From Eubacteriales bacterium (GTDB taxonomy: Bacteria > Bacillota > Clostridia > Oscillospirales > CAG-272), in assembly GCA_045638685.1 (NCBI GenBank), contig JAZUBT010000018.1:12329-76328 (forward strand): DNA of 64,000 nucleotides, in the 5' to 3' direction. A program made the position numbers and the translations under genes. Below, piece by piece: positions 1 to 64,000 of this stretch; within the stretch, counting starts at the first letter, position 1, and the number at the start of each line of letters is the position of its first letter. Below the pieces are notes generated by a model, which was given only the letters and a program-made list of their open reading frames with translations, searched no databases and had not been told where the DNA came from.

Positions 1-795
1 TGCCATGGAAGCATAAAACGACTTCATGTCGCTTCCGCCGTAATACTGCTTAACGTAGGAGGAAAGCGTCATTCCAAACATAGCCGCCTGCGACTCGATG
101 CTGTCTATACCCTGCTCGTAGTACTTTTTAAGCTCAGACTTAGGATAGGAAATAATCTTGGAATCGCTGTATATTTCCTGCCAGATAAGATTATTCATTA
201 CCGTTTTTTTGGTAGCTTCCTCAAACTCGGCAACGGTTTTATATTCAGTCTTTTTCTGTATGTTTTCGTCGTTATATTCAGGATATTCGGTGCGCTTTAT
301 GGAGTTAATCTTTACCTCGAATACAACAGCCGCTCCCTTTAACTCGGCATTGCCGTAGTCAGCGGGGAATGTAAGGTTAAGGTTCGGCTTATCGCCTATC
401 TTATATCCTATAAGACCGTCCTCAAATCCGTCGATAAAGGTGTTAGATCCTATAACGAGGCTGTATCCGGTAGCCGTTCCGCCCTCAAACGCTACTCCGT
501 CCTTTTTACCTACGTAGTCGATGTTTACCGTGTCTCCGACCTTAATGTAAACGTCGTCCGTCTCCTTGTTGTAGGTGGTTTCGGTCAGCTTATCGGTTGT
601 GGTGTTATAAAGACTGTGGAACGCGTTAAGTATGCCGTCGTCGATATCGGACTGATTGATTTCAATTCCGTCAGTCGCGCCGAGTTTAATATACTGCTCA
701 TATTTATCGTAGTCGTAAAGCTTAGCAGAGCAACCCGCCAAAACCGTAACAAGCGATAAAAGAACAAGCGTAAAAGCTAAAATTCTCTTTTTCAT
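1..795 (-). CDS. Lipoprotein with FKBP-type / trigger-factor-like peptidyl-prolyl isomerase domain (C-terminus runs off the window)
   Basis: Absent from the ORF track because there is no stop in the window. Reverse-strand ATG at 795-793. MKKRILAFTLVLLSLVTVLAGC is a signal peptide plus lipobox. GDTVNIDYVGKKDGVAFEGGTA...FIDGFEDGLIGYKIGD...VVFEVKINSIK resembles the trigger-factor PPIase domain. The frame stays open to base 1. Confidence 0.7.
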   Translation of the reverse strand, partial: MKKRILAFTLVLLSLVTVLAGCSAKLYDYDKYEQYIKLGATDGIEINQSDIDDGILNAFHSLYNTTTDKLTETTYNKETDDVYIKVGDTVNIDYVGKKDGVAFEGGTATGYSLVIGSNTFIDGFEDGLIGYKIGDKPNLNLTFPADYGNAELKGAAVVFEVKINSIKRTEYPEYNDENIQKKTEYKTVAEFEEATKKTVMNNLIWQEIYSDSKIISYPKSELKKYYEQGIDSIESQAAMFGMTLSSYVKQYYGGSDMKSFYASMA

Positions 796-850
796 TGTTT
801 TTTCCTTTCGATTTGCGAAAATTTCATTTTGCTTTATTATATCATATAGG

Positions 851-893
851 TAAAAAAAAATCAAGTTGAAAGAGCGTTTATTTTCAACTTGAT
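851..893 (-). terminator. Intrinsic terminator closing the dus transcription unit
   Basis: Perfect 12-bp inverted repeat ATCAAGTTGAAA (860-871) / TTTCAACTTGAT (882-893) with a 10-nt loop. On the reverse strand it is followed by a U-run (A-run 852-860 on +). It lies about 20 nt past the dus stop. Confidence 0.75.
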
Positions 894-916
894 AATATTC
901 ATTTTACAATATAGGG

Positions 917-1882
917 TTAAATCAAAGACTTTAATATACTTAAAAGCTCCTCCGCGCTCTCCGACTTGTTAATTTTATCCCTTGCGCCGGAGGCTCCGCG
1001 AAGTCCTTTTATGTACCACCCCAGGTGCTTTCTTGCCTCTCTTACTCCGATATACTCACCCTTGTCCTCACAAAGCATTCGCACGTGGCGGATAGCAACC
1101 GCTATTATCTCCTCCGTTTCGGGTCGGGTATAGCTTTCTCCGTTAAGAGCGCATTTAATTTCTGAAAATATAAACGGATTTCCCATCGCACCCTGACCTA
1201 CCATAAGTCCGTCGCAGTCCGTTTTGCGGAGAAGCGTAAGAGCGTCCTCGCCGCTATAAACTCCGCCGTTGGCAATAACGGGAATTTTAACCTCTTTCTT
1301 TACAAGACGCACCGTTTCTGTATCCACGGGGGGGCTGTAAAGCTGCTGCCTCGTTCTGCCGTGTACCGCAACCGCACTCGCGCCGTTTTGCTCACAAACC
1401 GCGGCAAAATAGGGAGCGTTTATACTGTCTTTATCCCACCCCGTACGTATCTTAACGGTAACGGGAACCGTAAGAGCATCTGAAAGCGCTCTTACGATTT
1501 TACCCGCTAAGGGTGGGTTTTTCATAAGAGACGAGCCCTCTCCGTTTCCCGTAATTTTAGGCATGGGGCACCCCATATTTACATCAACGATAGAAATTTC
1601 GGGATAGGTCTCTATAAGCTTCCCCGCGGCATACGCCATAATCTCCGGCTCCGAGCCGAATATCTGAAGCGCGTACGGGTTCTCCCCCTCCCCCGGCTCG
1701 GCAAGGAGAGCCGTTTTCTTATCCTTGTAGTAAACACCCTTTGCGGAAATCATTTCGCTGACGGTAAGTCCGGCTCCGAATTCTCTCGCAAGAGCACGGA
1801 AGGATTTATCCGTAATTCCTGCCATTGGGGCAAGAACGAGACCGTTTTCTATTTCTACGTTACCTATTTTAAAAGTCGGCAT
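917..1882 (-). CDS. dus: tRNA-dihydrouridine synthase
   Basis: 321 aa. LAPMAGITDKSFR, the FMN/TIM-barrel pattern and the conserved Cys region (NMGCPMPKI) are typical of DusB-type enzymes. Confidence 0.9.
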   Translation of the reverse strand: MPTFKIGNVEIENGLVLAPMAGITDKSFRALAREFGAGLTVSEMISAKGVYYKDKKTALLAEPGEGENPYALQIFGSEPEIMAYAAGKLIETYPEISIVDVNMGCPMPKITGNGEGSSLMKNPPLAGKIVRALSDALTVPVTVKIRTGWDKDSINAPYFAAVCEQNGASAVAVHGRTRQQLYSPPVDTETVRLVKKEVKIPVIANGGVYSGEDALTLLRKTDCDGLMVGQGAMGNPFIFSEIKCALNGESYTRPETEEIIAVAIRHVRMLCEDKGEYIGVREARKHLGWYIKGLRGASGARDKINKSESAEELLSILKSLI

Positions 1883-1938
1883 TGGTTTTCCTTTTTTATT
1901 TTAAAATTTGTGTTTTTCCGTTTCACAGGCTAATCCGA

Positions 1939-2637
1939 TTAAAGAAGCTGCTGACCGTTTATAACCAGCTTGAAGCTGAGACCAAGCTTTTCGGCAGCGT
2001 TACGGCACATAACCATTCGTCCGAGGAATATTTCAAAATAATCCATTACGCTGCTTATCTCGGTATTAATCTGAAGCGAAAGCCTTATCTCTGTTTTTTC
2101 TTCGTTTATCTCTAAATCCGAGCTTACAACCGAGTAGTTTACCCTGTCGTGAATATCAAACTTAGTGGTGTCGCTGTTACGTACTCTTGAGCGGCGCACG
2201 TCGGTCTTATCCGCGAGAATCAGCGCGGCAGAAACGGGGTTTACCGCTACACCCGTTCCCTCGTCGTGGTTACCTATCGCAGTTACCACCTCGGCAAGAT
2301 CGTACGGTTCCATGTCAAGGTTGTCAAGAATACGGAACGCCATAAGTGCTCCGCTCTGCGAGTGGTCTATTCTGTTGACCAGATTTCCTATATCGTGAAG
2401 ATACCCCGCAATCTGCGCAAGCTCCACCTCGCGCTCAGAATATCCGAGTGTTTTTAAAATATAGGCTGCGTTTTCCGATACCTTCATAACGTGAGCAAAG
2501 CTATGCTCGGTATATCCCATCGCCTTTAACGACTCGTCTGCGCGGGTTATATAGGTTTTTATAGCTTCGCTATTTTTTATTTCTTCGTAAGTTATCATAT
2601 TTTTCCTTTCGAGTATTGCCTGATTTTCCTGTTTCAC
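1939..2637 (-). CDS. HD-domain phosphohydrolase
   Basis: 232 aa. It carries the H...HD metal motif (HSFAHVMKV...GYLHDIGN...GNHDE). Substrate is unknown. Confidence 0.75.
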   Translation of the reverse strand: MKQENQAILERKNMITYEEIKNSEAIKTYITRADESLKAMGYTEHSFAHVMKVSENAAYILKTLGYSEREVELAQIAGYLHDIGNLVNRIDHSQSGALMAFRILDNLDMEPYDLAEVVTAIGNHDEGTGVAVNPVSAALILADKTDVRRSRVRNSDTTKFDIHDRVNYSVVSSDLEINEEKTEIRLSLQINTEISSVMDYFEIFLGRMVMCRNAAEKLGLSFKLVINGQQLL

Positions 2638-2649
2638 AAGTCCCGAAAA

Positions 2650-2970
2650 TCAGACAGGCTGCGCGGATTTTAAGCTTTCCGTAAGCTTCTCCGCCGCGCT
2701 TTTCAGATACGTAAGCCTTTGCATTGCATCCTTTACCACTTTATTCCCTTTTGGATAGCCTTTTATCACATAATTATAAAATTCCTCAAAGTAGGCTATC
2801 GCCGCCAGAATGGCCTCTCTTTGACTTACCGTGTAATGGGCATACTGCGAAAACGGCTTTTCCCGCAGCTTTTTTATATCCTCGCGGTGCTTTTCCTCGA
2901 CCGACATTTCGGATATATAGGCTATAACCCATTCCACCATATTACACTCTCTGTCGTTCCACTTTTTCAC
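2650..2970 (-). CDS. Hypothetical protein
   Basis: 106-aa ORF packed tightly between the ACP and HD genes on the same strand. No recognisable motif. Confidence 0.4.
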   Translation of the reverse strand: MKKWNDRECNMVEWVIAYISEMSVEEKHREDIKKLREKPFSQYAHYTVSQREAILAAIAYFEEFYNYVIKGYPKGNKVVKDAMQRLTYLKSAAEKLTESLKSAQPV

Positions 2971-3061
2971 AATGCGTCTCCATTAATAACCGATAAAAAA
3001 TCACGCCCGCGGCAAAATCACCTCGGGCGCAAACGTGTTTGCCGATTAAAGCATTCGTCGG

Positions 3062-3286
3062 TTACATTACCGACTCTATATAGTCAGCAAGCTTGTCTAT
3101 GGTATTGTATTTTTTGGAAATTTCAAGGTTTATATTAAGCTCTTCCTCAATCTGCATTATAAGCTCCGCAATATCGATGGAATCTATATCAAGCTCCGTA
3201 AACGGCGCATCGGTTTTAATTTCGCTTTCCGGAACTCTTTTGTACTCAGCTAACATTTTTATAAGTTTTTCTTTCATATTCGACAC
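3062..3286 (-). CDS. Acyl carrier protein (stand-alone)
   Basis: 74 aa, acidic. The phosphopantetheine-attachment context LDIDSIDIAELIMQIEEEL matches the DSx motif of the ACP/PCP fold. Confidence 0.7.
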   Translation of the reverse strand: MSNMKEKLIKMLAEYKRVPESEIKTDAPFTELDIDSIDIAELIMQIEEELNINLEISKKYNTIDKLADYIESVM

Positions 3287-3313
3287 CGTCGCCTTTCTGA
3301 TTACTCTTAATAT

Positions 3314-3342
3314 ATTATACCTATAATTACCAATTTTGTCAA
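3314..3342 (-). promoter_or_regulatory. Sigma-A-type consensus promoter for the ACP-hyp-HD-dus unit
   Basis: The reverse strand reads TTGACA (3342-3337), a 17-nt spacer, then TATAAT (3319-3314). It lies about 28 nt upstream of the ACP ATG. Confidence 0.6.
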
Positions 3343-3381
3343 GTCTTATTTATGTTTTTATTTGATTTTTGGTTTTAAGCT

Positions 3382-4410
3382 TTACCGAAGCTCGGCAATT
3401 TCAAGTATAAGTTTTTCTGTTTTTTCCCAGCCAAGGCACGGATCGGTTATTGATTTACCGTACACGCCTCCGTCGGGCTTCTGACAACCGTCCTCGATAT
3501 AAGATTCTATCATAAGTCCCTTGACAATTTTGTATATATCGCCTGAATGACGCGTGCTGTGAAGTATCTCCTTGGCTATACGCGGCTGCTCCGCCCACTT
3601 TTTTCCGGAGTTTGCGTGGTTGGTGTCAATTATAACCGCAGGATTTACAAGAGAGGAATTTTCGTAATACTCGCAAAGGCGCTGAATATCCTCGTAATGG
3701 TAGTTTGACACGCTTCTTCCGTATCTGTCGGTGTATCCGCGTAAAATCGTGTGCGTAAGAGGATTTCCTTTACTTGTTACCTCCCAGCCCGAATAAACGA
3801 ACGTGTGAGAGTGTTGCCCCGCGGTAACCGAGTTCATCATAACCGAAAAGTCCCCGCTGGTCGGGTTTTTCATACCCACGGGCACGTCAAGTCCACTTGC
3901 GGTCAGACGGTGAAACTGATTTTCAACCGAGCGCGCACCCACCGCAACGTAGGAAAGAACGTCGGCAAGATACTGATGGTTTTCGGGGTAAAGCATTTCA
4001 TCCGCGCAGGAAAACCCTGTTTCGGTAAGCGCCTTTATATGCAGCCTTCTTATTGAAAGGAGACCTTTAAGCATATCCGGAGAGCTGTTTGGATCGGGCT
4101 GATGAAGCATTCCCTTATATCCGTCTCCCGTGGTACGGGGCTTATTCGTATAGATACGCGGCACTATAACTATCTTATCCTTAACCTTTTCCTGAACCTC
4201 ACGCAGACGTGAAATATAATCAAGAACCGCGTCCTCACGGTCTGCGGAGCAGGGGCCGATAATAAGCGCCAGCTTGTTACTCTCTCCTGTAAATATAGCG
4301 TTTAGCTCTGTGTCCGTTTGTTTTTTTGCTGCTCTTGCCTGTTCGGAAACGGGATACATATTTCGTATTTCCTGCAAGGTAGGAAGCTTTTTCTTAAATT
4401 CCATATTCAT
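3382..4410 (-). CDS. aroG: 3-deoxy-7-phosphoheptulonate (DAHP) synthase, type I-alpha-like
   Basis: 342 aa. IIGPCSADRED...PRIYTNKPRTTGDGYKGMLHQPDP parallels the AroG/F/H GPCS...KPRTT..WKG motifs. Confidence 0.88.
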   Translation of the reverse strand: MNMEFKKKLPTLQEIRNMYPVSEQARAAKKQTDTELNAIFTGESNKLALIIGPCSADREDAVLDYISRLREVQEKVKDKIVIVPRIYTNKPRTTGDGYKGMLHQPDPNSSPDMLKGLLSIRRLHIKALTETGFSCADEMLYPENHQYLADVLSYVAVGARSVENQFHRLTASGLDVPVGMKNPTSGDFSVMMNSVTAGQHSHTFVYSGWEVTSKGNPLTHTILRGYTDRYGRSVSNYHYEDIQRLCEYYENSSLVNPAVIIDTNHANSGKKWAEQPRIAKEILHSTRHSGDIYKIVKGLMIESYIEDGCQKPDGGVYGKSITDPCLGWEKTEKLILEIAELR

Positions 4411-4487
4411 AACTTATAATCCTCCGTCGTGTGTTCGCTTATTCAGTATGCGCACACCTATTCCCTCCGCCATTCCGCGGTTTTCCT

Positions 4488-5363
4488 TTAATTTTTATTC
4501 TTTATTTCACGGCTCTCGCACCTTTTTCTTCTTTCGGTGGAAAGACGCATCATAGCGCGCACAGCCTCGGTGTCGCCACCCTCAATACATTTCTTTAAAT
4601 ATCGGAACCTTTCCTCAAACAGATCCATCTGCGCGACAAGCTCGTTCTTGTTGAGTGAAAAAAGCTCGCTCCACATTTCGTCGTTTATCTTCGCTATACG
4701 GGTAAGGTCTCGGAAGGAGTCCCCCGTGTACTCTATAATCTCGTCGGTATCCTTACATACCATCAGAGAAACCGCGATACAGTGTGTAAGCTGTGAAAGA
4801 AACCCTATCATCTCATCGTGCTTTTCGGGGGTGAGCACAGAGATACTTTTAAATCCGAGCACCTCGCCGAGCGCCTTGCAGCTCTCCACCGCTCGCTCGC
4901 TGTTTTTTTCGGTCGGAGTTACGATGTAGTTTGCTCCCTTAAAAATATCCTTATTCGCGTTTTCAACACCGCTTGTCTCCCGTCCCGCCATCGGATGCGC
5001 TCCTATAAATTCAAGGTCGTCTCTTAGAAGTCTCTGCACCTCGTAAACGACACTTCCCTTAACACCCGTAACGTCGGTAAGAAGCGCTCCGCTTTTTATG
5101 AACCGCTGATTTTCTTTAATCCAATTTATAAATATGTGTGGATAAAGCGCGAAAACAATCAGGTCAAATTTTCCGATATACTCACCGTCGGCACTCCTTT
5201 TTCCGTGCCGGATTATACCCTTTTTCAGCGCATAGTCTATCGCGTCGGAGCGCACGTCTATCGCGCCAACCTCGTAACCCGCATCGCTTAAAGCCTCGGC
5301 GTAGCTTCCACCGATAAGACCAAGCCCTACTATAAGTATTTTCTTGTCCGTACTAAGCTTCAT
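4488..5363 (-). CDS. tyrA: Prephenate dehydrogenase
   Basis: 291 aa. N-terminal Rossmann motif ILIVGLGLIGGSYA and the HPMAG motif. It overlaps the aroA stop. Confidence 0.85.
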   Translation of the reverse strand: MKLSTDKKILIVGLGLIGGSYAEALSDAGYEVGAIDVRSDAIDYALKKGIIRHGKRSADGEYIGKFDLIVFALYPHIFINWIKENQRFIKSGALLTDVTGVKGSVVYEVQRLLRDDLEFIGAHPMAGRETSGVENANKDIFKGANYIVTPTEKNSERAVESCKALGEVLGFKSISVLTPEKHDEMIGFLSQLTHCIAVSLMVCKDTDEIIEYTGDSFRDLTRIAKINDEMWSELFSLNKNELVAQMDLFEERFRYLKKCIEGGDTEAVRAMMRLSTERRKRCESREIKNKN

Positions 5364-6621
5364 TTTCTGTTTCCACCTTTAGTCCGAGAGAGATAAGCGC
5401 GCTGAAAAAGTCGGGGTAGCTTTTGGCTATCGCCTCTGCACCCTCTATTTCACATCCTACAAGCGCGCCGAGAATCGAAAGCGCCATAACTATTCTGTGA
5501 TCGTTATGACTTTGGCAGGGCACAGAAGGGGTTTTAAGCGTACCCCTATGCACGTTCACCGAATTTTCACCGACCGTAACGTCTATTCCGAATTTTTCAA
5601 GCTCCTTCGTCATAGCTACCGCACGGTCGCTTTCCTTTATTTTGAGGCGCTTTGTTCCGACAAAACATCCGCCTCCCCTTGCCGCGGCTACAGCGAAAAG
5701 AACAGGGCCAAGGTCGGGGCAGTCCGAAATATCAATTTCCCCGACACCCGTATGTAGCTTTTCAAACAACTCCACACACACCTTATCCCCTTGCAGGCTG
5801 TCTTTGTTTAAACCGGAAATTTTAATTCCGTTTTCCAAAGACGCTCTTTCTCCTTCAGACGCCGTCTCGCCAAGCGCAAGAAGTGCTGCACCGTTTGACC
5901 AATCTCCCTCAACCGTTAAATCACAGCTTTCGTAGCTTTGTCCACCTTTGACGTAAAACGTGTTTTTTTCCGTCTCCGCAACCCGAATGCCGAACTTAGA
6001 AAGCGTGTCGAGCGTAATATCAATATACCCTCGGCTTTCAACGGGCGGCAAAACCTTTATCACACTATCCCCTTTAAGGAGCGGCAGGGCAAACAAAAGC
6101 CCCGTAACAAACTGACTGCTGACGTTTCCCGGCAAAACGTACTCTCCCGCGGTAAGATTTCCGAAAACAGATATACCCTCTCCGTTATTTTGGCAGATTA
6201 TACCCTTTTCCGCAAAAAGCTTTTCATATACCTCTATACCGCGCTCCATAAGTCGCTTTGAGCCTATAAATTCGGCTTTCTGTCCAAAAACAAGCGATAC
6301 GGGTATAAAAAAACGCATAGTGCTTCCGCTTTCACGGCAGGGAAAAATTATATTTTCCCCAAAATACCGACAGCTCTCTACCCGCTTCATTTCCTTACCG
6401 ACGCCTACCACTTTAAGCGTACCTCCGCTTAAAGCACACCTTGCTCCAAGCGCACGTGCGCAGTCAAGCGTCGCCAGAACGTCCTCGTTTTCGGAAACAC
6501 CCTTTATTATGCTTTCCCCCTTAGCGAGAGCAGCGCAAAGTATCATTCTGTGGGCGTAGCTTTTTGACGGCGGTGCCGTTACGCTCCCTCTCGGACACCC
6601 CGCACTGATTTTAATTTTCAT
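5353..6621 (-). CDS. aroA: 3-phosphoshikimate 1-carboxyvinyltransferase (EPSP synthase)
   Basis: 422 aa. PPSKSYAHRMILCAALA and DHRIVMALSI are EPSP-synthase signatures. Confidence 0.9.
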   Translation of the reverse strand: MKIKISAGCPRGSVTAPPSKSYAHRMILCAALAKGESIIKGVSENEDVLATLDCARALGARCALSGGTLKVVGVGKEMKRVESCRYFGENIIFPCRESGSTMRFFIPVSLVFGQKAEFIGSKRLMERGIEVYEKLFAEKGIICQNNGEGISVFGNLTAGEYVLPGNVSSQFVTGLLFALPLLKGDSVIKVLPPVESRGYIDITLDTLSKFGIRVAETEKNTFYVKGGQSYESCDLTVEGDWSNGAALLALGETASEGERASLENGIKISGLNKDSLQGDKVCVELFEKLHTGVGEIDISDCPDLGPVLFAVAAARGGGCFVGTKRLKIKESDRAVAMTKELEKFGIDVTVGENSVNVHRGTLKTPSVPCQSHNDHRIVMALSILGALVGCEIEGAEAIAKSYPDFFSALISLGLKVETENEA

Positions 6622-6750
6622 TTTACTGTTCCTTATAAATTATACTTATACGATTTCGAAATAACGGCTCAATTTCATTTCCGGCAAGAAATCAGCCGCT
6701 TTTTAAATAACTTTTTAGAATAAAGTTTCAACCGTTTATCGGATACCGTT

Positions 6751-7206
6751 TCAACCGTTTGTCTCTGAAAGCTTTTTCACAAGTATATCGATAGCGCGTA
6801 GATACCCGTTAAAGCCCTCTCCCGAAACCGTCGCGACACAGACGTCGCGAACGTAGCTTATCTGTCTGAAATCCTCTCGCCTTGAAACGTCGGAAATATG
6901 CACCTCAACCGTTGGTATTCCGACAGCCTTTACCGCGTCGGCAATAGCAATGCTTGTATGGGTATATGCCGCAGGATTAAATACTATGCCGTCCGTCTTT
7001 TCAAAGTACGCCCTTTGCAGTGCGTCAACAAGGTCGCCCTCGTGGTTTGACTGATAAAACTGAACGTTAAGGGAAAGCTTTTCCGCATAGCTTGTTATCA
7101 TATCACAAAGCTCTTTATATGTACCTTTTCCGTAAATTTCAGGCTCGCGAATACCTAAAAAATTTATATTCGGGCCGTTAAGAATAAGCAGCTTCATATT
7201 TTTCAA
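6751..7206 (-). CDS. aroQ: Type II 3-dehydroquinate dehydratase
   Basis: 151 aa. LILNGPNINFLGIREPEIYG and NPAAYTHTSIA are type II dehydroquinase motifs. It overlaps the upstream gene by 4 nt. Confidence 0.9.
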   Translation of the reverse strand: MKNMKLLILNGPNINFLGIREPEIYGKGTYKELCDMITSYAEKLSLNVQFYQSNHEGDLVDALQRAYFEKTDGIVFNPAAYTHTSIAIADAVKAVGIPTVEVHISDVSRREDFRQISYVRDVCVATVSGEGFNGYLRAIDILVKKLSETNG

Positions 7207-8447
7207 CTTCTTTCCGTATGTTTTTTTATTATCTCCTCAGCGACAGCCGAAATGCTTTCGTTACCGTTAATGACAAAATCGCAGCATGAAAGATATATCG
7301 GGTAACGTTCATTATAACGGCTTTCGAGCGCACTAAGGCTTGACGAAAGCGGTCTGTCCGAGGTAAAAATCAGCTTTTCAAGTTCTCTGTCAATGAAATA
7401 GATTTTCCCGTTTTGTTTAAGGCGCATAACGTTTTCCGTATCAAGCACGGCGCCACCGCCCGTAGCTATAACGCATCCGCTTTTTTTAGAAACGGAGTGT
7501 ATAACCTCATTCTCTACCTTACGAAACGCGCCTTCTCCGTTTTTCTCAAAGTACTCGGAGATACTCGTTCCTATGACCTTTACTATCTCGTCATCGCTAT
7601 CGACAAGCTCTCTGCCGAGCCGCTCGGAAATAGCCCGTCCAACCGCGCTTTTTCCTGAGGACGGCATACCGACAAGCACTATATTTTCTTTTTCCGACTC
7701 GACTCCCGAAAAGGCCTTGTCAATAAGAGTTTCGTCTGCATCCCTATCAAGAAAGAGAGCTGACGCATATACCGCCTGCGCTGCCAACATATAAAGCCCA
7801 CCGCACACGGGTATTCCTCTCTCCGTTGCTTCCGCAATAAGCTCGGTACGGAGAGGGTTATATATCGCGTCAACGACACCCGTAAGGCAGGGAAACGCAG
7901 AAAGCTCGATAGGTTTTCCCTCCTGACGCGAAAACATACCAACCGGCGTGGTATTAATAATAACCTCAGCGTCGGTGTGATTTTTCACTGCCTCTCCGTA
8001 AGTAACGCTTCCCTCCGCGCCGCTGCGAGAGACCTTTATTATCTCCCTTGCTCCGTAAGATTTCGCTACGGCAAAAGCGGTTTTACAGGTACCGCCCGTG
8101 CCGAGAATCATTACCTTTTTATTTTTAAGCTCTATGCCGTACTTATTAAGCATCGCGCTCATTCCGACAAAATCCGTGTTGTAGCCGTATAGCTTTCCGC
8201 CACGGTTGACTACCGTGTTTACAGCGCCAACCGCTGTGGCGGTATTGGATATAAAGTCAAGGCAGGGCATTACCTTTTCCTTATAAGGAATGGTAACGTT
8301 TATCGCCTTAAAATCGCGTTTTTCAAAAAAGGCTTCAAGCTCCGACGGCAAAATCTCTAAAAGCTTATAATCATAGTCGGCGATTTTCGCGTGTATCTCA
8401 CAGGAGTAGCTGTGAGTAAGATGCTCGCCTATAAGTCCGTATAGCAC
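7203..8447 (-). CDS. aroE/aroK: Bifunctional shikimate dehydrogenase / shikimate kinase fusion
   Basis: 414 aa. The N-terminal ~250 aa are AroE-like (YGLIGEHLTHSYS...NVTIPYKE...NTDFVG...LGTGGT). The C-terminal ~165 aa are AroK-like (P-loop LVGMPSSGKSAVGR, DSDDEI). Confidence 0.85.
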   Translation of the reverse strand: MLYGLIGEHLTHSYSCEIHAKIADYDYKLLEILPSELEAFFEKRDFKAINVTIPYKEKVMPCLDFISNTATAVGAVNTVVNRGGKLYGYNTDFVGMSAMLNKYGIELKNKKVMILGTGGTCKTAFAVAKSYGAREIIKVSRSGAEGSVTYGEAVKNHTDAEVIINTTPVGMFSRQEGKPIELSAFPCLTGVVDAIYNPLRTELIAEATERGIPVCGGLYMLAAQAVYASALFLDRDADETLIDKAFSGVESEKENIVLVGMPSSGKSAVGRAISERLGRELVDSDDEIVKVIGTSISEYFEKNGEGAFRKVENEVIHSVSKKSGCVIATGGGAVLDTENVMRLKQNGKIYFIDRELEKLIFTSDRPLSSSLSALESRYNERYPIYLSCCDFVINGNESISAVAEEIIKKHTERS

Positions 8448-8537
8448 TTTTCTTCCTTTCCGCTACTTAACGTAGCTTTTTCAGTATCCCCGTATCCCGA
8501 TTTTATGTAATTTAACTTAGGAAACAGGGTAGATAAA

Positions 8538-9602
8538 TCATCTTCCCGACTGCAAAATATCGAATATAACGATAGCCGCCACGCTATCAATTACGGGGCA
8601 TATTCTCCTAATAATAGCGGGATCGTGTCGTCCGTTTACCGAAATATCCGCGTTTTCGTTCTTTACAAAATCAACCGTTTTCTGCTCTCTCGCAATAGAC
8701 GGCGTAGGCTTAACCGCGCAGCGGAAGGTAATGGGCATACCGTTTGTAATTCCGCCGTTAATTCCACCGTTATTGTTTGTTTCCGTTACTACCATACCGT
8801 TTTCGTAACGCATAGCGTCATTTGCCTCGCTGCCGAGCTTATCCGCAAAGCCAAAGCCAAGCCCAAACTCAACACCCTTAACTCCTCCGATACTGAAAAG
8901 GGCATGGGAAAGAAGGCTCTCCACACTGTCAAACCACGGCTCTCCGTACCCTGCGGGCATTCCGTAAATCACCGTTTCGGTAATACCCCCTATGCTGTCA
9001 AGAGCAGATTTTGCGGAGAGGATTTTCTCTGTCATTTTTTCTCCCTTTTCCTTATCAAGGGTAGGAAAGGAGACCTTTTTCAGCGCATCTATATCGGCGG
9101 AAATATCGGAAAAGGCTCTATCCGACACACCTCCGCACTCGGAGATATGCGTACCTATGACGATACCCTTTTCTTTAAGAGCGGGAATTAAAATTCCGCC
9201 AACGGCAACAAGCGCCGCGGTGATACGTCCCGAAAAATGACCGCCTCCGCGGTAGTCCTCGAAGCCTTTATATTTAACGTGCGCCGTGTAGTCTGCGTGA
9301 GACGGACGCGCAACGCCGTAGTTATAGTCGCCGCTTCTGACATTTTCATTCGGCACCACGATACAAAGAGGAGTCCCCGTCGTTTTACCGTTAAAAACAC
9401 CGCTGAGTATCTTAAAATCGTCCTGCTCGCTCCTTGCCGTATCGGTAGAAAGCGACGGACGACGGCGGGAAAGCTCGGCGGAAATAAATTCCTCGTTTAC
9501 CGTAATTCCGGGCGTAAGACCGTCGATAACCGCCCCCACGGCGGGGCCGTGGCTCTCTCCAAACAGAGTTACCGTAATATTCTGACCAAACGTATTTTTC
9601 AT
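8538..9602 (-). CDS. aroC: Chorismate synthase
   Basis: 354 aa. TLFGESHGPAVGAVIDG, RPSHADYT and GRHDPA are chorismate-synthase signatures. Confidence 0.92.
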   Translation of the reverse strand: MKNTFGQNITVTLFGESHGPAVGAVIDGLTPGITVNEEFISAELSRRRPSLSTDTARSEQDDFKILSGVFNGKTTGTPLCIVVPNENVRSGDYNYGVARPSHADYTAHVKYKGFEDYRGGGHFSGRITAALVAVGGILIPALKEKGIVIGTHISECGGVSDRAFSDISADIDALKKVSFPTLDKEKGEKMTEKILSAKSALDSIGGITETVIYGMPAGYGEPWFDSVESLLSHALFSIGGVKGVEFGLGFGFADKLGSEANDAMRYENGMVVTETNNNGGINGGITNGMPITFRCAVKPTPSIAREQKTVDFVKNENADISVNGRHDPAIIRRICPVIDSVAAIVIFDILQSGR

Positions 9603-9682
9603 AAATTCTTACCTTAATTTATCTTTATTTGCTTGTTATCAAAAGCAGTTTATACCTGCATTCAAAAACGCCTTTTCCTTTA

Positions 9683-10690
9683 TTATCCTATTAAAGAATC
9701 AACCGCGCCCCCTATGCTATCGAGCGGCACGTCCTTTATACAGTAGCTTCCTATCTCCTCACAGAAAACAGCGGAAACGGTGTTTTCCTTCATTTTCTTA
9801 TCGTGAGTGATATAGTAGCGCAGCTTTTCCCACGGATATGGTATCTCGAAAGGCAACCCGTACTTTTTCAGAAGCGACAAAATCCGCTCCCGTACCCCCT
9901 CGGACGACATCGGAAGCATTCCCATGCCAACGCATTCTCCGTGCAGAAGCCTTCCGCTCTCGCTTTCGATTGCGTGTCCTACGGTGTGCCCGAAATTAAG
10001 CACCTTGCGAAGATGCCTTTCCTTCGGATCCTTTTCAACGACGTCTCTTTTAATACAAAGAGAGCGTCGGATTATTTCCTCAATATCAGAGTAAACGTTT
10101 TCGCTGTTTTCAATCAACTCAAAAAGCTGTGCATCAAAACTTGCCGCCATCTTTATCGCCTCGACAAGTCCGGAGAAAAACTGACGTCTGTCAAGCGTTT
10201 CAAGCGTACAGGTGTCGATTATTACGCCTTTTGGCTGACAAAAGCTACCCACCGCGTTTTTCACTCCGCAAAAGTCAATAGCCGTTTTTCCACCGATTGA
10301 GGAATCCAGCTGCGAAAGCAGTGTCGTCGGAATATTGTAAAAATCAATTCCCCTCATATAACACGACGAGACAAAGCCCGCAAGGTCTCCGACCACGCCG
10401 CCTCCGACCGCAACCACGCAGTCGTCTCTTGTAAATCCGTTTGTAAGCATAGTCTTAAGCAGCTTTTCAAAGCTTTCCATGCTTTTGCTGCTCTCTCCCG
10501 ACGGCAAGGCCACTTTAATCGCCGTTTTACATTGCGCGGCAACCGTATCGGCGTATTCCTCGGGAACACCTGTATCGGTAACCACCAAAACGCGGCGGTT
10601 AAGATTAATAAGCTCCCCCGCTCTTTTCAGCGCGCCCCTTTCAAGGGTTACGTCATAGCTCTCCTGTCCGAGCCTAACCGGAATTATCAT
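9683..10690 (-). CDS. aroB: 3-dehydroquinate synthase
   Basis: AroB motifs present (GGGVVGDLAGF, NFGHTVGHAIE). The track ORF starts at 10702. I prefer the ATG at 10690 (MIIPVRL) because GGAGAG lies 4 nt upstream. The alternative start at 10702 abuts a hairpin. Confidence 0.88.
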   Translation of the reverse strand: MIIPVRLGQESYDVTLERGALKRAGELINLNRRVLVVTDTGVPEEYADTVAAQCKTAIKVALPSGESSKSMESFEKLLKTMLTNGFTRDDCVVAVGGGVVGDLAGFVSSCYMRGIDFYNIPTTLLSQLDSSIGGKTAIDFCGVKNAVGSFCQPKGVIIDTCTLETLDRRQFFSGLVEAIKMAASFDAQLFELIENSENVYSDIEEIIRRSLCIKRDVVEKDPKERHLRKVLNFGHTVGHAIESESGRLLHGECVGMGMLPMSSEGVRERILSLLKKYGLPFEIPYPWEKLRYYITHDKKMKENTVSAVFCEEIGSYCIKDVPLDSIGGAVDSLIG

Positions 10691-10704
10691 ACTTCTCTCC
10701 ATTC

Positions 10705-10727
10705 CGCTATCCGCAGATAGCTACACA
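10705..10727 (-). other. Stem-loop motif UGUGUAGCUAUC-loop-GGAUAGCG just 5' of the aroB start (copy 1 of 2)
   Basis: The reverse strand reads TGTGTAGCTATCTGCGGATAGCG (stem GCTATC/GATAGC). A near-identical element sits 5' of dpaA at 14548-14571. Confidence 0.5.
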
Positions 10728-10764
10728 GTAAATAAGACAAGTGTTTCGTTCTTTGCCTTCCGTT

Positions 10765-11865
10765 TTATTTAACGTTATCCGCGTAATAGCTTCCTACCAT
10801 ACGGAGCTTTGCGCAGACAGCGGAAAGCTCGCGCAGCATATCGCTTCCGTTTTCGGTGTTAATGCTTCCCTCCGCTTCAAGATAGAAATAATAGTTCCAC
10901 TGAAGCTCCTTCATAGGACGTGAGCGGAGATTACGCATATTAAAGCCGTGCGCTCCGATAATATTAAGCGCCTTTGCGAGCGAGCCCGCCTCGTTCTGAA
11001 CGGTGAATACTAAAATAAAATTCTCATCGTCCCGTCTTACACCTGCTGCGCCGCGGTTTTGCGCGCGTGAGAACGCGGCAAAGCGTGTAGTATTGTTTTT
11101 GTTATCGTTTATATCCTTATCAAGAACGGTAAGTCCGTAAAGATCCGCGGTCTCTGCCGAGGCTATCGCGGCAACCGTAGTATCGCCAAGCTCACTTACG
11201 TATTTAGCGGCAAGCGCGGTATTTGAGTAGCTTTTTGTACCGTATCCCGCTTTTCTGATATATTCCGAACATTGCTCAAGCGCCTGTGTGTGGCTTACGA
11301 CAGTTTTTACCGTCTCACGCGTTGCGCCCTTCGGCGCTATAAGGCAATGGGAAATCGGAATATCTGCAATTTGATTTACGTAAAGGCTTCCGGAAAACAT
11401 AAGGTCCATAACCGCGCCGACCTCACCAGCGTAGCTGTTTTCAATCGGTATAACCGCGCAGTCATATTCTCCGTTTTCAACCGCCTTATACGCATCGGCA
11501 AAATCGGAATATTCGGTAAGCGTCGCGTCCGGAAACATACGCTTTGCGGCGGCGTAGGCATACGCGCCCTTTGTTCCACAGTAGGTTACCTTAGCTCCGC
11601 CCATTATCTTCTCCTGATATTTGCAGGAAACGTCAATGGCGCTTTTAAGGAACTGAACATAGTACCCCTCAAACTCCCCGTTCTTTATAAGCGAGCGGTT
11701 TTTGTTAATAAGCTCTGCTTCCCTGTCCGTATCGCGTACAGAAAGTCCGTGCGTTTTTTTATATTCGGCTATACGCCCCGCGACCTCCATTCTTTCCTCA
11801 AAAAGCTTTGCCATCTCGCTATCGATACGGTTAATTTCTTTTCTGCACTCATCAAGTCCGTTCAT
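10765..11865 (-). CDS. pheA: Bifunctional chorismate mutase / prephenate dehydratase (P-protein) with C-terminal ACT domain
   Basis: 366 aa. An N-terminal helical CM domain (RKEINRIDSEMAKLFEERMEV) is followed by a PDT domain (VTYCGTKGAYAY...IPIENS) and an ACT-like tail. Confidence 0.9.
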   Translation of the reverse strand: MNGLDECRKEINRIDSEMAKLFEERMEVAGRIAEYKKTHGLSVRDTDREAELINKNRSLIKNGEFEGYYVQFLKSAIDVSCKYQEKIMGGAKVTYCGTKGAYAYAAAKRMFPDATLTEYSDFADAYKAVENGEYDCAVIPIENSYAGEVGAVMDLMFSGSLYVNQIADIPISHCLIAPKGATRETVKTVVSHTQALEQCSEYIRKAGYGTKSYSNTALAAKYVSELGDTTVAAIASAETADLYGLTVLDKDINDNKNNTTRFAAFSRAQNRGAAGVRRDDENFILVFTVQNEAGSLAKALNIIGAHGFNMRNLRSRPMKELQWNYYFYLEAEGSINTENGSDMLRELSAVCAKLRMVGSYYADNVK

Positions 11866-11926
11866 TCTCTTTTCCTCATTTACCTTTTTTAATAAATTTC
11901 TTTTCAGTCTTACCTACCGAAAACTT

Positions 11927-11957
11927 AAAAAAGCGACCTCCGCAAAGGAAGCCGCTT
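11927..11957 (-). terminator. Intrinsic terminator (attenuator hairpin 2) in the pheA leader
   Basis: Reverse-strand RNA is AAGCGGCUUCC-UUUGC-GGAGGUCGCUU: 11 bp including 2 G-U pairs, running into UUUUUU. It lies 29 nt after the leader-ORF stop and 61 nt before the pheA ATG. Confidence 0.7.
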
Positions 11958-11986
11958 ATGGTTTTTATTATAAAACCCTCCCCGTA

Positions 11987-12151
11987 TTACACCGAGGCGC
12001 GTCCCCACCCTTGCAGATGCGTTCTACCGAAAAAATAATAAAAATAGGAGTACGCAAAAAATCGTACTCCGTAGGTAAACGCAGTATTGGCATTAACGGT
12101 AGCTTTAGAGACAGAAATACGGCTTACGTTTTTAACTGCTGAAATATTCAT
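11987..12151 (-). CDS. Candidate Phe/Tyr-rich leader peptide (54 aa)
   Basis: Absent from the track (<60 aa). SD GGGAGG (12164-12159) lies 7 nt before the ATG at 12151. Translation is MNISAVKNVSRISVSKATVNANTAFTYGVRFFAYSYFYYFFGRTHLQGWGRASV*. Nine of 11 consecutive codons (31-41) are Phe/Tyr. It sits directly upstream of the Phe/Tyr biosynthesis operon. Confidence 0.55.
   Translation of the reverse strand: MNISAVKNVSRISVSKATVNANTAFTYGVRFFAYSYFYYFFGRTHLQGWGRASV
12027..12070 (-). promoter_or_regulatory. Terminator-like hairpin 1 embedded in the leader ORF
   Basis: GGAGUACG-AUUUUUUG-CGUACUCC (8 bp) is followed by UAUUUUUAUUAUUUUUUC. The loop holds codons F31-F32 and the U-rich tail is codons Y36-F41. 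Confidence 0.5.
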
Positions 12152-12183
12152 TTTCCTGCCTCCCAAAAGTTAATTATGAAAAA

Positions 12184-12212
12184 ATTATACTCCGTTTTCC
12201 ACCGTTTGTCAA
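12184..12212 (-). promoter_or_regulatory. Sigma-A-type consensus promoter of the aromatic operon
   Basis: The reverse strand reads TTGACA (12212-12207), a 17-nt spacer, then TATAAT (12189-12184). Confidence 0.7.
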
Positions 12213-12318
12213 TAATCTTTTTGCGGTTTTAACACTTTGTTCATTATTGCATTTTCAGTTTTTTTCAACTATTTATATAGAATTAACCGAATGTTTTTCG
12301 GAAAATTCCGTTTTTTCT

Positions 12319-12723
12319 TTAAGAAATCTTTGATACAAGCTCCTCGAAAGCCTCCTCAAGAGGAAGCATAAATTCCATTATATCGTCATTCCACTGCTCG
12401 TAAAGCGAGTCGTATTCGTGCTCCCAGCTGTCAATTATCTCGGTTCTGGTATCAAGGTCATCGGGCGGACAGCCTCCGGGGAAAAGCGCGTTTGCGTTTT
12501 CTACAATGGAAGCAACCTCATCCATTCCCGCATTATAGAGGTCTTCAACCGCATCCTCGGCGTAATCTCCGCAGTAGCTTTCATAGTAGCTGAGAAGCCC
12601 CGTGCCATTAACCGCATCAATTATATTTTTTATGTTAAAAACAGCTCTTTCCTCGTTTGTAAGAGAAAAATAATCGTCCTCAGCCGCCTCTGTAATTCTT
12701 GCCCAGATTTTGTTCCAGCTCAT
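12319..12723 (-). CDS. DUF4375 / DMP19-like protein (function uncertain)
   Basis: 134 aa, very acidic. LTNEERAVFNIKNIIDAVNGTGLLSYYESYCGDYAEDAVEDLYNAGMDEVASIVENANALFPGG follows the pattern I recall for the DMP19 C-terminal family. SD GAGGAGG precedes the ATG. Confidence 0.45.
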   Translation of the reverse strand: MSWNKIWARITEAAEDDYFSLTNEERAVFNIKNIIDAVNGTGLLSYYESYCGDYAEDAVEDLYNAGMDEVASIVENANALFPGGCPPDDLDTRTEIIDSWEHEYDSLYEQWNDDIMEFMLPLEEAFEELVSKIS

Positions 12724-12862
12724 AAGCTTCCTCCTCTGATGGAAAAATATGTAGATTAAGTTTTACTCTGTAAAGATTTACGTCGTCTGCGCCTCCGTTA
12801 TTCCGCAAAGGAAACGCGCAGAGTATAACACTTTTTTCTGAATTTTTCGCTTTCTAAAATAT

Positions 12863-12890
12863 ATTATACAGCGATTTTTCCTTTTGTCAA
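12863..12890 (-). promoter_or_regulatory. Near-consensus promoter for the DUF4375-like gene
   Basis: The reverse strand reads TTGACA (12890-12885), a 16-nt spacer, then TATAAT (12868-12863). This leaves a 5' leader of roughly 130 nt. Confidence 0.55.
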
Positions 12891-13014
12891 GTAGGCAACG
12901 TAAAAGATATTAAAAAATGTGTTTTTTAAGGAAACAAGACCGCAAAAAACCGCAGATGACAAAGCTCCCCTATCGGCTCGGCATATTTCCTTAGGCGTTT
13001 GTAAAAGCATACCG

Positions 13015-13057
13015 AAAGAGAGAACGAAACGGCGTCTAACCGTAAAGTTCTCTCTTT
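13015..13057 (-). terminator. Hairpin downstream of dpaB (probable terminator)
   Basis: AAAGAGAGAAC (13015-13025) / GTTCTCTCTTT (13047-13057), an 11-bp perfect stem. T-rich sequence follows on the + strand and a weaker U-content follows on the - strand, so strand assignment is tentative. Confidence 0.45.
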
Positions 13058-13085
13058 TTCTGTCTGTTAGATTTAGTAAAGCCCT

Positions 13086-13646
13086 TCAAATAAGAAGCGG
13101 CTGAAGCTGTTTACCGCAGAGCGCGTATTCAACGGTTTTTTCTATAAGCGAAAAATCCGATATAAGCGAATGGGGCTTACTTAAAGGACTGTCCTGCCCA
13201 AATGGAACGAAATATACGCTTTTTCTCGAAAGCATGGTAGCGATATTTTTTAAATTCTGGGATAAGGCATCGTTTGTGGCAAGCGCTATAACGAGCGGTC
13301 TGTCGGAGCGCAGGTGCGCCTTTGCCGCCATTGTAACAGAGGTATCCGTAATTCCACTCGCAAGCTTTGCAAGGGTGTTACCGGTACAGGGGCATATAAT
13401 TAAAAGATCGAGAGGGCGCGACGGTCCAAGCGGCTCTGCGTCCTTTATTTCCGTTATAGGCGGAGAGTGGCATATTTCGGTCAGCGCTGAAATTGTATCG
13501 GCAGCCTTACCGAAGCGTGTATCCGTTTTTGCAACGTTACCGCTGATAATAGGGACTATTTCGTGCTGACCTGCGATGCGCCTGAGCGTCTCTATCGCGC
13601 CCCCAACCGTACAAAACGAGCCGGTGAGTGCGTAACCGATTTTCAT
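13086..13646 (-). CDS. dpaB: Dipicolinate synthase subunit B
   Basis: 186 aa. Flavoprotein fold MKIGYALTGSFCT...ICPCTGNTLAKLA, typical of SpoVFB. It is adjacent to dpaA. Confidence 0.85.
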   Translation of the reverse strand: MKIGYALTGSFCTVGGAIETLRRIAGQHEIVPIISGNVAKTDTRFGKAADTISALTEICHSPPITEIKDAEPLGPSRPLDLLIICPCTGNTLAKLASGITDTSVTMAAKAHLRSDRPLVIALATNDALSQNLKNIATMLSRKSVYFVPFGQDSPLSKPHSLISDFSLIEKTVEYALCGKQLQPLLI

Positions 13647-13688
13647 AGTAGAATATTTCCTTTTTTATAGATTTAAAGTCGGGCAAGA

Positions 13689-14531
13689 TTATTCCGACAA
13701 AACGCGTATGACTTCCTCTTTTATAATTAGCGCGGCGGTTTTCGGAGCTACCTTTCCGGGAAGCGAAAGCGCCCATATAACGTTTATGCCAAGCGCCTTT
13801 GCCGTATCGCGATCAACTCCGCCGGGCGCGGAGGCAAGGTCTATGATAAGGGGTTTGTTTTTAATAGACGAAAGCAAATTAATGTCTATGACAGGGGAAG
13901 GCACGGTGTTATATATAAGAACGGCTCCGCTTACCGCATCCTGTAAATCCTTAAAATAGTACGGCTTTATTCCGTCTATCTGCATTTTAGCAATATCCTC
14001 GCTTTTTCTCGCTACGGCGCTCACACTTGCGCCGAGAGCCTTAAGCTCACAGGAGAGGATTCTTCCTATTCTTCCGTATCCAAGCACGGTTATAGGCGAG
14101 GAATGAAGGGTAACGGGGAGGTTTTCAAACGCTATCTGAATTGCTCCCTCCGACGTACAAAGAGCATTTTTAAGAGCAACCGCCTCAATTTTTCCGTAAT
14201 CGCATATAAAAACTCCGTAGCTCTCCGCAATTTTAGAAACAGCGGCACTTACCGCGCCTCCAAACACATGTTTTACGTTATGCTCCCTGATTTTTCCAAA
14301 GAGAAAGGAAAGCCTTATCTCCCCGCCGCTCTGCGAATTAAGATACACCCCGTCGGGCGAAACAGGAAACGGGAGCACCGCGGCGTCGGCGTTTTTAAGC
14401 GCCTCGTCCATATCCGACGTGCCTCCTTCATTTCCTACCGCCGCAACCGAAAAACCGTCGGCGCGCAGCTCACTTGCAAGATAAAAAAGACGTTTATCGC
14501 CCCCTATTACGGCGATTTTTTTATTTAACAT
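13689..14531 (-). CDS. dpaA: Dipicolinate synthase subunit A
   Basis: 280 aa. Rossmann motif VLGYGRIGR and overall SpoVFA-like layout, paired with dpaB. Confidence 0.85.
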   Translation of the reverse strand: MLNKKIAVIGGDKRLFYLASELRADGFSVAAVGNEGGTSDMDEALKNADAAVLPFPVSPDGVYLNSQSGGEIRLSFLFGKIREHNVKHVFGGAVSAAVSKIAESYGVFICDYGKIEAVALKNALCTSEGAIQIAFENLPVTLHSSPITVLGYGRIGRILSCELKALGASVSAVARKSEDIAKMQIDGIKPYYFKDLQDAVSGAVLIYNTVPSPVIDINLLSSIKNKPLIIDLASAPGGVDRDTAKALGINVIWALSLPGKVAPKTAALIIKEEVIRVLSE

Positions 14532-14547
14532 ATCAAAACCTCAAATT

Positions 14548-14571
14548 CGCTATCCAAAGGATAGCTACACA
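14548..14571 (-). other. Stem-loop motif UGUGUAGCUAUC-loop-GGAUAGCG just 5' of the dpaA SD (copy 2 of 2)
   Basis: The reverse strand reads TGTGTAGCTATCCTTTGGATAGCG, followed by AATTTGAGGTTTTGATATG. It shares the 12-nt 5' part and the GATAGCG arm with 10705-10727. Confidence 0.5.
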
Positions 14572-14850
14572 AAGTTTAAAACGATTTTTGTGTTTTGCCG
14601 TGCAAAACAAAAGGCATTTAATCTTTTAAAATGCGTCGTAGCGAGAACGCGGGTTCCTACGTGTACGCACTAAAAAACTTTCCTTATACACTCATTATAT
14701 GTTTTTTTATTTTATAGGTGAATGTAGCATAAGCATATATTATTACAAAAAAGTATTGATTATGTTACAGTATGTTTAAAATTTTATGTTACAATATATG
14801 CAGAATTTTGTCGAAATTTTAAAATCCAAATATAAATCGGGGGAAAATTT

Positions 14851-15759
14851 ATGAAATACGTACTTTATAACCCTTTGGCGAATAATAAAAGAGGCAGACA
14901 GAACGCTTCAACGATAATGCAGCTTGACAGTGATGCAGAATACGTTTTCAAGGATATTACCGCATTTGACGATATTAACAGCTTTTTAAACGAAGCAAGT
15001 CCTGATGACGAAATCATAGTATCCGGTGGCGACGGTACGTTAAACCGCTTTATTAACCAGATAGGCGACAGGGTTCTCGAAAACGACGTTTATTACTACC
15101 CTGCGGGCTCCGGAAACGATTTTATGCGAGACGTATGCGAAAACAGCGGCGAAAAAATCATAAAAATAAACAAATACATCGCCGACCTTCCGATTGTTGA
15201 AATCAACGGCAAGCGCTCCTATTTTATCAACGGAATAGGCTTCGGTATAGACGGATACTGCTGCGAGGAGGGAGACAAATTTCAGGCAAAGTCCGACAAG
15301 CCCGTTAACTACACCGCTATTGCTCTTAAAGGCTTTTTCCTTAAATTCAGTCCCAGAAAAGCAAAGGTTACCGTTGACGGCGAAACCCGTGAGTACAGCA
15401 ACGTATGGCTCGCGCCTGCTATGAACGGCAGATTTTTCGGCGGCGGAATGCAGATTGCTCCCATGCAGGACAGACTTAACGAAAACCGAACGGTTGCCTC
15501 GATGGTAATGTTCCACAAAAACCGTTTTAAAGTGCTTCTCGCGTTCCCGACGGTATTCAAGGGTGAGCATATCGCAAAGTATCCAAAGCTCATAGACACC
15601 CGCCACGGACACGAAATCACGGTTGAGTTTGACAGACCGACTGCTCTGCAAATTGACGGAGAAACGGTAAAGAGCGTTCTTAAATACACCGTTTACGCGG
15701 GACAGGCAAAGAAAAAGCTTTTAGCTAAGTCAAAGGAAACAGAGGAAACCTTAGCGTAA
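14851..15759 (+). CDS. Diacylglycerol/lipid kinase family protein (YegS/BmrU-like)
   Basis: 302 aa. Carries the DAGK catalytic motif IIVSGGDGTLNRFIN. Confidence 0.8.
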   Translation: MKYVLYNPLANNKRGRQNASTIMQLDSDAEYVFKDITAFDDINSFLNEASPDDEIIVSGGDGTLNRFINQIGDRVLENDVYYYPAGSGNDFMRDVCENSGEKIIKINKYIADLPIVEINGKRSYFINGIGFGIDGYCCEEGDKFQAKSDKPVNYTAIALKGFFLKFSPRKAKVTVDGETREYSNVWLAPAMNGRFFGGGMQIAPMQDRLNENRTVASMVMFHKNRFKVLLAFPTVFKGEHIAKYPKLIDTRHGHEITVEFDRPTALQIDGETVKSVLKYTVYAGQAKKKLLAKSKETEETLA

Positions 15760-15801
15760 AATAAAAGCAAAAACACACAAAACACCCTAAATATAAACCC
15801 T

Positions 15802-15834
15802 AAGGCGGCTTTCGTAAAGAAGGCCGCCTTTTAA
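15802..15834 (+). terminator. Intrinsic terminator after the lipid kinase gene
   Basis: AAGGCGGC (15802-15809) / GCCGCCTT (15823-15830), followed by TTAAATTT. Confidence 0.65.
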
Positions 15835-15991
15835 ATTTAGTTTTTTACAAAAGTCTCCACGGTTTTTCTTCATTATCTTGCTTTTTTGAATAAGCACAGA
15901 GAGCGGTGTCTATAATATCTTTGACCGTACCCGACGGAAACGGCTTTCGGGGTACTCTCAATACATTAAAAACGTTTAAAGGAGACGAAAT

Positions 15992-16588
15992 ATGCCGGTT
16001 GATTTTAACAGCAGCGAAACCAAAAAGAACCTTATGAAGGCGTTTGCGGGAGAAAGCATGGCGAGAAACCGATACACCTTTGCCGCAGAGGAAGCGAGAA
16101 AGCAGGGAAACCACGTTATCGACGCCGTTTTCACCTTTACCGCCAACCAGGAAAAGGAGCACGCGGAAATTTTCTTTAATTATTTAAGAGAATATTCCGA
16201 GGAAAACGTAAATATAGAGGCAGGCTACCCCGTTGACGTTACCAAAGTGCTTCTCGACCTTTTAAAGAATGCCGTTCATAACGAATACGAGGAATACGAG
16301 CCTATTTACAAAGACTTTTCCGCTAAGGCGAAGGAGGAGGGCTTTCATAAAATAGCCGCGTCCTTTAATCTCATATCCGAAATTGAGAAAACCCACGGGG
16401 ACCGTTTCAAAAGCCTTTGCGAGCTTATGGAGCAAGATAAGCTTTTTATTTCCGACGTTGAATGTAAATGGATGTGCCTTAACTGCGGATACGTATATGA
16501 GGGAAAGGGCGCTCCCGAAAAATGTCCCGTATGCGAGCACGACAAGGGATTTTTCATAAGAATTACCCTTGCCCCGTTTACCGAGTAA
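15992..16588 (+). CDS. rbr: Rubrerythrin
   Basis: 198 aa. A ferritin-like di-iron domain (ExxH pairs: EKEHAEIF, EIEKTHGDRF) is followed by a C-terminal rubredoxin-like CLNCGYVYEG...CPVCEH. Confidence 0.9.
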   Translation: MPVDFNSSETKKNLMKAFAGESMARNRYTFAAEEARKQGNHVIDAVFTFTANQEKEHAEIFFNYLREYSEENVNIEAGYPVDVTKVLLDLLKNAVHNEYEEYEPIYKDFSAKAKEEGFHKIAASFNLISEIEKTHGDRFKSLCELMEQDKLFISDVECKWMCLNCGYVYEGKGAPEKCPVCEHDKGFFIRITLAPFTE

Positions 16589-16597
16589 TATTTAAAC

Positions 16598-16626
16598 AAA
16601 AAAACACCGCCAAGCGGTGTTTTTTC
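16598..16626. terminator. Bidirectional intrinsic terminator between the convergent rbr and lnt-like genes
   Basis: ACACCGC-CAA-GCGGTGT is flanked by an A-run on the left and a T-run on the right. Confidence 0.7.
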
Positions 16627-16632
16627 GTTGTT

Positions 16633-18432
16633 TTAATAATCCATAAAATGCCTACGCTCAGGCTTTTGGGGCCTATTTTTGCTATCTTCAATAAGCTTTT
16701 TAATGCGAGGATACGCGGCTATTACAACCACAAAAAGGAAGGCTATAAGGACAAACGCGTTGCCTATATAACTGTATAAGGTTCTTCCCTGACGCATATA
16801 AACGGTAGCCGTTTCGTAGTTTGTTTCAAGCGGCTTTATCTTTGCGATTACACGCCCCTCGGGGGTAATTACCGACGAAACGCCGGTGTTGGCGGCTCTC
16901 ACCACGTAGCGCCCCGTCTCTATCGCGCGCAGGGCGGCGTGAGAATTGTGCTGCCATACCGCCGCGGAGTCGCTGAACCACGAATCGTTTGTCGATAACG
17001 TGATAAGCTCCGCGCCGTCTCTTACCGCATCAACGGCAAGCATCTCATATATAGAATCAAAGCAGATAAGGCTTCCTATTTTACCGTGCTCAGTATCAAA
17101 AATTTCGCTATCCGTACCCTGTGCAAGCGGCTCGGAAAGAATGTTGAGAGAACCGAGAACAGGAAGCAACGCTAAAATTAAATCCTCCATAGGGGTATAT
17201 TCGCCAAACGGAACGAGGTGGCGCTTGTGATACCTGTCCTCTCCCATGGTACCGTCGGGATAGAAAATGTAGATAGCGTTATACTCGCGCGTTTCATAGG
17301 TGTATTCCTCTTGTTGAATGTCAAACGCGCCGACAAATACCGTTACGCTAAGTTCCTTTGCCATTTCGGAGATTTTAGAGACAAGCTTACTGTTTTTGTA
17401 GTTAAGTGTCGTCGGGATAACCGTCTCCGGCCATACCACTATATCCACACCCGTCTTGCTTTTTTCAACGCACTTACGGGTAAGTTCTATGTATTTATCT
17501 GTCGTTTTCGTCGCCGCGTTAGTCTCCCATTTTTCAAGCGAGGAGATGTTCCCCTGAATGACCGCCGCGGTAATTTCCTTTCCGTCCTTTTCATTAAAGG
17601 CGGCAAGTCTTATTACCCCGAAAAGCAGGTTAAGAGTAAATATTCCGAGCGCCACCGAAGCAAATATAACGCTTTTTCTTGCCTTAAGCGAGGAAATAAG
17701 CTTTTCCTTAAACTCCTTACCCTCGGAGTCATACACATAATAAAGCGCGAGCGCTAAAAATACGTTCACGGCTACTATAACCGCACTGACAAAATAGCTT
17801 CCGAAAAGCGACGCGCTTTGCTGAAGCACGGGCGCGATGCTTTGCGACACCGCGAGACGCCCCCACGGAACTCCTCGCCACCCGAGAGTTTCCTGAAATT
17901 CAAACACCACCCACAGACCGATAAACAGCGCACCGCCGAGCAGGGGTTTGTTTTTACTTGGCTTTATCAGCCTATACGCAAGCATCACAAAACCAATTTC
18001 AATCGACTGAACAAGCGCAAGTCCAAGCCAACAGACAAGCACTATAATTATGCTTTGAAAAGGCGTAATATCGGCAAATTCCATCGGATAAAGCCTTGTA
18101 AACCAGAAGTATAGCACTCCGAAATAACCGAGTCCGAAAAGAAAGCCAAGCGAAAAGGCTTTTCTTTTTTTAATGTTGCCTCCGTATTTTATCATCATAT
18201 AAGCCACGGGTATAAGGCTTACGTAGGACAGAAGAAAAAGCCATCGAAAGACAAAGGGAAGCGCTGTAAGTATTCCGAAAACGAAAAATATCCGTTTAAG
18301 TCTCGGCTGACCATCCTTTTTAAAAAATTCCGTCAAGGCTGTAACAATCGTTTTCAATAGAACATCCTCCACATTCTGTACACCCCGGTTGCTTTTCCGG
18401 AGCAAGATTATATTTACGAAGTATTCCGCCAA
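16633..18432 (-). CDS. lnt: Apolipoprotein N-acyltransferase-like protein (polytopic membrane domain + CN-hydrolase domain); start uncertain
   Basis: A hydrophobic N-terminal half is followed by a CN-hydrolase domain with E/K/C contexts VVWPETVIP, KRHLVPFGEYTP and SLICFDS. The longest ORF begins at TTG 18432 and overlaps the upstream gene. Other in-frame candidates are GTG 18372 and TTG 18336. The first in-frame ATG is codon 79. Confidence 0.72.
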   Translation of the reverse strand: MAEYFVNIILLRKSNRGVQNVEDVLLKTIVTALTEFFKKDGQPRLKRIFFVFGILTALPFVFRWLFLLSYVSLIPVAYMMIKYGGNIKKRKAFSLGFLFGLGYFGVLYFWFTRLYPMEFADITPFQSIIIVLVCWLGLALVQSIEIGFVMLAYRLIKPSKNKPLLGGALFIGLWVVFEFQETLGWRGVPWGRLAVSQSIAPVLQQSASLFGSYFVSAVIVAVNVFLALALYYVYDSEGKEFKEKLISSLKARKSVIFASVALGIFTLNLLFGVIRLAAFNEKDGKEITAAVIQGNISSLEKWETNAATKTTDKYIELTRKCVEKSKTGVDIVVWPETVIPTTLNYKNSKLVSKISEMAKELSVTVFVGAFDIQQEEYTYETREYNAIYIFYPDGTMGEDRYHKRHLVPFGEYTPMEDLILALLPVLGSLNILSEPLAQGTDSEIFDTEHGKIGSLICFDSIYEMLAVDAVRDGAELITLSTNDSWFSDSAAVWQHNSHAALRAIETGRYVVRAANTGVSSVITPEGRVIAKIKPLETNYETATVYMRQGRTLYSYIGNAFVLIAFLFVVVIAAYPRIKKLIEDSKNRPQKPERRHFMDY

Positions 18433-19399
18433 GCACCTCGCTCATCTCTACAAGGTCATCGGGCGAGCACGCCTTAAATCCGTGCAGCTCGCAGTTATCA
18501 AACGGACGGAACGGCATTATGGTAGGGAACACTCCCTCGCTCGCAAGTGCTTCACATTCCTTAAGTATATCTTCCACGGGCTGTATTCCGCCTATAAGAA
18601 CACTTGAAACCATACCGTGTCCGAATAATTTTACGGCGTAACGCAACGACTTGTGATAATGCTGATAGCTTATTCGGCTTTTACCGGGACAGATTTTCTC
18701 ACGCAGCGAGCTTTCCGCTATTTCTATATTCATAATAACAGCGGTGCACCCCGCGTCCTTTAACTGCCTTAGCTTTTCGGTATCCGAGGGTGGAGCAAGC
18801 TCAATAGTTATCGGACAGTCCGAAAACTCTCTGATCTTTTTAACCAGACTAACGTAATAATCCGCCATATAATCGGGGCTGACGTAGGTTCCCCCGCTCA
18901 TATTTAAGACGTATTTGCCGTCTCCGAGAAGAACGAGAAGCTTTTTTACTCCTTCCGCAAGCTCCTCTATCGGAAGCGGACGGCTACGCTCCTTTTCAAG
19001 AGAGCAGAACTTACATTTAAGCTCATCGGTATCGTAGCAGCAGGCGCTGCTCGGCCAGATATTTATACAACCCGGCGCATGGAGCTGAGCCATTCCGTCT
19101 ATCACCGTACCCGTTTTCGGTAGCGCGCCGAAAAATTTTACCGGCACGTTCCTTTCGCCGTAGCTTATTGCGTACCCGTCGTTCGATTTACAAAGGGTAT
19201 ATTCCGAATCAGCCGAATACCCGTCAGCAACGCTGACACAGAGATTCGAACCGAAAATCGACATATTCGTCGCGTGTACAAATCCCTTGACGAAGAAATG
19301 CGGGTATTCCCGAAGAAGCTTCTCCTTTGCCTCGGGAGTTATCTTCACCCCTCCGCAAAGAAGTCCCGCCTTAAGTCTTAAAAATTCTTTTCTGTTCAT
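18320..19399 (-). CDS. Radical-SAM-like Fe-S protein (non-canonical Cys spacing)
   Basis: 359 aa. SSACCYDTDELKCKFC gives C-X7-C-X2-C instead of CX3CX2C. NMSGGTY is a GGE-like motif. C-terminal CTECGGCSIENDC gives CX2CX2CX5C. The family assignment is tentative. Confidence 0.5.
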   Translation of the reverse strand: MNRKEFLRLKAGLLCGGVKITPEAKEKLLREYPHFFVKGFVHATNMSIFGSNLCVSVADGYSADSEYTLCKSNDGYAISYGERNVPVKFFGALPKTGTVIDGMAQLHAPGCINIWPSSACCYDTDELKCKFCSLEKERSRPLPIEELAEGVKKLLVLLGDGKYVLNMSGGTYVSPDYMADYYVSLVKKIREFSDCPITIELAPPSDTEKLRQLKDAGCTAVIMNIEIAESSLREKICPGKSRISYQHYHKSLRYAVKLFGHGMVSSVLIGGIQPVEDILKECEALASEGVFPTIMPFRPFDNCELHGFKACSPDDLVEMSEVLGGILRKYNLAPEKQPGCTECGGCSIENDCYSLDGIF

Positions 19400-19570
19400 A
19401 AGGTAACCTTTTATGTATTTTCTGATTATTTATATTTAGATTCTAAAACCGCGAAAAAGACTATTTTTTCATAATAACAGCAAGTTTTGTTTTACCCGCT
19501 GCGGATAATACGTCATCCTGCTAACCGCTCTGTATAATTTTAAAAACTCTACCGTTTCTTTACGTCAGCT

Positions 19571-20185
19571 TCAAACGTCTATCTCCATAACAGTAGGAAA
19601 GCAGTCCTTTCCCCGCTGAGGACACTCCGCGCACTCGCCGAGAAGCTCGCTGTAAAGCGGAAAATCGGAGGGAAGCTCCACCCCGCCGTTTTTCAGAAAA
19701 AAGTCTCGCGCCTTAGCGGTAAGATATATTTTACCTACGCCACTCTCTCTGCATTTCTCCTTAATACGCCGAAGGACAGCGCTACCGACTCCGTTTTTCC
19801 TTACGTCCTTTTTTATCGCAATGTAATCAAGGACGGTTATTCCGAAGCGGCGCGAAAGCGAATACGCTCCTACCATATCACCGCTTTGCAGCGACACCTC
19901 GCTCGTACGTGAGTTCTCCGTGTTTTCCTTAGAAAGCAGCCTTTCTCCGCTAATGCAATCACAACAAAAGACCGTATTGCCGTTTTCGTTTACATCGTTT
20001 TCGTTTACAAAAAATACCGCCTCGCTAAGAAAAACACCGCTTGTCTCTGCCCAACTTTCCGAGATTTCAAGCTCGCTTTCAAGATAAAGTCCTGTCAAAA
20101 GCCCGTGCTGTGAAACCTCAAAAAAAACAATCTCTCCGCTTTGCATATTGCGTCTCCAAGTTTTAAAGCTAAATTCGACCCTCAT
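19571..20185 (-). CDS. GNAT-family N-acetyltransferase with Cys-rich C-terminal tail
   Basis: 204 aa. Acetyl-CoA motif IAIKKDVRKNGVGSAVLRRI and tail GECAECPQRGKDC. It resembles short ArgA/COG1246-type GNATs, judged from memory. Confidence 0.7.
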   Translation of the reverse strand: MRVEFSFKTWRRNMQSGEIVFFEVSQHGLLTGLYLESELEISESWAETSGVFLSEAVFFVNENDVNENGNTVFCCDCISGERLLSKENTENSRTSEVSLQSGDMVGAYSLSRRFGITVLDYIAIKKDVRKNGVGSAVLRRIKEKCRESGVGKIYLTAKARDFFLKNGGVELPSDFPLYSELLGECAECPQRGKDCFPTVMEIDV

Positions 20186-20334
20186 TAAAAGACCTTACGT
20201 TAAAGAACTTATGCTAAAGAACTTCAATCTTAAAGCACTTATACTTTTTCTGTTAACGTCATTACATACAAAGACTACAAAGGCCCTACAATTCTATTAT
20301 ATATAAAATTTATTTTATTTAAAGTACATAATTG

Positions 20335-20706
20335 TTAAAATATTCTCAGCAAAAGCGATACTGCGGTGGCAAGAAGCAGTCCTACCGAAAACCATTTAAG
20401 CCGAAGAACGGTTAACCCCTCCTTAGCTCGGCATTCGCCACTCTCCTCTACGCCAAAATAATTTGTTATTGCAGATGAGGAAATTATCCTGCTTGCCTCC
20501 GCGACCATACTCTCCTCGGTACGTTTTTTCTCCACGCTTTTGTCCGACACTATAAAAAACGCCCCATCAAAGCACTCGTTACCGATATTTTTTACCCAAA
20601 GCACTCTTTTCTGACACCCCTTAATCACCTGTTTTTCCTCCAAAATCAATAATTTACAAAAATAAAGCTGCGCCTTGCCGCATCTTGACTTTCCGCTTTT
20701 TTCCAA
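20335..20706 (-). CDS. Hypothetical protein with C-terminal transmembrane anchor
   Basis: 123-aa ORF. The C-terminal WFSVGLLLATAVSLLLRIF is hydrophobic. It is divergent from spoIIR. The start is uncertain. Confidence 0.4.
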   Translation of the reverse strand: MEKSGKSRCGKAQLYFCKLLILEEKQVIKGCQKRVLWVKNIGNECFDGAFFIVSDKSVEKKRTEESMVAEASRIISSSAITNYFGVEESGECRAKEGLTVLRLKWFSVGLLLATAVSLLLRIF

Positions 20707-20977
20707 TTTTAATATAACGTATTATTGACTTTTTCTACCTATTTATTCAGAAAAACAGCTAAAAAGCTCCTTTAAATACTGTAAAAAGCTCTACCGATAT
20801 GTAAGGCATCTGCTGTATCGGACGCCACTACAATATCGGTATCTGCCTCAGTATAAAGACGCTGCTGTTTCGTACATCTACTGCCGCATCTGCAAAATTA
20901 AAACCTTATTTTTGTATAATCGGTAAGTAAAGTGTCAAAACTTTCATTTGTAAACAGAGCGAAAAAGGAGATTTAAC

Positions 20978-21586
20978 GTGAAGAAAAACAAGATATTTAT
21001 ATTTTCGGTGATTATCGGAGCGTTTATTTTAGCAGTTATCGGAGGGCTGCGAGCGGAAATATCCGAGGATATGGAGATATACGACAAAACCCTTCGTCTG
21101 CACATTCCCGCGAACTCGGACAGCGCTGAGGATCAAGGTCTAAAGCTAAAAGTAAGAGACGCCGTAATCGAGGTTATGAGGGAGCCGCTTTCCGACTGTA
21201 AGACAAAGGAGGCGGCAACGGAGGTAGCAAGACGTATGATGCCGGTAATAAAGGCAACCGCTGACAAAGTAATAGCCGAAAACGGAAAAAGCTACAAAGC
21301 AGAGGTAACCGTAACCGAGGAATACTATCCTAAAAAGGAGTACGAGGGGATAACTCTCCCTGCGGGAACCTACACCTCTCTTAAAATAGAGCTTGGAGAG
21401 GCAGAAGGAAAAAATTGGTGGTGCGTTCTTTTCCCACAGGTTTGCACCGGCACGGCAGAGGCGAAAACCGTACTGGCAGAGGTCGGCTTTACCGCAAATC
21501 AGATCCGTCTTCTGACCGAGCAGGAAAGTGGCGAATATACTGTCAAATTCAAAATAGTTGAAATAATAGAAAGGCTATTCGGTTAA
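20978..21586 (+). CDS. spoIIR: Stage II sporulation protein R
   Basis: 202 aa with a GTG start after AAGGAG. N-terminal TM/signal segment. LRLHIPANSDSAEDQGLKLKVRDAV and KNWWCVLFPQVC are SpoIIR hallmarks. Confidence 0.85.
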   Translation: MKKNKIFIFSVIIGAFILAVIGGLRAEISEDMEIYDKTLRLHIPANSDSAEDQGLKLKVRDAVIEVMREPLSDCKTKEAATEVARRMMPVIKATADKVIAENGKSYKAEVTVTEEYYPKKEYEGITLPAGTYTSLKIELGEAEGKNWWCVLFPQVCTGTAEAKTVLAEVGFTANQIRLLTEQESGEYTVKFKIVEIIERLFG

Positions 21587-21615
21587 GGTGAAGCTTAACC
21601 GAATAGCCTTTTATT
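21571..21615 (+). terminator. Intrinsic terminator of spoIIR
   Basis: Perfect 17-bp inverted repeat AAGGCTATTCGGTTAAG (21571-21587) / CTTAACCGAATAGCCTT (21594-21610), followed by TTATT. The stop codon lies inside the stem. Confidence 0.7.
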
Positions 21616-21642
21616 GCGTTTTATGGTTTTACAGTAGTTATA

Positions 21643-22071
<429 letters not shown>

Positions 22072-22084
22072 TTAAAATTCGCGG

Positions 22085-22152
22085 CTTTCTCACGCTTCTT
22101 AACTTAGATTAAAAACGTATGCCTTCTCACGTTATTTAGATTTAAAACGTAC
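22085..22152. repeat. Imperfect tandem direct repeat (~33 nt x 2) in the dnaK-HIT intergenic region
   Basis: Unit 1 (22085-22120) is CTTTCTCACGCTTCTTAACTTAGATTAAAAACGTAT. Unit 2 (22121-22152) is GCCTTCTCACGTTATTTAGATTTAAAACGTAC. The shared blocks are TTCTCACG, TTAGATT and AAAACGTA. Confidence 0.6.
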
Positions 22153-22272
22153 ACATACTTCATTACTTACTCTAAACGCTTCCCTTTCTTATTTTAAAGC
22201 GGATATGCTCTTTTAAGAACATATCCGCTTTGCTTTTGAAAGTATCTGCCGCGCCCTTTTCAAGACCTCGGA

Positions 22273-24114
<1,842 letters not shown>

Positions 24115-24232
24115 CTACTGTGGGTAAGTAATCTTTTTATATTGTTTATCGCTTTCGCGAATTTAATTTCTTCTCTATCCGCCCGTTTTTGCTGTTTTTC
24201 TTGGGTTTCTGTTTAAAGTTCCGCTCAATCGG

Positions 24233-24844
24233 TCAGTTCGCAACCGATACCATAGCGTATCTGTAAACCTTGTCTCCCTTTTTGTAGCCCGTTTGAAGAA
24301 CCGCCGCAACGGTGTTCTCGCCAAGCTCCGGATTTTCGGTATGCATTACCGCATTGTGTATCTCGGGATCGAACGGAGCACCTACGTCTGAATTAATCTT
24401 TTCAATTCCGAGCCTTTCAAGGGTAGCCTCGAACTGCGTAAGTGTCATTTTCAGTCCCTGTAAAATCTTTTCTCCGTCGGTAAACGCCGCTGCTCTTTCA
24501 AGATTGTCTATTACGGGAAGTATCTCCTTTATAGCATCTCCGTATGCGTCGGAATATATGCCTTCCTTTTCTTTTACGGTACGCTTTCTGTAATTATCGT
24601 ACTCGGCTAAAACTCTGAGATACTTATCCTCTGACTCAGCAAGAGCCTTTTCCGCTTTTTCCGCGCTCTCGCGAAGCCTTATAATCTCCGCTTCAAGCTC
24701 TCTTTTACTTGCCTTTTCGTTTTTTGCGGTCTTTTCCGCGCCGGCCGCTCCGCTTTCTTCCGCAGACATTTCCTCGACCGGGGGTATCCCGTTTTCCTCG
24801 GTTTCCACTGCGTTTTCCTTTTCTTTTGTCATTACCGTCTCCAA
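24233..24844 (-). CDS. grpE: Nucleotide exchange factor GrpE
   Basis: 203 aa. Acidic N-terminus, RVLAEYDNYRKR, and a C-terminal beta domain GYKKGDKVYRYAMVSV. Confidence 0.93.
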   Translation of the reverse strand: METVMTKEKENAVETEENGIPPVEEMSAEESGAAGAEKTAKNEKASKRELEAEIIRLRESAEKAEKALAESEDKYLRVLAEYDNYRKRTVKEKEGIYSDAYGDAIKEILPVIDNLERAAAFTDGEKILQGLKMTLTQFEATLERLGIEKINSDVGAPFDPEIHNAVMHTENPELGENTVAAVLQTGYKKGDKVYRYAMVSVAN

Positions 24845-24853
24845 TCCGCCGTT

Positions 24854-25918
24854 TTACTCGTTACCGTTATTATCGGCTAAGCTTTCACCTTTTATTGCAT
24901 CGGATATTTTATCTGTGAGATAATCTACCGTTTTTATTACCTTTGAGTAGTCCATTCTGCACGGGCCTATTACCCCTATCGCCGCAACGGGTATATTGTT
25001 TTCCGTAACGGTTTTAAATACGAGCGAGGTGCCTTTTAAATGCTCCTCCTCGCTTTCGGGGCCTATATAAACGTTAACCGCGTCGTTCTGCGCCGCCGAA
25101 ACAACATTTAATATATAGTCCTTCTTTTCAAGAACCCCGAGAAGCCCCTTTAAGTTGTCAAGGTTTGAATATTCGGGATATTTCAGCATACGGTTAACGC
25201 CTTCCATACGAAGCTCGCCACCGTTAAGCGTACCTATCTCCTCCATAAACGCCCTCATTATCGGGATAAGCAGGGGGGCATATACCGATAAATATTTTTC
25301 CATCTCGGAAACAAGCCTTGCATCAACGCTTTCCACGCTCACTCCGGTAAGGAATTTATTAAGTCCCTCCTCAAGCCTTACAGCCATCTCCTCACTAACC
25401 TTAAAGCCGGTTTCAACAAACCTCGTCTTTACAATGCCTACCGAGGTCTGCATAACCATAAGAACTCCAAAATCATTCATCGGAAGGAGCTTAAAGCTGA
25501 TAACAAGCACCCGTCTGTGCCGCGGCTTAACCGCAAGAGCCGTGTAATCGGTTATTTTCGATACCGTCTCCGCCGCACCTTTAAGAAGTCCGTCAATACC
25601 TACAAGCCTTTTAGAGGTCATAAGGTCGAGCTCTGTCTGCTCCGATTTTGAGAGCGAGTATCCGTTCATAAGACCGTTAACGTAAGCTCTGTAACCCTTA
25701 CTTGACGGTATTCTGCCTGCGGAGGTATGCGGCTGTTCAAGGTAGCCGAGCTTTTCAAGCTCTGCCATAACGTTTCTTATTGAAGCCGAGGAAAGCGAGA
25801 CGGAAAGTCTGCCCGCAAGAAGCTTTGAGCCTACCGGCTCTCCGCTTTCAATATGAGAGTCAACTATCGCCTTCAGAATCATCTTCTGACGTTCGCTGAG
25901 CACAGTTTCGTCTTGCAT
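24854..25918 (-). CDS. hrcA: Heat-inducible transcription repressor HrcA
   Basis: 354 aa. N-terminal winged helix LSERQKMILKAIVDSHIESGEPVGSK. It sits at the head of the grpE-dnaK operon behind a CIRCE element. Confidence 0.93.
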   Translation of the reverse strand: MQDETVLSERQKMILKAIVDSHIESGEPVGSKLLAGRLSVSLSSASIRNVMAELEKLGYLEQPHTSAGRIPSSKGYRAYVNGLMNGYSLSKSEQTELDLMTSKRLVGIDGLLKGAAETVSKITDYTALAVKPRHRRVLVISFKLLPMNDFGVLMVMQTSVGIVKTRFVETGFKVSEEMAVRLEEGLNKFLTGVSVESVDARLVSEMEKYLSVYAPLLIPIMRAFMEEIGTLNGGELRMEGVNRMLKYPEYSNLDNLKGLLGVLEKKDYILNVVSAAQNDAVNVYIGPESEEEHLKGTSLVFKTVTENNIPVAAIGVIGPCRMDYSKVIKTVDYLTDKISDAIKGESLADNNGNE

Positions 25919-25955
25919 ACGTCCGCCCCCTTATTATATTCGTTTTTTATCATTT

Positions 25956-25982
25956 TTAGCACTCTTGGTGTTAAAGTGCTAA
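25956..25982 (-). promoter_or_regulatory. CIRCE operator (HrcA binding site)
   Basis: TTAGCACTC-N9-AAGTGCTAA compared with the consensus TTAGCACTC-N9-GAGTGCTAA, one mismatch. A TATAAT on the reverse strand lies at 26004-25999, 16 nt upstream. Confidence 0.9.
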
Positions 25983-26211
25983 CGATATAAATTCTACCAT
26001 TATATGAGATTTTTTTAAATACCTTTTTTGAAATAATCTGTGAATAATCGGTTAACTTACAGAAAGCCGTCGAATGCGTACAGCCGTAACGTTACGCGCT
26101 TTAAAATCATTTTTCAAAGCATTTTCGCCGCAGCCTCTTTTTTCACGGCCATAGCCTTTCCTCCTTCATTTTTATTTCACCGTATTATCACAAAAAACAG
26201 CGGCATCAATA

Positions 26212-26240
26212 TTGACAGATAAAACTTTTTGTTGTATAAT
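26212..26240 (+). promoter_or_regulatory. Sigma-A-type consensus promoter for the PAP2 gene
   Basis: TTGACA (26212-26217), a 17-nt spacer, then TATAAT (26235-26240). Confidence 0.65.
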
Positions 26241-26281
26241 AAGAATAATACTATTTATTATAATTTTAAAGGAGATACAAC

Positions 26282-27208
26282 GTGCAAACGGCAATTAATT
26301 TTTTAAAAGCGCTCTCAGAGATAAGAAATCCCTTTCTCGACGCCCTCGTTCAGCTTATAACAAGACTTGGCGAGGAGGTTATAATTCTCGGCGTAATCTG
26401 TTTTTTCTATTGGTGTCTGAATAAAAACACCGCTTACAAAATCGGGCTGATTTTCTTCACCTCGGGAATGCTTGTTCAAGGACTGAAAATCTCTTTCAGA
26501 GTAGAGCGTCCCTTCGTTATTGATAAAACCTTCAAACCGGTTGAATCGGCAATAGAGGGCGCAAGCGGCTACTCCTTCCCGAGCGGACACACGCAGAGCG
26601 CAACCTCGCTTTACGGATATTTCGCCACAGCGGTAAAAAACAAGTGGCTTAAGGTCCTCTTTGTCCTCGCGTTTCTGCTTGTCGGCTTTTCAAGACTTTA
26701 TCTTGGAGTTCACACCTATTTCGACGTAGGCGTCTCTATTCTTCTTACCCTTGCCGTCGTATTTCTCGTAAGCTATATTTTCGATAGGCTCGTTTCCGGA
26801 AAATACGACCTTATCCTCTCTGTAGCTCTGGCTGCGGCATCGGTTATTCTCTGCATATATTCCTTTATTCTCGCAAAGGTCGGTTACGCCGACGTCGCGC
26901 AGATAAACGACTGCTTTAAAAGCGGTGGCGCGGGAGTTGCGTTTGCCCTCGGCTTCTTCCTTGAAAGAAAGTATATAAAATTTGACGTTTCGGCAAAAAA
27001 ACCGCATATTCAGGCGATAAAATTTATCTTAGGTGTCGCGGGCGCTTTGATCCTTAAATCCGGCTTAAAGCTTATCGCACCCGGAAATCTTATCCTTGAT
27101 TTCGTGCGTTATTTCCTTACCGTATTTTGGGTTCTCGCAATTTACCCCTACATTTTTTCAAGGGTTTTATCTAAAGGCAAAAAGGAAAACACAAACGTCG
27201 AGGCTTAA
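26282..27208 (+). CDS. PAP2-family membrane phosphatase
   Basis: 308 aa with a GTG start after AAGGAG. Polytopic. PAP2 motifs present: KISFRVERP, SFPSGHT, SRLYLGVHTYFDV. Confidence 0.8.
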   Translation: MQTAINFLKALSEIRNPFLDALVQLITRLGEEVIILGVICFFYWCLNKNTAYKIGLIFFTSGMLVQGLKISFRVERPFVIDKTFKPVESAIEGASGYSFPSGHTQSATSLYGYFATAVKNKWLKVLFVLAFLLVGFSRLYLGVHTYFDVGVSILLTLAVVFLVSYIFDRLVSGKYDLILSVALAAASVILCIYSFILAKVGYADVAQINDCFKSGGAGVAFALGFFLERKYIKFDVSAKKPHIQAIKFILGVAGALILKSGLKLIAPGNLILDFVRYFLTVFWVLAIYPYIFSRVLSKGKKENTNVEA

Positions 27209-27286
27209 TATAACAACGGGGTTTACGGCAACCGCCGAGACCTAAAGTTAATTTCACATTACACTTACTGAAAGGCATATCAGAAA

Positions 27287-29098
27287 ATGAGCGCAGAAAA
27301 ATCACTTATACGTAACTTCTCTATAATAGCGCATATTGACCACGGCAAGTCAACCCTTGCCGACCGTCTTCTTGAGGCAACCAAGACGTTAACCACCCGC
27401 GAAATGCAGGAGCAGGTGCTTGACAACATGGATCTTGAAAAAGAGCGCGGAATAACCATAAAAGCAAGAGCTGTACGAATGGCGTTCAGGCACACCGACG
27501 GCAAGGAATACACCTTGAATCTCATTGACACTCCCGGACACGTTGACTTTAACTACGAGGTTTCCCGTTCTCTTAACGCCTGCGAGGGCGCTCTGCTTAT
27601 AGTTGACGCGACACAGGGGGTTGAGGCGCAGACACTTGCCAACGCATATCTCGCGATAGACGCCGACCTTGAAATAGTACCCGTGGTTAACAAAATCGAT
27701 CTTCCGTCGGCGGATATAGACAGAGCAAGAAGCGAAATAGAGGATATTATCGGCATTCCCGCCGACGGCTGTCCCGCGGTCTCGGCTAAAACCGGACTTA
27801 ATATTGAAGACGTTTTAACGGCGGTGGTTGAGCAGATACCTTCTCCGAAGGGCGACGAAAACGCTCCGCTTAAGGCTCTTATCTTTGACTCGTATTACGA
27901 CTCCTATCTCGGCGTTGTGGTAAACGTCAGAATAATGGACGGCAAGGTAAAGCCGGGAGATAAAATAAAGATGATGAGCAACGGCGCGATTTTTGACGTC
28001 GTTGAGGTTGGAGTAATGGAACCCTTCGGTCTCTCCAAAACCGACGTGCTTTCGGCAGGGGAGGTCGGCTACATTACCGCGTCGATAAAAACTCTTTCCG
28101 AGACAAACGTCGGAGATACGATAACCACAGCCGAAAACGGAGCTGCGGAGTCGCTTCCCGGATTTAAAAAGGTTCAGCCGATGGTTTATTCCGGTATATA
28201 CCCCGAGGACGGAGCGAAATACGAGGATCTCCGCGAGGCGCTGATAAAGCTTCAGCTTAACGACGCGGCGCTTACCTACGAGCCTGAAACCTCGGCAGCG
28301 CTCGGCTTTGGCTTCAGATGCGGATTCCTCGGACTTCTCCACATGGAGATTATTCAGGAGCGTCTTGAACGCGAATTCAACCTCGACATTATCACGACAG
28401 CCCCGAGCGTCATATACAAAATTGAAAAGCGCGACGGTGAGACGGTGTATATAGACAACCCCTCGAACTATCCGTCCCCCGACGAGATCGAGAGCGCTTA
28501 CGAGCCTATGGTTAAGGCAAGTATTATAACTCCCGTTGACTACGTTGGCGGAATAATGGACCTCTGTCAGGACAGACGGGGTGTGTTTATTGATATGAAG
28601 TACCTTGACAAGACCCGTACCGAGCTTCATTATCACCTTCCGCTTAACGAAATAATCTACGACTTCTTCGACGCGCTTAAAAGCCGCAGCAAGGGATACG
28701 CGTCGCTTGACTACGAGATGCTCGGATACTACAAATCAAAGCTCGTCAAGCTCGACTTCCTGTTAAACGGCGACATAGTTGACGCCCTCTCCTTTATCGT
28801 TCACGATGAAAAGGCGTACGGCAGAGCAAGAAAAATTGCCGAAAAGCTTAAGGAAAACATACCGAGAGCGCTCTTTGAAATACCGATTCAGGCAGCGATA
28901 GGCGGTAAGGTTATCGCTCGTGAGACGGTAAGAGCTATGCGTAAGGACGTTCTCGCAAAGTGCTACGGCGGTGATATAACCCGCAAAAAGAAGCTGCTTG
29001 AAAAGCAGAAAGAGGGTAAAAAGAAGATGCGCCGTCTTGGAACGGTTGAGGTTACCCCCGAAGCATTTATGGCGGTTCTTAAGCTTGACGAGGACTGA
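27287..29098 (+). CDS. lepA: Elongation factor 4
   Basis: 603 aa. [28 protein letters not shown] and NKIDL G-motifs, plus a LepA-specific C-terminal domain. Confidence 0.97.
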
Positions 29099-29099
29099 T

Positions 29100-30392
29100 A
29101 TGCTTTCGAAAACCGACAATTTTATGCACACCTTTAACATTTCCGCTCCCGCGGTTTATATTCACGTACCCTTCTGCGTTTCAAAATGCGCATACTGCGA
29201 TTTTTATTCTCTCCCTTGCCTCTTGAATAAAGTAACAAAAGCAGGCAACACAGAGGAGATAGATAGCGGAGGCAGCAACCGAAATAAATATTCGGACGGT
29301 TGCTTTAGCTCCGAAATTTATAAGCTTCAAGCTCGGTACGTCGATGCGCTTTGCAGACAAATGAGACATATGTCGGTGCAGTATAACCGTCCCCGTGTGT
29401 CAACGGTTTTTATCGGCGGCGGAACACCGTCGGTTTTAAAAACCGAGGAGATGCAAAGGATATTCGATACGCTTTTTTCCTCTTTTGACATTTCAAAGGA
29501 CGCGGAGATTACGGTTGAGGCAAATCCCGAAACGTTAAGCAGGGAAAAGCTCTGCGCGTACAAAAAAATGGGCATAAACCGACTTAGTATCGGTATGCAG
29601 AGCGCGGTAGATACCGAGCTTAATACCATTTCAAGAATACACACGCTGAGCAGCGTTAAAACCGCGGTTGAAAGCGCACGCGCGGTAGGATTTAAAAATA
29701 TTAATCTTGATATTATGTATGCTCTGCCGGGGCAGACCGAGGAAAGCTTTAAAAACACGCTTGATGCCGTTCTTTCCCTCTCTCCGGAGCATGTATCGGT
29801 ATATGGACTTCAGCTTGAGGAGGGCACCCCGTTATTTAAAAACATGGAAAGCCTTACTTTCCCGGGTGAGGACGCGGAAAACGCTATGAACACTCTCGCA
29901 CTTGACGTTTTGGAGAAAAACGGTTACCGCCGCTATGAAATTTCAAACTACGCAAGGGAAGGCTTTGAGTGTAAGCACAATCTTAACTACTGGACGCTCG
30001 GCGAGTATTTCGGCTTCGGCACCGCCGCGCACTCCTTTAAAGACGGAAAACGCGTGAGCATCAAAAAAGACGTTTACGCCTACTGCGACTCCGCGGATTT
30101 TTCCGACTTAACCGTAGAGGAGGAGTCTTTAACCGACGGAGAGCTTACAGAGGAATACGTTATGCTCTCGCTTCGGCTTTGCCGAGGTATTTCACTTAAT
30201 AAGCTTAAGGCTTTAACCGAAAACGCCGACGTTTATTTGAAAAGAGCGGAGCCGTTTATAAAAGGCGGGTTTATGGAGCTGATAAAACCACAGTCTGCCG
30301 CCGATACAGACGAGTGTTATCTTCGCTTTACTCCTATGGGATTTAACGTTTCAAACACGGTGCTTTCGGAAATTCTCTACGGCAATAATTAA
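29100..30392 (+). CDS. hemW: Radical SAM heme chaperone HemW / HemN-like protein
   Basis: VYIHVPFCVSKCAYCDFYS gives CX3CX2C, and a HemN C-terminal domain is present. The ATG at 29100 lies 2 nt after the lepA stop. The track ORF start at 28998 is an in-frame upstream extension inside lepA. Confidence 0.85.
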   Translation: MLSKTDNFMHTFNISAPAVYIHVPFCVSKCAYCDFYSLPCLLNKVTKAGNTEEIDSGGSNRNKYSDGCFSSEIYKLQARYVDALCRQMRHMSVQYNRPRVSTVFIGGGTPSVLKTEEMQRIFDTLFSSFDISKDAEITVEANPETLSREKLCAYKKMGINRLSIGMQSAVDTELNTISRIHTLSSVKTAVESARAVGFKNINLDIMYALPGQTEESFKNTLDAVLSLSPEHVSVYGLQLEEGTPLFKNMESLTFPGEDAENAMNTLALDVLEKNGYRRYEISNYAREGFECKHNLNYWTLGEYFGFGTAAHSFKDGKRVSIKKDVYAYCDSADFSDLTVEEESLTDGELTEEYVMLSLRLCRGISLNKLKALTENADVYLKRAEPFIKGGFMELIKPQSAADTDECYLRFTPMGFNVSNTVLSEILYGNN

Positions 30393-30487
30393 AAGCATAT
30401 AAAAATAATATACTAAACCAATAACAGCCGTAAGGCAGTACACTCCTACTGATTTTATAGGTCTGAAAACGGAAAGGAAAGACGGAT

Positions 30488-31432
30488 ATGAGTCTTATCG
30501 TTAGCCATCTGCACAAAAAATACGGAGAAAAAACCGTGCTTGAGGATTTAAGCTTTGCTATGCAAGGGCCGGGCGTATATGCGCTTCTCGGCACCAACGG
30601 AGCGGGTAAAACCACCGCTATCCGTATGATGCTCGGAATACTCGCAAAGGACGGCGGCGAGGTTTTATGGAACGGCGCTCCGCTTTCTGCGGAAAGCTGT
30701 AACATAGGCTATCTTGCCGAGGAAAGAGGTCTTTACCCCAAATGCCCCCTTATGGATCAGCTTATCTATTTCGCGTCGCTTCGCGGCGTATCAAAAGCCG
30801 ATGCAAAACAACGAATAAAATATTTTGCCGAAAGACTTGACGTAACCGAATATCTCTACCCCACCTCGGCAAAAAACAATAAAAAGCCCCCATCGCTTAA
30901 AGCTGACCAGCTTTCAAAGGGAAATCAGCAAAAAATACAGTTTATGATCTCCCTTCTGTCAAGCCCCGAGCTTATAGTTCTTGACGAGCCGCTTTCGGGA
31001 CTTGATCCGATAAACACCGACGTATTTAAGTCGATAATAAAAGAGGAAATAGCCGCGGGAAAATACCTTATAATGTCAAGCCATCAAATGGCGACGGTCG
31101 AGGAATTCTGCACCGATATAACAATTCTTGCAAAAAGCAAAACCGTGCTTCAGGGTAACTTAAACGAAATAAAAAAGAGCTACGGAAGAATAAATCTCCA
31201 CCTTAAAACAGAAACTGACGTAAGAGAGCTTATAAGCTCCTCGGGCGCCCTTCTCTTAAGCGAAAAGGAAAACGAGTACGACATAAGGGTAAGCGGCGAG
31301 GCGCAGGCTAACGGCCTTCTCGGCTCACTTATAACAAACGGTATTCCCGTAGTAACCTTTGATCTGCGCGAGCCGTCTCTGCACGAAATATTTGTTGAGA
31401 AGGTAGGTAAAACGTCAAGTGAAAGCGTTTGA
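30488..31432 (+). CDS. ABC transporter ATP-binding protein
   Basis: 314 aa. Walker A GTNGAGKTT, signature LSKGNQQK, Walker B LIVLDEP. Confidence 0.85.
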   Translation: MSLIVSHLHKKYGEKTVLEDLSFAMQGPGVYALLGTNGAGKTTAIRMMLGILAKDGGEVLWNGAPLSAESCNIGYLAEERGLYPKCPLMDQLIYFASLRGVSKADAKQRIKYFAERLDVTEYLYPTSAKNNKKPPSLKADQLSKGNQQKIQFMISLLSSPELIVLDEPLSGLDPINTDVFKSIIKEEIAAGKYLIMSSHQMATVEEFCTDITILAKSKTVLQGNLNEIKKSYGRINLHLKTETDVRELISSSGALLLSEKENEYDIRVSGEAQANGLLGSLITNGIPVVTFDLREPSLHEIFVEKVGKTSSESV

Positions 31433-32732
31433 AATCAAAGAGCTTACCGGCTGCAAAAAGGTATATGCGTTTACCCTGCGCGGACTTATTACCAATAAAT
31501 CGAACGTTATTTCAGCCGTAATTCTCCTGCTTATCTCGTTACTTTCCCCTATTATTTTATCGTTTTTTTCGGGAGATGCTCTTCCTCAGCCGGGAGCTTC
31601 GGGCAGCCTCATCTCCATTGAAAAGGACGACGGCATTGAAAAAATATATATAAAAAATCAAACCGAATTCACCTTTGACCTCACTGCGTATGCAAAAGAC
31701 ACGGAAATTCTTTCCTACGAAAAGGACGAGACGGAATTTTCAGCTACCGAAAACGGTGTTCTGTACAGAATATTTTTCGATGCGGAGAGCTTTAGCTATA
31801 AAATAAACGTTTGCTTTTCGGACACCTTTAGCGGAAGCCGCACGGCTGCTGAGGATTTTGCCTATACGGTATCCTCGCTTTTTGATAATGCAAGATACGA
31901 AAATCATCAGCTTACAGCTGACAAGACAGCAGAAATCTTTACGCCCGTATCGGTAAACACCGTAAATTCCGATGATTATTTTAAAACGGAAAACGACCGC
32001 GGATTTATGGCAAAGTTCGCGGTTCAGTATGTTTTCTCCGTTGTCGTTCTTATTCTGGTTACCTATTCCGCAACGTATATAATCAGAGCGGTTATAGAGG
32101 AAAAGGCGTCAAAGCTCGTGGAAACGCTTATGGTAAGCGTAAAGCCCTTGGCGCTTATAACGGGAAAGATACTTGCGACTATGACCTATATATTCGGGCT
32201 TCTTATTTCGCTCGTCGGCTGTGTCGCACTTTCCTCATTTATTTCCTCGAAAACATTGGGCGTATCCGTATCCCTTGACGCCCTCGGACTTAATCTTTCG
32301 GGTATAAGATTTGACGCGCCTACGCTTATTCTCATAATTGTCTCGCTCGTCCTCAGTTATCTTACCTTCTCGATTATGGCGGGGATAGCCGGCGCCGCCT
32401 GCAGTAGCATGGAGGAGCTTGAAAGCGCAAACAGCTCGGTTATGTTCACCGTGCTTATAGGATACATCGTTTCCTGCGCCACCTGTGCCGTTCCAAGCAA
32501 AGCTCTTGCAACAGTAACCTCGCTTTGCCCTATAATTTCCACCTTTTCTGCTCCCGCTCACTACGTTCTCGGTAACATAAGCCTTGGCGTTCTTTTTATA
32601 TCTCTTGTATTACAAGCGGCAGCCGTCGTAATGCTTATGGTTTTCTGTTCAAAAGTTTACGCCGAGCTGATTATGAGAAAGGGAACCAAGCTTAAGCTTA
32701 AAGAAATTTTAAAAACCTACCTTGGAAAATGA
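31419..32732 (+). CDS. ABC-2-type transporter permease
   Basis: 437 aa with a GTG start overlapping the ATPase gene. One N-terminal TM segment, a large extracytoplasmic loop, then a C-terminal bundle of TM segments. Confidence 0.65.
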   Translation: MKAFEIKELTGCKKVYAFTLRGLITNKSNVISAVILLLISLLSPIILSFFSGDALPQPGASGSLISIEKDDGIEKIYIKNQTEFTFDLTAYAKDTEILSYEKDETEFSATENGVLYRIFFDAESFSYKINVCFSDTFSGSRTAAEDFAYTVSSLFDNARYENHQLTADKTAEIFTPVSVNTVNSDDYFKTENDRGFMAKFAVQYVFSVVVLILVTYSATYIIRAVIEEKASKLVETLMVSVKPLALITGKILATMTYIFGLLISLVGCVALSSFISSKTLGVSVSLDALGLNLSGIRFDAPTLILIIVSLVLSYLTFSIMAGIAGAACSSMEELESANSSVMFTVLIGYIVSCATCAVPSKALATVTSLCPIISTFSAPAHYVLGNISLGVLFISLVLQAAAVVMLMVFCSKVYAELIMRKGTKLKLKEILKTYLGK

Positions 32733-32843
32733 CACCCGCGCGGAGGATTTCATTTTTAAGAATGCGTAAGGCGAGCTTTCACATAATAAATCACGCTCCT
32801 TCAAAAACACCTAAGCCCATTATACAAAAAAGGAAACAGAACA

Positions 32844-33251
32844 ATGGAAAACAACGAAAAAAAGGATGTAAAAATACTTCGCGAAATATATAAAAACGAC
32901 CGCTTTGCAACCGAGACGGGGTGCGTTATAGTATCGGCGGATGCGGATAAGGTGGTCTGCGAAATGCCGATAAAGGACGGGCTTCTTAACGCTCACGGAG
33001 CAGTTATGGGCGGCGCCATCTTTACGCTTGCCGATTTTGCCTTCGCCATAGCGTCAAACTACGCGGGAGTTCCGTCTGTTGCTATCGAATGTAACATACG
33101 CTACTATGCGGCAACCAAGGGCAGTAAGCTTATAGCAACCTGCACCACCGACAAGGACGGGCGCGCGCTCGGACACTATACAGTAGAGATAACCGACGAC
33201 CTCGGCAAGAAAATAGCGGGCTACACCGCGATAGCCTTTCACAAAATTTAA
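32844..33251 (+). CDS. PaaI-family hotdog-fold thioesterase
   Basis: 135 aa. The context LNAHGAVMGGAIFTLADFAFAIA is typical of PaaI/YbdB. Confidence 0.75.
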   Translation: MENNEKKDVKILREIYKNDRFATETGCVIVSADADKVVCEMPIKDGLLNAHGAVMGGAIFTLADFAFAIASNYAGVPSVAIECNIRYYAATKGSKLIATCTTDKDGRALGHYTVEITDDLGKKIAGYTAIAFHKI

Positions 33252-33292
33252 GCCATTCAAAATTTATTATGAATTATACCGAGTAAGCTGAC

Positions 33293-34207
33293 ATGGAAAA
33301 AGTAATAGACATAAAAAACTTATATAAATCCTTCGGGGACGTAAAAGCAGTACAGAACTTAAGCTTTTGCGTAAAAAGAGGTGAGTTTTTCGCGTTTCTC
33401 GGTGAAAACGGGGCAGGAAAATCCACCACAATATCTATAATCTGTAATCAACTTAGTAAGGATAGCGGAGCGGTTACCGTTTGCGGCAAGGCGATAGAAA
33501 AATCGGGCGAAAACGTTACAAGAAAGCTCGGAGTCGTCTTTCAGGGCTCGGTGCTTGACGCCCCCCTCACCGTAAAGGACAATCTTGAAAACCGCGCCGC
33601 GCTCTACGGCATTTCGGGAGACGCGCTCAAAGCTCGGATTTCGGAGCTTGCGAAAATGCTTGATTTCGAACCGCTGCTCGACCGCGCCGTCGGGAAGCTT
33701 TCGGGAGGTCAGCGCAGGCGAATAGATATTGCCAGAGCGCTTCTGCATAAGCCGGAAATTTTAGTTCTTGACGAACCGACAACCGGACTTGATCCGCAGA
33801 CAAGAAAGCTTCTGTGGGACGTGGTTACCGAGCTTCGCAGGAGTGAGGGACTGACGGTTTTTCTGACGACGCACTATATGGAGGAGGCGTCGGAGGCCGA
33901 TTACATCGTAATCCTCGACGGCGGCAAAATTGCCGCCGAGGGAACACCTCTCGAGCTAAAAAACACCTATACCGGTGATTTCGTTACCGTTTACGGAAAA
34001 ACAGAGGAGGAAATTTCCGTTTTGAGTAGGCCATATACGGCTACTCGGGACGGATATAAAATAAAAGTCAAAAGCACCGCGGAAACGACGGACATGATTT
34101 TAAAGCACCCGTCTCTCTTTACCGACTACGAGGTAACAAAGGGAAAAATGGACGACGTGTTCTTGGCTGTAACCGGAAAAAAGCTTACGGGAGGTGAAGA
34201 AAAATGA
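33293..34207 (+). CDS. ABC transporter ATP-binding protein (DrrA/ABC-2 type)
   Basis: 304 aa. Walker A GENGAGKST, signature LSGGQRRR, Walker B ILVLDEPTTGLD. Confidence 0.88.
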   Translation: MEKVIDIKNLYKSFGDVKAVQNLSFCVKRGEFFAFLGENGAGKSTTISIICNQLSKDSGAVTVCGKAIEKSGENVTRKLGVVFQGSVLDAPLTVKDNLENRAALYGISGDALKARISELAKMLDFEPLLDRAVGKLSGGQRRRIDIARALLHKPEILVLDEPTTGLDPQTRKLLWDVVTELRRSEGLTVFLTTHYMEEASEADYIVILDGGKIAAEGTPLELKNTYTGDFVTVYGKTEEEISVLSRPYTATRDGYKIKVKSTAETTDMILKHPSLFTDYEVTKGKMDDVFLAVTGKKLTGGEEK

Positions 34208-35097
34208 CGTCGGCAATATCACTTATAAAACGAAACTGTAAAATGTTTTTTAAGGATAAGGGTATGTTTTTCACTTCGCTTATCACCCCTCTCATACTGC
34301 TCGTTCTTTACGCCACCTTCCTTGCAAACGTTTATAAGGACGCCTTTATCTCGGCGTTTCCGCCCGGCTCTCCCGTTGACGAGTCGCTGATTAACGGAAC
34401 GGTAGGCGGTCAGCTCATCTCTTCCCTGCTTGCCGTTTGCTGCATTACCGTTGCATTCTGCTCCAACCTTTTAATGGTTCAGGACAAAGTTACCGGAGCG
34501 TACCGTGATCTTACAATGACACCGGTCAAAAGCTCGGTTTTATCGCTCAGCTATTTTATATCAACCGCGGCGGTTACCTTTATTATCAGCGTAACTGCGC
34601 TCGGAGCGGGACTCATTTATCTTGCCTTTACAGGCTGGTATTTATCCTTTTCCGACGTACTTCTGCTTTTGCTTGACGTCGTTATTTTAGTGCTTTTCGG
34701 AACCGCTCTGTCCTCCGTTATCAACTGCAACCTTTCAACGAGCGGGCAGGCCTCCGCGGTGGGAACGATAGTCAGCGCTGGCTACGGCTTTATATGCGGA
34801 GCGTATATGCCGATTTCCAGCTTCAGCGAAGGACTGCAAAGGGTAATATCCTTTTTACCGGGAACCTACGGCACATCGCTTCTCCGCAACCATGCCCTGA
34901 ACGGCGTATTTACGGAAATGAAAGCACAAAATTATCCCGACGCGGTAATAAACGGATTAAAGGACGCCGTGGACTGCAATCTTTACTTTTTTGAAAACAG
35001 GGTTTTAATTCCCGCAATGTATCTCATATTAATCGGCGCGACGCTTCTCGTTACCGCCGCATATATAGCTGTCTGTAAGCTCAGAAAGAAAAAATAA
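34204..35097 (+). CDS. ABC-2-type transporter permease
   Basis: 297 aa. Six hydrophobic segments and a 4-nt overlap with the ATPase gene. Confidence 0.75.
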   Translation: MTSAISLIKRNCKMFFKDKGMFFTSLITPLILLVLYATFLANVYKDAFISAFPPGSPVDESLINGTVGGQLISSLLAVCCITVAFCSNLLMVQDKVTGAYRDLTMTPVKSSVLSLSYFISTAAVTFIISVTALGAGLIYLAFTGWYLSFSDVLLLLLDVVILVLFGTALSSVINCNLSTSGQASAVGTIVSAGYGFICGAYMPISSFSEGLQRVISFLPGTYGTSLLRNHALNGVFTEMKAQNYPDAVINGLKDAVDCNLYFFENRVLIPAMYLILIGATLLVTAAYIAVCKLRKKK

Positions 35098-35106
35098 TAC
35101 CGCCTT

Positions 35107-36615
35107 ATGAATGAAAACCGCCAATATATCGCCATCGACTTAAAATCCTTCTACGCCTCCGTTGAATGTATGGAACGGGGGCTTGATCCGATGACAACCA
35201 ACCTCGTCGTTGCCGACGAGTCAAAAACCGAAAAAACAATCTGCCTTGCGGTTTCTCCGTCGCTGAAGGCGTACGGTATTCCGGGAAGAGCGCGTCTTTT
35301 CGAGGTTATCCAGCGAATAAAAGAGGCAAATAACGAGCGAAGACGCAAGGCGGGACAGGTGCTCCGTGGCGAGAGCTGCGACTCACGCACACTTTCGTCT
35401 AACCCTACGCTCGCGATTTCCTATATTGCCGCTCCTCCGCAGATGGCGAAATATATGGAGATAAGCACCAAAATTTACGGAGTCTATCTTAAATATATCG
35501 CGCCGGAGGATATACACGTATATTCAATAGACGAGGTTTTTATCGACGCAACGGAGTATCTTGAGACCTACAAATGCTCGGCGCACGAGCTTGCTCTGCG
35601 TATGATAAGAGACATTTTGAAAACGACCGGCATTACGGCTACTGCGGGTATCGGCACTAACCTTTATCTTGCCAAGATAGCCATGGACATTATGGCGAAA
35701 AAAATGCCTGCCGACAGGGACGGGGTGCGTATTGCCGAGCTTGACGAGAGGTCGTACCGCGAAAAGCTGTGGTCGCATAAGCCTCTCACATCATTTTGGA
35801 GAGTGGGCAAGGGGTACGCCTCAAAGCTTGAGGAGCACGGCATGTTTACGATGGGAGACGTTGCCCGCCGTTCAATAGAAAACGAGGAGGAGCTGTATAA
35901 GCTTTTCGGGGTAAACGCCGAGCTTTTAATCGACCACGCATGGGGACATGAGCCGTGTCTTATCTCCGATATAAAGGCGTATAAGCCCGAAAGCAGCAGT
36001 ATATGCTCGGGGCAGGTGCTTTCGCGCCCGTATGAATTTGACAAGGCAAGGCTTATCGTTCACGAGATGCTTGACCTACTTGCACTTGACCTTGTAGAAA
36101 AACGGTTGGTTACAAATCAGATTGTGCTTGACGTTGGGTACGATGTCGAATGTCTCACCGACCCCCGTATAGCAAATAAATATCGCGGCACAGTGGTAGC
36201 TGACTACTATGGAAGAAAGGTTCCAAAACCCGCACACGGTACCGCCAATATAGGCAGATTCACCTCGTCCGCTATGTTAATTGTTAAGGCAGCTCTTACG
36301 CTGTTTGACAAGGTGGTAAATCGCGATCTGCTTGTGAGACGGGTAACGGTTACAGCGTGTAATACCATAGGCGAAAGCGCCGCAGAGGAGCTTCCGTCGG
36401 GTGGAGAACAGTTAAGCTTTTTCACAGATGCAGCCGAGCTTGAAAAGAAGCGTAAAACCGAGGAAGCAGCATTAAAAAAGGAACGCAAAAATCAGGAAGC
36501 GATACTTAAGCTTCAAAAGAGATACGGAAAAAACGCAGTTCTTAAGGCCATGAACCTCGAGGAGGGGGCTACAACGAAGGAACGTAACAGCCAAATAGGT
36601 GGGCATAAGGCATAG
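35107..36615 (+). CDS. Y-family DNA polymerase (UmuC/UvrX/DinB-like)
   Basis: 502 aa. IAIDLKSFYASVE...SIDEVFID are the ImpB/MucB/SamB catalytic motifs. Confidence 0.85.
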   Translation: MNENRQYIAIDLKSFYASVECMERGLDPMTTNLVVADESKTEKTICLAVSPSLKAYGIPGRARLFEVIQRIKEANNERRRKAGQVLRGESCDSRTLSSNPTLAISYIAAPPQMAKYMEISTKIYGVYLKYIAPEDIHVYSIDEVFIDATEYLETYKCSAHELALRMIRDILKTTGITATAGIGTNLYLAKIAMDIMAKKMPADRDGVRIAELDERSYREKLWSHKPLTSFWRVGKGYASKLEEHGMFTMGDVARRSIENEEELYKLFGVNAELLIDHAWGHEPCLISDIKAYKPESSSICSGQVLSRPYEFDKARLIVHEMLDLLALDLVEKRLVTNQIVLDVGYDVECLTDPRIANKYRGTVVADYYGRKVPKPAHGTANIGRFTSSAMLIVKAALTLFDKVVNRDLLVRRVTVTACNTIGESAAEELPSGGEQLSFFTDAAELEKKRKTEEAALKKERKNQEAILKLQKRYGKNAVLKAMNLEEGATTKERNSQIGGHKA

Positions 36616-36702
36616 CGCAGTCAGGCGCTTAACAGCCTTCAAGCCAGCCTACGGACAGCACCCTTCATCACTTTTAAATCCTAGGCAAAAAGGAATATTT
36701 TT

Positions 36703-37152
36703 ATGAAAGACTCATCCTACGACGATATAATAAACCTCCCCCGTCCCGTGTCAAACAGACATACCCCTATGTCGCGAGAGAGCCGCGCCGCTCAGTTCGC
36801 GCCCTTTGCCGCGCTTACAGGGTATGACGCTTCGGTAAAAGAGGAGGCAAGGCTGACCGAAAAAAGGCTTCCGCTAACGGAGGAGCAAGAAACTCTGCTA
36901 AATACTAAAATAGCGTACCTTAGCGAAAAAACCGCCGCTCACCCAAGGGTGAGGATTACCTATTTTCTTGCCGACGAGAAAAAAAGCGGTGGGCAATACG
37001 TAACGCTTGAAGGAGCGCTTTACGTTATAGACGAGATAGGCGGCGTCCTTATACTTTCTGACACATCTCTTGACAAAATAAAAATACCGCTCCCCGACAT
37101 TCTCAGTATCGAAAGCGATGTTTTTACAGGCGGCATTTTTGACGCGTTTTAG
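36703..37152 (+). CDS. YolD-like protein
   Basis: 149 aa. It has the RAAQFAPFAALTGY motif and sits immediately downstream of a Y-family polymerase, as in the uvrX-yolD and yqjW-yqzH pairs. Confidence 0.6.
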   Translation: MKDSSYDDIINLPRPVSNRHTPMSRESRAAQFAPFAALTGYDASVKEEARLTEKRLPLTEEQETLLNTKIAYLSEKTAAHPRVRITYFLADEKKSGGQYVTLEGALYVIDEIGGVLILSDTSLDKIKIPLPDILSIESDVFTGGIFDAF

Positions 37153-37307
37153 ACAATGAAAACGCAGATGTAAATTTTGGAAATCATACATTTATATTTA
37201 AATTTTATTTAATAAGTAAATTACATACAACCGAAAGGAATTCCGACTATGCATAGTTACCTTGCGGATGACAGAGAAGCAGCATTCTCGGGAGGTAAAA
37301 GAAAAAT

Positions 37308-38099
37308 ATGAAGGACGTGCTTATTACGGGGGCGTACGGCGGAATGGGACGCGCCGCCGTTAATCTTTTAGCCGAAAAAGGCTTTCGCGTTTTCGCGCTT
37401 GATAAAAGGATAGGAGACGGGCAGGAGAATATTATTCCCATCGAAGCGGATATTACGTCGCCTGAAAGCGTAAAAAAAGCTTTCGAGGTCATACATAGCT
37501 ACACCGATAACCTTTACGCTATCCTGCATTTCGCGGGAATCTATATGCTTGATTCCCTCGTTGAAATGGACGACGCTGCCTTTAAACGCGTTTTAGACGT
37601 GAATTTCAGCGGCGCGTTTTTAGTTAACAAAACCTTTCTCCCTCTCCTTAGTCGCGGTAGCCGTATATTGATTACCACGAGCGAGCTCGCGCCCCTCGAC
37701 CCTCTCCCGTTCACGGGAATTTACGCAGTATCCAAGGCCGCGCTTGACAGGTATGCCTACTCGCTGGGAATGGAGCTTCAGCTACTCGGAATAAAGGTTT
37801 CCGTCCTTCGAGCAGGAGCAGTAGAAACGGGAATGCTTGGCGTTTCTACCGACTGTCTCGACCGTTTTTGCGAAAACACGGCGCTTTATTCCTGCAACGC
37901 CAAAAGATTTAAAGCTATCGTTAACCGTGTTGAGGCAAGATGTGTTCCGCCTTCAAAAATCGCGGAGAAATCAGCACGAATTCTTCAAAAACGCAGCCCC
38001 GCCTTTGCTTACAGCATCAATCGAAATCCCCTACTGCTTCTTTTGAACGCTTTGCCAAAGCGACTTCAGATGTTAATTATTAAGTCGGTTCTGAAATAA
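37308..38099 (+). CDS. Short-chain dehydrogenase/reductase
   Basis: 263 aa. VLITGAYGGMGRA cofactor motif and YAVSKAAL catalytic YxxxK. Confidence 0.85.
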   Translation: MKDVLITGAYGGMGRAAVNLLAEKGFRVFALDKRIGDGQENIIPIEADITSPESVKKAFEVIHSYTDNLYAILHFAGIYMLDSLVEMDDAAFKRVLDVNFSGAFLVNKTFLPLLSRGSRILITTSELAPLDPLPFTGIYAVSKAALDRYAYSLGMELQLLGIKVSVLRAGAVETGMLGVSTDCLDRFCENTALYSCNAKRFKAIVNRVEARCVPPSKIAEKSARILQKRSPAFAYSINRNPLLLLLNALPKRLQMLIIKSVLK

Positions 38100-38185
38100 T
38101 TTTTTTTGCAATCCTACGGTTTTATAAGTCAAAACACATAAATCACCTTATCCGTTTTCGACGGTATAACGGTGCATAAAAGCTA

Positions 38186-38245
38186 TACGCAAGCGTCCCT
38201 ATAATTTGTTTTTATAGGGACGCTTGCGTATTTATGCACATTTTT
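38186..38245 (+). terminator. Long hairpin terminator after the SDR gene (left edge of the polysaccharide locus)
   Basis: Perfect 18-bp inverted repeat TACGCAAGCGTCCCTATA (38186-38203) / TATAGGGACGCTTGCGTA (38213-38230). It is extendable by GCATAAA/TTTATGC. T-rich sequence follows. Confidence 0.6.
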
Positions 38246-38254
38246 ATTATGGGG

Positions 38255-38283
38255 TTGACAATATGAATAAAATATGCTATAAT
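38255..38283 (+). promoter_or_regulatory. Sigma-A-type consensus promoter heading the polysaccharide locus
   Basis: TTGACA (38255-38260), a 17-nt spacer, then TATAAT (38278-38283). An untranslated leader of about 185 nt precedes the first ATG at 38470. Confidence 0.65.
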
Positions 38284-38469
38284 AAATATAAATATATTTA
38301 GATTTAATGAATTTATCTAAAGATTACTGCTCAATCAAACCGAATTCACCGTAACGTAATCAACAAATTCGAGGATATAAGCAGCTTGGCTTGTAATTTG
38401 TGCGCACCGGCATTCTGACCGTTTTACATATGCTCGTTAAACAACAAAAACAGAAAGGCAGAGCACTTC

Positions 38470-38997
38470 ATGAATAGGAATTTATTAATTGTCGGCGCAG
38501 GAACGTATGCCACTCTTGCTTCTGAGATTGCGGCTGACATGGGCTGCTTTGAAAAAATAGATTTCGTTGATGACGGAAGAAAAACAACTCCTATCGGAAC
38601 CGAGGTTGTCGGAACAACACGGGATATCGACAGGCTGGCGGCTGAGTATGGTAGTATCATTGTGGCTATTGGCAATCCGAAGGTCAGACTTTCGTTACTC
38701 AGCGACATAAAAGAGAAAGCTCAGTACCGTATCGTTTCACTTGTTTCTCCCAAAGCCTACGTGTCTCCAACCGCACAAATAATGAACGGCTGCATTATTG
38801 AACCGATGGCCGTCGTGCACACAGGCTGTGTTATCGCGGAGGGATGTATTATTTCTGCCGGCGCTGTTGTTAATCATGCAAGCACGTGCTGCGAGGGCGT
38901 TCACGTGGATTGTAACGCAACGGTTGAGGGATACTGCCTTGTTCCTGCGAACACAAAGATTTACAGCGGCGAAGTCTATAAAAGAAAAGATGCGTAA
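38470..38997 (+). CDS. NeuD/PglD-family sugar acetyltransferase (left-handed beta-helix)
   Basis: 175 aa. An N-terminal Rossmann-like LLIVGAGTYA is followed by hexapeptide repeats (GCIIEPMAVVHTGCVIAEGCIISAGAVVNH). Confidence 0.72.
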   Translation: MNRNLLIVGAGTYATLASEIAADMGCFEKIDFVDDGRKTTPIGTEVVGTTRDIDRLAAEYGSIIVAIGNPKVRLSLLSDIKEKAQYRIVSLVSPKAYVSPTAQIMNGCIIEPMAVVHTGCVIAEGCIISAGAVVNHASTCCEGVHVDCNATVEGYCLVPANTKIYSGEVYKRKDA

Positions 38998-39134
38998 AAC
39001 CGGCTGTTATATTCTTTAACCCGTAAAGACCGCAACCGTTTGAATAAAATTTCTAAACATACCCCTAAAAAAATCAAGAGCTTAAACCACCCCTTTGAAA
39101 ACGGAATATACTTACGAACAGGAGATTTTGCAAA

Positions 39135-39839
39135 ATGTATAAGCACGTTATTAAAAGACTTATCGACCTTATTTTATCGGGCGTTGCAATCGTCGTACTG
39201 GCGATCCCGATGTTAATCGTCGCAATCGCTATAAAGATTGACGATCCCGGACCGGTTTTATTTAAGCAGAAGCGTGTCGGCAAGAAGAAAAACGGCGAAA
39301 TTACATATTTTATGATTTGGAAATTCCGCAGCATGAAGATGTCAACCCCTCACGACACACCCACACATCTTCTTGAAAACCCCGAGCAATACATAACCCG
39401 CGTAGGTAAATTTATCCGCAAGACAAGTCTTGACGAGCTTCCACAGATATATCAAGTGTTTACCGGAAAGCTCTCGGCTATTGGTCCCAGACCGGCTTTA
39501 TGGTCGCAAGAGGATCTGATTGCGGAGCGTGAAAAATACGGGGCAAACGATATTAAGCCCGGCATCACCGGATGGGCGCAGATCAACGGACGCGACGAGC
39601 TTGAAATTGACGTTAAAGCAAGGTTCGACGGTGATTATGCCGCCGCATTGAATGCAGGTCGGTTCAAGGGCTTTGCTATGGACGTCAAGTGCTTCTTTGG
39701 TACGGTTATAAGCGTACTGAAATCTGACGGTGTTGTTGAAGGCGGCACCGGAGAGATGCAGAAGCAGGAAGAAGCCGGCAAAGAACAGGAAGAACAGAAG
39801 GATAAAAAAGAAAACGAGGTCGATACGATTCATGGATAA
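39135..39839 (+). CDS. Initiating undecaprenyl-phosphate sugar-phosphate transferase (small monotopic PGT)
   Basis: 234 aa. KRLIDLILS..., GPVLFKQKRVGK, KFRSM, SLDELPQ and GPRP are motifs of the bacterial sugar transferase family. Confidence 0.88.
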   Translation: MYKHVIKRLIDLILSGVAIVVLAIPMLIVAIAIKIDDPGPVLFKQKRVGKKKNGEITYFMIWKFRSMKMSTPHDTPTHLLENPEQYITRVGKFIRKTSLDELPQIYQVFTGKLSAIGPRPALWSQEDLIAEREKYGANDIKPGITGWAQINGRDELEIDVKARFDGDYAAALNAGRFKGFAMDVKCFFGTVISVLKSDGVVEGGTGEMQKQEEAGKEQEEQKDKKENEVDTIHG

Positions 39840-40920
39840 GAAACGCATTCTTTTTTTAGCCCAGCATTTTATCACTCTGTATTCATTCAGACGTGAGCTC
39901 ATTGAGCGGCTTTGTAAGGAAGGCCACGAAGTATTTTTATCTCTTCCCGAAGCTGACGACAACAAATACTTTGAGGATCTCGGCTGCAAAATCGTGATTA
40001 CCGATATAGACCGCCGAGGCGTTAATCCGGTAAAGGATTTAAAGCTAATTGCCTTTTACAAAAAGATGATTCGTAAAATTAGTCCGGATATTATCTTCTC
40101 CTACACAATTAAGCCTAACGTATATGGCTCTATGGTAACGAACGGTAAGTATAAACAGGTTTGTAATATAACGGGAACCGGCGGAACCTTCCTCGAAGAC
40201 AATCTGGTAGCCAAGATTTGCAAAATGCTTTACCGCCACTCGGTTAAAAAATGCTACAAGGTCTTTTTCCAAAACACCGGCGATAGGGACATGTTTGTAA
40301 AAAACAAAATGGTTAAGGACAACTGGGACATGCTGCCGGGCTCCGGTGTCAACCTTGAACAGTTTTCAGTTACCCCGTTACCTGACAGCGGCGATATAAA
40401 CTTTATATTCATTGGCCGAGTTATGAAATTAAAGGGCATTGATGAGTATTTGGAAGCAGCTAAGGCTATAAAAGAAAAATATCCGAATACAAACTTCTAT
40501 ATTGCCGGATTTATAGAGGAAGGCGAGTACAAAGAGAAGGTTGCCGAATACGGAGATGCGGTCGTGCCGCTTGGCTTTATTAAGGATATAACGACAGAGA
40601 TTAAGAAATGCCATTGCACCGTTTTACCCTCGCACGGCGGCGAGGGAGTACCCAACGTTCTTCTTGAGAGCGCCGCAATGGGCAGAATCTGTATCGGCTC
40701 GAACATTCCCGGTACGGCTGACGTAATTTCCGACGGTAGGACAGGCTATCTGTTTGAGCCCGGAAACGCCAGCAGCTTGGTTGAGGCCATAGAAAAGGTA
40801 ATAAAGCTGACGGACGAGCAGAGGAAAGAAATGGGTCTGTCCGGCAGATTAAAGGTTGAAAAGGAATTCAACCGAGAGATTGTTATACAGAAGTATGTAG
40901 ATGAGGTTGAGAAGGCATGA
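39832..40920 (+). CDS. Glycosyltransferase, GT4-like
   Basis: The ATG at 39832 (MDKKRILFLAQHF) overlaps the upstream stop. The C-terminal motif is GGEGVPNVLLESAAMGR. The track start at 39730 is an upstream extension. Confidence 0.85.
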   Translation: MDKKRILFLAQHFITLYSFRRELIERLCKEGHEVFLSLPEADDNKYFEDLGCKIVITDIDRRGVNPVKDLKLIAFYKKMIRKISPDIIFSYTIKPNVYGSMVTNGKYKQVCNITGTGGTFLEDNLVAKICKMLYRHSVKKCYKVFFQNTGDRDMFVKNKMVKDNWDMLPGSGVNLEQFSVTPLPDSGDINFIFIGRVMKLKGIDEYLEAAKAIKEKYPNTNFYIAGFIEEGEYKEKVAEYGDAVVPLGFIKDITTEIKKCHCTVLPSHGGEGVPNVLLESAAMGRICIGSNIPGTADVISDGRTGYLFEPGNASSLVEAIEKVIKLTDEQRKEMGLSGRLKVEKEFNREIVIQKYVDEVEKA

Positions 40921-41471
40921 AGGACATACTGAAAAATATAGTCGCCATTTTACGGGCAAACATTATATTTGGCTGGAAACGAATATTCGGTAAATGCAGC
41001 TACAAGAACATTGTTCGCGTTTTCAGGGGCGCAGACGTTACTGTCGGTAAGGGTGGCAAGCTCGTTATCGGAAAAGGCGTCGCCATAGGCGCGCGTTCGA
41101 TTTGTACGGTGCGCAAGGGCGCCGTTTTGAAGCTGGGCGCGATGTCTAACCTAAACAGCGACTGCAAGATAGTTTGCCATGAAAAAATAGAAATCGGCGA
41201 GAATACGATATTCGGCCCCAACGTGCTTGTTTACGACCACGATCATTTGTACGACACCGAAAGCGGCGTAAGGCGCAAAGAATATGTTTCGTCGGAAATC
41301 GTGATTGGCAAAAACTGTTGGATTGGAGCAAATACCGTTATTTTACGCGGAACTCACATCGGAGACAACTGTCTTGTCGGCGCCGGCAGTGTGGTAAAAG
41401 GCGATTTCCCCTCGGGAAGCAAAATTATCCAAAAGAGAACGGACGTTCGAAACGCGGGAGGCAAAGCATGA
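40917..41471 (+). CDS. Hexapeptide-repeat O-acetyltransferase (WbbJ/maltose-acetyltransferase-like)
   Basis: 184 aa. Repeats IGENTIFGPNVLVYDHDH...IGKNCWIGANTVILRGTHIGDNCLVGAGSVV. Confidence 0.8.
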   Translation: MKDILKNIVAILRANIIFGWKRIFGKCSYKNIVRVFRGADVTVGKGGKLVIGKGVAIGARSICTVRKGAVLKLGAMSNLNSDCKIVCHEKIEIGENTIFGPNVLVYDHDHLYDTESGVRRKEYVSSEIVIGKNCWIGANTVILRGTHIGDNCLVGAGSVVKGDFPSGSKIIQKRTDVRNAGGKA

Positions 41472-42613
41472 GGATATTTATAGCCACGGATATAAATATT
41501 ATCCTTTGCGACGGCAAGATTCTTGCAAACGGAAAGCACTCCACCATTTTAAGAAGATATTACAATGCCTTTGGTCCGATTGTTTTGTGCGCTCGATACA
41601 GCAACATTGAGGATAACCAAAAAGGGCTTAACGATATAAGTGATATTGTTGACTCAACAGTAGCGGTAGGTTCGCTTTACAGTATGTTTTTAAACAAATG
41701 CAATGCGAAAATAGAGGCTGCGATGAAGGACTGTGATTTGGTTGTTGGCAGATGCCCGTCAATAGCCGCGTACAAAGCGGCAGATATCGCAAAAAAACTG
41801 AAAAAACCGTTTTTTGCGGAATCAATGGGTTGCGCGTGGGACGCATATTGGAACCACGGTATTGTCGGCAAAGTGATTGCGCCCTATATGTTTTTGAAAA
41901 TGAAAAGCGTCGTAAAAAGAGCAGACTTTGCGCTTTACGTTACAAGTGAATTTCTGCAAAAACGGTATCCCTGTAAAAACGACAGCGTTGCGGCGTCAAA
42001 CGTTCTTATAGAAAAAATCGACGAGTCGGTTTTGAACAAAAGAGCCGAAAAGACAAATGAAAGCGTTGTTACTTTAATGACAACGGCTGCCGTTAACGTT
42101 AAATATAAAGGACAGCAGTACGTCATAAGAGCCATTCCGAGGCTGAATAAATTAGGCGTGCGCGTAAAATACGTTTTGGTTGGCGAGGGCGACGATTCGT
42201 ATCTCAGGAGCGAGGCCGAGAAGCTCGGCGTGTCCGAGCAGGTAATTTTCAAGGGCAGAATGCCGCTTGACGAGGTGTTTACGTTGCTTGACGAGGCGGA
42301 CGTTTACATACAGCCGAGCTTACAGGAAGGCTTGCCCCGCGCAATGATAGAAGCTATGAGCCGCGGTTGCGCGTGTATCGGCGCAAGAACAGCGGGAATC
42401 CCCGAGCTTATAGATGACGAGTTTGTGGTAAGAAGAAAAAGCGTTTCCGATATCGTAGAACGCATTTGTAAGTATGTAAATTTGTCAAAAGAGGAAAAGC
42501 TCCTGATTTCCAAGCGAAACTTTGAAGAAGCGAAGGGGTATCACACCTCCGTGCTTAATGAACGAAGAAACGCGTATTATACCAAAATAAAAGACAAGCT
42601 TATAGAAAAATAA
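41468..42613 (+). CDS. Glycosyltransferase, GT4-like
   Basis: The ATG at 41468 forms an ATGA overlap with the upstream stop. It carries the E-X7-E motif QEGLPRAMIEAMSRG. The track start at 41318 is an extension. Confidence 0.75.
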   Translation: MRIFIATDINIILCDGKILANGKHSTILRRYYNAFGPIVLCARYSNIEDNQKGLNDISDIVDSTVAVGSLYSMFLNKCNAKIEAAMKDCDLVVGRCPSIAAYKAADIAKKLKKPFFAESMGCAWDAYWNHGIVGKVIAPYMFLKMKSVVKRADFALYVTSEFLQKRYPCKNDSVAASNVLIEKIDESVLNKRAEKTNESVVTLMTTAAVNVKYKGQQYVIRAIPRLNKLGVRVKYVLVGEGDDSYLRSEAEKLGVSEQVIFKGRMPLDEVFTLLDEADVYIQPSLQEGLPRAMIEAMSRGCACIGARTAGIPELIDDEFVVRRKSVSDIVERICKYVNLSKEEKLLISKRNFEEAKGYHTSVLNERRNAYYTKIKDKLIEK

Positions 42614-42632
42614 GCAAGGTTGTGGAAGGTTT

Positions 42633-43748
42633 ATGAAGAAAATAATCATTTATTGCACCAGTCTTGATCGAGGCGGCGCGGAAAGGGTAACTGTTTACCT
42701 CACCGAATATCTTATCCATAACGGAATAGAATGTGAAATTCTTACCGAAAGATTCGGCAAGAATGAATATGCGGTTCCCGACGGAGTTAAGAGAGTTTCT
42801 ATTTCAAGCACAAAAAAGCCTTTTGCTTTTAAAAAGGTGAGCCTACTACGTCGCGAAATTAAAAAAAGCGGCGCTGACACCGTGCTTGTAATGGGTGTAC
42901 CGAATTGTATTTGGTTAATCCCTGCCTGTCTGGGGCTGGGCGTAAAGGTGATTGTTTCCGAGCGTAATGACCCCAAAAATTTTGCCGGTAAAAAGCCGGT
43001 CAAGATTCTTTCACGCTTTTTAATGAGATTTGCTCACGGCTTTGTGTTCCAAACCAACGACGCCAAAGCGTTTTACGACAAAAAGCTCAAAGGTCGCGGA
43101 CAGGTTATATTCAACCCTCTTATAACCGACAATTTGCCAAACGTATATGAGGGGCAGCGAACGAAAGCTATTGTTACCGCAGGAAGACTGGTAACTCAAA
43201 AGAACCAAAAGATGCTTATATCGGCGTTTGCAGACGTTTCAAAAAAGCATCCCGAATATAACCTTATAATCTACGGCGAAGGCCCTCTCCGCGAGACGCT
43301 TGAAGCACAGGCGGCAGAGCTTGGAATTAAGGATAAGGTTTTTCTGCCGGGTAATACAAGCGACCTTCTTCAGCATACCAAGAATGCGGCAATCTTTGTT
43401 CTGCCCTCTGATTTTGAGGGAATGCCGAATGCTCTCATAGAAGCGATGGCGATAGGACTTCCGTGTATTTCTACCGACTGCCCGTGCGGCGGACCGAGAG
43501 AATTGATTACGGACGGTCAAAACGGCATTCTGGTTCCGGTCAGAGACGGGGCGCGGCTAACTGAGGCAATGATACGATTAATCGAAGACCAAGCCCTTGC
43601 CCATAACATCGGGGAAAGGGCGGCCGAAATTCGAAATCGTTTGAACAGCGAGGTAATAGGACGTCAATGGATAGACTATCTGTCAGGCGTAAGCACGAAG
43701 TTGACGGGGTTCTGTAGGAGGACGGATAATAATAATGAATCGAATTAG
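42633..43748 (+). CDS. Glycosyltransferase, GT4
   Basis: 371 aa. GGAERV at the N-terminus and the FEGMPNALIEAMAIGLPCIST motif. Confidence 0.85.
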   Translation: MKKIIIYCTSLDRGGAERVTVYLTEYLIHNGIECEILTERFGKNEYAVPDGVKRVSISSTKKPFAFKKVSLLRREIKKSGADTVLVMGVPNCIWLIPACLGLGVKVIVSERNDPKNFAGKKPVKILSRFLMRFAHGFVFQTNDAKAFYDKKLKGRGQVIFNPLITDNLPNVYEGQRTKAIVTAGRLVTQKNQKMLISAFADVSKKHPEYNLIIYGEGPLRETLEAQAAELGIKDKVFLPGNTSDLLQHTKNAAIFVLPSDFEGMPNALIEAMAIGLPCISTDCPCGGPRELITDGQNGILVPVRDGARLTEAMIRLIEDQALAHNIGERAAEIRNRLNSEVIGRQWIDYLSGVSTKLTGFCRRTDNNNESN

Positions 43749-45198
43749 TAAAAAAATAATCGGCGCTATAATAGACGTGGTGGCAGCAATCATTGTCATG
43801 GTGCTATGGTTTATTTTGACGAAAAACAACAGCAACGATTTATGGCTGAAAAGCTTTCTGCTTTTCTGTATTTCCGTAGGCTATCTAATCGCATGGATAA
43901 AACGAACGCATTCTTTTAAATCACTGTTTTTGTTTTTCTTTCTTTACAGCACTCTGACGAATGCCGGACAGCTGTTTTTGTCGGTATTTTCCATCGACAT
44001 CATTTACACGTTCAGCGTTTTCGATATTACCGAAACCGCCGTTATGAGCAAGGCCATTGATTATCAGACGATATGCACTGTTTTGATGTGCACCGGCGCG
44101 CTACTCGCTCATAGGCTTCACTCTGTGCCGACGGAGGTTAAAAAACAGTCGTTTGATGAGCAGAGCGGCCTTCTCAGAAAAGAAGGCTGGTCCACTCAGG
44201 ACATGCTCTTTGTGGTTCTGGGAATCGTTTACTGTTTCTTAAACCTTATTAAACTCGGTTCAAGAGTGGATCAAGAGTATTTTGACGCTTTTAACAGCGG
44301 AGAAGTCCAAAGCGCACCGTTCCTGCTGCAGCTTGCGTTTTATATTTTTATGTATTATGCTTGCTTTACACATAGGGTAAAGGGAGATCCGTTCAGAAAG
44401 GTGATTGTAGCCGTCAATATCATGGTGGGAATATCCAACATGCTGTTCGGTTCACGAAACGTTATTATTCCTCTGGTTTTCGGAATGGTATTCCTCTGGA
44501 GCTACGATTTTAAAAAGCTCTCCCTTAAAAAGATTATCGGCATTTTCCTGCTCGTAATATTTGCGTTTTACATTTTAGGCGCGTTTGTTAATATTCGAAG
44601 AGTATCGCTTTCCGAGCTTAGCTTTTCCTTTATTATGGACTCCCTGTTTGGCGCCAGTATAGCTGATCAGCTCGTAATAAGTATTTCCGAAATGGGCGGG
44701 TCTCTGCGAGTACTAACAACCACTATTCAGGAAATTGATCAGGGAATTATAGCAAGCGAGCCTACTTTCCTCTATACGGTATTAAAGGGAATAGTACCCA
44801 AGGTGGATATTCTGGAGTTCGCGGGAATTACAGAGCCTGTACGTTGGGGGCTTTCTGTATGGATAACCGATTCGCACGGTTCAACCGCGGGCTGGGGCTA
44901 TTCCATGTATGCGGAGGCGTACTACAACTTCAAGGAATTCGGATGTATATTTATGGGTCTGTTCGGATACTTCTACGTCTGGCTTGAAAGCAAGATTGAA
45001 AAGTGGTATTTGAATGGCCATACTGTCATGGCATCAGGCTGGCTGTTTGCGGCAGCATATATCATTTTCTTAGCCAGAGCGGATAGCATACTTTTCGTAT
45101 CGCGTCTAAGGTACGCGCTGTATCTTGGCATACTGTGTATGTGTCTCCGCGGAAGAGTCCGTATTCCCGAAACAAGATTTACGATAAGAAAATCATAA
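43735..45198 (+). CDS. wzy: Polytopic membrane protein, probable O-antigen/EPS polymerase
   Basis: 487 aa with more than 10 hydrophobic segments. It sits in a locus that also carries a flippase. No strongly conserved motif is expected for this family. Confidence 0.55.
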   Translation: MNRISKKIIGAIIDVVAAIIVMVLWFILTKNNSNDLWLKSFLLFCISVGYLIAWIKRTHSFKSLFLFFFLYSTLTNAGQLFLSVFSIDIIYTFSVFDITETAVMSKAIDYQTICTVLMCTGALLAHRLHSVPTEVKKQSFDEQSGLLRKEGWSTQDMLFVVLGIVYCFLNLIKLGSRVDQEYFDAFNSGEVQSAPFLLQLAFYIFMYYACFTHRVKGDPFRKVIVAVNIMVGISNMLFGSRNVIIPLVFGMVFLWSYDFKKLSLKKIIGIFLLVIFAFYILGAFVNIRRVSLSELSFSFIMDSLFGASIADQLVISISEMGGSLRVLTTTIQEIDQGIIASEPTFLYTVLKGIVPKVDILEFAGITEPVRWGLSVWITDSHGSTAGWGYSMYAEAYYNFKEFGCIFMGLFGYFYVWLESKIEKWYLNGHTVMASGWLFAAAYIIFLARADSILFVSRLRYALYLGILCMCLRGRVRIPETRFTIRKS

Positions 45199-45246
45199 AC
45201 AACTGTACCTGTAACAAACGATTGATTGCAGAAAGGAGAATAAAAC

Positions 45247-46026
45247 GTGAAAGTTGTTATTTTAGCAGGAGGATTCGGCACCCGTATTTCCGAAGAATCT
45301 GCTTTTAAACCTAAACCTATGCTCGAAATTGGAGGTATGCCTATCCTTTGGCATATTATGAAAGGCTATTCTCATTATGGGTATAATGAGTTTGTCATTT
45401 GCGCCGGATATAAGCAACATATAATCAAAGAATGGTTTGCGGATTATTTTTTGCATACCTCTGACGTTACGTTTGATTTCACCAACGGCAGTGAGATGAT
45501 TGTACACAATAAACACGCAGAGCCCTGGAAGGTAACAATCGTTGACACAGGACTTAACACCCAAACCGGCGGACGTGTAAAGCGGATACGGGATTACATA
45601 GGTAATGAACCCTTTATGCTGACGTACGGCGACGCGGTTGGCGATGTTAATATCGAAGAATTAGTTGCGTACCACAAAGCGCACGGAGCTATCGGAACAA
45701 TGTCGATGTATAACTTTGGTCAGAACAAAGGTGTTGTCGAGTTTGGTAAGGACGGCAGAATCGCCGCATTCCGTGAGAAAAGCGATTTGGACGGAGACCT
45801 TATTAATATCGGATTTATGGTTTTTGAGCCACAGCTGTTCGATTACATTGAGGGAGACAGTACCGTCTTCGAAAAGGGACCGCTTACTCAGCTTGTCGCT
45901 GAGCAGCAATTAGTCGGATATGTTCATAAGGGTTATTGGCAGTGTATGGACACTCTGCGTGAAAAACAGCAACTTGAAAAATACTGGGACAGCGGAAAAG
46001 CTCCGTGGAAGCTCTGGGAGGACTAA
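45247..46026 (+). CDS. rfbF: Glucose-1-phosphate cytidylyltransferase
   Basis: 259 aa with a GTG start. VVILAGGFGTRISEESAFKPKPMLEIGGMPILWHIMK is a characteristic RfbF N-terminus. Confidence 0.9.
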   Translation: MKVVILAGGFGTRISEESAFKPKPMLEIGGMPILWHIMKGYSHYGYNEFVICAGYKQHIIKEWFADYFLHTSDVTFDFTNGSEMIVHNKHAEPWKVTIVDTGLNTQTGGRVKRIRDYIGNEPFMLTYGDAVGDVNIEELVAYHKAHGAIGTMSMYNFGQNKGVVEFGKDGRIAAFREKSDLDGDLINIGFMVFEPQLFDYIEGDSTVFEKGPLTQLVAEQQLVGYVHKGYWQCMDTLREKQQLEKYWDSGKAPWKLWED

Positions 46027-46028
46027 AA

Positions 46029-47078
46029 ATGATAGACTTAGCATTCTATAAGGATAAAAAGGTCTTTGTTACCGGGCACACCGGATTCAAGGGCAGCTGG
46101 CTTTGCAAGATGCTGGTTAATGCAGGCGCGAAGGTTACCGGTTTTTCTTTGAATCCGCCAACGGCACCGTCGCTCTTTGAGATTGCCGATATTGCAAGTG
46201 ATATTGATTCCGTAATCGGTGATATCAGAGATCTTTCGGCGATGAAAGCCGCGTTTGATAAAGCGCAGCCGGAGATTGTTCTTCATTTGGCTGCACAGCC
46301 CATTGTACGCGACAGCTATAAAAACCCCGTCTATACATATGAAACAAACGTAATGGGAACGGTTAACATTCTCGAATGTATCCGTAACAGCTCCTGCGTA
46401 AAATCATTTCTTAACGTAACTACCGATAAGGTGTACTTGAATAAGGAATGGGCGTGGGGGTACCGTGAAAACGAGGAGCTTGACGGATACGATCCTTATT
46501 CCAACTCCAAGTCCTGCTCGGAGCTGGTAACCCACAGCTATAAAAACAGCTTCTTTTCAGACGGACACGTTGCCATTTCCACCGCGCGAGCCGGTAACGT
46601 TATCGGCGGCGGTGATTTCGCCAACGACCGCATTATTCCCGACTGCGTGCGCGCGGCAATGAAGCACGAGGATATAATTGTTCGTAACCCCTTTTCCACA
46701 CGTCCGTACCAACACGTCCTTGAGCCGCTGTACGCTTATCTTATGATTGCGGCAAGGCAGTACGAGGACGGGCGTTTCGCCGGCTATTATAACGTAGGTC
46801 CCGACGACACAGATTGTTTCCAGACCGGTGCGTTAGTGGATTTGTTTGTCAGCAAATGGGGAGAGGGCTTAAAGTGGATTAACCGTTACGACGGCGGTCC
46901 GCATGAAGCAAACTTCCTTAAGCTCGACTGCTCCAAGCTGAAGAGCACCTTTAACTGGAAGCCGCGTTGGAATCTTGACACGGCAATCGAGAAGGTGGTT
47001 GAATGGACTAAGTGCTGGGCTGCTTGTGGCGACGTCAGAGCCTGCATGGATAAGCAGATTGAGGAGTTTTTAAACTAA
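46029..47078 (+). CDS. rfbG: CDP-glucose 4,6-dehydratase
   Basis: KVFVTGHTGFKGSWL and YSNSKSCSE (YxxxK) are present. The ATG at 46029 follows the rfbF stop. The track start at 46005 is an extension. Confidence 0.9.
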   Translation: MIDLAFYKDKKVFVTGHTGFKGSWLCKMLVNAGAKVTGFSLNPPTAPSLFEIADIASDIDSVIGDIRDLSAMKAAFDKAQPEIVLHLAAQPIVRDSYKNPVYTYETNVMGTVNILECIRNSSCVKSFLNVTTDKVYLNKEWAWGYRENEELDGYDPYSNSKSCSELVTHSYKNSFFSDGHVAISTARAGNVIGGGDFANDRIIPDCVRAAMKHEDIIVRNPFSTRPYQHVLEPLYAYLMIAARQYEDGRFAGYYNVGPDDTDCFQTGALVDLFVSKWGEGLKWINRYDGGPHEANFLKLDCSKLKSTFNWKPRWNLDTAIEKVVEWTKCWAACGDVRACMDKQIEEFLN

Positions 47079-47093
47079 GCGAGGAAAAATAAA

Positions 47094-48005
47094 ATGCAGA
47101 AAGTTATTATTACCGGCGCAGACGGCTTTGTAGGAAGCTATACAGTGGCGCATTTTCTTAAAGAGGGATGCGAGGTTCTCGCTCTTGACATTGGTGAAAC
47201 GCCCAAAAGGTTAACCGAAAAAGAAGGCTTAACCTATATGCAATGTGATATTTCAGATACTAAAGCCATGCTGCAAAAAATTCCACAAGGGATATATGAC
47301 ACATTTATACATTTCGCTTGGGCCGGTTCTGCCGGGCCTGCGCGTGTAGATTATAATCTGCAGATGCAGAACGCCCTTAACACGGTCGAGTGCATGAAAA
47401 CAGCAAAGGAGCTTGGCTGTACCCGTTTTGTGTGTGCCGGCAGCATTATGGAGTACGAGGTTGAAGCTGCAATTCATTCTCAAGGCAGCAAACCCGGAAT
47501 GGGCTATATTTACGGTATGGGTAAGCACATTGCACACTGCATGTGCAAATCCGTAGCGGTTGATATCGGCATTGAGCTGCTATGGCCGATGATCACCAAC
47601 GCGTACGGAGTCGGCGAGCTTTCTCCGAGATTTGTAAACACCACGCTGCGCAAAATTATCAATGGCGAAAAGCTTGAGTTTACGTCAGGTACTCAGAATT
47701 ACGATTTCGTCTATGTGTCGGACGTAGCAAAGGCGTTCTATTTGGTTGCAAAGAACGGAAGGCCCTTCTGCGAATACATGATAGGCAGCGGAAACGCCAA
47801 GCCTCTTAAAGAGTTCATTATAGAAATGGTTAGCGCGTGCTCCGACGATGCTGTGCCTCATTTCGGAGACGTTCCGTTTACGGGAACGAATATGCCGCTT
47901 GGTACGTTTAGCATCGCGGATATAAAGAACGATTGCGGCTTTACACCGGACGTATCCTTTGCAACGGGAACACGTATGACAATGAACTGGCTTAAAACCG
48001 TATAG
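47094..48005 (+). CDS. NAD(P)-dependent epimerase/dehydratase-family protein (candidate CDP-4-keto-6-deoxyhexose reductase)
   Basis: 303 aa. VIITGADGFVGSY Rossmann motif and YGMGKHIAH (YxxxK). The specific reaction is inferred from context only. Confidence 0.7.
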   Translation: MQKVIITGADGFVGSYTVAHFLKEGCEVLALDIGETPKRLTEKEGLTYMQCDISDTKAMLQKIPQGIYDTFIHFAWAGSAGPARVDYNLQMQNALNTVECMKTAKELGCTRFVCAGSIMEYEVEAAIHSQGSKPGMGYIYGMGKHIAHCMCKSVAVDIGIELLWPMITNAYGVGELSPRFVNTTLRKIINGEKLEFTSGTQNYDFVYVSDVAKAFYLVAKNGRPFCEYMIGSGNAKPLKEFIIEMVSACSDDAVPHFGDVPFTGTNMPLGTFSIADIKNDCGFTPDVSFATGTRMTMNWLKTV

Positions 48006-48015
48006 GAGCGTAAAA

Positions 48016-49092
48016 ATGGAAACTGTAAAAAGTACAAACACTAAATATAATGGAACAATAGAAATCCTCAGATATTTTTTCACTATCATAGTAGCTGTCT
48101 TACACTTGTGGCATAACTTATTCGGTAACGGGTGGCTATTTGAAGGAGGGTATCTCGCAGTAGATTTCTTCTTTATACTGTCCGGATTGTATATGTCCAT
48201 TTCTTTGGACAAAAGACCCCAAAACCCTTTTGTTTTCACCTTTAATAAGTGGAAAAACATGGCGTACATATACGTATCATCTATCCTTGTCTCATTACTA
48301 TTGCGAGGCACAAAAAGCCCGCTTTCAATAATCAAGGGAGCGTTTGTTGCCATACCGGATATTTTGGGCTTACAAATGAGCGGGTTTGCTTATCCATCGG
48401 CAAACGGCATTCTTTGGTATGTGTCATCCATGCTAATTGTTGGTTTTTTCCTATCTTTTTTATATACGAAAAATAAGGACGTGTTCGTGAAATTTTTGGC
48501 GCCAACATTCGTCCTGCTCGGATACGCTTATATTTTTCACAAAAATGGAAATCTCGATGCAACAAAAGCAATCGAAAACGGATTTATACCTCTGGGGATT
48601 ATAAGAGGGTTTAGCGGAATGAGCGCAGGTGTTCTTTTGAGAACAGGATGCGACGCATTCAAGGATTCTGTTAATGTCTGCAACAACAAAACAAAGGCAC
48701 TATTCTCTGCATTGCAGCTTTTTGGATTTGTCATTATGGCAATCTGTTTTGCAATGCCTCACTCAAAGTATGATTTTTATATGTTGTTTGCTATAATTGC
48801 CATATTAATCCCTTCGTATATCCAATGCTTTTTTGGAAGTTCCATATTCAATCGACTTGGAAACAATTTGGTTAAATTCTTTGGCAAGCAATTTAGCTTA
48901 GCAATGTATGCATATTCGACGATTGTTTATACAGTTCTTGGATATTTTATTGATTTCAACTCGTTGGGTAAGATCAAGGCTGTTTTAGTATATCTACCTG
49001 TTTTATTTGTAACGGGTTTAATTGTTTCGAAAATAACTGACTTTATATCAAAAATTCAAAAAAGGGAAAATAAACATGATACAAAAATTTGA
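48016..49092 (+). CDS. Membrane acyltransferase family 3 (OafA/WecH-like O-acetyltransferase)
   Basis: 358 aa and polytopic. IEILRYFFTIIVAVLHL and GGYLAVDFFFILSG are AT3 motifs. The gene is visibly more A+T-rich than its neighbours. Confidence 0.8.
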   Translation: METVKSTNTKYNGTIEILRYFFTIIVAVLHLWHNLFGNGWLFEGGYLAVDFFFILSGLYMSISLDKRPQNPFVFTFNKWKNMAYIYVSSILVSLLLRGTKSPLSIIKGAFVAIPDILGLQMSGFAYPSANGILWYVSSMLIVGFFLSFLYTKNKDVFVKFLAPTFVLLGYAYIFHKNGNLDATKAIENGFIPLGIIRGFSGMSAGVLLRTGCDAFKDSVNVCNNKTKALFSALQLFGFVIMAICFAMPHSKYDFYMLFAIIAILIPSYIQCFFGSSIFNRLGNNLVKFFGKQFSLAMYAYSTIVYTVLGYFIDFNSLGKIKAVLVYLPVLFVTGLIVSKITDFISKIQKRENKHDTKI

Positions 49093-49648
49093 ATTTAACG
49101 AGCTTGACCTGAAGGGCGCTTATCACATTAAGCCGTTTTACGCCACCGACGATCGCGGCGGCTTGATTAAAGACTACAATATTGATACCTTCAAGGCAAA
49201 CGGAATAGACCATGATTTAAAAGAGGTGTTCTATACTCTTTCCAAGCGAGGCGTCATTCGAGCTACGCACTTCCAGCTGGTAAAGCAACAGGCTAAGCTT
49301 GTGCGCTGTGTAAGCGGCCATGTATATGACGTAATCGTCGATCTTAGACCTGACTCTCCTACGTTCGGTCAATGGAGAGGCTTCCACCTGACCGGCGATA
49401 ATACGGAAATGCTGCTGGTTCCTCAGTATTTCGGACACGGATACCTTGTTTTGGAGGATTCCGTAGTATCCTACAAGTGCGCTGAGGTCTTCTATGGTGA
49501 AGGCGATTCAGGCATCATGTATAACGATCCGGACATCGGTATTGAATGGCCCTTTGAGAAGATCGGCGGCATCGAAAATCTAATCATCAGCGAAAAAGAT
49601 AAGAACCTAATGAGTTTTAAGGAGTACAAGGAAATTGTCAAAAAATAA
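49076..49648 (+). CDS. RmlC-like cupin sugar-nucleotide 3,5-(or 5-)epimerase
   Basis: 190 aa. F.D.RG (DDRGGLIKDY), IRATHFQ and VYDVIVDLRPDSPTFGQW follow the dTDP-4-dehydrorhamnose 3,5-epimerase pattern. It overlaps the AT3 gene end by 17 nt. Confidence 0.85.
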   Translation: MIQKFEFNELDLKGAYHIKPFYATDDRGGLIKDYNIDTFKANGIDHDLKEVFYTLSKRGVIRATHFQLVKQQAKLVRCVSGHVYDVIVDLRPDSPTFGQWRGFHLTGDNTEMLLVPQYFGHGYLVLEDSVVSYKCAEVFYGEGDSGIMYNDPDIGIEWPFEKIGGIENLIISEKDKNLMSFKEYKEIVKK

Positions 49649-51095
49649 AAGCAGTGCAGGATATATTTGGTCCCTGCTTGAAAGATTTATGTCGCAGGGT
49701 GTAACCCTCATCGTTTCAATTGTTCTTGCAAGACTTTTAGATCCTTCCCATTACGGAACGGTTGCTATCGTTACCATTTTCACCACCCTTGGCATTACGT
49801 TTGTTACCGCAGGCTTTGGAGCGGCGCTTGTACAGATGCAAAGCCCCGAAAAAGAGGATTACAACACGGCCTTTACGTTAAATCTTACCATTTCAATCGT
49901 GCTTTATGCGGTTCTCTATTTAACAGCTCCGGCAATCGCGGTGTTCTATGAAACACCGGAGCTGACAAAGGTGCTTCGCATAATGTCGCTACTTTTACCC
50001 ATTTCCGCATTCAGTACCATCAAATATGCCTATCTGCAAAAGCAGTTCCAATTTAAGAAATACGCTATGGTTACCTTGTGTGGCGGCATAGTCTCCGGAA
50101 TCATCGGTATTGCAATGGCGCTGGCAGGGTTTGGCGTGTATGCGTTGGTGGCACAGTCCATGTCAAAATATTTAATCGACATGATAGTGCTGACCGTTGT
50201 GTGCCCCCTGAAAACACACATTGGCTTTTCTGCACAGCGCTGCAGAAAAATGTTTCCCTTTGCATCCCGTGTGTTCCTTTCTACGCTGGTTATGAATATC
50301 GAAAGCGACATTCGCGGACTGGTAATCGGAAAAAAATACACCTCAAGCGACCTCGCTTATTATAACAAGTCCGCCACCTTTCCGAAAATGATCGTTATGA
50401 ATACCAACGGGGCGGTATCGAGAGTCCTGTTCCCAACCATTTCAGGTCATCAAAACGACCTTAATAAGGTGGTTGCAGTTGTCAGAAAAAACGTTGTTAT
50501 GCAGTCGTTTCTAATCACTCCGCTGATAGTTGGACTTATGGCGGTGGCAAAGTCATTTATCCTAACACTGCTTGGCGAAGCTTGGGCGCCGGCAATCCCG
50601 TTTATGTATCTTATCTGTCTGACTTACCTCATGATGCCATATGAGAACACCTGCAAGGAGGCACTTCTCGGAATAGGTAGGAGCGACCTTGTGTTTAAGG
50701 ATATGCTCATAACCAAGACGGTTAGCCTCGCTACGATCATTTTAGCGGTTGTTTTCACAAACAGCGTTCATTTAATAGCTGTTGGCGGCATAGTGGCAAC
50801 CGTTGTCAGCCTCGTTTTGTATTCAATTCAGATGAGAAAACATTTTAGTTATTATATTAAAGAGCAAATTCAGGATTTGGGCGGCGCGTACCTCTGCTGC
50901 TTAATTATGGGCGTGGCAACCTTCAGCATTAATTTCTTGAACCTGACACCCTTTATCACCCTGATTATTCAAATAGCGTTTGGCATCGTACTGTACTGCG
51001 TTCTTGCAAAGCTGTTCCGCTTAAAGGCTTTTAACGATACTATTAAGATGATTACCAAAAGGAGAAAACAAAATGTCCAAGACCAAAAAGCTTGA
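49635..51095 (+). CDS. wzx: Polysaccharide flippase (MOP/PST superfamily)
   Basis: 486 aa with a TTG start and 12-14 hydrophobic segments. The N-terminal SLLERFMSQGVTLIVSIVLARLL is typical of Wzx/RfbX. Confidence 0.8.
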   Translation: MSKNKSSAGYIWSLLERFMSQGVTLIVSIVLARLLDPSHYGTVAIVTIFTTLGITFVTAGFGAALVQMQSPEKEDYNTAFTLNLTISIVLYAVLYLTAPAIAVFYETPELTKVLRIMSLLLPISAFSTIKYAYLQKQFQFKKYAMVTLCGGIVSGIIGIAMALAGFGVYALVAQSMSKYLIDMIVLTVVCPLKTHIGFSAQRCRKMFPFASRVFLSTLVMNIESDIRGLVIGKKYTSSDLAYYNKSATFPKMIVMNTNGAVSRVLFPTISGHQNDLNKVVAVVRKNVVMQSFLITPLIVGLMAVAKSFILTLLGEAWAPAIPFMYLICLTYLMMPYENTCKEALLGIGRSDLVFKDMLITKTVSLATIILAVVFTNSVHLIAVGGIVATVVSLVLYSIQMRKHFSYYIKEQIQDLGGAYLCCLIMGVATFSINFLNLTPFITLIIQIAFGIVLYCVLAKLFRLKAFNDTIKMITKRRKQNVQDQKA

Positions 51096-52116
51096 CGTTT
51101 GTTATGCGTCCAGCGACGAGTTTGCTATACATACCGGAATTTCGCTGCTGTCCCTGCTCGACAACAACCGTGGTATAATAGGCACCGCGTACATTCTGGA
51201 TTACGGTATCCTCGAAAATAACAAACAAAACCTTACAGGCATTTGCCAAAAATACGGCGTATCCTGCACCTTCGTTCCGTCCAAGGAGATTTTGACAGAG
51301 CTTGGAGAGAAAACGGGAATAAAAAACTTCAGAAACAGCTATGCAACCTATTCCCGCGCATTTCTTGACAAGCTGCTTCCGGAAAACGTGGACAGAGTTC
51401 TGTATATTGACTCCGACACCGTGGCAAAGGGCAGCGTTGCAGAGCTTTGCGATTATGATATGACGGACAAGGTAGTCGTTGGCTGTGCATGCAGCGGCTT
51501 TTACGGAATCAGAAAGGATAAAAAGGATAGAGCTTCCGAACTGGATGTTTTGACAGGAAACACGCTATACATTCAGTGCGGTGTAGTCATGTACTCTCTT
51601 GCAAACTGGAGAAAAGAGGGCTGTCACGAAATGATTATGAAGACAGCTCCCAAGCTTAAGGCTCTCCCGCTTGCGGACCAAACGCTTATCAACAACTCAA
51701 TTCCGGAACGACTTTTTGGAATTTACTCACAGAAATACAACCTTACGTCGCACGCCTACTGTAAAAAGCGTTCTGCTACTTGTATGATGGCAGGTGGCTG
51801 GTACACGAAGGAGGAGGTGTACGACGCGCTGGAAAACGCCGTCATTATCCATTTTGCCGGCGGACCGCTCCAAAGACCATGGTACACAAATAACGGTTCG
51901 AGATATTCGGAGTGGTACTTAAAATACAAAGCACTTTCTCCTTGGAAGGACGTTCCGCTGATAGATAGAAAAGCTTTCCAAAACATTAAGGGCTTTCGCG
52001 CGAATGCAAAGGATTTCTTGCGACTTCGTGCCATGAGAACCAATTCCCATCTTCTCTCAAGAATTTACGGCAAAATAAGCGGGTGCTTAGAAAAGCGGAT
52101 AAAAAGGAGATCTTAA
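51073..52116 (+). CDS. Glycosyltransferase family 8
   Basis: 347 aa. It has the LYIDSDTV DxD motif and the GT8 layout (YASSDEFAIHTG...HFAGGPLQRPW). Confidence 0.8.
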   Translation: MSKTKKLDVCYASSDEFAIHTGISLLSLLDNNRGIIGTAYILDYGILENNKQNLTGICQKYGVSCTFVPSKEILTELGEKTGIKNFRNSYATYSRAFLDKLLPENVDRVLYIDSDTVAKGSVAELCDYDMTDKVVVGCACSGFYGIRKDKKDRASELDVLTGNTLYIQCGVVMYSLANWRKEGCHEMIMKTAPKLKALPLADQTLINNSIPERLFGIYSQKYNLTSHAYCKKRSATCMMAGGWYTKEEVYDALENAVIIHFAGGPLQRPWYTNNGSRYSEWYLKYKALSPWKDVPLIDRKAFQNIKGFRANAKDFLRLRAMRTNSHLLSRIYGKISGCLEKRIKRRS

Positions 52117-53201
52117 TGGACAGTCAAAACAAAGAAATAAAAAAGATTGCTTTTGTTATTAACAAGGTTACCCTTTCCGGAGGAGCGGAACGAGTTGTTT
52201 GCACTCTTGCTTCAGAGCTTTCGCGCCGCGGAATTGACACGACAATTATTACACAGCAAAACACTGAATGTGGATATTCAATTGATGAAAATGTAAAAAT
52301 TTGGGCGGCTAAAGCAAACGGCAGAATTTCAATATTTCGAAATTTCGTCCGCAATTCTGCTATGCGGAAATATATAAAAAACCAGAAGTTTGATGTGGTT
52401 ATATCTTTCATTACGGCAATGAATATTCAAACAATTCTTTTCACTCGAGGGCTGAAAAGCAAAATTGTAGTATCTGAAAGAATTTTCCCCGCCACAATCA
52501 AACAGCCTAAAAAGTTTTTTAGCAAAATCATTTATCCTTTGGCTGACGGAATAGTTTTCCAAACCGAAGAGGCAAGAAATTGCTTTAAAGGGAAGGTTAG
52601 AAAAAAGGGTTGCGTAATATTCAACCCTTTAACACAAAATCTTCCGTCTGCGAGCGAAACAAAGAGCAAATATATTGTAACGGTCGGCAGACTGACTGAA
52701 CAGAAAAACCACAAGCTCTTGATAAGCGCGTTCAAAGAGTTTAGCGAAAACCACCCCGATTACGAACTTAGAATATACGGCAGCGGCCCCTTGAAGCAAG
52801 AGCTGGAGCAGTTTTCAGAGAGCCTTGATATTTCGGATAAGGTGCGCCTGATGGGTGCGGTAGAAAACGTTACAGAATATATAAAAGATGCGGCAATGTT
52901 CGTGTTATCGAGCGATTTTGAGGGAATGCCAAACGTTTTGGCAGAAGCAATGGCTATTGGACTTCCGTGTGTATCTACCGATTGCCTTGGCGGCGGCGCG
53001 GCTGCGCTGATTCGGGACGGAGATAATGGGCTGCTGGTTCCGTGCAATGACGTTCAGAGCCTGCTTGCTGCCATGGAAAAAGTGGCAGACGATACGGCTT
53101 TGGCAGAGGCGCTTACAGGAAGAGCAAAGGAAATAAAAGACGAACTGAGTGTAGAAAGAATAACTCAGAACTGGCTGGATTACTGTAAATCTTTATTTTA
53201 A
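52116..53201 (+). CDS. Glycosyltransferase, GT4
   Basis: The ATG at 52116 forms a TAATG overlap with the GT8 stop. It carries GGAERV and FEGMPNVLAEAMAIGLPCVST and is a paralogue of the gene at 42633-43748. The track start at 52083 is an extension. Confidence 0.85.
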   Translation: MDSQNKEIKKIAFVINKVTLSGGAERVVCTLASELSRRGIDTTIITQQNTECGYSIDENVKIWAAKANGRISIFRNFVRNSAMRKYIKNQKFDVVISFITAMNIQTILFTRGLKSKIVVSERIFPATIKQPKKFFSKIIYPLADGIVFQTEEARNCFKGKVRKKGCVIFNPLTQNLPSASETKSKYIVTVGRLTEQKNHKLLISAFKEFSENHPDYELRIYGSGPLKQELEQFSESLDISDKVRLMGAVENVTEYIKDAAMFVLSSDFEGMPNVLAEAMAIGLPCVSTDCLGGGAAALIRDGDNGLLVPCNDVQSLLAAMEKVADDTALAEALTGRAKEIKDELSVERITQNWLDYCKSLF

Positions 53202-53215
53202 CTTGCGCAAATAAC

Positions 53216-54145
53216 ATGGCTATATATGAAACCAAAAAGAGGACAACACTAATGAATAGGATAAAAAAACTTTTTAACTTACCGAGATTGTCATCGAGAG
53301 GGCTTCTCAACTGGATGCCCGATAGCTTGTATTTAAAACTGCGATACAAATCAAGGTTGGGCAAAAAGCTCGATCTTAAAGAGCCAAAGACGTTCAATGA
53401 AAAACTCCAGTGGTTAAAGCTCTACAACAGAAATCCCATTTATACAACAATGGTTGATAAATGCGATGCAAAGAAATACGTTGCTGAGCGAATTGGCGAG
53501 GAGTATATCATACCGACGTTAGGCGTATGGGAAAAATTCGAAGACATAGATTTTGACGCTTTGCCTAAGCAGTTTGTACTTAAATGCACCCACGACAGCG
53601 GAGGACTTGTTATTTGTCGAGACAAAAAACAGCTTGATTTGGAAGACGCAAGAAAAAAGATAAACAAGTCCTTAAAAAGGAATTATTATTGGCATACAAG
53701 AGAATGGCCATATAAAAACGTTAAACCCCGTATTATTGCAGAGCAATACATGGAAGACAGCGTAACAAAAGAACTGCGTGATTATAAGTTTTTCTGTTTC
53801 AACGGAAAAATGAAGGTAATGTTTATTGCTTCAGAACGGTACAACGAGGCAACCGAAACGCGTTTTGATTTCTTCGACCGCGATTTTCAGCACCTTGATT
53901 TTCGCAACGGACATCCCAACGCCGACGTTCCGCCCGCAAAACCCGAAAAATTTGAGGAAATGTGTGTGTTGGCAGAAAAGCTATCGGATAATCTCCCACT
54001 TCTCCGTGTGGATTTTTATGATGTTGACGGAAAAATTTACTTTGGCGAGTTAACTTTTTCTCACTGGGGCGGCATGATGCCTTTTGAACCTGAAGAATGG
54101 GATAGAAAATTAGGCGATTGGATAGAACTGCCTACAAAAAAATAA
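53216..54145 (+). CDS. TupA-like ATP-grasp amidoligase, copy 1
   Basis: KTFNEKLQWLKLYN, LKCTHDSGGLVICRD and YKFFCFNGKMKVMF fit the ATP-grasp TupA-like family, judged from memory. The alternative start ATG at 53252 has a better SD (AAGAGGA). Confidence 0.72.
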   Translation: MAIYETKKRTTLMNRIKKLFNLPRLSSRGLLNWMPDSLYLKLRYKSRLGKKLDLKEPKTFNEKLQWLKLYNRNPIYTTMVDKCDAKKYVAERIGEEYIIPTLGVWEKFEDIDFDALPKQFVLKCTHDSGGLVICRDKKQLDLEDARKKINKSLKRNYYWHTREWPYKNVKPRIIAEQYMEDSVTKELRDYKFFCFNGKMKVMFIASERYNEATETRFDFFDRDFQHLDFRNGHPNADVPPAKPEKFEEMCVLAEKLSDNLPLLRVDFYDVDGKIYFGELTFSHWGGMMPFEPEEWDRKLGDWIELPTKK

Positions 54146-54211
54146 TTACCGCAACAGTTGTTTACAGCACAAAAACAGTTTGAATATAAAATACGTAAAT
54201 ATAAGACAAAA
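54141..54211 (+). repeat. Intergenic direct repeat R, copy A (~71 nt)
   Basis: AATAATTACCGCAACAGTTGTTTACAGCACAAAAACAGTTTGAATATAAAATACGTAAATATAAGACAAAA. It begins at the stop codon of tupA-like copy 1 and contains the hairpin (T/C)TGTTT...AAACAG. Confidence 0.85.
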
Positions 54212-54227
54212 AGAGAGGTTTTATCAA

Positions 54228-54803
54228 ATGTTGCCTGTTGAAAAGAGAATCAAGTCAAAGCAAGACCTGAACGAGTTTTTACGTGCAGAACTTAAGCATA
54301 TTAAGGTTGGAAGAATTGCATATTTATTACAACACGGAGAAAAGGCAATTCTGAAAAAATGTTTGATTTTACTTCGCAAGGCAGAGTATTATACGAACAC
54401 AAAAAAGAAAATAAGAGCGGCGATTTATTGTTTCAGACTGATGAAACTCCAAAATAACTATGCGATGCACATTCCTATGAATTGCTGTGACAAGGGCCTT
54501 AGGCTGATGCACGTTGGCCCAATTTTGATGAATAGCAAGGTTACGGTAGGCGAAAATTGCACTATCCACATAAATACAGCGTTGGTCGCCGGAGGAACTA
54601 ACGACGAAGCACCAACGCTTTGCGACGGTGTTATTGTCGGAGTAGGCGCGGTGATTTTGGGAGGTATAACGGTTGCAAAGAATGTGGCAATCGGAGCCAA
54701 CGCAGTTGTTAACCGAGATGTTTTGGAAGAGGATATAGCTATTGCAGGTGTTCCTGCAAAGAAAATAAGCAACAACGGCAGAACTGCTTGGAACAAAAAA
54801 TAA
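54228..54803 (+). CDS. Serine-acetyltransferase-like (WcaB/CysE-type) hexapeptide O-acetyltransferase
   Basis: The ATG at 54228 follows AGAGAGG. Repeats are VGENCTIHINTALVAGG...CDGVIVGVGAVILGGITVAKNVAIGANAVV. The track start at 54180 (TTG) lies inside repeat R. Confidence 0.75.
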   Translation: MLPVEKRIKSKQDLNEFLRAELKHIKVGRIAYLLQHGEKAILKKCLILLRKAEYYTNTKKKIRAAIYCFRLMKLQNNYAMHIPMNCCDKGLRLMHVGPILMNSKVTVGENCTIHINTALVAGGTNDEAPTLCDGVIVGVGAVILGGITVAKNVAIGANAVVNRDVLEEDIAIAGVPAKKISNNGRTAWNKK

Positions 54804-54870
54804 TTACCGCAACAACTGTTTACAGCACAAAAAACAGTTTGAATATAAAATATGTAAACATAAGACAAAA
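54799..54870 (+). repeat. Intergenic direct repeat R, copy B (~72 nt)
   Basis: AATAATTACCGCAACAACTGTTTACAGCACAAAAAACAGTTTGAATATAAAATATGTAAACATAAGACAAAA. It differs from copy A at about five positions and begins at the stop codon of the acetyltransferase. Confidence 0.85.
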
Positions 54871-55862
54871 TGTCGATTGTCGGAAGAGTTTATATGGCTC
54901 AACCGACGGTTGATGCAAATGAAGAAAAAAAGAGAGCAACCTCTAAGGTTGACAAAAATATAACGGAGGTATTAAAAGTGAGTATAAGATTACGCCTAAT
55001 AAGAGGGCTTACAGCGAGGAAACTTTTGAATTGGGTTCCCGACAAGTTATTTTTAAAGCTTCTTTATAAAGAAAGAATGGGTAAGAAATTAAATCTTGAA
55101 AATCCCAAAACGTTTAACGAGAAGCTTCAGTGGTTAAAGCTCTATGACAGAAAACCCGTTTATACACAAATGGTAGATAAATTCGAAGCCAAAAACTATG
55201 TGGCAACAAAGTTCGGCGAGCAGTACATAATTCCAACTCTTGGGGTGTGGGAGAAATTTGACGACATTGATTTCGACGCCCTTCCCGACAAGTTTGTGCT
55301 GAAATGCACGCATGACAGCGGCGGGCTTGTCATCTGTCAGGATAAGAGTAAGCTTGACAAGGAGGCCGCACGCGCAAAAATCGAGCGCTCTCTGAAACGA
55401 AATTATTATTATAGCAGTCGTGAATGGCCCTACAAAGACGTTAAACCTCGTATTATTGCCGAGCAGTTCTTAGAGGATATGGACGAGCTTGTAGAATACA
55501 AGATGTTCTGCTTTAACGGTGAAGTGAAAATGGTTTTGGTCTGCAAAGGACAAGCGCACGGCGCGGGCAGAACAAACGACTTTTGCGACATCAATCTTAA
55601 ACGGTATCCCTTTGTTTCGTTAAACCCCAATTCAAAAGGAGAGCTCACAGTGCCGAAAGAAATGCCCGAGCTACTCTCATTTGCAGAAAAGCTTTCCGCA
55701 GGAATCCCTCAGCTTCGTGTTGATACGTATCTTGCAGACGGAAGGATTTATTTTGGTGAGCTGACGTTTTTCCATAATAGTGGTATGGCGACCTTTGATC
55801 CTCCGGAGTGGGATGAAAAAATAGGTAGCTGGATTCAACTTCCAAAGAAGGAGAATATATAA
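54870..55862 (+). CDS. TupA-like ATP-grasp amidoligase, copy 2
   Basis: Paralogue of 53216-54145 (KTFNEKLQWLKLYD, LKCTHDSGGLVICQD, YKMFCFNGEVKMVL, GRIYFGELTFFH). The likely true start is GTG 54978, which follows GGAGG plus 8 nt. Confidence 0.72.
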   Translation: MSIVGRVYMAQPTVDANEEKKRATSKVDKNITEVLKVSIRLRLIRGLTARKLLNWVPDKLFLKLLYKERMGKKLNLENPKTFNEKLQWLKLYDRKPVYTQMVDKFEAKNYVATKFGEQYIIPTLGVWEKFDDIDFDALPDKFVLKCTHDSGGLVICQDKSKLDKEAARAKIERSLKRNYYYSSREWPYKDVKPRIIAEQFLEDMDELVEYKMFCFNGEVKMVLVCKGQAHGAGRTNDFCDINLKRYPFVSLNPNSKGELTVPKEMPELLSFAEKLSAGIPQLRVDTYLADGRIYFGELTFFHNSGMATFDPPEWDEKIGSWIQLPKKENI

Positions 55863-55863
55863 C

Positions 55864-55956
55864 ATGGAATTAGTATTATCAATTTTGTTTGGCGTATGGT
55901 ATGTAATTTCTGCCCTTTTCTATGGATATATGGTTAAAAAGGGGGGAGACGAATGA
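55864..55956 (+). CDS. Small hydrophobic ORF (30 aa) translationally coupled to the symporter
   Basis: Absent from the track. Translation is MELVLSILFGVWYVISALFYGYMVKKGGDE*, one TM helix plus a basic tail. Its TGA (55954-55956) overlaps the symporter ATG (55953-55955) as ATGA. GGGGGGAG inside its 3' end serves as the SD for the symporter. Confidence 0.45.
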   Translation: MELVLSILFGVWYVISALFYGYMVKKGGDE

Positions 55957-57554
55957 TAGTTTATACTGTTGGAATAGCTATTGCTATGGCCATATTTATT
56001 ATAGTCGGTGTTATAGCCGGACGAGGTGTTAAGGATACTAACGATTATTATGTCGCGGGACGCCGCGCACCGGTTATCCTGCTCGTAGGCTCCCTCATTG
56101 CATCTTTCCTTAGCACGGGCGCCTTTATGGGAGATACCGGCGAGGTTTACGGCGGATTCTTCATGGGTATCGTTATTGTCGGAATTTTACAGGCGTCCGG
56201 TTACGTATATGGAGCCAATCTCTTTGGAAAATACGTTCGACGCGCAAAGGTAAACACGGTGCCCGAATATTTCGGAAAAAGATTTTCATCGAGCCGTATC
56301 CGCAAGCTGGCAACTATTTCGCTAATGTTTGCAGTAACCGCATACATGCTTTCTGCAATGCAAGGTATATCTACTTTGATGACCTCAATCACGGGACTTG
56401 ACTATAGAATTTGCGTTATAATCGCATGGCTGTCGTTTACTATATTTACGGTTTACTCGGGCTCAAACGGTGTGTTGGTTACCGATACAATCATGTTCCT
56501 CGTGTTCCTTGCGGCTGCGCTTGTAGGTATTCCGTATATTGTAACTGCTGCCGGTGGGTGGAACGAAGCGATAACCTCTTTGGCTCAGTCCACAACACGC
56601 CCCGGCATCCTTGCTTGGACAAATAATCTCGATTACCTCTATCCTACCGGTGTCCAAAATCTTATATGGGCTATTGTTTACGGTATTGTTTGGGCGGTAG
56701 TTGTTATGGTTAGCCCTTGGCAAACCAGCCGATATTTAATGGCAAAAGACGAGCACACCGTTCAGCGTTCTGCTATCTGGGCTTCTATGGGCGTAGTTAC
56801 CGTTACTACTGCGATATATTTCGCCGCAGCCTTCATCTATAAGATTAATCCGAATATAGAAAACTACAGCACCAGCTTGATTTGGGCTGCGATGAACGTA
56901 ATGCCGTTGATTGTCGGCGTAGTGTTACTTACAGGAATATTGTCTGCCGGTATTTCTTCGGCATCTACGTTTTTATCATTAATCGGTTCGTCTTTGACTA
57001 ACGATCTTTTGGTAAGCTCAAAAACAGATGACGTAAAAAAGAATCTTATGATTTCCCGTATCGGTATGGCTATTGTCAGCGTTGTTGTTCTGATACTTGC
57101 TTTATTCAATCCTCCGCAAATTTTCTGGATTATGTACTTCGGCGGAACCGTAATAGCATCCGCTTGGGGCGTAGTAGCGATCATAAGCGTTTGGTCAAAG
57201 AAAATGAGCGAGAGCGCAGCTTTCTGGGGTATGCTCCTCGGTTTCTTAGGCTGTGTAGTCCCTAAGACGATTTCTGCTTTAAGCGGAATTACGTTACCGA
57301 TATATCTTGATCCTTTCTTTATTGGTATAGGCATGAGTATTATCGGCATCGTAATCGGAAGCAAGCTGAAGTGCGCAAGTCCGGCTGATATTGCAGAATA
57401 TGAGAGCCTTCATGTAAGACCGGAATCTGAAAAAGATCCTGTAAAGGAAAAGACAACTCGCAACTTAATGTACGTTTACTTAGCTTTCGGTGTTGCTCTT
57501 GGTCTCTTCTTTGTTCTTTTCTATGCTCTGCCTTATATGAGAGCTGTTGGTTAA
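55953..57554 (+). CDS. Sodium:solute symporter family transporter
   Basis: 533 aa with about 13 TM segments. The N-terminal DYYVAGRRAP motif is typical of SSF (PutP/PanF/SglT-like). Substrate is unknown. Confidence 0.85.
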   Translation: MIVYTVGIAIAMAIFIIVGVIAGRGVKDTNDYYVAGRRAPVILLVGSLIASFLSTGAFMGDTGEVYGGFFMGIVIVGILQASGYVYGANLFGKYVRRAKVNTVPEYFGKRFSSSRIRKLATISLMFAVTAYMLSAMQGISTLMTSITGLDYRICVIIAWLSFTIFTVYSGSNGVLVTDTIMFLVFLAAALVGIPYIVTAAGGWNEAITSLAQSTTRPGILAWTNNLDYLYPTGVQNLIWAIVYGIVWAVVVMVSPWQTSRYLMAKDEHTVQRSAIWASMGVVTVTTAIYFAAAFIYKINPNIENYSTSLIWAAMNVMPLIVGVVLLTGILSAGISSASTFLSLIGSSLTNDLLVSSKTDDVKKNLMISRIGMAIVSVVVLILALFNPPQIFWIMYFGGTVIASAWGVVAIISVWSKKMSESAAFWGMLLGFLGCVVPKTISALSGITLPIYLDPFFIGIGMSIIGIVIGSKLKCASPADIAEYESLHVRPESEKDPVKEKTTRNLMYVYLAFGVALGLFFVLFYALPYMRAVG

Positions 57555-57673
57555 ACACCCAAATCAGGCAGCTTACTTCTACATATTTTCTTTATACTGT
57601 ATTAACGTTACCCACTGCTCTTAGCGAAACGCCTCTGCATTATACTTTCAACAACTGAATAGGAGAACTCATT

Positions 57674-58765
57674 ATGCTTACCCAAAATATTAATTTAAAA
57701 AACAAAGTAATACTTGTAACCGGCGCGTCCGGATTCATTGGCTCAAATCTCGTTATGGAGCTCCTTCGTACAGTCCCCGGTATTCACGTCGTCGGACTTG
57801 ACAACATGAACGATTACTACGACGTATCCATTAAGGACTACCGACTCGGCGAGATCGAAAAGTTAGCTTTGGAGCATCCCGACTGCACCTGGACGTTTGT
57901 TCGCGGAAACATTGCTGACCGCGAGGTAATTGACGGTCTGTTCGATAAGTACCGCTTTACCGTGGTTGTTAACCTCGCTGCACAGGCGGGCGTACGCTAT
58001 TCTATCACCAATCCCGATGTATATATCGAATCCAACCTCATCGGATTCTACAACATTTTGGAGGCCTGCCGCGCAACGATAAAAACAGACCATCCCGTTG
58101 AGCATCTGGTCTATGCCTCCTCGTCCTCTGTTTACGGAACAAACAAGAAAATTCCGTACTCGACTGACGATAAGGTTGACAACCCCGTTTCGCTTTACGC
58201 CGCAACGAAAAAGAGCAACGAGCTTATGGCTCACGCATACTCAAAGCTTTATAACATTCCATCCACCGGACTTCGTTTCTTTACGGTTTACGGTCCTGCA
58301 GGACGTCCGGATATGGCGTATTTCGGATTTACAAACAAATTACTTAAGGGTGAAACTATTGAGATTTTCAACTTTGGAAACTGCAAGCGTGATTTTACCT
58401 ACGTAGATGACATTGTGGAAGGCGTTAAGCGTGTCATGCAGCATGCGCCGGAAAAACAGAACGGTGATGACGGACTTCCGCTGCCGCCCTATGCGGTTTA
58501 CAACATCGGAAACAACAGTCCCGAAAACCTGCTTGATTTTGTAACTATTCTACAAGAGGAGCTGCTCCGAGCCAAGGTTCTGCCTGAGGATTACGATTTT
58601 GAGGCGCATAAAAAGCTGGTTCCGATGCAGCCGGGCGACGTCCCGATCACTTATGCCGATACCTCGGCGCTTGAAAGAGACTTTGGATTTAAGCCCTCTA
58701 CCTCACTTCGCACCGGACTTCGGAAGTTTGCAGAGTGGTATCACGATTTTTATCAAAGCAAATAA
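57674..58765 (+). CDS. NAD-dependent epimerase, UDP-glucuronate 4-epimerase-like
   Basis: 363 aa. VILVTGASGFIGSNL, GLDNMNDYYDVSIKDYRL, YASSSSVYG and YAATKKSNE follow the CapI/LpsL/WbnF pattern. Confidence 0.75.
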   Translation: MLTQNINLKNKVILVTGASGFIGSNLVMELLRTVPGIHVVGLDNMNDYYDVSIKDYRLGEIEKLALEHPDCTWTFVRGNIADREVIDGLFDKYRFTVVVNLAAQAGVRYSITNPDVYIESNLIGFYNILEACRATIKTDHPVEHLVYASSSSVYGTNKKIPYSTDDKVDNPVSLYAATKKSNELMAHAYSKLYNIPSTGLRFFTVYGPAGRPDMAYFGFTNKLLKGETIEIFNFGNCKRDFTYVDDIVEGVKRVMQHAPEKQNGDDGLPLPPYAVYNIGNNSPENLLDFVTILQEELLRAKVLPEDYDFEAHKKLVPMQPGDVPITYADTSALERDFGFKPSTSLRTGLRKFAEWYHDFYQSK

Positions 58766-58855
58766 CTATCAGTAATTATAATAACTGCATATTGCATACA
58801 TTAAACAAAGCACATACATGATACATGTGTTTAAAATAATTAAAGAGGAAAATAT

Positions 58856-60028
58856 ATGACCGCATACGAAGCGTTTGAAAAAACATACAAAAAACCGCCT
58901 CAATATACCGCTTTCACTCCGTACCGCGTTTGCCCTATCGGAGCGCATTCCGACCATCAGCTTGGCAAAATCACCGGTTTTGCCATTAACAAAGGCATTC
59001 ACATTGCCTACGGTCCAAAGCAAAACGGTATTGTAGAAATTCAATCCCTTCAGTTTCATAAGCGAGCGCAGTGGCACGTAGCTTCTACACCCGACAAGCC
59101 GGAGGGGGATTGGGCAGACCATCTTAGAGGCGCAACCATAGCACTTCATTCCAGATACAATTTGAAAACAGGACTTTGCGCTATGATAGACGGAGAACTT
59201 CCCATTGGCGGTCTTTCGTCATCAGCAGCGGTAATTATTACGTTTTTATCCGCTCTTTGTATGATGAACGGAATTGAACTGACGCCGCAGGAGTTGATCG
59301 TAATTTCCAAGGAAGCCGAAAATAAATACGTCGGTGTTTCTTGCGGTAAGCTTGACCAGTCCTGCGAGGTGTTCTGCAAAAAGGATCATCTCTTATATCT
59401 GGATACCAGAGACGACAGTTATGAGCTGATTCCGCAGCAAACGGATATGAAGCCGTATAAATTTGCTATTTTCTTCAGCGGGCTGGAGAGAAGTCTGGCA
59501 GGATCCGCTTTTAACATGCGCGTTGATGAATGCCGTAGCGCCGCGTATGCGCTCAAAGCGTATGCGGGTATGGAATACGGAAAGTTTGAAGAAACCAACC
59601 TTCGCGACGTTCCTCGCGAGGTATATGAACAATACAAGGATTGCCTTCCGGATAACTGGAGAAAACGCGCAGAGCATTGGTACACCGAGTTCGACCGTGT
59701 ACAGAGCGGCGCCGAAGCATGGCGCAGGGGCGATATTGAGGCCTACGGCAAGCTATCCTTTGAAAGCGGATACAGCTCCATACACAACTGGGAAACAGGT
59801 TCTCCGGAACTAATCAAGCTGTATGAAATAATGACCAAAACCAAAGGTATTTACGGCGGCCGTTTCTCGGGCGCAGGATTTAAAGGCTGTTGCCTTGCAA
59901 TCATCGATCCTGCTTACGAGGAAAGCATTGTTGAAACCGTAACAAAAGAATACTTAAAAGCGTTTCCTCACCTTGAGGGTAAATATTCAGTACATATTTG
60001 CGAAAGCGCAGATGGAGTAAAATTATGA
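58856..60028 (+). CDS. GalK-family GHMP anomeric sugar kinase with divergent substrate motif
   Basis: 390 aa. GHMP motif II is PIGGLSSSAAV and motif III is GGRFSGAGFKGCC. The N-terminal motif is PYRVCPIGAHSDHQLG instead of the galactokinase signature GRxNLIGEHxDY. Confidence 0.75.
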   Translation: MTAYEAFEKTYKKPPQYTAFTPYRVCPIGAHSDHQLGKITGFAINKGIHIAYGPKQNGIVEIQSLQFHKRAQWHVASTPDKPEGDWADHLRGATIALHSRYNLKTGLCAMIDGELPIGGLSSSAAVIITFLSALCMMNGIELTPQELIVISKEAENKYVGVSCGKLDQSCEVFCKKDHLLYLDTRDDSYELIPQQTDMKPYKFAIFFSGLERSLAGSAFNMRVDECRSAAYALKAYAGMEYGKFEETNLRDVPREVYEQYKDCLPDNWRKRAEHWYTEFDRVQSGAEAWRRGDIEAYGKLSFESGYSSIHNWETGSPELIKLYEIMTKTKGIYGGRFSGAGFKGCCLAIIDPAYEESIVETVTKEYLKAFPHLEGKYSVHICESADGVKL

Positions 60029-60762
60029 AATGTTTAATTTTGGCTGCTGGATATGCTACAAGACTTTATCCCTTAACAGAAAATTTCCCTAAACCGCTTC
60101 TGCCTGTCGGTGATAAAACTATCCTCGATTGGCTTATTGACGATATTGACACTGCAAGCCTTGTTGACGAATACGTTGTTATCTCCAACCATAAATTTGC
60201 GCATCATTTCGATGATTGGGCAAAAAATAAGAGCCAAAAAATTACGGTTGTAGATGACGGAACTGACACAAACGAAACCCGTCTCGGCGCAGTTAAGGAT
60301 ATTCAGTTTGCAATCGAAAAGCTTGGTCTTGACGACGATATGCTCGTTATTGCGGGAGACAATGTTCTTGATTTCAGCCTTACTCAGTTTATAGAATACA
60401 CAAGGAAAAAGCAGACGTCATGTATCATGCGTTATTACGAGCACGATGATAAAAAGCTTCTTAAATGCGGTGTAGTAACCATTGACGAAAATGACAAAAT
60501 ACTTAATATGACGGAAAAATCCCCGACACCTGCAACGCATTGGTGCTGTCCGCCGTTCTACTATTACACCAAAGAAGATGCAAAGCTTGTACAAAAGGGT
60601 ATCGACAGCGGTTGCGGAACCGATGCTCCCGGCAGTTATATCGCATGGCTTTGTACACAAACACCCGTTCATGCAATGGAAATGCCCGGAAAACGGTATG
60701 ACATCGGAAACCTTGAAAGCTATGAAAAGGTAAAGTCAGAATACATAGGAATTACACGATAA
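60025..60762 (+). CDS. Sugar-1-phosphate nucleotidyltransferase
   Basis: The ATG at 60025 forms an ATGA overlap with the kinase stop. LILAAGYATRLYPLTENFPKPLLPVG is a nucleotidyltransferase N-terminal motif. The track start at 59998 is an extension. Confidence 0.8.
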   Translation: MKCLILAAGYATRLYPLTENFPKPLLPVGDKTILDWLIDDIDTASLVDEYVVISNHKFAHHFDDWAKNKSQKITVVDDGTDTNETRLGAVKDIQFAIEKLGLDDDMLVIAGDNVLDFSLTQFIEYTRKKQTSCIMRYYEHDDKKLLKCGVVTIDENDKILNMTEKSPTPATHWCCPPFYYYTKEDAKLVQKGIDSGCGTDAPGSYIAWLCTQTPVHAMEMPGKRYDIGNLESYEKVKSEYIGITR

Positions 60763-60782
60763 AAATACTAAGGAGAGACACA

Positions 60783-61946
60783 ATGGAGCAGAAAACAATT
60801 CAAACACTTTTCGCTTTATTGCGCTCTGCGCTCTGTGGAACTACCCTGACAGAGAACGAACGGAATAACTGTTCTCCCGAGATTATAAAGGATTTACTGA
60901 AAATATCTATAAGACACGATGTTTTACACCTTTTGGCTCTGGGACTTGAAAAAAACGCACTGGTTTCAAATGACAACACCGAAATTCAAAAATGTATTTT
61001 AAAAGCAGCATACCGTCATAAACGGTTATCGCTCGAATACGAGAGCCTTTGTAACGCGCTTGAGGCCGCGAAAATTCCGTTTATACCTCTAAAAGGCGCT
61101 GTAATCTCTAAATACTATCCTGAAGCATGGATGCGAACGAGCTGTGATATCGACGTTCTTGTTCACCGCGAGGATTTAGAGCCTGCCGTGGCTTTTCTGA
61201 CTGAAAAATTGCATTACGTTGAAGACGAACGCACTCCTCACGATATTTCCCTGTTCAGTCCAACAAAGGTTAACGTGGAAATCCACTTTGATTTGATAGA
61301 AGAAGGACGGGCAAAAAACTCTATTGACGTTTTACAGTCTGTTTGGGAAAACGTAACGCTAAGTGAAAACAGCGAGTATTGTTATGAGATGAGCGATGCA
61401 TTCTTTTATTTCTATCATATCGCGCACATGGCAAAGCATTTTGAAAACGGCGGTTGCGGTATTCGACCGTTTATTGATCTGTGGATATTAGATAATCTAA
61501 CGGATATAAATAAGGCCGAACGCTTCTCTCTTCTCTCTAAGGGCGGTCTAACTAAATTCGCAGACGTTACCCATACCCTAAGCCAAGTGTGGTTTAACGA
61601 TAAGCAGCCGGATGAGCTTTCACTGAAAACACAGCATTTTCTTTTGAGTGGCGGAATTTACGGCTCAGCAAATAACCGTGTTTCCATACAGCAAACTCAA
61701 AAGGGTGGAAAATTTAAATATATCCTCTCCAGAATATTTATTCCGTTTGCAAAATTAAAACGGTACTATCCTATACTGGATAAGCATCCTTGGCTCACGC
61801 CTTTTATGCAAATCAGACGTTGGTTTATGCTATTAAGGCCTAAGGTAGCTAAATTAGCAAAGCGAGAACTGTCTATAAACATAAATCTCGAAAAGACAAA
61901 ATCCGATGAAATGAATAATTTTTTAGAAAACATCGGGCTTGGTTAA
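60783..61946 (+). CDS. Uncharacterised nucleotidyltransferase-family protein (NTP_transf_5-like)
   Basis: 387 aa. It has the SCDIDVLV motif and a helical C-terminal half. The family call is from memory. Confidence 0.55.
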   Translation: MEQKTIQTLFALLRSALCGTTLTENERNNCSPEIIKDLLKISIRHDVLHLLALGLEKNALVSNDNTEIQKCILKAAYRHKRLSLEYESLCNALEAAKIPFIPLKGAVISKYYPEAWMRTSCDIDVLVHREDLEPAVAFLTEKLHYVEDERTPHDISLFSPTKVNVEIHFDLIEEGRAKNSIDVLQSVWENVTLSENSEYCYEMSDAFFYFYHIAHMAKHFENGGCGIRPFIDLWILDNLTDINKAERFSLLSKGGLTKFADVTHTLSQVWFNDKQPDELSLKTQHFLLSGGIYGSANNRVSIQQTQKGGKFKYILSRIFIPFAKLKRYYPILDKHPWLTPFMQIRRWFMLLRPKVAKLAKRELSININLEKTKSDEMNNFLENIGLG

Positions 61947-62085
61947 ATCACACCTCAGAAAAAAAGCTTTGAGGTCGCCACGGTTAGGAGCAACCGCGTA
62001 AGCTATGCCGGAGAAAGCTCCTTACGTAAAACTTTTGTAATTTAGCGTGTAGATTACCGCCAAAGCATTAACTGAATAATTGACG

Positions 62086-62114
62086 AGGGCTGACGGCGCA
62101 TAGCTGTCAGCCCT
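62086..62114 (+). terminator. Hairpin at the right edge of the polysaccharide locus
   Basis: AGGGCTGAC (62086-62094) / GTCAGCCCT (62106-62114). It is followed by AAAATTT, which is a poor U-run. Confidence 0.35.
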
Positions 62115-62142
62115 AAAATTTAATATAATTCTGCTAAAAATA

Positions 62143-62171
62143 TTGATTTTTCCGCTATTATATGTTATAAT
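62143..62171 (+). promoter_or_regulatory. Near-consensus promoter for the nfnA-like operon
   Basis: TTGATT (62143-62148), a 17-nt spacer, then TATAAT (62166-62171). Confidence 0.6.
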
Positions 62172-62252
62172 AAAAAATAAGCATGACGAGATTTTAATTG
62201 CCGCTACAACGACACCGAATTTGATTTCCGATAATAGCAATATATCCGAAAT

Positions 62253-62286
62253 ACGGTTGCCAAGCCTTGCGGTAACCGTCTTTTTA
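62253..62286 (+). terminator. Terminator-like hairpin inside the nfnA-like 5' leader
   Basis: ACGGTTGCC-AAGCCTTGC-GGTAACCGT is a 9-bp stem with 1 G-U pair. It is followed by CTTTTTAG and lies 19 nt before the ATG at 62305. Confidence 0.5.
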
Positions 62287-62304
62287 GAAAACAGAGAGTG
62301 TAAA

Positions 62305-63159
62305 ATGTATAAAATAGTTGATAAAAAGATATTAAACCCCACGGTGGTAAAGCTTCATATAGAAGCCCCTCTCGTGGCAAACAAAGCGCGTCCCGGTCAG
62401 TTTATTATTCTCCGCGTTGACGAGGAAGGTGAGCGTATTCCGTTTACCGTTGCGGGTGTAAACAAAGAAAAGGGCACAGTTAAGATTATATATCAGATAG
62501 TCGGCGCTACCACCGAAAAGCTTTCGCATAAGGAAGTCGGCGACTGCGTTCAGGACTTCGTCGGTCCTCTCGGCTCCCCTACGCACCTTGACGGACTTAA
62601 AAAGGTCTGTATTGTTGGCGGAGGTGTCGGTTGCGCTATCGCTATGCCTATTGCCGAGGCTCTTCACGAGATGGGAGCTGACGTTACCGGCATTATCGGA
62701 TTCAGAAACAAAGATCTTCTTATCCTTGAGGACGAGTTCAAGGCTTGTACCAACACGCTTCGCATTATGACCGACGACGGCTCCTACGGTGAAAAAGGAA
62801 ACGTAACACTCCCCCTTAAGGAAATGCTTATGGCGGGCGAAAATTTCGATATGATAATCGCCATAGGTCCTCTAATTATGATGAAATACGTCGTCGAAAC
62901 AGCAAGACCCTTTGGCACTCCCGTAACCGTTTCAATGAATCCCATTATGATTGACGGAACGGGAATGTGTGGCGGTTGCAGACTTACGCTGAATATGGGC
63001 GACAAGAAGGTAACTAAGTTTGCTTGCGTTGACGGGCCGGACTTTAACGGCTACGAAATAGATTTTGACGAAGCGATGTCCCGTGGCAGAATGTACTCTG
63101 CATTTGAGCGCCATAGGTACGAGGAAGCCTGCAATCTCTTTAACAAGGAGGTAAAGTAG
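62305..63159 (+). CDS. Sulfide/dihydroorotate dehydrogenase-like FAD/NAD-binding subunit (NfnA/PyrK-like)
   Basis: MYKIVDKKILNPTVVKLHIEAPLVANKARPGQFIILRVDEEGERIPFTVAG, with the C-terminal 2Fe-2S Cys cluster CGGCRL...CVDGP. The track start at 62143 is an extension into the promoter. Confidence 0.85.
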   Translation: MYKIVDKKILNPTVVKLHIEAPLVANKARPGQFIILRVDEEGERIPFTVAGVNKEKGTVKIIYQIVGATTEKLSHKEVGDCVQDFVGPLGSPTHLDGLKKVCIVGGGVGCAIAMPIAEALHEMGADVTGIIGFRNKDLLILEDEFKACTNTLRIMTDDGSYGEKGNVTLPLKEMLMAGENFDMIIAIGPLIMMKYVVETARPFGTPVTVSMNPIMIDGTGMCGGCRLTLNMGDKKVTKFACVDGPDFNGYEIDFDEAMSRGRMYSAFERHRYEEACNLFNKEVK

Positions 63160-63160
63160 G

Positions 63161-64000
63161 ATGTCAAAAGCAAATATGAGTCTTACAAAAAACGCGATGC
63201 CTACGCAGGACGCGAAGGTACGCGCGCATAACTTCGACGAGGTTGCTCTCGGATACACCGAGGACGCGGCAATAGATGAGGCAATGAGATGCCTTAACTG
63301 TAAAAATATGCCCTGTGTAAGCGGTTGTCCCGTTAAAATTCATATCCCCGAATTTATAAACAAAATAAAAAACAGCGATTTTGAGGGCGCATATCAGATA
63401 ATTACGAAATCCTCTTCACTACCCGCAGTTTGCGGCCGCGTTTGTCCCCAAGAGGTACAGTGTGAATCAAAGTGCGTAAGAGGAATTAAGGGCGAGAGTG
63501 TCGGCATTGGCCGTCTTGAACGCTTTGTTGCCGACTGGCATAACACCTTCTGCACCGAAGAACCCGCGCGTCCCGAAAGCAACGGTCATAAGGTTGCTAT
63601 CGTCGGCTCAGGCCCTTCCGGACTTACCTGTGCGGGCGACCTTGCGAAGAAAGGCTACGAGGTTACGGTTTACGAAGCTCTGCACACCGCAGGCGGCGTT
63701 CTTGTTTACGGTATTCCCGAATTCCGTCTCCCGAAGAAAATCGTTGCAAAAGAGGTTAACGCTCTTGAAAAGCTTGGCGTTAAAATCGAGACTAACGTTG
63801 TTATCGGTAAGACCTTGACTATCGACGAGCTCTTTGAGCAGGGATACAAGGCTGTATTCGTTGGCTCTGGTGCAGGTCTGCCTAACTTCATGGGTATTCC
63901 CGGGGAGGCTCTTAACGGCGTTTATTCCGCAAACGAGTTCCTTACAAGAAGTAACCTTATGAAATCCTATCTTGATAGCCCCGAAACACCCATTATGAAG
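63161..64000 (+). CDS. NADPH-dependent glutamate synthase small-subunit homologue (GltD/NfnB-like), 3' partial
   Basis: Absent from the track because there is no stop in the window. The ATG at 63161 follows AAGGAGG. CLNCKNMPCVSGCP and CGRVCPQEVQCESKC are Fe-S motifs. VAIVGSGPSGLTCAGDLAKKGYEVTVYE is an FAD/NAD motif. The frame stays open to 64000. Confidence 0.9.
   Translation, partial: MSKANMSLTKNAMPTQDAKVRAHNFDEVALGYTEDAAIDEAMRCLNCKNMPCVSGCPVKIHIPEFINKIKNSDFEGAYQIITKSSSLPAVCGRVCPQEVQCESKCVRGIKGESVGIGRLERFVADWHNTFCTEEPARPESNGHKVAIVGSGPSGLTCAGDLAKKGYEVTVYEALHTAGGVLVYGIPEFRLPKKIVAKEVNALEKLGVKIETNVVIGKTLTIDELFEQGYKAVFVGSGAGLPNFMGIPGEALNGVYSANEFLTRSNLMKSYLDSPETPIMK

Follow-up and report, generated by a model that had tools for sequence, protein, structure and literature searches.

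T-box elements control the aromatic amino acid operons of many Firmicutes, and transcription-translation coupling is reportedly weak in Bacillus. In the trpL leader of Escherichia coli, a pause hairpin synchronises the ribosome with the polymerase; the same hairpin is the 1:2 protector and carries the regulatory codons in its 5' arm, and the leader ribosome-binding site reportedly pairs with a segment further downstream, which limits repeat translation of the leader. Leader-peptide attenuators are already known in Firmicutes for His and Leu, in the his operons of the B. cereus group, Peptostreptococcaceae and Erysipelotrichales and in ilv-leu of S. aureus; several of these leaders take the place of T-boxes, and comparative genomics was the basis on which most of them were predicted (PMC2965389, PMC9413887, PMC5794164). 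The view that Firmicute aromatic operons are usually T-box- or TRAP-controlled, which was the background to the original prediction for the locus described here, needs correction in light of these His and Leu attenuators. A mixed Phe/Tyr leader, aroR, is known in Corynebacterium from the account given in PMC11802643. In the literature we searched, which was thin on subscription papers, we found no description of a Phe/Tyr leader in Clostridia, nor of a Firmicute leader-peptide attenuator for aromatic amino acids or from Oscillospiraceae-like Clostridia.

We analyzed a 64,000-nucleotide stretch of a Eubacteriales bacterium genome (hereafter the window), in which a ribosome-mediated attenuator had been predicted ahead of pheA. 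Comparison with relatives strongly supports that reading, and those of the refuting tests named with the prediction that sequence data can address all came out in its favour. It is highly probable, judging from sequence comparison, that the leader is a ribosome-mediated (leader-peptide) transcription attenuator that senses charged tRNA-Phe and tRNA-Tyr and governs an eight-gene shikimate/Phe/Tyr operon, and the aromatic genes would most likely be switched on only when Phe and Tyr run short. The control principle is classic, whereas the leader family itself is unannotated and absent from Rfam. The window alone makes a weak case beyond chance; across relatives the case is strong.

The leader and its operon

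All features lie on the minus strand and are given in window coordinates, 5' to 3'. The sigma-70-type promoter (12212-12184) consists of TTGACA (12212-12207), a 17-nt spacer and TATAAT (12189-12184); it had been recognized in the original prediction, and an independent promoter scan scored it as a 12/12 consensus match. Transcription would start at about 12177. The Shine-Dalgarno (SD) sequence GGGAGG (12164-12159) is followed 7 nt later by the ATG at 12151, which opens an uninterrupted leader ORF of 54 codons plus UAA (12151-11987, with the stop at 11989-11987), read directly as MNISAVKNVSRISVSKATVNANTAFTYGVRFFAYSYFYYFFGRTHLQGWGRASV. The leader contains 11 F/Y codons, every one of them within codons 25-41. 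F25 (12079-12077) and Y27 (12073-12071) form a first regulatory cluster (12079-12071) directly 5' of a hairpin that we call P1, and codons 31-41 (12061-12029) read FFAYSYFYYFF. The SD, the ATG, the 54-codon ORF and the F/Y run with F25 and Y27 are all present where the original prediction had placed them. It had also listed W49 as a further aromatic residue; we place W49 outside the signal, since the family shows no enrichment of Trp codons and trp genes are absent from the operon.

The ATG of pheA lies at 11865. Pfam domains and ORF layout identify, between 11865 and 3382, pheA (CM-PDT-ACT), aroB, aroC, an aroE-aroK fusion, aroQ, aroA, tyrA and a DAHP synthase gene. As these genes share a strand and are tightly spaced, the eight probably form a single operon. 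Their products, by Pfam, are exactly the enzymes that have Phe and Tyr as end products. A scan of the full window for other pairs of a leader-like ORF and a terminator gave no second convincing case.

Conservation of the leader in related Clostridia

The same layout is found upstream of pheA, or of the operon's first gene, at about 22 of 36 loci from related Clostridia species; gut metagenome contigs carry it in large numbers as well. A consensus promoter comes first, followed by an ORF of 24-63 codons that starts at an SD-ATG and has F/Y codons before, in and after the U-tailed hairpin P1, then the stop codon and a strong terminator, T2. Relatives include ORFs of 47-63 codons that are homologous to the window's leader. 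The equivalent promoters (TTGACA..TAtAAT) lie 20-35 nt 5' of the leader SD. The leader always opens the pheA operon, irrespective of the upstream neighbour and even where another gene comes ahead of pheA, and in several species a gene for a DUF554 membrane protein is under the same leader. One locus, L123, has a T2-like hairpin with the loop UUUCCUUU and no leader ORF. Gene callers pick up the leader ORFs, some of which are present on at least 1000 contigs, and databases label them only 'hypothetical protein'.

The original prediction carried the caveat that a U-rich terminator tail yields Phe in any reading frame, and it had named retention of the frame and of the F/Y run in relatives as a test. 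We examined 38 non-identical loci picked solely by the presence of two tandem terminator-like hairpins. The SD-ATG frame was the F/Y-richest or tied in 38/38 of these loci, so that frame and run are both kept and the caveat is answered. In nearly all 38 the SD-ATG sits 30-41 codons 5' of the P1 tail, and the stop of its frame falls 22-55 nt 5' of T2, whereas the stops of other frames scatter. Outside the F/Y run the peptide is conserved neither N- nor C-terminally among relatives. Two leaders, L003 and L007, are frame-shifted past the F/Y run and retain the downstream box (described below) and the stop position.

Family leaders carry 8-14 F/Y codons in three clusters around the conserved hairpin P1: in 25/26 leaders F/Y occurs in the five codons preceding P1, with more in the P1 loop and tail, and F/Y account for 2.6% of early leader codons. 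Phe is encoded as UUU in 87% of cases in leaders versus 64% in the window's genes.

The terminator and its candidate antiterminator

The intrinsic terminator T2 (11957-11927), the putative attenuator, has the 5' arm AAGCGGCUUCC, the loop UUUGC, the 3' arm GGAGGUCGCUU and a U6 run. Its stem (11957-11931; -16.4 kcal/mol) comprises 11 bp, two of them G-U, and the U6 run ends at 11927, 61 nt 5' of the pheA ATG; the base pairing, the U6 run and the spacing agree with the original prediction. Among relatives T2 covaries: pairing holds in 97% of the cells of alignment A3, and double-sided changes occur in 9 of its 11 pairs, which 0/500 shuffles match. We refer to the 5' arm plus loop (11957-11942) as region 3.

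Region 2 (12014-11998; GCAAGGG-U-GGG-GA-CGC-G), the 5' strand of the candidate antiterminator, lies 9-25 nt 5' of the stop codon and represents the family's GCAAAGGA(CGC) box in diverged form. The core of the pairing is GCAAGGGUGGG (12014-12004) with CUUCCUUUGC (11951-11942), that is, GCAAGGG.. with ..CCUUUGC. This pairing had been proposed by eye; when the transcript is cut 5' of the terminator 3' arm, the pairing of region 2 with 11955-11942 proves to be the predicted minimum-free-energy fold, and the corresponding box in relatives covaries and lies within a ribosome footprint of the stop codon. Two small hairpins, seen in minimum-energy folds only, are enclosed by the antiterminator (11997-11960): CCUCG..CGGGG (11997-11980), which holds the UAA stop codon in its loop, and GGUUUU..AAAACC (11977-11960). 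The sequence of this spacer is not conserved among relatives.

In the window the full leader fold gives z = -2.75, and the antiterminator duplex alone (-14.7 kcal/mol; z = -1.0, p = 0.16) is not significant. Among relatives, antiterminator duplexes reach p ≤ 0.05 in 15/31 leaders, and cognate pairings outscore non-cognate pairings (permutation p = 0.001) in a noisy matrix in which the window ranks 13th of 17; because the compared sequences are phylogenetically related, these p-values overstate their independence. The antiterminator covariation score is 0.374 versus 0.221 in shuffles (0/500 match), with box windows located partly via duplex prediction. RNAalifold, run on transcripts cut 5' of the 3' arm, predicts the antiterminator as the only helix.

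The GCAAAGGA box is conserved and covaries at the leader stop codon, and it occurs in differing reading frames. Region 2 starts at a median of 17 nt 5' of the stop codon, and in 28/31 leaders it lies at least 13 nt past the last codon of the F/Y run. In the window the top 7 bp of the antiterminator are 19-25 nt 5' of the stop, just beyond the assumed -15 nt footprint, so that a ribosome at the stop would cover region 2 in its 3' half only.

Hairpins P1 and P0

P1, also designated 'terminator 1' (T1), is an 8-bp hairpin (12070-12047; GGAGUACG and CGUACUCC around the loop AUUUUUUG) with a stability of -11.7 kcal/mol, whose 8-nt loop holds UUU UUU, codons F31 and F32. Its U-rich tail, UAUUUUUAUUAUUUUUUC (12046-12027), doubles as the third F/Y cluster, Y36 F37 Y38 Y39 F40 F41. 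Both the hairpin with its UUU-UUU loop and the tail had been pointed out in the original prediction and are found as described. A ribosome stalled at F25/Y27 would cover the 5' arm of P1.

P1 is conserved as an RNA structure. In alignment A2, both sides change in 11/13 pairs (0/500 shuffles match), and 75% of P1 cells are paired versus 22-53% when the partner is slid. Compensatory changes in both hairpins, which the original prediction proposed looking for in relatives, are seen in P1 as well as in T2. Those in P1 are non-synonymous; since they alter amino acids, it is the RNA rather than the peptide that is selected. We considered VRFFAY as a conserved arrest peptide and rejected it, as the motif is the translated P1 stem and the compensatory changes alter its residues. 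The U-rich tail was likewise considered as the terminator of the upstream gene and rejected, since the consensus promoter intervenes and the element precedes pheA operons that have unrelated genes upstream.

Scored as a terminator, P1 with its tail has a mean of 10.8 and is positive in 18/26 leaders; the window scores a borderline d = -6.1, and a terminator scan of the window flags P1 and T2 both as terminator-like. Some family members, namely L086, L100 and short leaders such as L098, lack either the U-rich tail or P1 altogether, and T1 is therefore dispensable for the basic switch. 'Terminator 1' may be a pause or coupling checkpoint rather than a regulated terminator.

A further structure, absent from the original description, is the hairpin P0 (12164-12106), which sequesters the SD in the minimum-energy fold. 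It pairs GGGAGGCAGGAAAAUG (12164-12149, the SD and start codon) with CCGUAUUUCUGUCUCUA (12122-12106, leader codons 10-16), a duplex of -16.2 kcal/mol (p = 0.04 versus dinucleotide shuffles). Equivalent SD:anti-SD pairing, made of different sequences, has p ≤ 0.05 in 15/29 relatives.

Simulated ribosome positions and the protector helix

We folded 31 leaders with the ribosome masked at different positions and the RNA cut before the T2 3' arm. The probability that the T2 5' arm was pre-paired was 0.73 for a stalled ribosome versus 0.55 for one that had reached the stop codon (n = 31; Wilcoxon p = 1.6e-6). The difference was large in L001, the closest relative (0.86 versus 0.28), and small in the window (0.64 versus 0.54). 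Cut folds were used because equilibrium folds of the full leader with the same masks are uninformative: in the window the terminator has P of about 0.9 or more in every state. As the terminator wins at equilibrium, the attenuation model rests on co-transcriptional kinetics.

The window has an SD-ATG leader ORF, a cluster of cognate codons, an intrinsic terminator, a predicted, mutually exclusive antiterminator and the geometry expected of leader-peptide attenuators. A 1:2 protector (anti-antiterminator) helix, which is typical of the class and not universal in it, could be detected neither in the window (z = +0.57) nor in L001; just 6/31 leaders have a significant one, these being L003/L007, L019, L082/83 and L086. 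In the masked folds the free state folds as the stalled state does, and with no 1:2 helix, folding alone therefore predicts antitermination of untranslated transcripts. P1 with its U-rich tail may substitute for the protector helix.

Proposed mechanism

The elements, their conservation, covariation and geometry are read from the sequence and its comparison with relatives; from them we infer translation, stalling, pausing and an amino-acid response as follows. After transcription begins near 12177, a ribosome would load on the leader SD before P0 forms or in competition with it, and P0 would probably keep translation of the leader to about a single round. The polymerase would then make P1 and its U-rich tail, a terminator-like site within the ORF, where it most likely pauses until a ribosome melts P1, and would release if no ribosome comes. 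Ribosome and polymerase would thereby be synchronised, and the ribosome would encounter F/Y codons just before, in and after P1.

If Phe or Tyr were scarce, the ribosome would stall between codons 25 and 41 and leave region 2 (12014-11998) free to pair with the emerging 5' arm and loop of T2 (11955-11942), so that T2 would not form and transcription would read through into pheA. If both were abundant, the ribosome would reach the stop at 11989, its footprint lying over region 2 and the junction hairpins. With region 2 covered, T2 would fold and transcription would end at 11927.

Alternative explanations

A refinement of the attenuator reading, which we regard as possible though doubtful, is that P1 and its U-tail are a true intrinsic terminator that removes transcripts without a ribosome on or next to P1. 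There would then be two checkpoints, T1 replacing the 1:2 helix and enforcing coupling, and T2 making the Phe/Tyr decision. Over 26 leaders T1 is as terminator-like as T2 (mean d-score 10.8 versus 2.0), type C leaders have T1 stems of 11-12 bp followed by U6-U7, and T1 is flagged by the terminator scan in the window, where its 8-bp stem, 8-nt loop and d = -6.1 nevertheless leave it borderline. The F/Y codons flank P1 such that one of its arms would be covered wherever among them the ribosome stalled, and a first checkpoint would supply the default-off state that folding alone does not give an untranslated RNA in a window lacking a 1:2 helix. UUU is over-used relative to UUC in leaders, as this refinement would have it, but Phe codons themselves also force a U-run. 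For B. subtilis bmrB, experiments have established that a 54-codon leader ORF can contain a terminator (PMC4191407). Against a true terminator, T1 or the U-tail is absent in L086, L100 and short leaders such as L098, and sequence cannot tell pausing at P1 from termination. We offer only tentatively the idea that the P1 U-tract serves both as a terminator tail and as a regulatory codon run and, together with P0, forms a 'coupling checkpoint' that admits only ribosome-accompanied polymerases to T2.

Other readings dispense with the leader peptide as a sensor. An RNA-binding protein or another aromatic-responsive factor might read GCAAAGGA / UUCCUUUGC and control T2 in trans, the ORF being incidental. 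The primary sequence of the box and terminator loop is indeed more conserved than pairing alone requires, and L123 retains its T2-like hairpin with the UUUCCUUU loop without an ORF. Slow evolution is, however, expected of nucleotides common to two alternative helices, and changes in the box are matched by changes in the loop wherever they occur (L133, L139, L017/18 and type C). A search of 11866-12212 for TRAP-like (G/U)AG repeats (four repeats, 2-nt spacers, at most one mismatch) found none, and a protein-only mechanism would leave the conserved ORF, SD, frame, F/Y placement and stop position unexplained; we judge such control improbable. A reading in which the ORF product is a small hydrophobic protein with a function of its own, and the hairpins are ordinary terminators or chance, is very improbable: gene callers do predict the ORF, which is listed as a hypothetical protein, but the N- and C-terminal peptide is not conserved, the C-termini of L003 and L007 are frame-shifted, P1 accounts for the VRFFAY motif, whose amino acids the compensatory changes alter, and the element keeps to the head of the pheA operon in every case, regardless of the upstream gene. 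Control of the terminator by a T-box or another known riboswitch, which the role of T-boxes in the aromatic operons of many Firmicutes would lead one to consider, is extremely improbable. The Rfam scan proposed alongside the original prediction, run with Rfam 15 covariance models at the gathering score, gave no match in the window and none on the leader in 40 related loci, where the only matches were one tRNA and one cobalamin riboswitch, both outside the leader; no Rfam family explains the region. In E-value mode, 11700-12400 yielded no T-box, and the sole leader-type match was the sub-threshold Phe_leader (RF01859; 18.2 bits against a gathering score of 55, E = 2.7), the alignment covering chiefly the terminator.

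Implications

A ribosome-mediated attenuator of this kind would explain the regulation of shikimate, Phe and Tyr genes across many uncultured Clostridia of the human and animal gut, a large group that includes Oscillospiraceae such as Vescimonas. Rfam could gain a model of this cis-regulatory family, at present unannotated, and many 'hypothetical proteins' would be re-annotated as leader peptides. Regulon membership would also hint at gene function, for example that of the DUF554 membrane protein. P1 and P0 together would offer a natural system in which to study synchronisation in Firmicute ribosome-mediated attenuation. The coupling checkpoint, if true, would replace the anti-antiterminator helix and let leader-peptide attenuation work in Clostridia with possibly poor transcription-translation coupling.

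Comparison with known systems

E. coli pheL-pheA (RF01859) has the same target, pheA (chorismate mutase-prephenate dehydratase), and the same logic: a run of Phe codons, a terminator ahead of pheA and an alternative antiterminator, with the position of the ribosome deciding between the two. At 18.2 versus 55 bits the window leader is not a member of RF01859, and at 54 codons it is far longer than pheL, which has about 15. Unlike pheL, it mixes Phe and Tyr codons, would control an eight-gene operon and comes from a different phylum (Clostridia); it also has an additional terminator-like hairpin within the ORF, an SD-sequestering hairpin and no detectable 1:2 helix.

The C. glutamicum aroR-aroF leader resembles the window's family in that a mixed Phe-Tyr-Phe leader attenuates a DAHP synthase operon (Neshat et al., 2014, as cited in PMC11802643). 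It is actinobacterial and has three regulatory residues, and Tyr supply is reportedly without effect; the likeness is to the system as PMC11802643 describes it. The Firmicute His and Leu leaders share with the window an amino-acid-specific peptide and a terminator with its antiterminator (PMC2965389, PMC9413887, PMC5794164), and differ in that they serve other amino acids and operons and are short, with 3-5 tandem codons. B. subtilis bmrB-bmrCD comes close in architecture only: it likewise has a Firmicute leader ORF, of about equal length (162 nt), an in-ORF terminator-like structure and an antiterminator, and it has both antiterminator and anti-antiterminator alternatives (PMC4191407). In bmrB, which has no run of codons for an amino acid, antibiotics stall the ribosome, and the regulated terminator is the one within the ORF (PMC4191407). 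In the window the antiterminator logic would instead rest with T2, past the stop codon.

As regards synchronisation, P1 and P0 would be functional analogues of the pause hairpin and the ribosome-binding-site pairing of E. coli trpL, respectively. Unlike the trpL hairpin, P1 is a separate, U-tailed hairpin, and its regulatory codons occupy the loop and the tail as well as the stretch just 5' of the stem.

A likely Phe/Tyr leader-peptide attenuator upstream of pheA

Comparison with related loci makes it likely that the leader upstream of pheA is a ribosome-mediated, Phe/Tyr-responsive attenuator. Downstream of it, close together on the reverse strand, lie pheA, aroB, aroC, an aroE-aroK fusion, aroQ, aroA, tyrA and a DAHP synthase gene, which between them encode the entire common pathway and both branches, to Phe and to Tyr; trp genes are absent from this operon. 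The window's pheA product combines chorismate mutase and prephenate dehydratase with an ACT domain. The aroE-aroK fusion is a single 414-aa ORF (7203-8447, reverse strand) with a shikimate dehydrogenase substrate-binding domain (residues 5-79) and a shikimate kinase domain (residues 263-409). Upstream of the leader are a DMP19-like gene and dpaB/dpaA, and the organism is therefore a spore-former.

Every element of the original prediction was present when the reverse strand was read from 11700 to 12500. The promoter (TTGACA, 12212-12207; 17 nt; TATAAT, 12189-12184) scores 12/12 in a consensus scan, and the Shine-Dalgarno sequence GGGAGG (12164-12159) stands 7 nt 5' of the ATG at 12151, which opens a 54-codon ORF ending in UAA at 11989-11987. 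Codons 31-41 read FFAYSYFYYFF, with F25 and Y27 in addition. The first hairpin, P1 (GGAGUACG/CGUACUCC, 12070-12047), carries UUU UUU in its loop and has a U-rich tail; the terminator T2 (AAGCGGCUUCC/GGAGGUCGCUU, 11957-11931) runs into U6 and ends 61 nt before the pheA ATG (11865). Both are terminator-like in a consensus scan of the window, and the leader folds somewhat better than shuffles (z = -2.75). Taken alone, the window sequence is only suggestive of an attenuator. Two further 12/12 sigma-70 consensus promoters occur on the reverse strand, at 12863-12890, upstream of the DMP19-like gene, and at 3314-3342, where the operon ends, just 3' of the DAHP synthase gene.

The leader ORF and its hairpins are conserved in related loci

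The original prediction had cautioned that a U-rich tail yields Phe codons in any frame. We therefore draw on loci chosen blind to ORFs, the sole criterion being a tandem pair of terminator-like hairpins spaced 55-115 nt; this gave 38 non-identical loci. All 38 had an ATG preceded by a Shine-Dalgarno sequence upstream of the first hairpin's tail, in the frame richest in F/Y or tied for it, so that frame and F/Y run are indeed kept. The distance from ATG to P1 tail was 30-41 codons in nearly all, and this frame closed 22-55 nt 5' of the second hairpin; the remaining two frames held I/L/F codons and scattered stops. Early leader codons are poor in F/Y (14/535, 2.6%), and F/Y appears within the five codons before P1 in 25/26 leaders, then in the P1 loop and then in its tail. 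Outside the run the peptide is not conserved, and between the related loci L003 and L007 a frameshift follows the run, yet neither the RNA box nor the stop position is lost. Frame, F/Y placement and retention of box and stop together answer the caution.

Compensatory changes were found in both hairpins. When 26 leaders were aligned with MAFFT, almost without gaps, 11/13 P1 pairs had changes on both sides, matched by 0/500 shuffles, although shuffle-based p-values throughout are optimistic because the compared sequences are related; 75% of cells were paired, against 22-53% with a slid partner. For T2, 97% of cells were paired and 9/11 pairs covaried. The P1 changes are non-synonymous (GG..CC to AC..GU turns G..S into T..C; U-A to C-G turns V..Y into A..G), so the apparent 'VRFFAY' peptide motif is ruled out as such and is a shadow of the hairpin. 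A third hairpin, P0, had been missed: it forms between codons 10-16 (12122-12106) and the segment 12164-12149, which holds the leader's Shine-Dalgarno sequence and start codon, and equivalent pairing by different sequences is significant in 15/29 relatives. P0 pairing accounts for the leader's unusually long N-terminal part and recurrent 'SVS' codons.

A predicted antiterminator covaries with the terminator

For a window transcript that ends immediately 5' of the T2 3' arm, the minimum-energy fold is the antiterminator originally predicted, extended: on the reverse strand, GCAAGGG (12014-12008) pairs with CCUUUGC (11948-11942), GGG (12006-12004) with CUU (11951-11949) and CGC (12001-11999) with GCG (11955-11953). 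The predicted helix encloses two small hairpins, one with the stop codon in its loop. Among relatives, the 5' strand (region 2) is a conserved GCAAAGGA(CGC) box in varying reading frames (C-K-G, P-Q-R, R-K-G) that varies in step with the terminator loop and arm (GUAAAGGGCGC:GCGUCCUUUAC, AUGUAGAAGCC:GGCUUUCUACAU, CCGGAGCUGC:GCGGCUUCGG, UCUGGGA:UUCCAGA). In 15/31 leaders the duplex was stronger than those of dinucleotide shuffles (p <= 0.05), and cognate box:terminator pairs exceeded non-cognate ones (permutation p = 0.001). With box windows located with the aid of duplex prediction and linked to the terminator by an artificial AAAA, the covariation score was 0.374 versus 0.221 in shuffles (0/500 matching). 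RNAalifold, given transcripts truncated ahead of the 3' arm, returned the antiterminator as the sole consensus helix. The pairing stands as a predicted nascent fold and as a covarying helix in relatives; the window's own duplex is its weak point (-14.7 kcal/mol, p = 0.16).

The start of region 2 precedes the stop codon by a median of 17 nt (range -8 to +43), and region 2 lies at least 13 nt past the last run codon in 28/31 leaders; a stalled ribosome would therefore leave it free, and a terminating one would cover it. The modelling takes the size of the ribosome footprint and the behaviour of coupling from general background; we assumed a footprint from -15 to +12 nt relative to the A site and ended transcripts before region 4. 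So modelled, the T2 5' arm was pre-paired upstream with mean probability 0.73 when stalled versus 0.55 at the stop (Wilcoxon p = 1.6e-6), and 0.86 versus 0.28 in the related locus L001. The expected shift is seen across leaders, but is small in the window (0.64 versus 0.54). Equilibrium folds of complete leaders favoured the terminator in every case, so the switch must be kinetic, as in classical attenuators.

A possible role for P1

The classical protector helix between regions 1 and 2 is clear in L003/7, L019, L082/3 and L086, and was not detected in the window or L001. By folding alone, an untranslated transcript is predicted to behave like a stalled one, giving read-through. We infer that P1 and its tail would hold polymerases back, or remove them, until P1 is melted by an incoming ribosome. 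Polymerase and ribosome would then be synchronised just when the latter reaches the regulatory codons. In leaders that lack the 1:2 helix, P1 and its tail may also provide the 'off' state for untranslated RNA.

P1 might discard polymerases as a checkpoint terminator or only pause them, and sequence cannot tell the two apart. Across the family, P1 plus tail resembles a terminator no less than T2 does (mean d-score 10.8 versus 2.0, with modern energy parameters in the old formula); the window's P1 is borderline at -6.1, and type C leaders have P1 stems of 11-12 bp followed by U6-U7. UUU makes up 87% of Phe codons in the leaders versus 64% in the window's genes. Precedent exists for either: B. 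subtilis bmrB has a terminator within a 162-nt leader ORF (PMC4191407), and pause-dependent ribosome-mediated attenuation has been reported in Bacillus. We consider a checkpoint terminator rather than a pause possible but doubtful.

Distribution and variation of the leaders

A PheA-anchored scan, one genome per species, gave 36 Clostridia loci from uncultured Oscillospiraceae, Acutalibacteraceae, Christensenellaceae-like and 'Eubacteriales' MAGs. Thirteen have, immediately 5' of pheA, a Shine-Dalgarno-preceded ORF that contains an F/Y run and is followed by a terminator; in 9 more the leader lies ~0.8-1.4 kb 5' of pheA, before another first operon gene (a DUF554 membrane protein, GNAT or aminotransferase). 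A metagenome scan added many leaders of several peptide types: ..AVRFFAYC.FYYF.., ..ASRFFEGGYYYYYF.., ..ALHFFCFSYF.. (certain members with Phe codons only) and short leaders of 21-33 codons such as MKNFVENKFYYYYFQNNVSFCKGR. Type C leaders L092, L103 and L122 have 8-9 Phe codons and zero Tyr codons, and most others mix the two; amino-acid specificity appears to differ within the family.

A DUF554 gene (PF04474, E = 2.5e-69) separates leader and terminator from pheA at L002:1494-3601 and in L004, L005 and L009, and probably in L060, L125 and L137. On this arrangement, aromatic amino-acid synthesis and this protein of unknown function apparently share their control; the protein may be a transporter. 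Four Acutalibacteraceae-like loci (L026, L028, L030, L031) have short leaders (MIRYYSYFYYFK.., MTKYYYFYYFNLD.., MCFANKYFYYF..) and a terminator ~1.36 kb upstream of pheA, 5' of the aminotransferase gene preceding it. In L123 a promoter-like site is directly followed, ~110-30 nt 5' of pheA, by a T2-like hairpin (AGCGGUUUCCUUUAGCUUAGGGGAAACCGCU) with a U-rich tail, and leader ORF and P1 are both absent there; the hairpin may be a relic or under different control. A recurrent AT-rich, partly palindromic motif of type TTATAATnATAATTG, possibly an operator or a second promoter, lies just 5' of the pheA Shine-Dalgarno sequence in L079, L081, L017, L018 and L138, within the last ~60 nt before the start and at some loci 120-260 nt 3' of the leader terminator. 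The region upstream of the L017 leader also carries, on the strand opposite to it (879-1068, reverse strand), a cobalamin riboswitch (RF00174, 41.6 bits).

Relation to known attenuators

An Rfam covariance scan of the whole window returned no family at gathering score, and 40 related loci had no match at the leader, leaving no T-box or other Rfam riboswitch that would explain it. In E-value mode on 11700-12400 T-boxes were likewise absent, and the sole leader-type match was the enterobacterial Phe_leader (18.2 bits, cut-off 55), aligned essentially to the terminator. In public protein sets the leader ORFs appear solely as 'hypothetical protein', some on at least 1000 contigs. The 90%-identity clusters with the 56-aa and 48-aa leader peptides also include long proteins of 300-577 aa that look unrelated, ABC transporters among them; clustering of short low-complexity sequences has probably produced an artefact here.

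Leader-peptide attenuators have been predicted or demonstrated in Firmicutes for His and Leu (PMC2965389, PMC9413887, PMC5794164), and in Corynebacterium a mixed Phe-Tyr-Phe leader, aroR, attenuates aroF (PMC11802643). No account of a clostridial Phe/Tyr leader turned up in a literature search of incomplete coverage. Sequence comparison suggests a new, widespread family of a known type of attenuator, with two conserved additional modules, P0 and P1, whose roles we infer. Although the window leader scores below the cut-off of the Rfam family of E. coli pheL-pheA, its proposed working is like that of the pheL-pheA attenuator.
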